Assembly (NCBI GenBank): GCA_947570265.1
Contig: CANOUR010000012.1
Location: 1-41,190 of the forward strand
Direction of reading: 5' to 3'
Source of the DNA: an uncultured Bacteroidales bacterium
GTDB lineage: Bacteria; Bacteroidota; Bacteroidia; Bacteroidales; Muribaculaceae
DNA length: 41,190 nucleotides
Shown: positions 1 through 41,190 of the stretch, in pieces
Layout of the letters: the number at the start of each line of letters is the position of its first letter
Numbering within the stretch: the first letter of the stretch is position 1
Notes under the pieces: model-generated
Database searches by the model: none
Seen by the model: only the letters and a program-made list of their open reading frames with translations
Told to the model about the DNA's origin: nothing
Translations under genes and position numbers: made by a program

Positions 1-959
1 GGTTTCATGCGGTCTTTATCGGCCTGCGTGACATATGAGGCATACTCTGCATCGTTAGAAAGCAATGGGAAAATATAATCGTCGGACTTGACATCTTCAT
101 TATGGTAATGTCGGAGAATATCAAGAGCCGGTTCAACAAGCAGCAAGTCGCGCTCCTTGTGATTCTTGCCCATCTGGTAATGAAGTCTGCCAGATGCCGT
201 GACATTGCGCCAACGTAACTGGATGAGGTCGGCAGCGCGTATTCCGGCACAGTAATAACTAAACAGAAAATAATTCTTGCAATGCCATATAAGTGAGTCC
301 TCCGGCAATTCAAGATTGATGATGCGCTGCATCTCACCATCATCAAGTTTTTCCTTTGTGGTCTTTACTCCCTTGTATTTGAAAACAAGGAACGGATCCT
401 TTGAAGCCTCCATAATGCCAACCTCAATAGCACGATGCACCAAAGTTCGCAGGATATTGAACTGCACCTCAATAGTGTTCGGGTGCAACAACTTTCCCGG
501 CTCTCGCTCATTTTCCCACTTGTGAAGGAAATTGTCGAACTTGGTCAGAAAATCCACTGTTAGATCGGCGATAGTAATATCCGCCATACGGCGTTTCTTA
601 TAGAACGCCTCCAGTTTGTTGATGAGTCCGCAATATTTTCGCCAGTTGCGCCAACCTCCACTGTCGTATATCATCTGTGCCCGCTCACGGGCAAACACCA
701 TGAAAGAAGGAGACACCACCTCTGTATTCATCTCTTTGGCGAGAAGCACAGTCGATACCTCACCCTCCTTGTCGAGTTCCTTGTAGGTTTCCTTAGCTTT
801 AGCAAGAATATCCGCAAGTTGAGCATTGAGAAGTTTGGCATCGCGGACACCGCCACGCACCCAGTTCTCACCCTTGCATTTTGCATTGAAGTCCGAGGGT
901 CGAGCCACCTCAATCGGAGTTTTGATAAATTTACGCTTCGCAGATCTGTGAATAAAAAT
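1..959 (-). mobile_element. Tyrosine-type site-specific recombinase/integrase, C-terminal part cut off by the left window edge. Bacteroidetes Int family. The N-terminal start is unresolved because no in-frame ATG/GTG/TTG follows the upstream TAA at 966-968.
   Basis: I hand-translated the minus strand in the frame that runs off position 1. It gives ...RSAKRKFIKTPIEVARPSDF...ADLTVDFLTKFDNFLHKWENEREPGKLLHPNTIEVQFNILRTLVHRAIEVGIME...EKLDDGEMQRIINLELPEDSLIWHCKNYFLFSYYCAGIRAADLIQLRWRNVTASGRLHYQMGKNHKERDLLLVEP...LSNDAEYASYVTQADKDRMKP. The SAM-like N-domain and the start of the catalytic domain are typical of Bacteroides integrases. The first in-frame ATG is at 731. Confidence 0.7.
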
Positions 960-1220
960 GAGGTGTTATACCATAATTGTCGAAAAAATTCGTTATATTC
1001 GCGGTTGGATAGACCGTGTCTATCTAGATGTCTTGAAAAAAGAAGCGTTATGCTTGTCTTGTAGGTGAAACGTAGGAAATCTCCAACAAATGCAAGAGTA
1101 GTGTAGGGGCTATCAGGAATATAGCATGAACTGCTATTGTTGCATCTATACTAATGGTTTCCTCCGGCATTCAATTATGACGAGGCATAGAGTCCACGCT
1201 TTTGTATATTAACCGGCTGC

Positions 1221-2366
1221 ATGGACTACGGCCATGAGTTACCTCTATACCCCTCCCTTATGGCAATCATTGACGTTGTAAAATATCAAACCGTAGATGG
1301 CGAACTTGTTCACAGGTTCGACTCTGACGATTTGCGTATGGGAACCCAACTTGTGGTGCATCCTGCTCAGACTGCTTTCTTTGTTAAGGGAGGCGCTATC
1401 TGCGACGAGTTTTCAGCTGGAACCTACAAACTCGACACTGAGAATATTCCTATTCTAAATAAGATCCTTAACCTTCCTTACGGCTCAGATTCTCCGTTCC
1501 AAGCCGAAGTTTGGTTTGTCAATCAAACCGCGAAACTCAATTTGCCCTGGGGCACACCGCACCCAATCCAAATTGAAGATCCGCGTTATCATATAATAGT
1601 GCCGGTTCGTGCGCATGGTCAATATGGTATCCGAGTAACCAATCCCCGCGCTTTTATGGAAACGCTGATTGGCAGCATGGGCACTTTCTCGTCTGACCAT
1701 ATAGAGCAATTCTATAAAGGCCGAATCATTTCGGCTCTTAATACATTGCTCGCGCAACAGATAGTCAATAATGGTATTTCCATTCTTGACATCAATACTC
1801 TGTTGCTAACAATGTCGGACTCTATCAATGAACAACTCAACGAACTGCTCGGCAAATATGGTGTTTCGATTATTGAGTTTGCTATAATGTCAGTCACTTT
1901 CCCACGGGACGATGAAAGTGTAATCAAACTCAAAAACGCCAAAGACCTCGCCGCTCGTTTGAACATCACTGGCCGCGATGTTTACCAAATGGAGCGCAGC
2001 TTCAATGTTCTTGACGCCGCTGCTAACAATGACGGAGTTGGTGGGCAAATGATGGGTATGGGTGTAGGCTTCGGCGCAGGTATGGGTATCGGCTCTGCCG
2101 TTGGAAACCTCGCCGGGCAATATATGAACACCAATCCCGCGCAAGTTCCACCGCTCCCTCAATCTGTACCCCTTTACTACATTGCCATTAACGGGCAACA
2201 AGTTCCCAACTTGACCGTTGAGGGGATTGCCACCTATATCGTTAATGGCACCGCCAACGCCTCCACTCTTGTATGGACTCCCGGAATGCCCAATTGGCTT
2301 CCGATAGCCCAAGTTCCTGCGTTGGCTTCTCTCCTTAATTCACCGACTCCACCACCATTGCCCTAA
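1221..2366 (+). CDS. SPFH/Band-7 family protein (COG4260 / 'Band_7_1', virion-core-protein-like) with a C-terminal GYF_2/DUF4339-like domain
   Basis: The N-terminal 230 aa (IDVVKYQTVDGELVHRF...GTQLVVHPAQTAFFVKGGAICDEFSAGTYKLDTENIPILNKILNLPYGSDSPFQAEVWFVNQTAKLNLPWGTPHPIQIEDPRYHIIVPVRAHGQYGIRVTNPRAFMETLIG) matches the SPFH family that normally ends in a Zn-ribbon. A Gly/Met-rich linker follows. The C-terminus (YYIAINGQQVPNLTVEGIATYIVNGTANASTLVWTPGMPNWLPIAQVPAL) fits the DUF4339 pattern. Confidence 0.75.
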   Translation: MDYGHELPLYPSLMAIIDVVKYQTVDGELVHRFDSDDLRMGTQLVVHPAQTAFFVKGGAICDEFSAGTYKLDTENIPILNKILNLPYGSDSPFQAEVWFVNQTAKLNLPWGTPHPIQIEDPRYHIIVPVRAHGQYGIRVTNPRAFMETLIGSMGTFSSDHIEQFYKGRIISALNTLLAQQIVNNGISILDINTLLLTMSDSINEQLNELLGKYGVSIIEFAIMSVTFPRDDESVIKLKNAKDLAARLNITGRDVYQMERSFNVLDAAANNDGVGGQMMGMGVGFGAGMGIGSAVGNLAGQYMNTNPAQVPPLPQSVPLYYIAINGQQVPNLTVEGIATYIVNGTANASTLVWTPGMPNWLPIAQVPALASLLNSPTPPPLP

Positions 2367-2378
2367 CTTCGTTGCTCC

Positions 2379-2729
2379 ATGATTAAACAGTCTCCAGTTT
2401 TCATCATCATTCTTTTGGTGATAAACATAGTAGCAGGTCTGATTCTTTCTTGCTACCCTCCGTTCAATATGATATTGAACTGTGTGGTTTTATGTGCTGC
2501 CATTGGCATTGCATATTGGACTAACAAGAAAGAAATCCTCCCTGCCTATAAGTTTTCATTGGCATTCATAGTGCCGGCCATTACGTTCATAGAACTCATT
2601 ATCGGTATTATCTCACCAAGCCAATTACAAGATAATTGGGGCATAATTGCAATACTATGCGGTCTTGCTTTCCAATATCTGTTGACTTACTCTGTAATTC
2701 ACATTTCTTATAAAGCAGAAAGAAGATAG
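2379..2729 (+). CDS. Small integral membrane protein (about 4 predicted TM helices), hypothetical
   Basis: 116-aa ORF lying 12 nt after the SPFH gene. It is strongly hydrophobic (FIIILLVINIVAGLIL...; ILNCVVLCAAIGIAYW; LAFIVPAITFIELIIGII; GIIAILCGLAFQYLL). Operon position with the SPFH protein. Confidence 0.5.
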   Translation: MIKQSPVFIIILLVINIVAGLILSCYPPFNMILNCVVLCAAIGIAYWTNKKEILPAYKFSLAFIVPAITFIELIIGIISPSQLQDNWGIIAILCGLAFQYLLTYSVIHISYKAERR

Positions 2730-2732
2730 ATT

Positions 2733-3788
2733 ATGAAAGCCTTAACGTGTGAAATGTGCGGATGCACGGAAATTGTGCGAAAGGACGGACTATATGTTTG
2801 TCAGGCTTGCGGCACAAAATATTCTGTTGAAGATGCAAAGAAGATGATGATGGAGGGAACCGTCAAGATTGACGGCCCCGTAAAAATAGATGAATCTGAA
2901 AGCCTCTCAAATCTTAGAACTTTAGCGCAGAGAGCGTCCGAAGCCAAAGATTGGGATAGAGCCTATCAGTATTACGAGAAAATTCTCTTAATGGAGCCTA
3001 ACGATTTTGATGCCTACCATAGCACTCAATTCTACCGTGCTTTTCTCGTAAATCAGCAGAATCTTTTTGCCGAACTTTCTTCAAGATTGTTCGTGTTCAA
3101 AAATGCTATTCCGACCATTAATAAACTTTTGAAAGACAAATTTGAAGGTCAGAATGTCGCACAAAAGGCAGTTGCAGTATGGGATCCCGTGTTCAAGAAC
3201 TGCGAGACATTATGGAACGACAATGGCGGAAGAATATCTTCTTGCATCTCTTTCACTGCCGACCAAGCCAAGCAGCAGCGCAATGAACAGAATATGAAAA
3301 TTATAATGGCCAACTGTGTTGCCATTGTTGATTTCATGTTTACACTCGTTAAGGATATACACTCTCAATACGGCACAATCATCCAAAGTTGGTACGTCAC
3401 CTATGCCAAAACTGCTGCCAACTTTGCTTCTCGCACTAAAGATTGCCCTAAGGAAACCTTAGACGCAATCAATAACTTCGTTAAAAATATAGAGCCTAAT
3501 TACACTCCGCAGAAAAAAGTGGGCTGCTATGTCGCTACCGCTGTATACGGCTCATACGATTGCCCTGAAGTTTGGACTTTACGCCGATTCCGTGACTACA
3601 CTCTCGCCGAAACCTGGTATGGTCGTGCGTTTATACGTATTTACTATGCGGTAAGTCCGACTCTTGTTAAGTGGTTTGGCAAATCTCGTTGGTTCAAAGC
3701 TTTTTGTCTTCCCCCAATTGACAAACTTGTTCTGCACCTTCAAGAAAAAGGAGTCGAAAGCATTCCATATCAAGATCGCCAGTGGTAA
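2733..3788 (+). CDS. Zinc-ribbon domain protein with TPR-like helical segment and conserved Cys-containing C-terminal domain; hypothetical
   Basis: The N-terminus CEMCGCTEIVRKDGLYVCQACG is a CxxC...CxxC ribbon. WDRAYQYYEKILLMEPNDFDAY is TPR-like. The C-terminus GCYVATAVYGSYDCPEVWTLRRFRDYTL...GRAFIRIYYAVSP is a recurring bacterial motif that I recognise but cannot name. The gene starts 3 nt after the previous gene. Confidence 0.6.
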   Translation: MKALTCEMCGCTEIVRKDGLYVCQACGTKYSVEDAKKMMMEGTVKIDGPVKIDESESLSNLRTLAQRASEAKDWDRAYQYYEKILLMEPNDFDAYHSTQFYRAFLVNQQNLFAELSSRLFVFKNAIPTINKLLKDKFEGQNVAQKAVAVWDPVFKNCETLWNDNGGRISSCISFTADQAKQQRNEQNMKIIMANCVAIVDFMFTLVKDIHSQYGTIIQSWYVTYAKTAANFASRTKDCPKETLDAINNFVKNIEPNYTPQKKVGCYVATAVYGSYDCPEVWTLRRFRDYTLAETWYGRAFIRIYYAVSPTLVKWFGKSRWFKAFCLPPIDKLVLHLQEKGVESIPYQDRQW

Positions 3789-3846
3789 TTGACAGGTTAC
3801 GACCAAGGTTACACCTATATATAAATTAATAAACTCTATATGTTGC

Positions 3847-4668
3847 ATGGATAATAATCTGAACCTCTTGCCTCCAGATGCCCCGATTTCACAAGAAAAA
3901 CAAGGAGCGTCTGACACGCAAGTTCCCCAACCGCCCCAACCACCTCAACTTCCCAAAAAGAAAAAAGGGAAAGGTTGTCTCATTGCAGTTGGCATCTTCG
4001 TTTTTCTTATGATATTAATTGCTATTTTCTCTGATGGTGACAACCAAGCAAAAAGTGACTCAGATGGTCTCGTAACCGATTCAACAGAAGTAGTTACTGA
4101 AGACATTGAGCACGCTGCGGCGGTAGCTACAGAAGAAGCTACAGAAGTAGTTACCGAAGACATTGAGCAAACCGCGGCGGTAGGTATTGATTCTGCCAAG
4201 ATTAGAAAACTTAGACCTTTCTTCACCGAGAAAAAAGACGAGTTTAAGGGAATTGTTTGGATCGAACCTAAAGCCCGGCCCAAATATACTAATGCGAACG
4301 GAATATGCACCTATTTCGCTCTCAATTCAGAGGGCAAGCCTGGAAACCTTCGTTTCCGTATTCAATATTATGCAAACGATTGGTTGTTTATTAACAGTTA
4401 TACTTTCTTGATTGACGGTAACATTTACACGTTCTCGAATCCCGATGTTGAGCGCGATAATAACAGCATGATATGGGAGTGGTCCGATACAGGTGTCGCT
4501 CAAAGTGGAGAAGTAGCTCAAATTCTGAATGCAATTAAGAACGCTAAAGAGGTAAAAATACGCTTTAATGGGCGCCAATATTATAAGGACAAAGTTCTCA
4601 CCCAAAAGGATATCAAAGCTATACAGCAACCAATAGAATACTTTGAAGCATTGGGCGGAAGATTCTAA
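3847..4668 (+). CDS. Single-pass membrane-anchored protein with Pro-rich cytoplasmic tail, tandemly duplicated acidic linker and C-terminal globular domain; hypothetical
   Basis: PQPPQPPQLPKKKKGKG is followed by the TM helix CLIAVGIFVFLMILIAIF. The duplicated linker is TEVVTEDIEHAAAVATEEA / TEVVTEDIEQTAAVGIDSA, and the C-terminal domain spans roughly GIVWIEPKARPKY...RFNGRQYYKD. This is the last gene of the AT-rich cassette. Confidence 0.55.
   Translation: MDNNLNLLPPDAPISQEKQGASDTQVPQPPQPPQLPKKKKGKGCLIAVGIFVFLMILIAIFSDGDNQAKSDSDGLVTDSTEVVTEDIEHAAAVATEEATEVVTEDIEQTAAVGIDSAKIRKLRPFFTEKKDEFKGIVWIEPKARPKYTNANGICTYFALNSEGKPGNLRFRIQYYANDWLFINSYTFLIDGNIYTFSNPDVERDNNSMIWEWSDTGVAQSGEVAQILNAIKNAKEVKIRFNGRQYYKDKVLTQKDIKAIQQPIEYFEALGGRF
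4084..4190 (+). repeat. Two-copy tandem repeat with a 57-nt period, inside the CDS 3847..4668
   Basis: acagaagtagttactgaagacattgagca at 4084-4112 recurs as acagaagtagttaccgaagacattgagca at 4141-4169. Each copy is followed by a cgcggcggtag-like segment. Confidence 0.8.
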
Positions 4669-4771
4669 TAAGATAGTGTAACTAAGAATTTTTGAGGCGT
4701 TGCGGCACCGCCGCTGCGCTTTCGTGAACCGGACCTTGATCTCGACCATGAGGCATCAATACCATAACTCG

Positions 4772-4804
4772 GACTCTCGGAGAAATCCGGGAGTCTTTGT
4801 TTGG
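4772..4804 (+). terminator. Putative intrinsic terminator of the 4-gene cassette
   Basis: 9-bp stem gactctcgg/ccgggagtc (one G-U wobble) with an agaaat loop, followed by tttgtttgg. Confidence 0.45.
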
Positions 4805-4861
4805 TACAAGCGTCCGCGATGGCATATTTAATGTGGATTCTTATATCGAACTTATGCTATA

Positions 4862-4900
4862 TTAATGCCAAGCCACACTTGAGATGTAGCTTGGCATTAA
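4862..4900. repeat. Perfect 12-bp stem/15-nt loop inverted repeat in the island-to-core junction
   Basis: ttaatgccaagc (4862-4873) is the reverse complement of gcttggcattaa (4889-4900). It sits in a 360-bp noncoding stretch where the AT-rich island meets the GC-rich purF-like gene. It could be an att/recombination site or a terminator. Confidence 0.5.
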
Positions 4901-5031
4901 ATTTCAGTATTTTGATTGTGTCCTATTCGGAAACAGATTATTTGTCCCCAAAATCATATTTCAGCAGTGGGTGCTGCTGCTTGCGATGATTTTTACATGG
5001 TTGCATTTCACTGATGGATACTGACGATGGG

Positions 5032-6921
5032 TCAGCGACGGGTGGGGTTGCCTTCAAAGTAGTTGATGTATGCTTTGTTGACGAGGCGTATGCCGCCCGG
5101 TGTGGGGTAGTCGCCGGAGAAGTACCAGTCGCCGGGGGATGTGGGCACGGCTTTGTGCAGTCCTTCGATGCTCTGATAGAGTATGTCGACTTTGGCTCCG
5201 GTCGAGGGCGGTGTGAGCATTGCGGCAATCTTGGCTGAGATCTGTTCGTCGGTAAATGGTTCGTAGATGGCTTTGACGCAGTTTTCGAGTTTGGCGGGAT
5301 CGGTGATGTGCTCTTGTCGTAGACAGCGTTCGTAGACTTCGCGCAACAGGGCGTCGCGGCCGGTTTCCTTTATGAGTTCGACTGCTGCCCGGAATGCGAT
5401 AAATTCGCTAAGCCGTGACATGTCGATACCGTAGTAGTCGGGGTAGCGTACCTGTGGCGATGATGACACGACTATGATGCGGCGGGGGGCGAGGCGGTCG
5501 AGCATGCTGATGATTGACTGGCGGAGTGTTGTGCCCCGGACAATTGAGTCGTCGATGACTACGAGTGTGTCGCGGTGGTTGTCGATGAGTCCGTATGTGA
5601 CGTCGTAGACATGGGCGGCAAGTTCGTTGCGGCTTTCGCCTTCGGCGATGAATGTGCGGAGTTTGATGTCTTTTATGGCTACTTTTTCAACGCGTAGTTT
5701 GTGAGCCATAATGTTTTCGAGGTTTTCGCGTGACAGATCTCCGTCGGCTGCCGCTTGCAGTATGCTGTCGGTTTTTAGACGATCCAGTTCGGCTTCGAGT
5801 CCGTCGATCATGCCGCGAAATGCCACTTCTGCGGTGTTGGGTATGAATGAAAAGACCGTATGATCCAGCTCGTCGTGGAGCATTTCCATGAGTCTGGGCA
5901 CGAGGTTTCGGCCGAGAGCCTTGCGCTCTTGATAGATGTCGGCGTCGCTACCGCGTGAGAAGTATATGCGTTCGAACGAGCAACGCTGGTTGGTGTCTTC
6001 GCTGAGTATGTCGACGATCTTGAATTCTCCGCGCTTTGTGACTATGAGGGCTGATCCGGGTGTGAGTTCCTCGATTTGCGACTTGCGCACGTTGAGTACT
6101 GTCTGGATTACGGGGCGTTCGGATGCGAGGACTACGATTTCATCGTCGTGGTAATAGTAGGCGGGGCGTATGCCGTGGCTGTCGCGCAGGGCAAACATGT
6201 CGCCCGATCCTGTGGCTCCGCACATGACAAATCCGCCGTCCCAGCTGCCGGCAGCTCCTTTCAGCATTCGCGCGACATCGATGCGGTCTTCGATCTCCAT
6301 GGTGAGCCGTGGTTCGTCGAGGGTGTCCCGCAGCTGCCGGTATATTCGTGAGTGCTCATGGTCGAGGGCGTAACCGAGTTGTTCGAGCAGTACGATGGTG
6401 TCGCTGTAGATGCGGGGGTGCTGTCCTTTCTGCACGACGGAGTTGAACATATCCTCGACATTGGTCATGTTGAAGTTGCCGCACATCAACAGGTTGCGAG
6501 AACGCCAGTTGTTGCGGCGGAGAAATGGATGGACGTAGGTTATGCCCTTTTTGCCGGTCGTGGAATAGCGTAGGTGACCCATGTATATCTCGCCGAGGAA
6601 GGGCACTTCCTCCTCGACTTCCCTCGATGTCGGGTCGGCGCACAATGCTGCGTCGACCTGAGGTCGGATAACGGAGAAAATATCCTGTATGGCACCTGTG
6701 CCGAGTGCTCGCTCGCGGAACACATATTCGTGGCCGGGCAGGGCATGCAGCTTGACGACGCCGACGCCGGCACCTTCCTGCCCACGGTTGTGCTGTTTCT
6801 CCATGAGCAGGTAAAGTTTGTTGAGGGCATAGGCATATGTGCCGTACTTTTCCTTATAGTATTCGAGCGGTTTGAGTAGGCGTATCATCGCCACACCGCA
6901 TTCGTGTTTGAGTTGTTCCAT
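5032..6921 (-). CDS. PurF-family class-II glutamine amidotransferase / amidophosphoribosyltransferase-like protein (long 629-aa form)
   Basis: N-terminal Ntn motif MEQLKHECGV (Cys nucleophile). PRTase signature VVIDDSIVRGTTLRQSI. It lies 9 nt downstream of gltB on the same strand. Confidence 0.8.
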   Translation of the reverse strand: MEQLKHECGVAMIRLLKPLEYYKEKYGTYAYALNKLYLLMEKQHNRGQEGAGVGVVKLHALPGHEYVFRERALGTGAIQDIFSVIRPQVDAALCADPTSREVEEEVPFLGEIYMGHLRYSTTGKKGITYVHPFLRRNNWRSRNLLMCGNFNMTNVEDMFNSVVQKGQHPRIYSDTIVLLEQLGYALDHEHSRIYRQLRDTLDEPRLTMEIEDRIDVARMLKGAAGSWDGGFVMCGATGSGDMFALRDSHGIRPAYYYHDDEIVVLASERPVIQTVLNVRKSQIEELTPGSALIVTKRGEFKIVDILSEDTNQRCSFERIYFSRGSDADIYQERKALGRNLVPRLMEMLHDELDHTVFSFIPNTAEVAFRGMIDGLEAELDRLKTDSILQAAADGDLSRENLENIMAHKLRVEKVAIKDIKLRTFIAEGESRNELAAHVYDVTYGLIDNHRDTLVVIDDSIVRGTTLRQSIISMLDRLAPRRIIVVSSSPQVRYPDYYGIDMSRLSEFIAFRAAVELIKETGRDALLREVYERCLRQEHITDPAKLENCVKAIYEPFTDEQISAKIAAMLTPPSTGAKVDILYQSIEGLHKAVPTSPGDWYFSGDYPTPGGIRLVNKAYINYFEGNPTRR

Positions 6922-6930
6922 CGGATTGGG

Positions 6931-9900
6931 TTATACTGTTTTACCGGTCTTTTCGCTTTCGAGCAGATCAATGTACTCAAAAGGCATGACCTTTATGAAT
7001 TGGTTGACATATGATGTCCAGTTGTCGAGCATTTTTGCGGCAAGCGGACTGCGGGTGTGCTTGTAGTGATTACCAATTAAGGTGTACAGTTCGCGGCTAT
7101 CTGCGGGATCTTCGACCAGTTGGAGCTCAACTGTCTGCAAATTGCAGAAGTAGTCGAAGTTGCCGTCTGGATTCCATACATAGGCAACTCCTCCGCTCAT
7201 GCCGGCTGCAAAATTTCGTCCGACAGGGCCGAGAACTACAGTGATTCCGTCGGTCATGTATTCGCAGCAGTGGTCGCCCACGCCTTCGACAACGGCTGTC
7301 GCTCCCGAATTGCGGACGCAGAATCGTTCGCCGACCTGTCCGTTTATGTAGACTTCGCCCGATGTGGCGCCGTAGAGGAGTGTATTGCCGGCTATAGTGT
7401 TGAGAGCCGGATCGAAATTAGATCCACGTGGCGGGCGTATGTAGATATGTCCGCCGGAGAGGCTTTTGCCAACGTAGTCGTTGGCTTCGCCCTCAAGGGT
7501 AAAGGTGATGCCGTGGGCCAGAAATGCGCCGAAGCTTTGTCCGGCAGATCCGCGGAATGTGCATCGGATTGTGTTGTCGGGCAGGCCTGCATCGCCATAT
7601 TTTTTCGCTATTGTTCCCGAGAGCATCGCACCGACCGACCTGTCGGTGTTGGCGATGGGAAAGTCGAGTTCGACAGGCATGGCATGCTCGATCGCCGGGA
7701 ATGAGCGACCGATGAGCTCGCGGTCGAGAACGTGCTCGATGTCATGACGTTGGCCAGTGGTGCGGCGGAGGCTTACATGTCCGTCATTGTCGGGCATGTG
7801 CAGCAGCCTAGAGAAATCGACATCGGGCATGTCATTGAATGCCTCCATTGGTTTGCGATGGAGCAGATCGGCGTGTCCGATGATCTCGTCGAGAGAGCGG
7901 AATCCGGCTTGAGCGAGATGACGGCGCACATCGCGGGCGATAAATCTGAAGTAATTGGCTACATATTCGGCTTTTCCGGCAAAACGGGCACGAAGAGCAG
8001 GATCTTGTGTGGCTATACCTCCGGGGCATGTGTTGACGTGGCATTGACGTGACATCATGCATCCGAGGACGATGAGAGCGCTTGTCGCGAATCCAAATTC
8101 CTCAGCGCCGAGCATGGCCATGATCATCACGTCGCGGCCTGTCTTGAGCTGGCCGTCGGCCTGAAGTGTGACGAGGCCACGCAATCCGTTGAGCACGAGT
8201 GTCTGCTGTGTCTCGGCCAGTCCGGTCTCAAGTGGCATGCCGGCGAATCTGATGGAACTTGTGGGTGATGCACCTGTGCCTCCGCTGCCTCCACTGATAA
8301 CGAGCAGGTCGGCTTTGGATTTGGCGACACCGGCTGCAATAGTGCCTACACCGCTCTCACTGACAAGCTTTACGCTGACAGTGGCTGACGGATTGATGTT
8401 TTTCAGGTCGAAAATCAGCTGAGCGAGATCTTCGATCGAATAAATATCGTGGTGGGGTGGGGGAGAAATGAGCGATATTCCCGGCTTGGATCGTCTGGTG
8501 CGCGCGATGATCTCGTCGACTTTGAATCCGGGGAGCTGTCCACCTTCACCAGGCTTTGCACCTTGTGCCACTTTTATCTGAAGTTCGTCGGCGTTGATCA
8601 GATATTCAGCCGTGACCCCGAAGCGTCCCGATGCCACCTGCTTGATGGCATTGCGAGAACTTGTGCCGTCGGCACGTGGTGTGAACCGTTCGCGGTCTTC
8701 TCCACCCTCTCCGGTGTTGGAGCGGGCGCCGATTGAGTTCATTGCTATAGCCAATGTCTCGTGGGCTTCGCGTGATATCGATCCGAACGACATTGCCCCG
8801 GTGACAAAGCGCCGTATGATATCACTCTCGCTTTCAACCTGATCGATGGGTATGGGTGTGCCTCGTTTCCAGTCGAGGAAATCGCGGATGAAAATCGGCT
8901 GCGGCTTGTCATCGACAAGCGATGCGAACTCAAGATATTTATCGAACGATCCGGTGCGTGTGGCCTGTTGCAGTGCTGCGATTGTTTTTGGAGTCCAGGC
9001 GTGTTGCTCTCCTTGTGGATGGAATGAATACTGACCGATGTGGCGCAGTGGAGCGGAGGCATCGAAATCAGGACTGTAGGCCTCGGCGTGGGCGGTCGAT
9101 ATAAGACGGTGTAGGTCATCGAGTGTGATGCCGCCGAGAGTGCTGTCTGTGTGGCCGAGATAGCGTTGCGCGATTGAGTTGCTTATGCCGAGCGCCTCGA
9201 ATAGTTGGGCGCCTTTGTAGGATGTTAGGGTCGATATACCCATCTTTGACATGATCTTCAGCAGACCTTTGTCGATGGCTTCGACGTAGTGGCGTACAGC
9301 TGTGTCATAGTCGAGCTGCACCTTCTTTTCATCAACGAGGCGGTGTATTACCGCGTAGGCCAGATAAGGGTTGACAGCATCAGCGCCATAGCCCGACAAG
9401 AGTGCGAAGTGCATCACCTCGCGGGCATCGGCAGTTTCTACTATAAGTGCTGCCTGAAGTCGTTTCTTGCAGTTGATCAGATGGTGGTGTACGGCCGACG
9501 TGGCAAGCAAAGAGGGTATGGGTGCGTGATCGGAATCGACGCTGCGGTCGGAGAGAACTATGTATGTCTGTCCGGCATCGATGGCATCCTCTACCTCTTT
9601 GCAGAGCCGGTCAATTGCTTCCTCCAGCGCGGTTGCGCCGTCGGATACGCGGTATACCATGGACACCTTGCGTGATGAAATGCCTTTGTATCTCAGATTG
9701 CACAGAATATCGAGCTCGCGGTTGGTGAGCACGGGGCGTTTCAGCTCGATCATCTTGCAGAGCGCGGGACTTGGCTCAAGCAGATTCATGTCGATCGATC
9801 CGATGTAGCTGTCGAGGCTCATCACGAGCGATTCGCGCAAAGGATCAATCGGAGGATTGGTTACCTGTGCGGAATGTTGACGGAAATAGTCGAAGAATGT

Positions 9901-11415
9901 CGGGTGCTGACGGCTGAAGATAGCAGGAGGAGTGTCGTTGCCCATGGCGTTGACAGGTTCGTCGGCATCAATGACCATGGGGGTGATTTCGCATTCGATC
10001 TCCTCGTTGTGATATGCGAATGCGTGCAGACGTCGCTCGAAGTCGTTGACGCGATGCTCGACGCGTCGTCCTGAGTCGATTTTGTCGAGTTGTATGCGGT
10101 TGAGACCTATCCAGTCGCGGTAGGGGTACTCACCGGCAAGTGTGGCCATCAGTTCGTCGTCATGGAGAATGACGCCCTGCTGCATGTCGACCATCATCAT
10201 TTTTCCAGGGTTGAGACGGCCTTTCTGCTTTATTTCCGACGGATCGAAAGGCAGCACACCGCTTTCCGAAGCGATTACGATAGTATCGTTGTTGGTGACG
10301 AGCCATCGTGCGGGTCTGAGTCCGTTTCTGTCAAGCATGCCTCCGGCAAACCTACCGTCACTGAACAATAGTGTGGCCGGGCCGTCCCATGCTTCCATCA
10401 TTATCGAATGATATTCGTAGAACGCTTTAAGCTCGGGTGAGATCGGATTTTTTTCGTTGATGCTCTCGGGAATGAGCATTGCAAGCGCATGTGACGGACT
10501 CATGCCGGTCATCACGAAGTATTCGAGCATATTGTCGAGTGATGCGCTGTCGCTCATGTCGGGTTGCAGGATCGGCGAGACATCGTTGCCGTTGAAATTT
10601 GAAGGTCTGAGCATACATTCCCTTGCTTTCATCCAAAGCCGGTTGCCACGAATTGTGTTTATCTCACCATTGTGGCCGAGCATGCGGAATGGTTGTGCGA
10701 GAGCCCAGGATGGGAATGTATTGGTGGAGAACCGTGAGTGAACCAGCGCCATTCCTGTCGTGAAGTGTGGATTCATCAGGTCAGGATAATAATATCGCAG
10801 CTGGAGCGATGAGAGCATGCCCTTATAGGTAATGGTCTTTGACGATAGGCTGACGATATAGAAATCGTCTCGTCCGGTTAGTCCCGGAATTGCTGCAATC
10901 CGCTTCTCGATAGATCGTCTCAGCAGATAAAGGCGCGTCTCGATAGGATCGGTCGAATTTTCGTCGGCCACGAAAATCTGTTTTATTACAGGTTCGGCAG
11001 AGCGTGCTACCGGGCCAAGCATGGAGTTGTTGACCGGGACATCGCGCATGGCTATCATCGACAATCCGGCGTCGATGACTTCACGCTCTATAAGATCGAG
11101 GATCAGCGAGCGGCTCACTTCGTCACGTGGCAGAAAAAGCAGACCTGTGCCGTAGCGTCCTTTTTCGGGCACAGGAATGCCTTGCAGGAGTATGAACTCG
11201 TGCGGTATCTGCACCATTATCCCGGCACCGTCGCCGGTGTCAGGATCGGCACCTTCGGCGCCGCGGTGCACCATGTGCTCGAGCACCTGCAGGCCTTTCT
11301 CTACAAGTTTATGCGACTTTACGCCATGTATATTGGCCAAGAGTCCGACACCACAGGCGTCGTGTTCGAAGATAGGGTTGTATAGTCCTTTTGCGGCGGG
11401 ATAGTTGTTTGTCAT
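6931..11415 (-). CDS. gltB: Glutamate synthase large subunit
   Basis: EHDACGVGLLANIHGVKSHKLVEKGLQVLEHMVHRGAEGADPDTGDGAGIM (amidotransferase domain), the FMN/GltS central domain and a C-terminal GXGXG domain. The listed ORF start at 11622 overlaps glnN. The likely start is ATG at 11415 (MTNNYPAAKGLYNPIFEHDACGVG). Confidence 0.9.
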   Translation of the reverse strand: MTNNYPAAKGLYNPIFEHDACGVGLLANIHGVKSHKLVEKGLQVLEHMVHRGAEGADPDTGDGAGIMVQIPHEFILLQGIPVPEKGRYGTGLLFLPRDEVSRSLILDLIEREVIDAGLSMIAMRDVPVNNSMLGPVARSAEPVIKQIFVADENSTDPIETRLYLLRRSIEKRIAAIPGLTGRDDFYIVSLSSKTITYKGMLSSLQLRYYYPDLMNPHFTTGMALVHSRFSTNTFPSWALAQPFRMLGHNGEINTIRGNRLWMKARECMLRPSNFNGNDVSPILQPDMSDSASLDNMLEYFVMTGMSPSHALAMLIPESINEKNPISPELKAFYEYHSIMMEAWDGPATLLFSDGRFAGGMLDRNGLRPARWLVTNNDTIVIASESGVLPFDPSEIKQKGRLNPGKMMMVDMQQGVILHDDELMATLAGEYPYRDWIGLNRIQLDKIDSGRRVEHRVNDFERRLHAFAYHNEEIECEITPMVIDADEPVNAMGNDTPPAIFSRQHPTFFDYFRQHSAQVTNPPIDPLRESLVMSLDSYIGSIDMNLLEPSPALCKMIELKRPVLTNRELDILCNLRYKGISSRKVSMVYRVSDGATALEEAIDRLCKEVEDAIDAGQTYIVLSDRSVDSDHAPIPSLLATSAVHHHLINCKKRLQAALIVETADAREVMHFALLSGYGADAVNPYLAYAVIHRLVDEKKVQLDYDTAVRHYVEAIDKGLLKIMSKMGISTLTSYKGAQLFEALGISNSIAQRYLGHTDSTLGGITLDDLHRLISTAHAEAYSPDFDASAPLRHIGQYSFHPQGEQHAWTPKTIAALQQATRTGSFDKYLEFASLVDDKPQPIFIRDFLDWKRGTPIPIDQVESESDIIRRFVTGAMSFGSISREAHETLAIAMNSIGARSNTGEGGEDRERFTPRADGTSSRNAIKQVASGRFGVTAEYLINADELQIKVAQGAKPGEGGQLPGFKVDEIIARTRRSKPGISLISPPPHHDIYSIEDLAQLIFDLKNINPSATVSVKLVSESGVGTIAAGVAKSKADLLVISGGSGGTGASPTSSIRFAGMPLETGLAETQQTLVLNGLRGLVTLQADGQLKTGRDVMIMAMLGAEEFGFATSALIVLGCMMSRQCHVNTCPGGIATQDPALRARFAGKAEYVANYFRFIARDVRRHLAQAGFRSLDEIIGHADLLHRKPMEAFNDMPDVDFSRLLHMPDNDGHVSLRRTTGQRHDIEHVLDRELIGRSFPAIEHAMPVELDFPIANTDRSVGAMLSGTIAKKYGDAGLPDNTIRCTFRGSAGQSFGAFLAHGITFTLEGEANDYVGKSLSGGHIYIRPPRGSNFDPALNTIAGNTLLYGATSGEVYINGQVGERFCVRNSGATAVVEGVGDHCCEYMTDGITVVLGPVGRNFAAGMSGGVAYVWNPDGNFDYFCNLQTVELQLVEDPADSRELYTLIGNHYKHTRSPLAAKMLDNWTSYVNQFIKVMPFEYIDLLESEKTGKTV

Positions 11416-11446
11416 GATTTTAGATTTTTGGTAGGCGCGGGATGTC

Positions 11447-13642
11447 TCATCTGATGAAAAGCAGCTCGCGGTATTTCGGCAGAGGCCACATTTCGTTGTC
11501 GACAAGAAGCTCGAGTTTGTCGATGTGGTGACGTATCGTCTCGAGACATGGAGCGACGGTGTCGTGGTATGCAATGGCTTTTTCGCGTTCGTTTTCAATG
11601 ACGTTTGCAGCTTTTCGGGCATTGACCATTCGTGTCACTTCATCGACGATTGTCTTGTTGTGGTGTGCGATGCGTTGGATAGTCGAACGGTCGGTTGATG
11701 TCATTTCCTCTCCGAGACCATTCTTGAAAAGTTTCTGCATTTTGTAGACGTTGTCGAGAAGCACCTGCAGGTAGCGGCTTGCAACGGGTACGATATGGTT
11801 GATTGCGAGGTCGCCGAGCACGCGTGCTTCGATCTGTATCTTTTTGGTGTACATCTCCCACTTTACTTCGTTGCGTGCCATAAGCTCACGTTCGGTGAAT
11901 ACGCCTGTTGAGGTGAACATGCTGATTGATTCAGGCCGAAGATAGGCGTCGAAGATTACCGGCACGTTTGTCTCGCAGTCGAGGCCACGGCGGGCGGCTT
12001 CGGCTTTCCATTCGTCGCTGTAGCCGTTGCCGTCGAAATGTATGGGTCGGCTCTGGCGTATTAGTGATTTGAGTTCGGCGAATATGGCATGTGTGAGTTG
12101 TTGCCCGGAATCAAGACGGCTGTCCACCGCCTGCTTGAAATTGGTGAGCTGTTCGGCCACGGCCGCATTTAGAGCGATCATTGCCGATGCGCAGTTGGCC
12201 GATGAGCCGACGGCGCGGAATTCAAAGCGGTTGCCGGTGAATGCGAATGGTGATGTGCGGTTGCGGTCGGTGTTGTCGATGAGCAGTTCGGGAATCTGTG
12301 CGACATTGATGCTTACGCTCTGTTTGTCGCCGGCAACCATGCGCACCATCTCATCCATGTCGCCCGATTCAATGCGGTCGAGAATTTCAGCGAGTTTGCT
12401 GCCCGTGAAAATTGATATTATGGCCGGAGGCGCTTCGTTGGCTCCAAGTCGGTGGGCGTTTGTCGCTGACATGATGGAGGCTTTCAGAAGACCGTTGTGA
12501 CGATGCACGGCAGCCATTATGTTTACCACAAATGTGATGAACTGCAGATTGCCCATCGGAGTCTTTGACGGGGCTACGAGCAAAGTGCCTGTGTCAGTGC
12601 CGAGGCTCCAGTTGTTGTGTTTGCCCGATCCGTTTATTCCGGCAAATGGTTTCTCATGGAGCAGTACGCGGAAGTTGTGACGGCGTGCCACCTCGTTGAT
12701 CAGCGACATGAGCAGCATGTTGTGGTCATTGGCCAGATTGGTTTCCTCGAATATAGGCGCGAGCTCAAACTGATTTGGCGCTACTTCGTTGTGGCGTGTC
12801 TTGGCCGGTATGCCGAGGCGGTGGCATTCGATTTCGAGATCGAGCATGAACGCTTCGACACGCGATGGTATAGCTCCGAAATAATGATCTTCGAGCTGTT
12901 GGTTTTTAGCGCTCTCATGTCCCATGAGCGTGCGTCCTGTCAGCACGAGATCGGGTCGTGCGGAGTACAGTGCTTCGTCAACAAGAAAATATTCCTGTTC
13001 CCAGCCAAGATATGAATAGACATGGTTGACGCGCGGATCGAAATACCGGGCTACGCCAGTCGCGGCTTTGTCTATCGCCGCAAGAGCGCGCAGCAGAGGT
13101 GTCTTGTAGTCGAGCGACTCGCCGGTGTAGGATATGAAAACTGTGGGTATACACAGTGTGTTGTCCATTATGAATACCGGCGAGGATATGTCCCATGCCG
13201 AATAGCCCCGCGCTTCGAATGTGTTGCGTATTCCACCGTTTGGAAACGATGATGCGTCAGGCTCTTGTTGCACAAGGAGTTTGCCGTCGAATGTCTCTAC
13301 GATGCCACCTTTGCCGTCATGTTCGACAAATCCATCGTGTTTTTCAGCGGTTGTCTCGGTGAGCGGCTGAAACCAATGGGTGTAGTGTCGCGCACCGTTG
13401 TCGATTGCCCACTGTTTCATGCCCTGTGCCACGCTGTCGGCGTATTGCCGCGGAAGGGGTTCTTTGTTCTCTATAGCGTTCACAAGCGAATCGAAAGTCT
13501 CGCGAGGCAGGTATTCAAACATTTTTTGACGGGTGAACACCTTGCAGGCATAGTAGGCGGCCGGACGTTCGGATGGTATCTCCACATGTACGGCTTTGCG
13601 GTTTGACGCTTCCTCAACGACCTTGAATCTTAATGTTGACAT
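11447..13642 (-). CDS. glnN: Glutamine synthetase type III (GSIII)
   Basis: 731 aa, the typical GSIII length. N-terminus MSTLRFKVVEE...FQPLTETTAEKHDGF with a GS catalytic core. Bacteroidetes-type GS. Confidence 0.9.
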   Translation of the reverse strand: MSTLRFKVVEEASNRKAVHVEIPSERPAAYYACKVFTRQKMFEYLPRETFDSLVNAIENKEPLPRQYADSVAQGMKQWAIDNGARHYTHWFQPLTETTAEKHDGFVEHDGKGGIVETFDGKLLVQQEPDASSFPNGGIRNTFEARGYSAWDISSPVFIMDNTLCIPTVFISYTGESLDYKTPLLRALAAIDKAATGVARYFDPRVNHVYSYLGWEQEYFLVDEALYSARPDLVLTGRTLMGHESAKNQQLEDHYFGAIPSRVEAFMLDLEIECHRLGIPAKTRHNEVAPNQFELAPIFEETNLANDHNMLLMSLINEVARRHNFRVLLHEKPFAGINGSGKHNNWSLGTDTGTLLVAPSKTPMGNLQFITFVVNIMAAVHRHNGLLKASIMSATNAHRLGANEAPPAIISIFTGSKLAEILDRIESGDMDEMVRMVAGDKQSVSINVAQIPELLIDNTDRNRTSPFAFTGNRFEFRAVGSSANCASAMIALNAAVAEQLTNFKQAVDSRLDSGQQLTHAIFAELKSLIRQSRPIHFDGNGYSDEWKAEAARRGLDCETNVPVIFDAYLRPESISMFTSTGVFTERELMARNEVKWEMYTKKIQIEARVLGDLAINHIVPVASRYLQVLLDNVYKMQKLFKNGLGEEMTSTDRSTIQRIAHHNKTIVDEVTRMVNARKAANVIENEREKAIAYHDTVAPCLETIRHHIDKLELLVDNEMWPLPKYRELLFIR

Positions 13643-13702
13643 GTCTGTGGTAGTAGTATATGTGTAAAATATGTTGTTATGAGATTGTAGATGCGTCGTA
13701 GA

Positions 13703-14935
13703 TTACATTTTAAGATCATGGATGCGCTTTACCGCCTCGATAGTGGCTTCATGGGTGTTGAACGCCGTAAGGCGGAAATAGCCTTCACCCGACGGACCGA
13801 ATCCAACACCTGGTGTGCCGGCTACAAGGCATTCGTTGAGCAGTTTGTCAAAGAACTGCCATGACGTGATGCCTTCCGGAGTTTTCAGCCATATGTAGGG
13901 GGAGTTGACACCGCCGACAGCCATGATTCCTTGCTGTCGCAGACCGTTGAGAAGCAGTGATGCGTTGCGCATGTAGTATGCCACATTTTCTGCGACCTGC
14001 TGCCGTCCTTCGGGTGTGTAGAGCGCTTCGGCGGCCCGCTGAATGACATAGCTCGCACCGTTGAACTTTGTGGTCTGACGTCGATTCCACAGATGGTTGA
14101 GTGACACGCGCTCACCTTTAGAGTCGACTCCGTAGAGATCTTTGGGGACAACTGTGTAGCCGCAGCGGAGTCCGGTGAATCCTGCGGTCTTTGAGAAGCT
14201 GCGGAACTCGATTGCACAGCGGCGCGCACCTTCGATCTCGAAAATCGAGTGTGGCACATCAGTCTCGGTTATATAGGCTTCGTAGGCTGCATCGAACAGT
14301 ATGAGCGAACCGTGTTCGAGCGCATAATCGACCCATTGCTTCAGCTGTGTGCGTGTGAGCGTGGTGCCTGTGGGGTTGTTGGGATAGCATAGATATATCA
14401 CATCGGGGTTACCTGACGGAAGTGCGGGTATGAAATTGTTGTCAGCGGTGCAAGGAAGGTATTCGATGCCGCTCCATCGCCCGTCTGCTCCGAGTTCTCC
14501 CGCGCGACCGGCCATGACATTGGTGTCGATGTAGACTGGGTATACCGGATCAGTGACGGCGATTTTGTCGGATATCGACAGAATATCGCCTATGTTGCCA
14601 GAGTCGCTTTTGGCGCCGTCGCTGACAAAAATCTCGTCGGCTGAAATCTCAATGCCGCGTGCACGGAAATCAATGTCGGCGATGCGCTCGGTGAGGAAGG
14701 GATAACCTTGCTCGGGTCCATAGCCGTGGAAACGTTCGGCGCAGGCCTGATCGTCGGCAGCGCGGTGAAGGGCTTCGATAGCAGCAGGACAGATGGGACG
14801 TGTGACGTCGCCGATGCCCATGCGTATTATCTCTTTATCGGGATGTTCTTCCTTGAATTTGGCAAGGCGTCGCGCCACTTCTGAAAAAAGGTAACTGGCA
14901 GGTAGTTTGCAGAAATTATCGTTGATCTTGAACAT
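13703..14935 (-). CDS. dapL: LL-diaminopimelate aminotransferase
   Basis: [47 protein letters not shown] matches the DapL N-terminus. PLP aminotransferase with Lys motif ([10 protein letters not shown]). Confidence 0.9.
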
Positions 14936-14962
14936 GATTGTCGTGTTGATGTGTCTGTGTTG

Positions 14963-15829
14963 TTATCTTTGATTACGGCGATTATATACGCCCTCGAACA
15001 CTGTTGTGGCCGGGCCGGTCATCATCACGTGACCGTTTTCAGACCATGTGATGGCGAGGTCGCCGCCGAGCAGATGGACAGTCGATGATTTGCCGGCACG
15101 TCCTGTGATTGCTGCGGCCACCGCCACAGCACATGCTCCGGTTCCACAAGCCATCGTCTCGCCGCTTCCACGCTCCCACACTCTCATTTTGAGAGACCCG
15201 TCGGGTTGTGGTTCGACAAATTCGATGTTTGCCCGGTCGGGCCACATCGGGTGAATTTCGAGTTCGCGACCGATACTGTGGACGTCTATTTTCGATAGGT
15301 CATCGACGAACACAACCCCATGAGGGTTGCCCATTGATACGGCTGTGAGCCTGAATGTGCCGTGAGACGTGGTGACTTCGCGGTCAATGAATGATGTTTC
15401 GTCGCATCTGACGGGAACTGCGATGGCGTCGGTGACCGGCTCGCCCATGTCGACTGTCACACTGCTCACTTTCCCGTCAGGCCCGGTGGTCATTTCAAGG
15501 GTTTTAACGCCTGAACGGGTGTCGACTGTCAGATGCAGGCTGTCGGCTATGCCTTTGTCGTGGACATATTTCCCGACACAGCGTATGCCGTTGCCACACA
15601 TCATGGCCTCGCTGCCGTCGGCATTGAATATGCGCATCATGCAGTCCGCCTTGTCACTTGGAAGAATGAGAATGATGCCATCGCCGCCAATGCCGGTGTG
15701 CCGGTCGCTCATCTCTATGGCCAGAGCCTCGAGGTCGTCGGGTGTCGATTGCATGCAGTTGATATAAATGTAGTCGTTTCCCAGTCCGTGCATTTTTGTG
15801 AACAGGATCTCAGCGCTGTCGTGGCTCAT
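14963..15829 (-). CDS. dapF: Diaminopimelate epimerase
   Basis: FTKMHGLGNDYIYI; two catalytic Cys (MMCGNGIRCVGKYV ... ETMACGTGACAVA); 288 aa. Confidence 0.9.
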   Translation of the reverse strand: MSHDSAEILFTKMHGLGNDYIYINCMQSTPDDLEALAIEMSDRHTGIGGDGIILILPSDKADCMMRIFNADGSEAMMCGNGIRCVGKYVHDKGIADSLHLTVDTRSGVKTLEMTTGPDGKVSSVTVDMGEPVTDAIAVPVRCDETSFIDREVTTSHGTFRLTAVSMGNPHGVVFVDDLSKIDVHSIGRELEIHPMWPDRANIEFVEPQPDGSLKMRVWERGSGETMACGTGACAVAVAAAITGRAGKSSTVHLLGGDLAITWSENGHVMMTGPATTVFEGVYNRRNQR

Positions 15830-15959
15830 ATACAGTTGATTTTAATATTTGTGTGATGACATGTTCACCACAGTGCAAATTTAAGCATTTTCCCACTTTC
15901 GACAACGTGGTCATGGCCTTTTTTCTGGCGGTCTATGTGGTGTTCTATCGTTAAAAATC

Positions 15960-15967
15960 ATTACTTT
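15960..15967 (+). promoter_or_regulatory. Bacteroidetes sigma-A -7 box (TAnnTTTG) upstream of the histidine kinase
   Basis: TACTTTTG lies about 30 nt upstream of the ATG at 15997. This also argues against the TTG start at 15967 listed in the ORF track. Confidence 0.45.
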
Positions 15968-15996
15968 TGCCATCATCAATCGAGATAGCTGAAATT

Positions 15997-18087
15997 ATGA
16001 AACTGCGTCACCTTATCATCTTTATATCTGTACTCGCTGTGTCGATGCAGGCAATGTCGACAAATTTAGCTGCGGAACGTGAGTGCCGCTTACGGCTCGC
16101 TGAAACGACAGATCCGATTGACAGCCTCGAGATTCTGACCGATATTTTCGATGCGTCACCACTCTCGCGTCGAGGAGAAGTGGCGAAGGTGCTATATCCT
16201 CTCGCCGAACGTCTTGAGCGTACTGATCTGCAGCTCAACATACTCGCACAGCTGGCGTCCGCGTCATTTACAAATGATTCGGTCATGGCAGCAATAGCGG
16301 ATGCGGCTGGGAATATTCCTGAATCAGATCTCCAGCGTGAGGTGCTGACTTATATTCGTGTAGTGAAACACGTGCGAAAGCAAGGTGTGTATAACGATTC
16401 AGCCGAGCGCGATCAAGATATTGTCGCGCTTACCAGAAAACTCAACAAGCCGATGCCGGATACTCCGCGAGGGGTAAGCGAGAGGATCTCGGATATGTTC
16501 ACGGTTATCGGTTTTCTTCAACGCAACACCCCGGGTGTGCTTCTTGAGGATATTCTTGCAAAACTTGACGTTACAATGCGCAAGCTTCCTATGAAATCTC
16601 AGCTTCTCAGGTTGGCCTATTTCAACCAAAGTGCCGCAGCGTATACATTCATGGGTAAAACGGAAAAGGCGATAAAAGCCGACAGTATTTATCTATCTAT
16701 CCTTGATGAGATGCAGCAGGAGGCGGAGAATAATGGCCGACAATATTGCACATATGATCGCAACCGCTATATCGGATACCGACGTATGTTGTACAATCAT
16801 AGCAGTCTGCCGATCGAAAAAGTGCGTGAGATTCATGGTAAAATCAACGCGCTTATGCTTCGGGAGCCTGATGTGGCAGCCGATGTTGATGAAAATGGCC
16901 GTGCGCTCATACATTATTACGTTGCTGAACAGGATTGGGAGCATGCGGTGCCACTGATCAAAAAATATATTGATGTGCCTGAAAATCAGTGGACGCGACG
17001 TGTGATGCTTAAAAGTCTCATAACCGGAGCAGCGGCCTTGGGCGATCACGCGACGGAGGTGTCCGCAATGAGGGAATATTACCGGACGTTGGAGGATTAC
17101 CTCGCAAGTCGATATGACGAGCGCATAAGGGAGCTGCAAATTGTTTATGGCGTAAATGATCTTAGTGAACGCAATGTGAAACTTGAGCAGGAGCGCAAAG
17201 AGTCGATCGAAAAAAATCAACGGGTATGGATAATCGTGGCTGTCACGGTGATCCCATTGCTGCTGCTGCTTTTGGTGGGTGTGTTGGTGCTTTACCGTCG
17301 GTCGAAGCGTCTGACACAGGATTTGGCTCAGTCTGTGGCGGATTTGCGCAGTGAGCGAGACAATGTGCTCCGCGCGCAGAAAGAGCTTATAGCAGCCAGA
17401 GATCAGGCTCAGGTTGCCAGTCGTCACAAAACCGACTTCATAAATAACATGACTCACGAGATACGCATACCACTCAATGCAATAGCCGATTATTCGCGAC
17501 TGATAGCGGATTGTGCTGACGATGACAAGCGTCCGTATCTCGACCACTATGCAAAACTTATCGATCTGAATAACGAATTGGCGCAGACGATGGTCAACGA
17601 CGTGCTCGATATTTCCGAAATCGACAATTCCCGTCTGAAGATCAACCCACAGCCTGTCAGTGCCAATGAACTCTGTACGATGGCGGTTGAAAGTGTGTGC
17701 CATCATATCACATCGGATGTGACCATGGACTTTGTCAAGCCGGATAGTGATGTGACGATCAACACCGATCCGCGACGGGTGGAGCAGGTGCTCATCAACC
17801 TGTTGAGCAATGCTGTGAAATTTACACGTGAGGGATTCGTGCGTTTGAGCTACTCCGTGGAAGATGGGCGAGTGCTCTTTTCTGTAGCGGATTCTGGCAG
17901 TGGTATACCGGAAGGAAAGGAAGATGTCATTTTCGAGCGTTTCGAGAAACTCGACAACACCACCCAGGGTGCAGGCCTCGGCCTGCCGATAGCCCGCCTC
18001 GTGGCCGGAATGCTCAGAGGCACTGTGACACTCGACCGCAGCTATTCTCCCGGAGCGCGTTTCGTCTTCTCGATCCCGTTGAAATAA
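15997..18087 (+). CDS. Sensor histidine kinase with large N-terminal extracytoplasmic TPR-like helical domain (orphan, no adjacent response regulator)
   Basis: Signal peptide MKLRHLIIFISVLAVSMQA. A helical domain of about 390 aa. One TM (VWIIVAVTVIPLLLLLLVGVLVLY). Coiled coil. HisKA H-box HKTDFINNMTHEIRIPLNAI. HATPase_c (DSGSGIP...GAGLGLPIARLV). Confidence 0.8.
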   Translation: MKLRHLIIFISVLAVSMQAMSTNLAAERECRLRLAETTDPIDSLEILTDIFDASPLSRRGEVAKVLYPLAERLERTDLQLNILAQLASASFTNDSVMAAIADAAGNIPESDLQREVLTYIRVVKHVRKQGVYNDSAERDQDIVALTRKLNKPMPDTPRGVSERISDMFTVIGFLQRNTPGVLLEDILAKLDVTMRKLPMKSQLLRLAYFNQSAAAYTFMGKTEKAIKADSIYLSILDEMQQEAENNGRQYCTYDRNRYIGYRRMLYNHSSLPIEKVREIHGKINALMLREPDVAADVDENGRALIHYYVAEQDWEHAVPLIKKYIDVPENQWTRRVMLKSLITGAAALGDHATEVSAMREYYRTLEDYLASRYDERIRELQIVYGVNDLSERNVKLEQERKESIEKNQRVWIIVAVTVIPLLLLLLVGVLVLYRRSKRLTQDLAQSVADLRSERDNVLRAQKELIAARDQAQVASRHKTDFINNMTHEIRIPLNAIADYSRLIADCADDDKRPYLDHYAKLIDLNNELAQTMVNDVLDISEIDNSRLKINPQPVSANELCTMAVESVCHHITSDVTMDFVKPDSDVTINTDPRRVEQVLINLLSNAVKFTREGFVRLSYSVEDGRVLFSVADSGSGIPEGKEDVIFERFEKLDNTTQGAGLGLPIARLVAGMLRGTVTLDRSYSPGARFVFSIPLK

Positions 18088-18245
18088 AATTGTGAAAGAA
18101 TTGAAATTGTACTGACCGAGTATTGTCACACCGCTGACATATGGGTGACAATGAGGTTGAAATGTTTGCACCGGCATTGCATGTGTGATACTTTTGTCGT
18201 GTCGCAAGGGTGAATATCCCGGCTTCACTTCATAAGGTCAATGCA

Positions 18246-19211
18246 ATGAACAAGATTCTTAAAATACTTATCGTATCCGTAGTGTCTGTTGCTGCGGTAG
18301 TCGGTATATACGCTCATTTTAATGCGCAGTATCCTCATTCAGCCAAGGCTGGTGACGGCTCGGATGCGATCGCTGTATTTCCTTTGAGAAGTCAGGATAC
18401 GATAGTGATGGCCGGGAACGTGATGTTCCGCATCGACACCGGTAGCCCGGTGTCGCTTCTTGCCCCTGAAGATGTCGATAGGCTGCGTGCCAATGGCGCT
18501 GAAATCACCGAAGAGTGGTTTCCGAGTCTTGGTCGTGACGTGTTCGGTGATATGTTTTTTACCGATAAGCGTTACCGTGTGAACATGCCGGTTGTGAGCA
18601 ATGTGCTTGTCCGTGACACGCTTGGTGTCCGATATGTTCCCACCGGACGCAAGGTAAACGTCATTGAGGATATGATATTTCTCCCCGGCAATCCGGGTCA
18701 GGCAAGTGTGATAGGCACTGACGTGCTTGAATGCTTTATTGTGGAATATCGTCACGAAAACAATGCAATTGCCTTTTACAATAGCCGTCCGCAGGGATAC
18801 AAGCGTCTGACCGATCTCCATCGCCCTAAGATCTCTAACCGTATTATCGGATGCGGTGGACAATATTACATCGATGTCACAACAGAGAGTAACACCAAAC
18901 GCTATATACTCGATACCGGCATCGATTACGTCCATATACGTCTCCCGTTATGCGATACCCTTATGGTGAAAGCCCCGCTTCATGCCAAAACATATACTTC
19001 GTCACGCGGAACCGTAAATGCCAAATATATAGAGAATGCGTGGGTGAAGGTTGGCAATCGTGTCGGGTCTCATGAGGCATATTATGCTTCGGATGGTGAA
19101 GAGGATTATGCATTCAATCCGATAACATTTTTCGATCAGGATCTGTTGATCGATTTCAGTGGCCGCGCGCTCTACATACGGCCACACACCGGGTTGGCAT
19201 CACGGCGTTGA
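18246..19211 (+). CDS. Secreted retropepsin-like (clan AA) aspartic protease domain protein
   Basis: Signal peptide MNKILKILIVSVVSVAAVVGIYA. Two D-T-G motifs (RIDTGSPVSLL and ILDTGIDYVHI). The ATG at 18246 is chosen over the ORF-track start at 18210. Confidence 0.6.
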   Translation: MNKILKILIVSVVSVAAVVGIYAHFNAQYPHSAKAGDGSDAIAVFPLRSQDTIVMAGNVMFRIDTGSPVSLLAPEDVDRLRANGAEITEEWFPSLGRDVFGDMFFTDKRYRVNMPVVSNVLVRDTLGVRYVPTGRKVNVIEDMIFLPGNPGQASVIGTDVLECFIVEYRHENNAIAFYNSRPQGYKRLTDLHRPKISNRIIGCGGQYYIDVTTESNTKRYILDTGIDYVHIRLPLCDTLMVKAPLHAKTYTSSRGTVNAKYIENAWVKVGNRVGSHEAYYASDGEEDYAFNPITFFDQDLLIDFSGRALYIRPHTGLASRR

Positions 19212-19610
19212 TTGTCCATGACTCGGGTACGTAACAATCTGAAACGACTGTTCAATAATGCGGTGAGCGAAGTGCTTATGCTCGTCGTTGTCTGTTGCCT
19301 TGTCACAGAGACAGTGTCAGTTCAGTTGAACAATGAGTGGACCACTCTGTCGATTGCGGCCAATGTTGCATGTGGTGCAGTCATGCTTGTATGGCTTGTG
19401 TGGGCTACATATATGCTGTGCAGTGGTCGTGAAATTAAGGAAATGCGACCCGCATCACGGAGGGTGGTGGAATGTTGCAGCGCAGTGCTCTTTGTGTATT
19501 GGTTTGTGGCGGCAGGCTATCCCCGGTTTGCCTGGCCTTGGATGATTGTTGTTGCATGGTTTGTCTGTTCGGCCGCAACAAGTTGGGTCATCAGTCGCAG
19601 GGAACAATGA
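19212..19610 (+). CDS. Hypothetical integral membrane protein (3-4 TM), start adjacent to the protease stop
   Basis: The ORF begins directly after the protease stop codon. Hydrophobic helices (VLMLVVVCCLV; CGAVMLVWLVWATYML; AVLFVYWFVAAG; WMIVVAWFVCSAA). Confidence 0.5.
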   Translation: MSMTRVRNNLKRLFNNAVSEVLMLVVVCCLVTETVSVQLNNEWTTLSIAANVACGAVMLVWLVWATYMLCSGREIKEMRPASRRVVECCSAVLFVYWFVAAGYPRFAWPWMIVVAWFVCSAATSWVISRREQ

Positions 19611-19612
19611 AA

Positions 19613-19660
19613 AACGGACGCCTTTCCTGATCAATTGGATGAGCGTCCGTTTGTTTTTTA
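19613..19660. terminator. Bidirectional intrinsic terminator between convergent genes
   Basis: 9-bp GC-rich stem aacggacgc/gcgtccgtt (19613-19621 / 19643-19651), flanked by an A-tract upstream and tgtttttt downstream. Confidence 0.75.
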
Positions 19661-19671
19661 GCGTTGCTTTA

Positions 19672-20634
19672 TCAAGCGGTCACAAGCAGTTTCTTTCGAA
19701 GGTTGACAAGCATGTCTTTTGTCATAGCGTCGAGGTCATACTGTGGTTTCCAGTCCCATTCCTCGCGTGCGCATGTGTCATCGAGTGAATCAGGCCATGA
19801 GTCGGCAATCTGCTGACGTAGCGGATCGAGCACATATTCCATCTCTAAATCAGGGACATACTCCTTGATTTTGTTGTATATGATCTCTGGGTCGAAGCTC
19901 AAAGAGGCGATGTTGAACGAATTGCGGTGAACCAGACGTGATGGATCGGCCTCCATGATCTCGATTGCAGCGCGCAAGGCATCAGGCATATACATCATGT
20001 CCATGAATGTGCCGGGTTTGAGCGGACACTTGAATTTTTCGCCACGCACGGCCGAATAATAGATGTCGACCGCATAGTCGGTGGTGCCTCCTCCCGGAGG
20101 TGTGGTGTAGGAAATGAGTCCCGGGAACCGCACCGAGCGGGTGTCGACGCCGAAGCGTTTTGTGTAGTAGTCGCTAAGCATTTCGCCGGTGACTTTTGTG
20201 ACTCCATAGATGGTTTCGGGTCGCTGTATGGTGTCCTGCGGTGTTTTTACCCGAGGGGTGGCTTTTCCGAAAGATCCGATTGAGCTTGGGGTGAATACGG
20301 CACAACCACATTCGCGGGCAACCTCGAGTGTGTTGTATAATCCACCGACTCCAATTGCCCAGGCCAGCTGGGGGCGAGCCTCGGCAGTGGCCGACAATAA
20401 TGCGGCGAGATTGTATATGGTGTCGACATTATATTTTTTCACCGCTGCGGCAATATGGTCGGGATTGGTGATGTCAACTATCTCGGCAGGGCCGCTTTCG
20501 AGCAATGCACCTTTGGGTTCAGCACCGGGGATATAACCACATACGACATTGTCGTTTCCGTAGATGTCGCGGAGCTTCATGGTCAGCTCCGATCCGATCT
20601 GGCCTGTGCTTCCGATAACCAAAATATTTTTCAT
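19672..20634 (-). CDS. tdh: L-threonine 3-dehydrogenase (NAD-dependent epimerase/dehydratase family type)
   Basis: Rossmann motif MKNILVIGSTGQIGSEL. Catalytic YxxxK (YGVTKVTGE). 320 aa. Divergent from kbl. Confidence 0.85.
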   Translation of the reverse strand: MKNILVIGSTGQIGSELTMKLRDIYGNDNVVCGYIPGAEPKGALLESGPAEIVDITNPDHIAAAVKKYNVDTIYNLAALLSATAEARPQLAWAIGVGGLYNTLEVARECGCAVFTPSSIGSFGKATPRVKTPQDTIQRPETIYGVTKVTGEMLSDYYTKRFGVDTRSVRFPGLISYTTPPGGGTTDYAVDIYYSAVRGEKFKCPLKPGTFMDMMYMPDALRAAIEIMEADPSRLVHRNSFNIASLSFDPEIIYNKIKEYVPDLEMEYVLDPLRQQIADSWPDSLDDTCAREEWDWKPQYDLDAMTKDMLVNLRKKLLVTA

Positions 20635-20763
20635 CTTTCAGGTATAAGTTTTAAAGATTATGCCGTATCCAATGCTCATTGGTCGTGGCATGTGTTTTGA
20701 AAGTTTTACATCTGCAAAAATAATTTTTTTTTAGAAAAATATCATGTTTCGTGAGCATTTTAT

Positions 20764-20771
20764 TAAATTTG
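20764..20771 (+). promoter_or_regulatory. Candidate -7 box TAAATTTG for kbl
   Basis: Matches the TAnnTTTG consensus about 58 nt upstream of the kbl ATG. A palindrome ccaatgCTcattgg (20671-20684) lies in the same divergent intergenic region. Confidence 0.35.
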
Positions 20772-20829
20772 TGAGACAGAAACCGACCTAAGATTATGGT
20801 TGAAAGTAACCTCTAAATATCATAAAACC

Positions 20830-22023
20830 ATGTACAACAGTTTCAAAAAGCATCTTCAGAAAGAACTCCAGGACATCAAGGACGCCGGACTTTACAAGAA
20901 CGAGCGCGTGATCGTGACTCCTCAGAGCAGCGGCATCGAGGTGGAGGGCGCAAATGGCGAGGTGCTCAATTTCTGTGCCAACAACTATCTTGGCCTGTCG
21001 GACAATTCGCGTTTGATCGAGGCTGCCAAGAAGGCGATGGACAGCAGGGGCTACGGCATGTCGTCCGTACGCTTCATATGCGGCACACAGGATCTCCACA
21101 AGGAACTCGAGCGTGCCATCAGCAACTATTTCAAGACCGAAGACACTATATTATATGCAGCATGCTTCGATGCCAACGGAGGATTGTTTGAACCGCTGTT
21201 TACCGAAGAAGATGCCATAATAAGCGACTCGCTCAATCACGCATCGATCATCGATGGTGTGCGTTTGTGCAAGGCAAAGAGATTGCGCTACAACAATGCC
21301 GACATGGCAGATCTCGAGCGCTGTCTTAAAGAGGCGGCCGGATGCCGCTACCGTATCATTGCCACGGACGGTGTGTTCTCGATGGATGGCAATGTCGCTC
21401 CGATGGACAAGATCTGTGAACTTGCCGAGAAATACGATGCGCTGGTGATGGTCGATGAGAGCCATTCCGCCGGTGTGGTAGGAAAGCGAGGCCGCGGTGT
21501 CGCAGAGCAGTTTGACTGCTATGGTAAAATCGATATTTTCACCGGCACACTTGGCAAGTCGTTCGGAGGCGCTATGGGCGGTTTCACCACAGGCCCCAAA
21601 GAGATAATCGATATGTTGCGCCAACGCTCGCGTCCATACCTGTTCTCAAACTCAGTAGCGCCATCGATTGTGGGTGCAAGCATCGAGATGTTCAAGATGC
21701 TCGAAGAAAGTGACGAATTGCATGACCGTCTCATGGATAATGTGGAATATTTCCGCAGCCGCATGCTCGATGCAGGTTTCGATATCAAGCCAACGCAGAG
21801 TGCGATATGCGCCGTGATGCTTTATGACGCAAAGCTGTCGCAGGATTTTGCCGCGGAAATGCAGAAAGAGGGCATTTATGTTACAGGATTCTACTATCCG
21901 GTAGTGCCTAAGGGACAGGCCAGAATACGTGTGCAGCTGTCAGCCGCACACACTCACGCGCAGCTCGATAAGGCCATCGCCGCTTTTGTAAAAGTCGGCA
22001 AGGCTCTCGGAGTGATAAAGTGA
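20830..22023 (+). CDS. kbl: Glycine C-acetyltransferase (2-amino-3-ketobutyrate CoA ligase)
   Basis: MYNSFKKHLQKELQDIKDAGLYKNERVI...NFCANNYLGLS; PLP-lysine region SMDGNVAPM...TLGKSFG. The ATG at 20830 is chosen over the TTG at 20800. Confidence 0.9.
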   Translation: MYNSFKKHLQKELQDIKDAGLYKNERVIVTPQSSGIEVEGANGEVLNFCANNYLGLSDNSRLIEAAKKAMDSRGYGMSSVRFICGTQDLHKELERAISNYFKTEDTILYAACFDANGGLFEPLFTEEDAIISDSLNHASIIDGVRLCKAKRLRYNNADMADLERCLKEAAGCRYRIIATDGVFSMDGNVAPMDKICELAEKYDALVMVDESHSAGVVGKRGRGVAEQFDCYGKIDIFTGTLGKSFGGAMGGFTTGPKEIIDMLRQRSRPYLFSNSVAPSIVGASIEMFKMLEESDELHDRLMDNVEYFRSRMLDAGFDIKPTQSAICAVMLYDAKLSQDFAAEMQKEGIYVTGFYYPVVPKGQARIRVQLSAAHTHAQLDKAIAAFVKVGKALGVIK

Positions 22024-22046
22024 TAATTCGATTCTGAATGATCTCA

Positions 22047-22160
22047 ACAGCATCCTCTCGGCAGTGACCTCAATGTCTCTGCCGAGAGGATGTCTGATAA
22101 AAAGCCAAGAGGGTATATTATGCGGCGACGCGATATCCTGAGCTTGAGGGTATCGCGTCG
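22047..22160 (+). other. Two consecutive strong hairpins downstream of kbl
   Basis: A 14-bp stem catcctctcggcag/ctgccgagaggatg (22047-22091) and a 12-bp stem gacgcgatatcc/gggtatcgcgtc (22125-22160). No clear U-tract follows either. Probably a transcript 3'-end or processing structure. Confidence 0.4.
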
Positions 22161-22397
22161 GCATGGCTCGCCTGTGGAGGCGACCTTGTGGCTTGTGTTT
22201 ATCGGGGAAAACATGGCTCGTAATGCGCCGATCCCGGATTTGATAGCCATTGATATATCGATTACGATGTGGACTTGCCGCGAACTCACCTCGAAGAGGG
22301 TTCGATGTGGCGTGTCGTGCCATCCGTAGTCTATCGTCAGAAAAAGCATCTCTGATGTATCATTATAACTTGTTTAGTGGCGTTTTGGTTGAGTTTA

Positions 22398-22560
22398 AGA
22401 AACTGTTTAAACTTATTTATCGCAGGATTTGAGAATGATTGTCATTTGGATTTTTAATCATGATGAAGGAGTTTAGGGGTTTCTAAATGACTGAATCATG
22501 ATTCAAAATACATTGACAAGACTCTCAAAGACAAGATAAAATAAATTTTAAACAGTTTCT
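22398..22560. repeat. Perfect 14-bp inverted repeat pair (agaaactgtttaaa / tttaaacagtttct) separated by 135 bp, in an AT-rich intergenic region
   Basis: 22398-22411 is the exact reverse complement of 22547-22560. Extended 16/17 match ttaagaaactgtttaaa / tttaaacagtttctaag. Confidence 0.6.
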
Positions 22561-22660
22561 AAGCCCGCTGTTAACATTTATGAGTTGAATTTAACTTGTG
22601 CGGTTGCGTTGGATAGAGATAAAAAAAGTATATTAGTGCCGTAAAATATCACGACTGTCC

Positions 22661-23269
22661 ATGATTGATTTCGCTTCACTTCTTTTCAAGATAGATATTC
22701 CTCAAGAGTGTGATCCGCAGGTCGGTTCTCTGCTTGTCGCCGAGCCATTTCTCAAAGAGTCGTATTTCAATCACGCGGTGATATGTCTTGTTGATCACAG
22801 TGAGGGACAATCGTCGATGGGAGTTGTCCTCAACCGCATAAGTGGACATGAACTTCAAGATCTTATTGACGGCATCAGTTGTGCCGACCCGGTGACGGTT
22901 TATTGCGGCGGCCCGGTAGCATGCGACCGGCTCTACTTCCTTCACACACTCGGCCCCGACATTATTCCCGACACTCGGGAAGTAAGTCACGGGCTGTGGA
23001 TCGGGGGTGATTTTGAAGCGGTTAAAGATTATATCAATGCAGGCTATCCTGTCGATGGCCATATTCGTTTCTTTATCGGTTACAGTGGGTGGGATGCCGG
23101 CCAACTCGAAGATGAGTTGCGCCAGAGTGTCTGGGCGGTTACGCAGCCCGGATCAGCCGATACACTGCTTACAGGAGCTGAAGATTCGATGTGGCACCGC
23201 TATGTGCGCTCTATGGGAACGCCATATAGTTGCTGGCGTTATCATCCTCAGAATCCACGGGCTAATTGA
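22661..23269 (+). CDS. YqgE/AlgH family protein (UPF0301/DUF179)
   Basis: GSLLVAEPFLKESYFNHAVICLVDHSEGQSSMGVVLNRIS...IGYSGWDAGQLEDEL is the characteristic family pattern. Confidence 0.85.
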   Translation: MIDFASLLFKIDIPQECDPQVGSLLVAEPFLKESYFNHAVICLVDHSEGQSSMGVVLNRISGHELQDLIDGISCADPVTVYCGGPVACDRLYFLHTLGPDIIPDTREVSHGLWIGGDFEAVKDYINAGYPVDGHIRFFIGYSGWDAGQLEDELRQSVWAVTQPGSADTLLTGAEDSMWHRYVRSMGTPYSCWRYHPQNPRAN

Positions 23270-23336
23270 TTTGCACACGCACGTCTGATTCATTATCTTT
23301 GCACCAAGCAAATACATTACCTTAAATCAGACAACC

Positions 23337-24434
23337 ATGTATACCACCGACCGGCGTATTGTCGTCACGCTCGATGCAGGAGGCACTAATTTTGTGTTTG
23401 GCGCTATGCGCGGATGCGAATATATCACTGATCCTGTCACATATCCGTCGAATGCCCATGATCTGTCATTGTGTCTCGACACAATGGTGCGCGGTTTCCG
23501 CGAGATCATGAGCCGCATAGAAGAAAAACCGGCTGCCATTAGTTTCGCGTTTCCGGGTCCGGCAGACTACCGCAACGGCATAATCGGAGGCTATCTGCCG
23601 AACTTTCCGTCGTTTCGCGATGGTGTGGCACTCGGGCCTTATCTCGAGCGCGAATTTGGCGTGCCGGTATTCATCAACAACGATGGCGATCTGTTTGCTT
23701 ACGGTGAGGCTCTCTGCGGAGCTTTGCCTGAGATCAACCGACGTCTTGCCATGAGCGGTTGTGCCAAACAGTTCCGCAATCTTATCGGCTATACGTTTGG
23801 CACTGGTTTTGGTGTGGGCATAGTTGTCGACGGACGTCTTAACCGGGGTGATAATTCATGTGTTGAGACATTTTGTCTGCCTCACAAATCAAAATCGGCA
23901 CTGATGGTGGAGGAAGGTGTGTCTGTCAGAGCCATACAGCGGGTGTATCGCGAGTTGAGCGGAGACATGTCCGAACTTACGCCGAAAGATATATGCGATA
24001 TAGCCGATGGACGACGGTCTGGAGATGCAGATGCTGCCCGACGCTCGTTTGACGAGATGGGTGAGACAGCAGGTCACGCAATGGCTTTGGCAGCTTCGCT
24101 TATCGACGGCATCATAGTGATCGGCGGTGGCATCACAGCTGCACGCCATCTGATGATCGACGGCATCATGCGTTCGCTGCAGGCAACTGTTTGTTCGGCT
24201 GGCGGAGATGTGGTGCGCTGTGTGCAGCCCGAGGTCTTCAATCTTGACGATCCCGCAGAATTCAGCCGTTTCTCGGCAGGCGACCGACGGACGATAATGA
24301 TTCCGGGTACGGACATCCCCGTTGTCTATGACCCGATGAAACGCATTGGCGTCACATTCTCGCGTCTCGGTGCAAGCCGCGCCATCTCGGCAGGCGCATA
24401 TGCATTCGCGTTATCGGAAATCGACAACAAGTAA
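23337..24434 (+). CDS. ROK-family sugar kinase (glucokinase/mannokinase-like)
   Basis: VVTLDAGGTNFVFGAM (ROK ATP-binding motif), FGTGFGVGIVVDGRL, GETAGHA. Sits at the head of the mannoside cluster. Confidence 0.8.
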   Translation: MYTTDRRIVVTLDAGGTNFVFGAMRGCEYITDPVTYPSNAHDLSLCLDTMVRGFREIMSRIEEKPAAISFAFPGPADYRNGIIGGYLPNFPSFRDGVALGPYLEREFGVPVFINNDGDLFAYGEALCGALPEINRRLAMSGCAKQFRNLIGYTFGTGFGVGIVVDGRLNRGDNSCVETFCLPHKSKSALMVEEGVSVRAIQRVYRELSGDMSELTPKDICDIADGRRSGDADAARRSFDEMGETAGHAMALAASLIDGIIVIGGGITAARHLMIDGIMRSLQATVCSAGGDVVRCVQPEVFNLDDPAEFSRFSAGDRRTIMIPGTDIPVVYDPMKRIGVTFSRLGASRAISAGAYAFALSEIDNK

Positions 24435-24453
24435 CGCACAATAAGTTGCTTAA

Positions 24454-26625
24454 ATGAAAACCAAACATATATTCTTTACAATCGCGGCTTTGGCCGTTGT
24501 GTCTTGCGGAGGGCAACGTCAGCAGGTGTCTCTCACCGGTTATGTAGATCCGTTTATCGGAACAGGTGACCACGGTCATGTGTTTCTCGGGGCTAACGTG
24601 CCGTTCGGTATGGTTCAGCTTGGCCCGTCGCAGGTAGTGAAGGGCTGGGACTGGTGCTCGGGCTATCACTATTCAGATTCGGTGCTGGTAGGGTTCAGCC
24701 ACACGCATCTCAGCGGCACAGGTATCGGTGATCTCGGTGACATAACATTTTTGCCCGGTCTTGCACGCACCGACACAGTTTCACATTTCTCACATGCCGG
24801 CGAAGAGTGCCGACCGGGTTACTATAAGGTGCGTCTGGACGATAGCGGAATCGGAGCGGAACTATCTGCCACGACTCGTGCGGGCATCCATCGCTATACT
24901 TACCCGGAAAACACCGACACGGCATTTGTCCGCGTGGATCTCTCTTATGGTATCGGATGGGACAAAGCGTCATCGACACATGTCGGGATTGACAACGACT
25001 CCACTATATCGGGCTATCGCTTGTCCACCGGATGGGCCAACGACCAGCGGGTGTATTTCACAGCACGGTTCTCACGTCCGATTGTAGCGGCCGAGGTTGA
25101 TTCCTCCGTGGCAGTGCTGGCTTTTATATCCGATGGTCGGCCACTCCTTGCCAAAGTGGGCATTTCGGCTGTCAGTGAGGCCAACTCGGCCAAGAATCTC
25201 GATGCGGAGATAGAGGGGTGGGATTTCGATGGTGTCGCCACCCGTGCTGACGAGGCCTGGAATGCTCAGCTATCTAAAATAATGGTAGAGACAGCCGACG
25301 AAACAGAGAAACGGAAGTTCTACACCGCCTTATATCACACAATGTTCTTCCCTGCGACATTCAGCGATGTCAACGGTGACTACAGGGGCGCGGACGGCAA
25401 TATCCACAACACGGATGGCAAATTCACCGACTATACGATACTATCGCTTTGGGATACATATCGTGCCGCCCACCCGCTGTCCACGATCATACATCCCGAA
25501 ATGCAATCGGATTTTGCCAACACGTTCATAAACATCTATCGACAGCAAGGCAAGCTGCCGGTGTGGCATCTGCATGGCAACGAGACTAACTGTATGATCG
25601 GCAATCCGGGAGTGATTGTTCTTGCCGACTTGCTGCTGAAGGGATATGTGGCAGACACAACGGGCGCTTACGAGGCTATGAAGGCATCGTGTATGCTTCA
25701 GGAGCGGTCGCTTGGCGAGTTGCAGCGTTATGGCTATGTGCCGTTTGATGCTCAGGGATGTGAAGAGAGTGTGGCCAAGGGCATGGAATATGCCGTGGCC
25801 GATGATGCCGTGGCACGTGTGGCTCGGAAGATCGGGCGTGATGACGATGCAGCATATTTCGAACGTCGTGGCAAGGCATATGCCTGTTATTTCGACAGCG
25901 TGACACAATTCATGAGAGGCCGGTCAATCGCAGGCGGATTCCGTGACGAAAAGTATAATCCGTTTTTTACGGCGCACCGTGCCGACGACTATTGCGAGGG
26001 CAACGGATGGCAGTATGTGTGGATGGTGCCTCATGACCCCCATGGACTTGCCGGACTTTTCGGCTCTGACGATAAGTTGATCGAGAAGTTTGACCGGTTC
26101 TTCACCGTCGAGGGCGATCTCGGAGATGAGGCATCGCCGGACATCAGTGGCATGATAGGCCAATATGCCCACGGCAACGAGCCGAGTCACCATGCGGTCT
26201 ATCTCTACAGCTATTTCGGTCAGCCATATAAGTCAGCACCGTTACTGCGCCGTATAATGACCGAATTGTACCATAGCGAGCCTGCAGGATTGTGCGGCAA
26301 CGAAGATGCCGGGCAAATGTCGGCATGGTACGTGCTGTCGTCGATGGGTATCTATCAGGTTGAGCCGGCCGGAGGTAAATTCATCTTTGGCTCACCGATG
26401 TTTGATAAGGCGACGATTGATGTCGGTGGCGGACGCAGTTTTGAGATTGTATCCCGCAACAATTCCCGTGAAAATATTTATGTGCAGAGCGCTACATTGG
26501 ATGGTGAGCCATATGAGAAGTCGTGGATCGATTTTGCCCGTATAGCGCAAGGTGGACGTCTGGTCTTTGAAATGGGCCCGAAACCATCAAAAACATTTGG
26601 AACAAACGAAGATGCGCGCCCATAA
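24454..26625 (+). CDS. GH92 family alpha-mannosidase, lipoprotein
   Basis: Lipobox AVVSCGG. GH92 N-terminal signature VDPFIGTGDHGHVFLGANVPFGMVQLGP...GFSHTHLSGTG. 723 aa. Confidence 0.9.
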   Translation: MKTKHIFFTIAALAVVSCGGQRQQVSLTGYVDPFIGTGDHGHVFLGANVPFGMVQLGPSQVVKGWDWCSGYHYSDSVLVGFSHTHLSGTGIGDLGDITFLPGLARTDTVSHFSHAGEECRPGYYKVRLDDSGIGAELSATTRAGIHRYTYPENTDTAFVRVDLSYGIGWDKASSTHVGIDNDSTISGYRLSTGWANDQRVYFTARFSRPIVAAEVDSSVAVLAFISDGRPLLAKVGISAVSEANSAKNLDAEIEGWDFDGVATRADEAWNAQLSKIMVETADETEKRKFYTALYHTMFFPATFSDVNGDYRGADGNIHNTDGKFTDYTILSLWDTYRAAHPLSTIIHPEMQSDFANTFINIYRQQGKLPVWHLHGNETNCMIGNPGVIVLADLLLKGYVADTTGAYEAMKASCMLQERSLGELQRYGYVPFDAQGCEESVAKGMEYAVADDAVARVARKIGRDDDAAYFERRGKAYACYFDSVTQFMRGRSIAGGFRDEKYNPFFTAHRADDYCEGNGWQYVWMVPHDPHGLAGLFGSDDKLIEKFDRFFTVEGDLGDEASPDISGMIGQYAHGNEPSHHAVYLYSYFGQPYKSAPLLRRIMTELYHSEPAGLCGNEDAGQMSAWYVLSSMGIYQVEPAGGKFIFGSPMFDKATIDVGGGRSFEIVSRNNSRENIYVQSATLDGEPYEKSWIDFARIAQGGRLVFEMGPKPSKTFGTNEDARP

Positions 26626-27892
26626 TCCCATTACATGGATCCCATCGGCATATTTTGCCATGGGTCTGCCTTTCGTAGCCATCTCGCTTGCATCTGTCAT
26701 AATGCTCGCCGATCTTGGCGTGGACGAGGCAAGTATCACATTCTGGACCTCTCTTCTGATACTGCCATATTCGATAAAGCCTTTGTGGAGCCCGCTTCTC
26801 GAATTGTACTTTACAAAAAAGGCATTCGTGCTTGTGTGTCAGGCAATATGTGGAATGTGTTTCGGTCTGTTGGCCTTCCTGTTGCCGATTCCCGACTCGT
26901 TTGCGTGGCTCATTGCCGTCATGGCTGTCATAACATTCAGTGGTGCAACCAACGACATAGCCACAGATGGTATCTATCTGACCGCCATCGACAAGAAAAC
27001 CCAGGCTGAGTATATCGGTTGGCAAGGGGCATTCTATAATCTTGCAAAGGTGCTTGTGAACGGAGGCCTCGTTTATCTTGCCGGCACACTGATACGTTAT
27101 TTCGAGGCCACATCTCCGGGCAATGCGGCAACATATGCATGGATGGTCATAATGTCAATCATCGGAGGTGCGCTTCTGTGTCTTACGGCCTATCATTGGT
27201 TTTTTCTGCCCACAGGCTCGCGAAATGATGATTCGCCGGCTGATTTCCGTCAGGCTATGGTATCGCTCTATGACGTGTTCAAGGATTTTTTCACGAAACG
27301 TCATATATGGCTATATATCCTGTTTATTGTCTGCTACCGTCTTACCGAGGGTTTTGCAGTGAAAATGGTGCCTTTGTTTCTCAAAGCTCCGGTTGATGCC
27401 GGTGGCCTCGGATTGTCGAATGAAGCGATCGGACTTATCTATGGCACTCTCGGCACGGGTGCATTCATTCTCGGGTCAATTCTCGGCGGATACTACATTG
27501 CACGTTTCGGATTGAAGAAAGTGCTTTTTTCGTTGGTGTGTATCTTCAACATACCGTTTGCCATATATTTTCTGTTCGCCCAATTCCAGCCCGACAGTCT
27601 TGTTGTGATCGCGTCGGGGCTTGTGCTTGAATACCTATGCTATGGATTTGGCTTTGTGGGTCTGACGCTGTTTATGATGCAGCAGGTTGCTCCCGGCAAA
27701 CATCCTATGGCTCATTATGCGTTTGCATCGGGCATTATGAATCTCGGATTTATGCTTCCCGGCATGGTCAGCGGCATGATCTTCCAGCATGTCGGCTATG
27801 AGATGTTTTTCCTTATCGCTGTGGTGATGTCGATTCCGGCATTCATCCTTGCAGCGACAGTTCCGTTCACCCATTCATCAGAATCAAAATAA
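26612..27892 (+). CDS. MFS transporter, AmpG/muropeptide-permease-like (probable mannosyl-GlcNAc/oligosaccharide importer)
   Basis: 12 hydrophobic segments. IKPLWSPLLE motif typical of AmpG-type MFS. The ATG at 26612 overlaps the GH92 stop by 14 nt. Confidence 0.75.
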   Translation: MRAHNPITWIPSAYFAMGLPFVAISLASVIMLADLGVDEASITFWTSLLILPYSIKPLWSPLLELYFTKKAFVLVCQAICGMCFGLLAFLLPIPDSFAWLIAVMAVITFSGATNDIATDGIYLTAIDKKTQAEYIGWQGAFYNLAKVLVNGGLVYLAGTLIRYFEATSPGNAATYAWMVIMSIIGGALLCLTAYHWFFLPTGSRNDDSPADFRQAMVSLYDVFKDFFTKRHIWLYILFIVCYRLTEGFAVKMVPLFLKAPVDAGGLGLSNEAIGLIYGTLGTGAFILGSILGGYYIARFGLKKVLFSLVCIFNIPFAIYFLFAQFQPDSLVVIASGLVLEYLCYGFGFVGLTLFMMQQVAPGKHPMAHYAFASGIMNLGFMLPGMVSGMIFQHVGYEMFFLIAVVMSIPAFILAATVPFTHSSESK

Positions 27893-27904
27893 AATTTAAT
27901 TGAT

Positions 27905-28876
27905 ATGACATCACAGAATATGCCCTGGGAAGATCGTCCGCAGGGATGTAAGCAGCCCATGTGGCGCTTTTCGCAAAATCCTATTATCGACCGCTATCAG
28001 ATACCATGTTCCAACAGCATCTTCAATAGTGCGGTTGTACCTTTCGGCGATGGATTCGCCGGAGTGTTCCGGTGTGATAACAAGGCTGTGCAGATGAATA
28101 TATTTGCCGGTTTCAGCCGCGACGGTATTAATTGGGAGATAGAGCACGAGCCGATACGCTTCAAGGCCGGCAACACGGAAATGATCGAGTCAGACTACAA
28201 GTATGATCCGCGAGTGACATGGATCGGTGACCGCTATTGGATCACATGGTGCAACGGCTACAATGGTCCTACTATCGGCATTGGATATACGTTTGATTTC
28301 AAAGAGTTTTTCCAGTGTGAGAACGCCTTCCTGCCGTTCAACCGCAACGGAGTGCTTTTTCCGGAGAAAATAGATGGCAAGTATGCGATGCTGAGCCGTC
28401 CGAGCGACAATGGTCACACACCTTTCGGAGATATTTTCATCAGTTACAGCCCCGATATGAAGTATTGGGGTGAGCACCGCTGTGTGATGAAGGTCACACC
28501 GTTCGAAGAGAGCGCATGGCAATGTCTCAAGATAGGTGCAGGTTCAGTGCCGTTCCTCACCGATGAAGGTTGGTTGATGTTTTATCATGGTGTGATACGC
28601 ACGTGCAACGGCTATCGCTATTCGATGGGTGCGGCTATTCTCGACCGTAGCAATCCGTCAAAAGTGTTGTGGCGCACGCGCGACTATCTTCTCGCACCAG
28701 CCGCCCCCTATGAATTGGCGGGCGATGTGCCTAACGTAGTCTTCCCTTGTGCCGCTCTTACAGATGGCAAGCGTGTGGCGGTTTACTATGGAGCAGCTGA
28801 CACGACAGTCTGCATGGCATTCGGCTATGTCGATGAGATTATCCGTTTCGTGAAAGAAAATTCTTACGTTGGGTGA
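27905..28876 (+). CDS. GH130 family glycoside phosphorylase (beta-1,4-mannosyl-GlcNAc / mannoside phosphorylase-like)
   Basis: 323 aa; the N-terminus [40 protein letters not shown] is GH130-like. Confidence 0.8.
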
Positions 28877-31122
28877 AAACGCAGATTCTGACGGCGCTAT
28901 GTGCCATGGCATCTTTTTTGTCAGCTGATTGTGCTGAGATGCCCGACACTATGTTGTTGCGCTATGTCGATCCATTTATAGGCACAACCAATTTCGGCAC
29001 GACCAATCCCGGAGCGGTTGTGCCTAATGGCTTGATGTCGGTCACACCTTTCAATGTCACCGGTTCTGAGATCAACCGTTTCGACAAGGATGCCAGATGG
29101 TGGTCAACGCCCTACGATGTCACTAATTCATTCCTGACAGGGTTCTCACATGTCAATCTCAGTGGCGTCGGATGTCCCGAACTGGGTTCTGTCGTCACGA
29201 TGGCAACTGCCGGACCACTTGAGGTCGACTACCGCAAGTATGGCACGACATATACCGGAGAGAAGGCCTCACCCGGATATTATTCTTCGTGTCTGGCGAA
29301 CTATGGCATACTTGCCGAAGCTACATCGACAGCGCGCACATCGGTGGAACGGTATACGTTTCCTGCCGGCCAGGGTAATATACTGATCAATCTCGGCATC
29401 GGTCTTACCAATGAGACCGGAGCATCCGTGCGCCGCGTCTCTGACACAGAGATTGTGGGTAGCCGTCTGATGGGCACGTTCTGTTATAATCCTCAGGCGG
29501 TTTTCACTATGTATTTTGCGGCACGCGTCAGCAAACGTCCTTCGTCTTCGGGCTTCTGGAAGATGCAGCCTGCCATGACCGGTGTGGAGGCCGACTGGAC
29601 TCCCGACAACGGGACATATAAAGTGTATACCCGCTATGGCCGTGATATGTCGGGCGACGACATCGGTTATTGGTTTACGTTCGATAATCTCGCTCAAGGC
29701 GAGCAGATCGAGTTGAGCGTGGGTGTGTCGTTTGTCTCTGAGGAGAATGCCATGGCCAATCTCAATGCCGAGACCGCCGGGTTTGATGACGTGTTGGCAT
29801 CGGCACGCCGGCAGTGGGCTGATCATCTGGGACGCATAGAGGTGGAAGGTGGTACGGAAGAACAACGCAAAGTATTTTATACGGCGCTATATCACACACT
29901 CATACATCCTAATATATTGCAGGATGTGAATGGCCAGTATCCTATGATGGAATCGGATGCCAATGGACATACAGAACGCGACCGATACACAGTTTTTTCC
30001 CTATGGGATACATATCGCAATGTGCATCAGTTGCTCACGTTGGTATACCCGCGGAAGCAGACCGATATGGTCAACTCCATGATTGATATGTATCGAGAGT
30101 GGGGTTGGCTTCCGAAATGGGAGCTGTATGGCCGGGAGACATTCACCATGGAGGGCGATCCTGCCACACCGGTGATCATTGACACGTGGCGCAAAGGATT
30201 GAAGGACTTTGACATGGATCTGGCTTATGAGGCTATGAAAAAATCGGCCACCTTACCCGGAAAAGAAAACCGCATGCGTCCGGATATCGATCCGTACATC
30301 TCACACGGATATGTGCCTCTGGGCATATTGAAAAGAGATGCGTCAGGCGACAATTCTGTCAGCCATGCACTGGAATATTATGTGGCCGACAATGCCCTGT
30401 CGTGGTTTGCGTCGGAGCGTGGCGACAAGGATTTCGCGCGTCAGCTTGCTGATCGAGCCAAGGGTTACCGTCACTATTACTCGACTGAGAGCGGCACACT
30501 GCGTCCACTCAATGCCGATGGATCATTCCTGTCACCGTTCAATCCCCGTCAGGGCGAGAACTTCGAGCCAGTTCCCGGATTTCACGAAGGCAGTGCATGG
30601 AATTATACCTTTTTTGTGCCACACGATGTCGAAGGCCTGGCTCGTCTGATGGGTGGACGCCGCGCGTTTGTGGACAAATTGCAGATGGTGTTTGATTCCG
30701 GACTATATGATCCGGCAAATGAACCCGACATAGCATATCCCTATCTCTTTGCCCGCTTCAAGGGAGAGGAGCACCGCACCGACCGTGAAGTGGAGCGGCT
30801 GCTCGGCAAATATTTCACGACAGCACCGGATGGTATTCCGGGTAACGATGATGCCGGCACAATGTCGGCATGGGCTGTTTTCTCGATGATGGGACTTTAT
30901 CCTGATTGTCCCGGAGTGCCGGAGTATACGCTCACCGTGCCGACATTTGACCGTGTCACAATTCATCTCGACCGCGAGTTTTACCCGTCAGATTCGATTG
31001 TGATAGAGCGGACAGATGCAGCCTCGAACCGTTTGACGCTTGGCGGACGTAACGTCGGGCGACGTATTAGCCACGATGATCTCGTGGCGGGTAGACATAT
31101 TAAATTTTTTGTGAATAAATGA
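28873..31122 (+). CDS. GH92 family alpha-mannosidase (second copy), secreted
   Basis: [31 protein letters not shown]...[16 protein letters not shown]. The GTG start overlaps the GH130 stop (GTGA). Confidence 0.9.
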
Positions 31123-32081
31123 TTTATACATTCGATCCGATACTAAAAACCACTATATGGGGCGGTGACCGCATCGCTTCGTTCAAGGAGATTGACAATG
31201 CGCCAGCTTCGGTAGGCGAGAGCTGGGAAATCTCGGGTGTCAACGGTAGTGAGTCGGTGGTGAGTGAAGGCCCTGACAAGGGGCTGACCTTGTCGCAACT
31301 TATAGCGCGACATGGAACGTCGTTGGTCGGCGAACGTGTTTTCAGCCGTTTCGGCGATCAGTTCCCCCTGTTGATAAAGTTCATTGATGCAAATGCCGAT
31401 CTGTCGGTGCAGGTGCACCCTGATGATGATCTTGCACGCCGTCGACACAATTCATTTGGCAAGACCGAGATGTGGTATGTCATAGATACAAATGGACAGG
31501 CTCATCTCAAATCGGGTCTCAGCCGGCAACTTTCACCGGATGAATATGTGAAAGCGGTGGCAGATAACACTATCGGTGACTATCTTAAGGAGTATGACGT
31601 GACTCCCGGTGATCTGTTCTATCTCCCGGCGGGGCGTGTGCACAGCATCGGAGCAGGGTGTTTCATCGCCGAGATACAGCAGACATCTGATATCACTTAC
31701 CGTATATATGATTTTAACCGTCTTGGCGCGGACGGACGTCCACGCCAACTCCACACAGATCTGGCAAAGGATGCCATAGACTATACGGTCAGTGACGACT
31801 ATCGCACGCACTATACCGCACGTCCGTGCGATATAACTCCACTGGTCGATTGTGATTATTTTACGGTGTCTCTGGTTGATACCGATAACTGCAAACTGGA
31901 GTTGCCACGTGTCGATTCGTTCATAGCCGTGATAGCTGTGGCTGGAGATCTTACGGTGGAGGCCGATGGCGAAATGATAGAGCTGAGGCGTGGCCATACG
32001 GCACTTATACCGGCATCGGTGTCTGTGGCATCGCTGCGTTCGGTGTTGCCTGCGCGTGCGTTGATAGCCTATCTCCGTTGA
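31119..32081 (+). CDS. manA: Mannose-6-phosphate isomerase, class I (Bacillus Pmi-like)
   Basis: DPILKTTIWGGDRIASF...GESWEISGVNGSESVV...QVHPDD. ATGA overlap with the upstream GH92 stop. Confidence 0.85.
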   Translation: MIYTFDPILKTTIWGGDRIASFKEIDNAPASVGESWEISGVNGSESVVSEGPDKGLTLSQLIARHGTSLVGERVFSRFGDQFPLLIKFIDANADLSVQVHPDDDLARRRHNSFGKTEMWYVIDTNGQAHLKSGLSRQLSPDEYVKAVADNTIGDYLKEYDVTPGDLFYLPAGRVHSIGAGCFIAEIQQTSDITYRIYDFNRLGADGRPRQLHTDLAKDAIDYTVSDDYRTHYTARPCDITPLVDCDYFTVSLVDTDNCKLELPRVDSFIAVIAVAGDLTVEADGEMIELRRGHTALIPASVSVASLRSVLPARALIAYLR

Positions 32082-32103
32082 CCTGTCGTTGTCTGATAGT
32101 ATT

Positions 32104-32152
32104 GGCGCCCTGCTTTCCCGATGATAGGGATTGCAGGGCGCCGTTTTTGTCG
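32104..32152 (+). terminator. Intrinsic terminator after manA
   Basis: 10-bp GC stem ggcgccctgc/gcagggcgcc followed by gtttttgtcg. Confidence 0.75.
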
Positions 32153-32169
32153 TGGTGGAATACTCTGTG

Positions 32170-32433
32170 TCAGTCTTTGAGCTTGTCTGCGAGATTTTGA
32201 GCCGCATCCGATCCTTTCTGCAATAGATCGGCGGCGAAACCTTTCACTTTCTCGGCTACTGATTCGGCCTTTTCCGATGCCGCTTCTTTCAGAGCAGCTG
32301 CCTTTTCGGCTGCTGTATCTTTCACGTCTTCGAGTTTTTCCTTTGCCGCCACTTTTGCGGCATCGGCACTTACTTTGGCTGCTGAGGCCGATACTTTTGC
32401 TGCGCTTTCAGCGATCTGATTCTTGGTATCCAT
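32170..32433 (-). CDS. Small Ala/Lys-rich helical protein with heptad-like repeats (SAAKVSA x3), hypothetical
   Basis: 87 aa with no hydrophobic segment. The composition resembles LEA/phasin/YtxH-C-terminal-like stress proteins. Confidence 0.45.
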   Translation of the reverse strand: MDTKNQIAESAAKVSASAAKVSADAAKVAAKEKLEDVKDTAAEKAAALKEAASEKAESVAEKVKGFAADLLQKGSDAAQNLADKLKD

Positions 32434-32493
32434 AGGACGTATTGTTTTTAGTTATGTGTTACATAAGCTAAAACAACAAGTAAGTGCTATGGT

Positions 32494-33366
32494 TCATATC
32501 CTACTGATCACAGTGGAGATCAGGTCGTTGATGGCAGTCTTGTAATTTGGAGTGGCATCGTGGCTCATGCGGTTGGCTATGATGGAGCAAACAGTCATGG
32601 CTTTGTGACCCATAAGCAACGCCAGGCCTTGCAAAGGCGCACTCTCCATTTCATAGTTGGTGATGCGACGGCCTGCGTGGCAGAACTTCTCGATGGAGGA
32701 ATTGAGCTGTGGATTGGCCAATGGCAGACGCAGTTCCCTACCTTGCGGGCCGTAGAATCCTACGGCCGAGATGGTGTTGCCGCGCACCATGTCGCCGGCA
32801 CCGATGCGTTCAACCAGTTCAGGATCGGCATTGACCACATAAGGACGTGCCCAAAGTGGATTCCAGTCAGTCTGATTGATGAAATCGGCTTCAAAATCGA
32901 GGTCGGCAACATCGTTGCGGCCGGCGTAGTAGTTAAGCACTCCGTCAAATCCGATGGCCTTTTCGGCGATTACCGGAGTGCCGAGCTTCAACTCGGGCTG
33001 GAGCGCCCCCGAAGTGCCGATTCTGACTAATTGCAGCTGACGGTGTTGGTCGCGCACTTCGCGGGTGGTGAAGTCGACGTTGGCAAGAGCATCGAGCTCA
33101 TTTATCACAATGTCGATATTGTCGGGGCCGATGCCGTGGCTCAGACACATGATGCGTTTGCCGTTCACCGTGCCGCCGATCGTGTGGAACTCACGCGACG
33201 ACACCTCGTAGTCACGTGTGTCGAAATGGCTTGCCACAAGATCGACTCGTCCGGGGTCGCCTACGAGTATGATGCGGTCGCAGAGCTGATCGGGATGGAG
33301 ATGGAGGTGAAATACCGTACCGTCGGGATTAATTATGAGTTCTGATGAAGGAATTATCTTTTTCAT
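32494..33366 (-). CDS. Nucleoside phosphorylase (PNP/UDP family 1)
   Basis: 290 aa; IILVGDPGRVDLVA...GIGPDNIDIVINEL...VRIGTSGAL...NYEMESAPL motifs of PNP_UDP_1. Confidence 0.75.
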   Translation of the reverse strand: MKKIIPSSELIINPDGTVFHLHLHPDQLCDRIILVGDPGRVDLVASHFDTRDYEVSSREFHTIGGTVNGKRIMCLSHGIGPDNIDIVINELDALANVDFTTREVRDQHRQLQLVRIGTSGALQPELKLGTPVIAEKAIGFDGVLNYYAGRNDVADLDFEADFINQTDWNPLWARPYVVNADPELVERIGAGDMVRGNTISAVGFYGPQGRELRLPLANPQLNSSIEKFCHAGRRITNYEMESAPLQGLALLMGHKAMTVCSIIANRMSHDATPNYKTAINDLISTVISRI

Positions 33367-33416
33367 ATTTTAATTAGTGTTCGGGTAAACTTAATTATTC
33401 TGATAGGATTGTGTTG

Positions 33417-34529
33417 TCAGGCCAGACGATAACGGTTGCCGGGTATCGACACGACCAATCCCCGCAGTTCCATATCTATCAACAAGCCCATCAGCCGGTG
33501 GGTTTGCTCGTTGAGAGACATCTGTAGTTCGCTGAGACGCATTTCTCCGGCTTGCATCAGAGCATCGACAATGCGTTGCTCGACAGGGTCGAGTTCGGAG
33601 AAAAGCTCCTGCTGGAGACCTTCGACGGTTTTGCGTTTCCAATTCATTGTATCGGCGATATCGTTGATGTCGGATACAATCCGGGCCATGTTGCGGGCTA
33701 TAAGATTGTTGCAGCCACGGCTATAGCGATCGTTGACGCGACCGGGCAGTGCGAATACTTCGCGATTATAGTCGTTTGCCAGCCGGGCAGTCACGAGTGC
33801 CCCGCCTTTGAGGTCGCTTTCGACCACCACGATGCAGTCACACATGCCGGCTACAATGCGGTTGCGTGCCAGAAAGTTGCCACGATGCACGGCGTCGGAT
33901 GATGCGTACTCGGTCACGAGTGCCCCACCTGACTTTACGATCTCGGCCGCATAGCTGCGGTGTGCGGCAGGGTAGATGGTGTTGAGTCCATGGGCAAGTA
34001 CTGCGACAGTGGGCAGTCCAGCGGCAAGGGCGGCGCGGTGTGCGGCCACATCGATGCCGTAGGCCAGTCCACTAACGATCACCGGCCGTTCGGCCAGTGT
34101 GTTGGCGAGTTCGGTCACGAGGCGATCGGTGAATGCCGTTCCGTATGCAGTAGCGTGCCTCGTACCGACGATTCCTATCATGCATGCGCCGTCGAGATTG
34201 CATTCGCCGAGAGCATATATCATGGACGGAGCGTCGTCGCATTCTCTAAGACGCACCGGATAGCCGCTGTTGTCGCCGGTGAAGAAGTGCGTGGTGATGC
34301 CATTGGCTCTGACGAAAGCTTCCTCCTGCCCGGCCTCGCGCAGTGCCCGTGAGCGCATGTCGTCGGCAAAAAGCTTGCTGTCGAAGCCCATGACGGCGGC
34401 GAGTTGGCTCGCAGTCATTGAAAAAAACTGCTGCGGATCGCCGCCAATGCGTGAGAGTATTGACTCTCCGAGCGACACATTCATTCCATGCAGCCTGCTG
34501 AATGCCAGTTTATGGACTAAGTCGCTCAT
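33417..34529 (-). CDS. dprA: DNA processing protein DprA (Smf)
   Basis: GIVGTRHATAYGTAFTDRLVTELANTLAERPVIVSGLAYGIDVAAHRAAL...VLAHGLNTIYPAAH...GALVTEYASSD...NFLARNRIVAGM. The ATG at 34529 (MSDLVHKLAF) is chosen over the Arg-rich ORF extension to 34691. Confidence 0.85.
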   Translation of the reverse strand: MSDLVHKLAFSRLHGMNVSLGESILSRIGGDPQQFFSMTASQLAAVMGFDSKLFADDMRSRALREAGQEEAFVRANGITTHFFTGDNSGYPVRLRECDDAPSMIYALGECNLDGACMIGIVGTRHATAYGTAFTDRLVTELANTLAERPVIVSGLAYGIDVAAHRAALAAGLPTVAVLAHGLNTIYPAAHRSYAAEIVKSGGALVTEYASSDAVHRGNFLARNRIVAGMCDCIVVVESDLKGGALVTARLANDYNREVFALPGRVNDRYSRGCNNLIARNMARIVSDINDIADTMNWKRKTVEGLQQELFSELDPVEQRIVDALMQAGEMRLSELQMSLNEQTHRLMGLLIDMELRGLVVSIPGNRYRLA

Positions 34530-34936
34530 TGCAGATATTTGCCGAATGCTTCGGCGAGTATGTCGCCGCGGGTGAGACGTCCGTTTTCGATGCAAGCCAC
34601 TGTGATCAGCGCTTTCAGCACAGGCTCGCGGCCGGGAAGCCGGTAGAGATCCTGCCCGAACACAAATCGGGCACCTTGGCGTCTGATCCACAGGCAGCTC
34701 ACGAAATGATCGGCCGAACGCAGCGGTGACTTATAGTCGATTTCCGCCCGCCGCAACACCGGATCGATGCCCCTCTGATGCATCGAGGCGAAGCTCAGAC
34801 CGGCCCGTTCGCAAAACTCGTGGCGGGTATGTTCGAGATAATTGAGGTATACAGAATTGTTTACGATACCCTGGTAGTCCACTTCATAGTCGCGGACTTT
34901 CATCTCAAGCTCGAATATGTAAGGCACTTGTTCCAT
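34526..34936 (-). CDS. Acyl-CoA thioesterase, 4HBT/YbgC family
   Basis: MEQVPYIFELEMKVRDYEVDYQGIVNNSVYLNYLEHTRHEFCERAGLSF. Its stop overlaps the dprA start by 4 nt. Confidence 0.8.
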   Translation of the reverse strand: MEQVPYIFELEMKVRDYEVDYQGIVNNSVYLNYLEHTRHEFCERAGLSFASMHQRGIDPVLRRAEIDYKSPLRSADHFVSCLWIRRQGARFVFGQDLYRLPGREPVLKALITVACIENGRLTRGDILAEAFGKYLQ

Positions 34937-35111
34937 GATGTAAAGATACGAAATTAATGTCTGAGAGACAAGCTTTGGCACAAAAAGTGTTAAAATTTTG
35001 AATTGTGAATGAAAATTGTTAATTTTGGACATCGGCGGTGAACAATGATAGCGGCCGACATGTTTCTAAAGCAGTTTCAATTAAAAATCCCAAAACAACA
35101 CTTATAAGATT

Positions 35112-35315
35112 ATGAAAGCATTAAATGTATTTCTGGCCGTTATCGGCGGTGCGGTAGCCGGGGCTACAGTAGGTCTTCTCCTTGCTCCTGAAAAGGGTGA
35201 GAAAACACGCGAGGATATCGTGGAATACCTCAAGAGCAAGGGCATCAAGCTCCGCAAGAGCAAGATCGAGGCTCTCGCCGATGAAATCGCTGAAGAGATG
35301 GACAAGAAGCTCTGA
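35112..35315 (+). CDS. YtxH-domain small membrane-anchored protein
   Basis: FLAVIGGAVAGATVGLLLAPEKGEKTREDI is the YtxH signature. Confidence 0.7.
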   Translation: MKALNVFLAVIGGAVAGATVGLLLAPEKGEKTREDIVEYLKSKGIKLRKSKIEALADEIAEEMDKKL

Positions 35316-35396
35316 CGCATCTGCGTGCCGATTACCGTTCTCCTCTCTTCTTAATCATTCGTAAATAATTGTAAAATATTTTCATCCATTCCAGCA

Positions 35397-35594
35397 ATGA
35401 ATAACCTCACACTCCTGTATGCATTCCTTGGCGGCGCTGTCGTAGGCGCGGGAGCGGCCATGCTTTTCGCACCTGAAAAAGGCGAGGACGTGCGTGCCCG
35501 TATCAAGGCTCTTCTTCGTCGCAAAGGCATCTGCTGCAACGATACAGAGATCGATGCCCTTGTGGAGCAACTCACCACTGAGATTGACGACTGA
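35397..35594 (+). CDS. YtxH-domain small protein (tandem paralog)
   Basis: LYAFLGGAVVGAGAAMLFAPEKGEDVRARI. Confidence 0.7.
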   Translation: MNNLTLLYAFLGGAVVGAGAAMLFAPEKGEDVRARIKALLRRKGICCNDTEIDALVEQLTTEIDD

Positions 35595-35689
35595 CGCCAG
35601 TAATACGGCGTGGCCAGCAGGCTGCATCGCGGTCGCCTGAGGGCGGCCGCATCAGATATGCTGTCTATCCATCCCACATCATCCGACCT

Positions 35690-36028
35690 ATGTCAGAGAA
35701 AGAAAATTCATTTAAAAAGCTTTGGGACGAGATACATCGCTATCTTGAGCTCAATATCGAATATGCCAAGCTTACCGGCGCCGAGAAAATCACTGTTTTG
35801 GCAGCGGCAATGGCGACGTCGGTCATTGTCGGAGTCCTTGCCATTCTGATTTTCTTCTTCATCTCCATAGCTTGCGTCCATTGGCTCGGCATGGTCATCA
35901 GCATGGCTCTGGCCTATACGATCATGGCTGCGGTCTATGTTGTGCTTCTTGTTGTGGCGTGGCTGTTCCGCCGCCAACTCATAGTTGATCCGATAGCCAA
36001 GTTCATCTCAAAGCTGTTTCTACGCTAA
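35690..36028 (+). CDS. Holin-X / YqjE-like (phage holin family 3_6-like) two-TM membrane protein
   Basis: NIEYAKLTGAEKITVLAAAMATSVIVGVLAILIFFF...MALAYTIMAAVYVVLLVVAWLF. It follows the two YtxH genes, as in yqjD/yqjE-type modules. Confidence 0.5.
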   Translation: MSEKENSFKKLWDEIHRYLELNIEYAKLTGAEKITVLAAAMATSVIVGVLAILIFFFISIACVHWLGMVISMALAYTIMAAVYVVLLVVAWLFRRQLIVDPIAKFISKLFLR

Positions 36029-36035
36029 CCACCGT

Positions 36036-36344
36036 ATGCTCCCATCACATATGACATCAAAACATGACCTTGCCAAAGGACTTCCGCACAAGCAGGACGA
36101 TTGGAACGGCTACACTCTCGATGATCTTAAATACCGCCGCGCTTATGTGGCGGCCCGCAAGGAACTTGAGAAGGAGCGTATGTATCACAATCTGCATAAC
36201 GTGCGCAAGGGTGCTGTCTCAACCGCAGCCGGAACTGCGCGGCGTGTAGCTTCGGCTGTGCCGTTTCTCGACACCGCCATGGTGGCGTGGACAGTGGGCT
36301 CGAAGGTGATACGTTTTCTCGGAAAATTCCGCAAAAAGAAATAA
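36036..36344 (+). CDS. Hypothetical protein (possible YqjK-like fourth member of the module)
   Basis: 102-aa ORF 7 nt after the holin-like gene; DDLKYRRAYVAARKELEKER... C-terminal amphipathic/hydrophobic segment. Confidence 0.4.
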   Translation: MLPSHMTSKHDLAKGLPHKQDDWNGYTLDDLKYRRAYVAARKELEKERMYHNLHNVRKGAVSTAAGTARRVASAVPFLDTAMVAWTVGSKVIRFLGKFRKKK

Positions 36345-36378
36345 ATTCGTATCTTCGCAGTCACAAACCGCACTGCCT

Positions 36379-37230
36379 ATGAACGATTACACTGAGGCGC
36401 GCATCGATTTCACGCCTTGCACCGAAATCATGACCGACGTCATGGCCGCAATGTTGGCTGACGCCGGTTATGAAAGTTTTGTGCCCGATGATTCGGGACT
36501 TACGGCTTATATCCGATGTGAGCTTTTTGATGCCGGAGTGCTTGAGCAGATTGTGGGTAGCTTTCCGATCGATACAAAAATCGACGTTGCGACGACTGAT
36601 ATCGAGGGCAGGGATTGGAATGCCGAGTGGGAGAAAAACTATTTCCAGCCGATAGTGGCGGGGAATGGGCGCTGTGTCATCCACAGTTCGTTTCACACCG
36701 GATATCCCGAGGCGCAGTATGATATAACGATTGATCCGAAGATGGCATTCGGCACGGGGCATCATGCCACTACGTCGCTGATAATCGACCGGCTGCTTGA
36801 TATGGATCTTAACGGTCGCCGCATGGTTGATATGGGAACAGGCACGGCTATTCTCGCCATACTCGCGGCGATGCGTGGGGCAGAGGTGACAGGGGTTGAG
36901 ATCGATCCGTTTGCACATGCCAATGCGATTGATAACGCCGCTCTCAACGGTCATCCAGAGATCAAGTTGTTGCCCGGTGATGCATCGGTGCTGACGGATA
37001 TAAAGGATGTCGATCTGTTTGTGGCCAATATCAACCGCAATGTCATTACGGCTGATCTGCCTTATTATGCGGCAACATTGGCCGATGACGCGCAGGTGAT
37101 CTTCAGCGGCTTTTATGTCGAAGATGTGCCTGTGGTGGTTGCTGCTGCCGAGAAATGCGGGCTTGTGGCTGTGAATCATACCGAGCGTGACCGATGGGCC
37201 TCGCTCCTTCTGAAAAAGCGACCGGCATGA
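36379..37230 (+). CDS. prmA: Ribosomal protein L11 methyltransferase
   Basis: IDPKMAFGTGHHATTSLIIDRL...VDMGTGTAILAILAAMRGA; 283 aa. Confidence 0.9.
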   Translation: MNDYTEARIDFTPCTEIMTDVMAAMLADAGYESFVPDDSGLTAYIRCELFDAGVLEQIVGSFPIDTKIDVATTDIEGRDWNAEWEKNYFQPIVAGNGRCVIHSSFHTGYPEAQYDITIDPKMAFGTGHHATTSLIIDRLLDMDLNGRRMVDMGTGTAILAILAAMRGAEVTGVEIDPFAHANAIDNAALNGHPEIKLLPGDASVLTDIKDVDLFVANINRNVITADLPYYAATLADDAQVIFSGFYVEDVPVVVAAAEKCGLVAVNHTERDRWASLLLKKRPA

Positions 37231-37760
37231 GCATTGTACGGCGCATAACATCAGTTGTGACCGGCATACTGGCATTGTCGCTGCCTGTGTCGGTGTCGGC
37301 GTCGGATCATTTCGCATGGGGAGCTGATATAGGAACTTCCATCGATGTGAGCGGACATGATATGTCCACACTGAATCTCGATGCTTTTTTCGGATATAAG
37401 AACAGTGTGATCGATATACTCGGTGCGGGAGCTGGCATCAATATGATGGTGGGTAACAGTTGCAGGGCGTTTCCGCTTTATGCGATAGTGCGCACGAGTT
37501 TCCGTTCTGCTCCGTCGTTGTGTTTTATGGATCTACGTGGCGGGTGTGTGATCGACAATCTGTCGGACGGCACTACGCAGACCGGGTTCTATATGTCGCC
37601 GGCGGTGGGATTCAATCTTGCCGTCAGCAAGAAGTTCAAGAGCTATATCACGGTCGGATATACCTACAATGGCATGAAATCGTATGGCGGTGAGTATGGT
37701 GTGAACGAGATACGCCACGGTGTGCATATGGTCACAGCGCGATTTGGCGTGACGTTCTGA
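37227..37760 (+). CDS. Small outer-membrane beta-barrel-like protein (signal peptide, C-terminal Phe)
   Basis: MSIVRRITSVVTGILALSLPVSVSASD; alternating amphipathic strands; ends ...TARFGVTF. The ATG overlaps the prmA stop (ATGA). Confidence 0.5.
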   Translation: MSIVRRITSVVTGILALSLPVSVSASDHFAWGADIGTSIDVSGHDMSTLNLDAFFGYKNSVIDILGAGAGINMMVGNSCRAFPLYAIVRTSFRSAPSLCFMDLRGGCVIDNLSDGTTQTGFYMSPAVGFNLAVSKKFKSYITVGYTYNGMKSYGGEYGVNEIRHGVHMVTARFGVTF

Positions 37761-38489
37761 TCATCCCCGGGCTGTGGCGGCAAGAGTGACGAAGCTTGTC
37801 GTTACGTTGTGTACGGAGTGGTGTATTGCCGTGAGGCATGCGAGCATGGTGGCGCCTGTGGTGATGACGTCGTCAACCAGCATGACGTGCAGCCCTTCGA
37901 GCTCTATGGGGCGGGCTACGGTGTATACGTCGCGGGTGTTGATCCAGCGTTGCCAGGAATTTTTGCGGGTTTGGGTCGCGTGCTTTTTAGCGGCTATCAG
38001 GTTGTCGCCAACGGCTATGCCTGTCACGCTGCCGATGCCTTCGGCTATGAGGCGAGCCTGATTGTAGCCTCGTTCGCGTAGCTTTTGCCGGTGCATGGCA
38101 ACCGGTAGCAACAGGTCGACTCCGTCGAAGAAACCGCTGCCGGCTATCTCACGGGCGTAGATGGCGCCGCATTGGTGTGCGAGATTTGCCATGCCGTGAT
38201 ATTTAGCGTCGTGAATGATCCGGGCGTATTCGTTGTGGCGGGCGTAATTGAACCATGCGGCAGCCCGGTCAACGGCTACACCGGGAGCGGCCACGCGCTC
38301 ATGCAGGGTGTTGTTTGTCAATGTGTGTGTCATTGTGCGCGGTAGTTCGGTCAGGCATCTTAGGCACATGACTTGCTCGCCTTCGACAAGTGAGTCGTGG
38401 CACACTGCGCATACATGGGGGTAGATCATGCGCAGAATTGAGTCGCACAATTGCCGCAGCGGGGCAATCAATCTTCCGGTAGTTCCCAC
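37761..38489 (-). CDS. comF: ComF family protein (phosphoribosyltransferase domain; competence protein F-like)
   Basis: N-terminal double CxxC (YPHVCAVCHD...CLRCL). C-terminal PRTase motif HVMLVDDVITTGATM. Confidence 0.8.
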   Translation of the reverse strand: MGTTGRLIAPLRQLCDSILRMIYPHVCAVCHDSLVEGEQVMCLRCLTELPRTMTHTLTNNTLHERVAAPGVAVDRAAAWFNYARHNEYARIIHDAKYHGMANLAHQCGAIYAREIAGSGFFDGVDLLLPVAMHRQKLRERGYNQARLIAEGIGSVTGIAVGDNLIAAKKHATQTRKNSWQRWINTRDVYTVARPIELEGLHVMLVDDVITTGATMLACLTAIHHSVHNVTTSFVTLAATARG

Positions 38490-38959
38490 AGCCGCGGCGA
38501 GTTGATGATCTTCACGAGCAGATTGATCTCGAATCCCCGCGATGCTCCGAACCTGAGCAGCTTCATGCGGTTTTCTTTTGTCCGTTCCATGCCTGTGGCG
38601 CGGGATTTAATGACGGCGAATGCCTTGCGTTTGTATTGAACGGGGTCGATGGCCTCGTCGATGGCTTCGTCGATTGTGGTGCGGTCGATGCCTTTTGCCC
38701 ATAGTCCCTGGGATATTTTCCATTTTCCCCAGCCGTTGAACATCAGTTTGTCGTGGGCGAAGGCGCGGGCGTAGCGGGCGTCGTCGACAAATTTAGAGTC
38801 GACAAGCTGCGCGATCACACACTCGGCATCGTCAGGAGTAAGTCCCCAACGTGACATTTTCCTGCGCAGGTCGGATCGGCACTGTTCTGATCCGGCGCAA
38901 AGCGCCTGCAATCTCGACAGTGCCACCTCGCGGCTCATGGGTTTGCGCATCGTTCTCAT
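38468..38959 (-). CDS. recX: Recombination regulator RecX
   Basis: MRTMRKPMSREVALSRLQALCAGSEQCRSDLRRKMSRWGLTPDDAECVIAQLVDSKFVDDARYARAFAHDKL. The ATG at 38959 forms an ATGA overlap with the prmC stop. The longer Arg-rich ORF extension to 39133 is rejected. Confidence 0.75.
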   Translation of the reverse strand: MRTMRKPMSREVALSRLQALCAGSEQCRSDLRRKMSRWGLTPDDAECVIAQLVDSKFVDDARYARAFAHDKLMFNGWGKWKISQGLWAKGIDRTTIDEAIDEAIDPVQYKRKAFAVIKSRATGMERTKENRMKLLRFGASRGFEINLLVKIINSPRLWELPED

Positions 38960-39840
38960 CGTGGAGGCCGGGTGGCTGACAGGAAACGTTTCTTGCGTGA
39001 GGAGTCGAGAGTCAGAGTGACGTTGTCCCATCCGTCTTTTCTCATGTGGGCGGCGAGGGCGTCGTCCGTCAGAGGGTTGAGCTCGAAGTAGATGCGTCCG
39101 CCGGGATTGAGGGCTGTGGATGCGTAGGCGCACAGGGCGGTGTAGAATCGCAAAGGGTCGTCGTCGGGGACGAACAGGGCTGAAGAGGGTTCGTGGTCAA
39201 GCACATTCGTGTGCATTTCAGCCCGTTCGCTGTCGAGCACGTAGGGGGGATTGCTGACGATGATGTCGTAGACGGGATTGTTTTCGGCTGTGAGATGAAG
39301 TATGTCGGCCTGTTGCCATTGGGCGTCAACTTTGAGCCGTGAGGCGTTGGCGCGTGCTACGTCGAGAGCCTCGTGGCTGATGTCGATGCCCGTGACTTTT
39401 GAAAATGGCAGATAGCGTGCAAGAGCCAGTGCGATGCAACCGCTGCCTGTCCCGGCGTCGAGGATGCGCAAATCCTTGCGGTCGCGGTTGTCATCAATGA
39501 TCAGTTCGACGAGTTCTTCTGTCTCGGGACGAGGGATGAGGACGTTGCTGTTGACGTCGATGCGCATTCCCATGAAAGTTTCATAACCGAGGATGTATTG
39601 CAGGGGTACTCCTTTCAGAAGCCGGTCGACAATGCTGTTGATCAGTTCCACTCTCACCGGTGCGGCATCTTTGTCGCCGTCGATGAGCAGGTCGGTACGC
39701 GAGCGTGCAAACACGTGTTCCATCATGGCCCGTACCATCCAGTCGGCTTCGTTGTGTCCGTAGACAGGCTGCAGGCGGTTGCGTGCGTTGCGTGCGGTTT
39801 CAGAAATAGTCATATGCAAAATTAAGGATTTTTTTAACAT
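38956..39840 (-). CDS. prmC: Release factor glutamine N5-methyltransferase PrmC (HemK)
   Basis: ILDAGTGSGCIALALA (SAM motif I) and the NPPY motif (IIVSNPPYV). An alternative start ATG lies at 39813. Confidence 0.85.
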   Translation of the reverse strand: MLKKSLILHMTISETARNARNRLQPVYGHNEADWMVRAMMEHVFARSRTDLLIDGDKDAAPVRVELINSIVDRLLKGVPLQYILGYETFMGMRIDVNSNVLIPRPETEELVELIIDDNRDRKDLRILDAGTGSGCIALALARYLPFSKVTGIDISHEALDVARANASRLKVDAQWQQADILHLTAENNPVYDIIVSNPPYVLDSERAEMHTNVLDHEPSSALFVPDDDPLRFYTALCAYASTALNPGGRIYFELNPLTDDALAAHMRKDGWDNVTLTLDSSRKKRFLSATRPPR

Positions 39841-39861
39841 ATAGGTGTTTGCGGTTGTTAG

Positions 39862-40060
39862 ATAAGTGAGAGTTCAATTTAAATTAAAAAAGATTTTCAT
39901 TAGTAATTGCCATCATTTTGGTTCATCTTCGGATTTCTTTCGGTCTCTTTCCCTCTCATCGTCAGTCACGTAGCTCGCTACGTTCCCTCCTCTTCGAGGA
40001 AAATAGTCTCGAAATAAATCTCGAATCTAAACCAAAATTTAAAATGAACACTCACTTAAG
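39862..40060. repeat. MITE-like element: about 200 bp bounded by 23-bp imperfect terminal inverted repeats
   Basis: Left TAAGTGAGAGTTCAATTTAAATT (39863-39885) against the reverse complement of the right end TAAGTGAGTGTTCATTTTAAATT (40036-40058), 21/23 match. Internal perfect hairpin acgtagcTCgctacgt and a direct repeat tctcgaa...tctcgaa. Confidence 0.5.
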
Positions 40061-40090
40061 TAGAAGATTTAAATGACAGTCTGGTTGTTT

Positions 40091-40753
40091 ATGAAACGTT
40101 TGCTATTTATTTTGAGTTTTATTGTCGCTGTGATAGTGCCTGTCCGCTCTGCTGAATTCAGGTGGATCGGGTCGCGCTGGTGGGGTATCAGTGTCAGCTA
40201 CAGTCAGAAATGGTATAGCTACTCGTCGGGCGGCGAGCGCCATTGGGTGAATTTCTGGGGCGAGGGGGGCAATATGCAGGGAGTGCAGTTCGGCATACCT
40301 GTGCAGCCTGTGTTCCGGTATGGGCTCGGGTTGAGTTCAGGCGTGTTCTGCGAGATCTATTCATGCCGCAACAAGGCGGAGACGTCGCGCATTGAGGATG
40401 TGGCGCTGTATTTTCCTCTGCATGCCATGTGGCGTCATGATCTGAACAGCAAAGTGAGTTTGCATGTCACTACGGGCCCTGGGCTGACAGTGGGCATGGT
40501 GCAAAGAGTGATAGATCCGACAGACTCGCAGGCTCATCAGTATTATATGAAATATAATGACGGATCGCCGCGGAGGGTAAATTTCTATTGGGAGGCCGGG
40601 GCAGGGGTCACGGTGGGAATATTCCGCTTTAACGCCGTTTACAGCATCGGGCTGACGCCGTCGCGCCGATATCTGTCGACCATGGGTGCGATGACGCATT
40701 TTTATGCCGCGACACCAACGCGTCTTACGTTTTCGGCGGCTCTGGTGTTCTGA
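40091..40753 (+). CDS. Hypothetical outer-membrane beta-barrel protein
   Basis: Signal peptide MKRLLFILSFIVAVIVPVRSA. Trp/Tyr/Gly-rich alternating strands. C-terminal ...SAALVF. Confidence 0.5.
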   Translation: MKRLLFILSFIVAVIVPVRSAEFRWIGSRWWGISVSYSQKWYSYSSGGERHWVNFWGEGGNMQGVQFGIPVQPVFRYGLGLSSGVFCEIYSCRNKAETSRIEDVALYFPLHAMWRHDLNSKVSLHVTTGPGLTVGMVQRVIDPTDSQAHQYYMKYNDGSPRRVNFYWEAGAGVTVGIFRFNAVYSIGLTPSRRYLSTMGAMTHFYAATPTRLTFSAALVF

Positions 40754-40893
40754 CCAGGCTTTCAAATCAAAATTGCCGGATTTTCAAATCAAATTTTGTG
40801 TTGTAAAACATAGTTTTTGGCAAAATGACGCAAAAAAACGCTCTGCAAGCCCATTTTTTTGAAAAAATGGGTCGGAAAATGCTTGTTATTTCC

Positions 40894-40901
40894 GAATTAT
40901 T
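40894..40901 (+). promoter_or_regulatory. Candidate -7 box TAATTTTG (TAnnTTTG) with cTTG about 18 nt upstream
   Basis: Lies in a 437-bp ORF-free region. It would start a plus-strand transcript near 40908. Confidence 0.35.
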
Positions 40902-40907
40902 TGTAAT

Positions 40908-41150
40908 TTTGTCGCGTTGAAACGCCAAGCGAGGCATTCGACAAAAGATAAAATAGCGAAAAGATATCAAGGACTTTTTCATTGATACAATTTAGACATT
41001 TAAATAAATCCACTGACGTTAAGTACTATGTGTAAGCAGCGACGCGTGTCCGTGAGGCCACGCGTCGATTGTTTTCGGTGCTTCCGAAACGAAACCGAGC
41101 GACTGCGGTGCATGACACCGTGGTCGAATTTTTTGATGATAAGAATGTCA
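40908..41150 (+). ncRNA. Candidate small RNA (about 240 nt) bounded by promoter box and intrinsic terminator
   Basis: Putative TSS about 7 nt after the -7 box. Strong 9-bp GC hairpin cgacgcgtg/cacgcgtcg (41040-41067) followed by attgttttc. A second hairpin cgacTGcggtg-catga-caccgTGgtcg (41100-41126) is followed by aatttttt (41127-41134). No ORF of 60 aa or longer on the plus strand. Confidence 0.3.
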
Positions 41151-41190
41151 ATGTGCTCTCGCTGCCGTTTTCGCTTTAGGCGGCGGGGGC

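Follow-up and report, generated by a model that had tools for sequence, protein, structure and literature searches.

The YdjGHI/SamGHI proteins of Bacillus subtilis make up an envelope-stress module (PMC8581546, PMC11237479), in which the SPFH protein YdjI reaches the membrane only with YdjG and YdjH (PMC8581546). The rAID-1 clusters are composed of a recombinase, low-GC genes and repetitive, integron-like intergenic sequences (bioRxiv 10.1101/471110). Recombinases also mark the defence loci of Bacteroidota (PMC13552941).

Here we describe an SPFH operon in a 41,190 nt stretch of DNA (the window) from an uncultured Bacteroidales bacterium of the Muribaculaceae (GCA_947570265.1, contig CANOUR010000012.1, forward strand). 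A sequence-only reading of this DNA had considered the module uncharacterised. Judged by analogy, its nearest characterised counterpart is the B. subtilis pspA-ydjGHI (samGHI) operon, although most of the defining features of that operon are not shared.

A strain-variable segment adjoining an integrase gene

As the sequence-only reading had stated, a tyrosine integrase gene runs off the left edge of the window and is followed by four closely spaced plus-strand ORFs, g1 to g4, at 1221/1260-2366, 2379-2729, 2733-3788 and 3847-4668 (gaps of 12, 3 and 58 nt). The integrase gene (1..908, minus strand; Phage_int_SAM_5, 3e-13 and Phage_integrase, 2e-7 in Pfam) is divergent from the operon, and its 3′ part lies beyond the window. 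Its frame extends from window position 3 to about 908, with the GTG start called in the longer contig L001, and is open to 965. The complete protein, encoded on L001, has 433 amino acids; its matches to XerC/XerD-type models were below cutoff. The higher AT content noted earlier was also found: GC is 0.438 for positions 1-4950 (43.8%) versus 0.520 for 5032-41190 (52%). The GC content of g1, g2, g3 and g4 is 0.476, 0.370, 0.425 and 0.418, respectively, and that of the whole operon 43.4%.

The strain comparison that had been proposed for finding the site without the cassette gave a clear result. A sister strain, represented by ten contigs and 98.9% identical in the flanking core, lacks a 5,032 bp stretch that takes in all four operon genes and the greater part of the integrase gene. 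In blastn comparison of sister-strain contigs (L195-L199) with L001, and in the junction sequences, the right boundary of the variable segment is at 4840..4841. The AT-rich island, which had been drawn to 4950, must be shortened to 4840. The junctions share a 3-nt TAA microhomology. Only the last 207 nt of the integrase gene remain in the sister strain, at 86% identity, and the contigs L200-L203 carry the same 58-aa integrase-remnant ORF after purF, at equal distance. The data support the view that the segment is accessory AT-rich DNA adjoining an integrase. Its description as integrase-bounded needs correction: a search for att repeats around the segment found none, the left breakpoint falls within the integrase gene, 191 nt past the left edge of the window, and the integrase gene is directed away from the operon.

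A terminator-like hairpin with a T-rich tail (4771..4796, plus strand), detected by consensus scan only, is located 3′ of g4 within the variable segment. A second hairpin (4862..4900, inverted repeat I8, 16-nt arms, 94% complementary) lies in the 98.9%-identical core alignment common to the sister strain. It probably serves the convergent purF-like gene (5032-6921, minus strand) as terminator.

The operon and its structured leader

The g1 gene (1260..2366, plus strand; Pfam, alignment A1) encodes an SPFH domain (PF13421) followed by a Gly/Met-rich linker, a GYF_2 domain and a PPPLP tail. The cassette had been placed at 1221-4668; its end is correct, whereas g1 probably starts at 1260 rather than at the other, upstream ATG at 1221, because the g1 homologues are 368 aa long. 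Residues 31-239 match Band_7_1 (PF13421) with an E-value of 8.8e-48 and 163.1 bits (gathering cutoff 24); the match to the general Band_7 model is weak (5.5e-7). A DUF4339-type protein had been expected as a separate partner, but GYF_2/DUF4339 is fused to the C-terminus of the SPFH protein itself (5.6e-12), where it matches the GYF domain of GltJ (PDB 7z3c, 3.6e-6). No hydrophobic segment was found in g1, which indicates a soluble protein that does not anchor itself in the membrane. The g1 homologues of 70 of 79 loci carry the PPPxP tail. Pro-rich partners for GYF_2 are no general feature, at 2 among 128 downstream proteins.

The g2 gene (2379..2729, plus strand) encodes a 116-aa protein with four hydrophobic segments (4TM), a near-obligate partner of g1. 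It had no family match in Pfam, PADLOC and NCBIfam scans, and the Clostridial membrane partner showed no similarity to it. The product of g3 (2733..3788, plus strand) consists of a zinc-ribbon head (C6, C9, C23 and C26, an N-terminal CxxC...CxxC ribbon), an alpha-helical repeat core with weak TPR matches, and a CFI-box C-terminal domain (NF041770, 2.2e-20) that the earlier reading had missed; it has no clear TM segment. The two ends of g3 are conserved and the middle is 25% identical; in this mosaic partner the middle domain is exchanged between two constant ends. The bitopic g4 protein (3847..4668, plus strand) has a Pro-rich/KKKK cytoplasmic tail, one TM segment, an acidic linker with a tandem duplication of 57 nt in its gene (4084-4186), and a beta-sandwich domain outside the cytoplasm (residues 116-273).

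Rather than a unique four-gene module, this is a three-gene type that recurs across Bacteroidales; g4 is a rare addition to it, and 35 homologues of g4 were found among 5.8 billion proteins. Among 73 non-redundant Bacteroidales/Fibrobacter loci, a g2-like gene lies directly 3′ of g1 in 67, and at least one zinc-ribbon-headed gene is present in 65, a co-occurrence for which a neighbourhood survey had been proposed. The window has one zinc-ribbon-headed gene (g3); other loci have one to four such paralogues, in tandem arrays. SPFH, 4TM and one or more zinc-ribbon-headed proteins constitute a conserved, recurrent operon type of Bacteroidales. In Clostridiales the g3 family is also linked to PF13421 SPFH proteins, which there carry YdjI-like C-terminal zinc ribbons (DZR/Zn_Ribbon_1).

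Relatives with 84-88% identical SPFH proteins are found on mobile DNA. One lies in a prophage with head protease, terminase and portal genes, where the operon adjoins a phage methyltransferase gene, and the others are located at the end of relaxase/primase mobilisable elements. In the locus L025 an IS66 transposase is among the two nearest upstream ORFs. In a seed-based phmmer scan, the 10 kb around the operon were free of integrases and mobility markers in 73 of 80 genome loci, and the operon family as a whole may therefore be long-resident.

Ahead of g1 there is a structured leader of about 190 nt (1030..1215, plus strand), one long imperfect hairpin with AGAAGCGU/ACGCUUUU as its closing helix and a U-rich tract behind it, about 45 nt 5′ of the g1 start. 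The folding energy is -49.1 kcal/mol (z -2.34) for the plus strand versus -35.3 kcal/mol (z -0.66) for the minus strand. Conservation of the leader (87% column identity) exceeds that of the coding DNA. Compensatory changes were found in 37 of 44 pairs, 91.3% of the cells are paired, and G-U pairs are frequent; structure is kept more than sequence. A model (R1) built from ten sequences, including the window copy (156.8 bits), detected the leader at the operon 5′ end in at least 35 of about 80 SPFH loci, as opposed to 1 of 80 control loci. There is a single copy in the window, and usually one hairpin per locus elsewhere. In Rfam 15 no family reached its gathering score anywhere in the window, and positions 950-1300 were without a match even at E≤10.

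The same leader type occurs in 70 IMG/VR contigs ahead of diverse other cargo genes, at a fixed distance of 35-45 nt; in the window and for 40 of the 70 viral-contig copies it adjoins a tyrosine recombinase gene. The cargo includes a beta-lactamase and, on another element, a TOTE conflict-system helicase. The leader is a previously uncatalogued hairpin element ahead of these operons and of mobile-element cargo, and across many integrative elements of Bacteroidales it marks where cargo genes start. Its function might be to switch expression generally, or to serve as the site at which mobile cargo is captured.

Possible roles of the operon

In the explanation that we prefer, and to which we give slightly less than an even chance, the operon is accessory and moves horizontally, and its products assemble an SPFH scaffold at the cytoplasmic side of the inner membrane, with YdjGHI/SamGHI as the closest model. 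The anchorless g1 protein would be recruited to the membrane and held there by the 4TM protein, and its GYF_2 domain and own conserved PPPxP tail may form head-to-tail contacts closing the oligomer. Zinc-ribbon-headed proteins could dock by their conserved ribbon head and CFI-box, and the fast-changing helical-repeat surface of the g3 type would select clients or signals. The g4 protein would contribute a periplasm-facing beta-sandwich, linked through its Pro-rich cytoplasmic tail. Such an SPFH complex might monitor or buffer envelope damage, and mobile elements may carry the operon as protection against membrane-directed attack by phage, contact-dependent toxins or membrane-active compounds. 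The operon would be expressed through the hairpin leader, of the type preceding other cargo of Bacteroidales integrative elements.

The scaffold explanation is supported by g1 being an anchorless PF13421 protein like YdjI, by the linkage to g2 and zinc-ribbon genes (and, in Clostridiales, of the g3 family to PF13421 SPFH), by mobility and accessory status, including an operon GC below flank GC in 67 of 79 loci and the variety of upstream families, by the variable middle of g3, and by the strong covariation and the specificity of the leader. It is weakened by the absence of most YdjGHI parts, by the dissimilarity of g2 to the Clostridial partner, by the rarity of Pro-rich partners and by the many loci without a mobility marker. 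It is also weakened by the results of profile scans: the best matches of the four proteins to PADLOC models (PADLOC-DB 2.0) were partial and not significant (E-values 0.0034-0.012), in line with the earlier failure to match the module to a named defence system, and PHROG models gave no match.

A phage-defence or abortive-infection role, as had been proposed, is an inference from genomic context. If the operon were a genuine anti-phage system acting by abortive infection or exclusion, a phage product would be sensed by the variable helical domain of the zinc-ribbon protein, which would then release or activate an element that disrupts the membrane. This element, the 4TM protein or else a glycine-zipper-like segment of the SPFH protein, would be kept inert by the SPFH cage until infection. 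The occurrence of the operon as prophage and mobilisable-element cargo, its strain variability, the sensor-like mosaicism and the tandem paralogue arrays agree with such a system, as do the TOTE helicase behind the same leader type and the association of recombinases with Bacteroidota defence loci (PMC13552941). The upstream families include integrases, resolvases, Fic, HepT, WYL and PD-T4-6-like kinases, and a few downstream genes match the PADLOC candidate systems PDC-M64, S14, S31 and S57; this is a neighbour survey rather than a formal enrichment test. Against this role, none of the four proteins has a PADLOC match, effector domains (nuclease, NADase, protease or other) are absent, and the only relative that has been characterised belongs to a stress module rather than a suicide system. 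A literature search found no paper tying SPFH proteins to phage defence. We consider abortive infection unlikely.

An ordinary envelope-homeostasis module without a conflict role also seems improbable. It would organise membrane microdomains or the quality control of proteins, mobile elements would take it up only now and then, and its low GC would reflect membrane-protein composition. The homology of g1 to YdjI (PMC8581546) and the loci without mobility markers agree with this reading, and cassette GC follows host GC (range 31-52%). Conserved synteny with host-typical GC had been named as the pattern of core envelope genes; synteny is not conserved, with 137 Pfam families among 113 upstream neighbours (the two nearest ORFs). 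The distribution is patchy (113 matches among 185,579 species genomes with a narrow search pattern), the operon is present in none of 80 purF-centred Bacteroidales loci and is missing from a near-identical strain, the middle of g3 is hypervariable, and the leader is common to mobile-element cargo.

It is very unlikely that the operon is an integron-like or rAID-1-like cassette for interbacterial immunity rather than phage defence, captured by the adjacent recombinase at the hairpin as a single-stranded-DNA recombination site: the hairpin's recombinase neighbours, diverse cargo at fixed distance and preserved structure, and the make-up of rAID-1 (bioRxiv 10.1101/471110), would fit, but there is usually one hairpin per locus, not per gene, the G-U pairs and strand asymmetry favour a sense-strand RNA, the hairpin does not bound the variable segment, the recombinase is divergent, not co-directional, and no immunity-protein family matched the four proteins in Pfam or NCBIfam scans.

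Gut Bacteroidales are poorly covered by present catalogues of defence and stress systems. The operon type offers a tractable example of an SPFH scaffold moving between prophage, mobilisable elements and chromosomes. In a bolder form, which we regard as rather unlikely, mobile-element-borne SPFH, 4TM and swappable zinc-ribbon-headed proteins would make up an unrecognised membrane immunity of gut Bacteroidales against phage or contact-dependent toxins, switched on by a new class of structured leader RNA used generally for cargo. If the operon does shield the envelope against phage or interbacterial toxins, a scaffold-based mechanism would be added to bacterial immunity, and envelope protection would provide a function for the large PF13421/COG4260 and CFI-box families.

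Comparison with known systems

The locus resembles rAID-1 clusters in the pairing, on mobile DNA of gut Bacteroidales, of a tyrosine recombinase gene with neighbouring low-GC accessory genes, and in a conserved non-coding element before the genes (bioRxiv 10.1101/471110). In rAID-1 a 5′ XerD-like recombinase gene, taken at more than 44% identity to BF9343_RS08045, is followed by at least two co-directional genes, whereas the window integrase is on the opposite strand; rAID-1 genes have GC≤41% and repeated intergenic motifs, whereas here only g2 is below 41% and there is one leader copy. Unlike an integron, with an attC-type hairpin per cassette, the locus has one hairpin, upstream of the operon and away from the boundaries of the variable segment. 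Membrane-anchored defence systems of the Kiwa type combine a small polytopic membrane protein with a cytoplasmic partner and lie in variable regions, as does the operon; neither Kiwa nor similar membrane-anchored systems are known to have an SPFH component. Stomatin/flotillin-NfeD pairs (YqiJ/YuaF) likewise combine an SPFH scaffold with an adjacent gene for a small polytopic membrane protein, but no NfeD/OB-fold was found in g2 (Pfam), and g1 belongs to the anchorless PF13421 branch.

Several features set the operon apart from YdjGHI. The g1 protein ends in GYF_2 and PPPLP rather than in a zinc ribbon; g3 has a helical repeat and a CFI-box in place of the NTF2-like domain and TM segment of YdjG; and the membrane partner is the 116-aa 4TM protein, not a TPM-domain protein like YdjH, with no TPM match in g2 or g4 (Pfam). 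PspA_IM30 had no match in the four window proteins or in the 25 commonest neighbour families. The operon, unlike YdjGHI, is mobile, strain-variable and preceded by a structured leader. Common to the two systems are the operon organisation, the zinc-ribbon-headed partner, a glycine-rich low-complexity stretch behind the SPFH domain, and the anchorless PF13421 SPFH protein itself, which in the case of YdjI depends on co-encoded proteins for reaching the membrane (PMC8581546, PMC11237479).

A strain-variable segment beside the purF-like gene

The sequence-only reading had described an integrase followed by an AT-rich, plus-strand cassette of four genes. ORF calls and base composition confirmed this: GC content is 0.438 in positions 1-4950, whereas it is 0.520 in the remaining window. 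The tyrosine recombinase gene (3 to ~908, minus strand) matches Phage_int_SAM_5 (3e-13) and Phage_integrase (2e-7). The four plus-strand ORFs, g1 (1260-2366), g2 (2379-2729), g3 (2733-3788) and g4 (3847-4668), are separated by intergenic gaps of 12, 3 and 58 nt. The rest is ordinary Bacteroidales core (purF-like gene, gltB, glnA type III, dapF, GH92 enzymes, a ROK kinase and DprA), and neither tRNA genes nor Rfam families were found in the window.

On L001, a longer contig of the same strain, the integrase gene is complete and encodes 433 aa. Minus-strand genes at L001 3-221 and 229-1512, 0.6-2.1 kb left of the window, code for an AAA_14/DUF4143 ATPase and for the N-terminal part of a primase-polymerase-like protein; the latter likeness is weak (NF040561, 1.4e-4), and only the start of the gene is present on L001. 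Since these genes lie beyond it, the integrase is probably the first gene of a mobile element reaching further left, on the side opposite to the SPFH operon.

Ten sister-strain contigs (L195-L204) were reached through the 90% cluster members of the purF-like protein. A metagenome route to the empty site, scanning contigs for purF, was uninformative (best relative only 73% identical, conserved synteny absent). L195-L199 were aligned to L001 and are 98.9% identical to it at the DNA level over a core of up to 7.5 kb (glnA3-gltB-purF). The alignment then jumps from L001 6977 to L001 1944; the window strain therefore has 5,032 bp that are absent from the sister at this site. This stretch takes in 85% of the integrase gene (its 5′ part), the leader, g1-g4 and a further 172 nt past g4; its right boundary falls at window 4840/4841, and the junction shows a microhomology of only 3 nt (TAA). 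What the sister retains is a 207-nt 3′ fragment of the integrase gene (86% identity), and the ATPase gene after it is a different one. The aligned sister contigs all stop ~545 nt further on, which suggests repeated DNA. L200-L203, compared by ORF position only, have the same 58-aa integrase-remnant ORF at an equal distance after purF. No convincing direct or inverted repeats that could represent att sites were found in 1-5200.

By this comparison the segment is accessory DNA that varies between strains and lies in a hot spot rich in recombinases, but it is not a clean integrase-bounded insertion. Of the island proposed earlier, the accessory character thus holds and the integrase boundary does not. 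Sister contigs without the segment were indeed found through purF, but their left remnant lies within the integrase gene, and the sister state may be either an ancestral empty site or a deletion.

The SPFH operon, its relatives and their neighbours

Homologues of g1 are 368 aa long, which makes 1260 its probable start. The protein matches Band_7_1 (PF13421, 8.8e-48) and has no hydrophobic segment. The SPFH domain is followed by a glycine/methionine-rich stretch, a GYF_2 domain (5.6e-12; 3.6e-6 to the GYF structure of GltJ, 7z3c) and a PPPLP tail; a PPPxP tail ends the SPFH protein in 70 of 79 related loci. Residues ~258-290 (window ~2030-2130) form a GxxxG-type glycine-rich stretch, GVGGQMMGMGVGFGAGMGIGSAVGNLAG, whose glycines are invariant even in a Clostridial homologue, and which might be a membrane-inserting or oligomerising segment. 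A Pro-rich partner for GYF_2 was rejected as a general rule, because such a stretch occurs in only 2 of 128 downstream proteins; the ligand idea was retained only for g4 and the SPFH protein's own tail.

The g2 product (116 aa) has four TM segments and no family match, and its comparison with a Clostridial 5TM neighbour gave no signal of kinship. Several public gene calls start g3 at a second ATG (2754 instead of 2733), yielding 344 aa. This start loses the first conserved zinc-ribbon cysteine, and the alignment favours 2733. Fold searches with g3 and g4 returned generic folds only, a helical repeat in the first case and an IalB-like beta-sandwich in the second. Homologues of g4 number only 35 in a collection of 5.8 billion proteins. 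Its acidic linker contains a 57-nt tandem duplication (window 4084-4186, copies 89% identical), which is absent from the closest homologues (~252 aa).

A scan of one genome per species yielded 113 relatives. Nearly all are from Bacteroidales, Muribaculaceae being closest (84-87%), and two are from Fibrobacter-type MAGs. Over 73 non-redundant loci, a g2-like gene directly follows g1 in 67, at least one zinc-ribbon-headed gene follows in 65, two or more are present in 17, and the canonical g3 is found in 25. Among the downstream genes, zinc-ribbon Pfam families predominate; their C-terminal parts are diverse and otherwise without annotation. Zinc-ribbon-headed partners can also precede the SPFH gene, as follows from L091 (8712-10004) and L095 (8862-10004, plus strand), Phocaeicola/Bacteroides loci in which the start of the SPFH gene is overlapped by a gene for a protein with a zinc-ribbon head, WG beta-repeats and C-terminal TM segments.

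The g3 family has more than 7,000 proteins, with Firmicutes members at ~40% full-length identity. In one Clostridiales genome a PF13421 SPFH gene, whose product has terminal double zinc ribbons like YdjI, is found 1.1 kb upstream of a g3 homologue. Mean pairwise identity within g3 is 75% in the ribbon head and 72% in the CFI-box, but only 25% in the middle. Between cassettes with 85-88% identical SPFH proteins, DNA similarity ends at the ribbon head and restarts at the CFI-box, and the middle domain is therefore either exchanged or very fast-evolving.

Several relatives with 84-88% identical SPFH proteins lie in mobile contexts: one in a prophage, between terminase/phage-methyltransferase genes and the portal gene; others at element ends with relaxase, MobC, DUF5906 primase and HTH_17; another near an integrase and an ECF sigma factor; and one, in L025, near an IS66 transposase that is among its two nearest upstream ORFs. 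A seed-based scan detected mobility markers in 7 of 80 genome loci, compared with 1 of 80 control loci. Pfam analysis of the two nearest upstream ORFs, which is more sensitive, gave 137 families for 113 proteins, so conserved synteny is absent. Among these families are integrases (5), resolvases (4), WYL_2 (4), Fic (3) and HepT (2). Related tyrosine recombinases occupy this position in L038, L041, L083, L091 and L095 (359 aa in L083, ~195 aa in the other four; e.g. L095 7958-8545, plus strand), and four other loci have a resolvase upstream. In L095 the recombinase, the hairpin, the zinc-ribbon/WG-repeat gene and the SPFH operon follow each other co-directionally, resembling the published rAID-1 layout. 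In 67 of 79 loci the cassette has a lower GC content than the flanking DNA (median difference -5.3 points), and the operon was found at none of 80 purF-centred Bacteroidales loci. In phages the SPFH gene had only 7 distant matches (21-27% identity) in GenBank and 2 in IMG/VR.

The hairpin leader and its cargo

The 225 nt upstream of g1 show 87% column identity among five loci, exceeding that of coding DNA. The leader (1030-1215, plus strand) folds as one long hairpin with the closing helix AGAAGCGU/ACGCUUCU, followed by a U-rich tract. Its folding energy is -49.1 kcal/mol on the plus strand (z -2.34), as against -35.3 on the minus strand (z -0.66). R1, a covariance model built from ten copies, placed the ~190-nt element on the plus strand at the operon 5′ end in at least 35 of ~80 loci, Fibrobacter included; in loci with a zinc-ribbon gene before g1, it sits ahead of that gene. 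Copies lie at L011 9779-9965, L087 9763-9960, L070 8749-8982, L130 16026-16219 (minus strand) and L052 2730-2919. On 80 control loci the sole match was L130, itself an R1 seed.

Among 28 aligned copies, 91.3% of cells are paired and 37 of 44 pairs show compensatory changes, counts to be read with caution, as the copies had been aligned to the model itself. Cells changed on both sides numbered 239, against 78±9 in shuffles (0 of 500 reached the observed value), and in slid controls only 38-52% of cells pair. No Rfam match was obtained even at E<=10, and the leader appears to be uncatalogued.

An exact three-block pattern retrieved 70 IMG/VR contigs (L205-L274), all 70 confirmed by R1 at 96-178 bits. 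None carries the SPFH gene. A window-type integrase is present on 40, usually on the same strand and ~2.5 or 4.8 kb ahead of the element, and a DUF5906-type primase on 23. On 61 contigs the element is followed within 250 nt by the start of an ORF, most often at a distance of 35-45 nt. The genes carried there vary widely. Many encode lipoproteins or secreted proteins; others encode a TOTE conflict-system helicase, a class A beta-lactamase, DUF1266, BatD and an SH3 membrane protein. The hairpin is thus a portable unit found ahead of cargo genes on integrative elements of Bacteroidales.

Both the frequent G-U pairs and the better folding of the sense strand speak for a leader acting as RNA, perhaps as an attenuator. 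It could also be a recombination site used as single-stranded DNA, of the type known from integrons or from the "repetitive intergenic sequences" described for rAID-1 clusters (bioRxiv 10.1101/471110). An invertible promoter beside the recombinase was rejected, flanking inverted repeats not being found. The Bacteroides -7 promoter motif TAnnTTTG does not occur on the plus strand of 966-1259. A covarying cargo leader was an unexpected extra finding, open to direct test.

Working model and comparison with known systems

In B. subtilis the soluble SPFH protein YdjI/SamI, which organises an envelope-stress response, reaches the membrane through YdjG, a zinc-ribbon protein, and YdjH (PMC8581546; PMC11237479; bioRxiv 10.64898/2026.02.06.704340). 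Analogy with this YdjGHI module provides the best-supported working model for the operon. The g2 protein would be the membrane anchor, and exchangeable adaptors would dock through their zinc-ribbon heads and CFI-box. GYF_2 together with the PPPxP tail could form an oligomer latch, and g4 would be an add-on facing the periplasm.

This is a real and conserved operon, mobile and so far uncharacterised. Its accessory, mobile and mosaic nature suggests that it may protect in conflicts with phage or membrane-directed toxins rather than serve housekeeping. None of its proteins contains an effector domain, and literature searches returned nothing relevant on SPFH-based phage defence. The proposal of phage-defence cargo matching no named system was borne out as to mobility and the lack of a named counterpart, PADLOC and PHROGs searches of the four proteins giving no match; defence itself is a plausible hypothesis. 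In four loci one of the two ORFs closest upstream encodes a Ser/Thr protein kinase that matches the PADLOC PD-T4-6/Stk2/mad6 models (up to 1e-42), perhaps simply through the general similarity of kinase domains; judging from clustering, these kinases are probably L052 7362-8642, L053 824-2104, L055 1437-3155 and L102 7752-9017. At most 5 of 128 downstream genes match PADLOC candidate systems. Of the proteins encoded downstream across the 80 genome loci, two match PDC-M64A/B (best 9e-45), and single ones match PDC-M64C, PDC-S14 (4e-122), PDC-S31 and PDC-S57.

On the features tested, the window did not qualify as a rAID-1 cluster, nor as an integron. The g1 protein belongs to PF13421, but the operon differs from the YdjGHI module in four of five testable features: its SPFH protein has no zinc ribbon, and the YdjG-type NTF2-like/TM partner, the TPM-domain YdjH and pspA are absent. 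We class it as an SPFH scaffold module with zinc-ribbon partners, a known kind in a different version.
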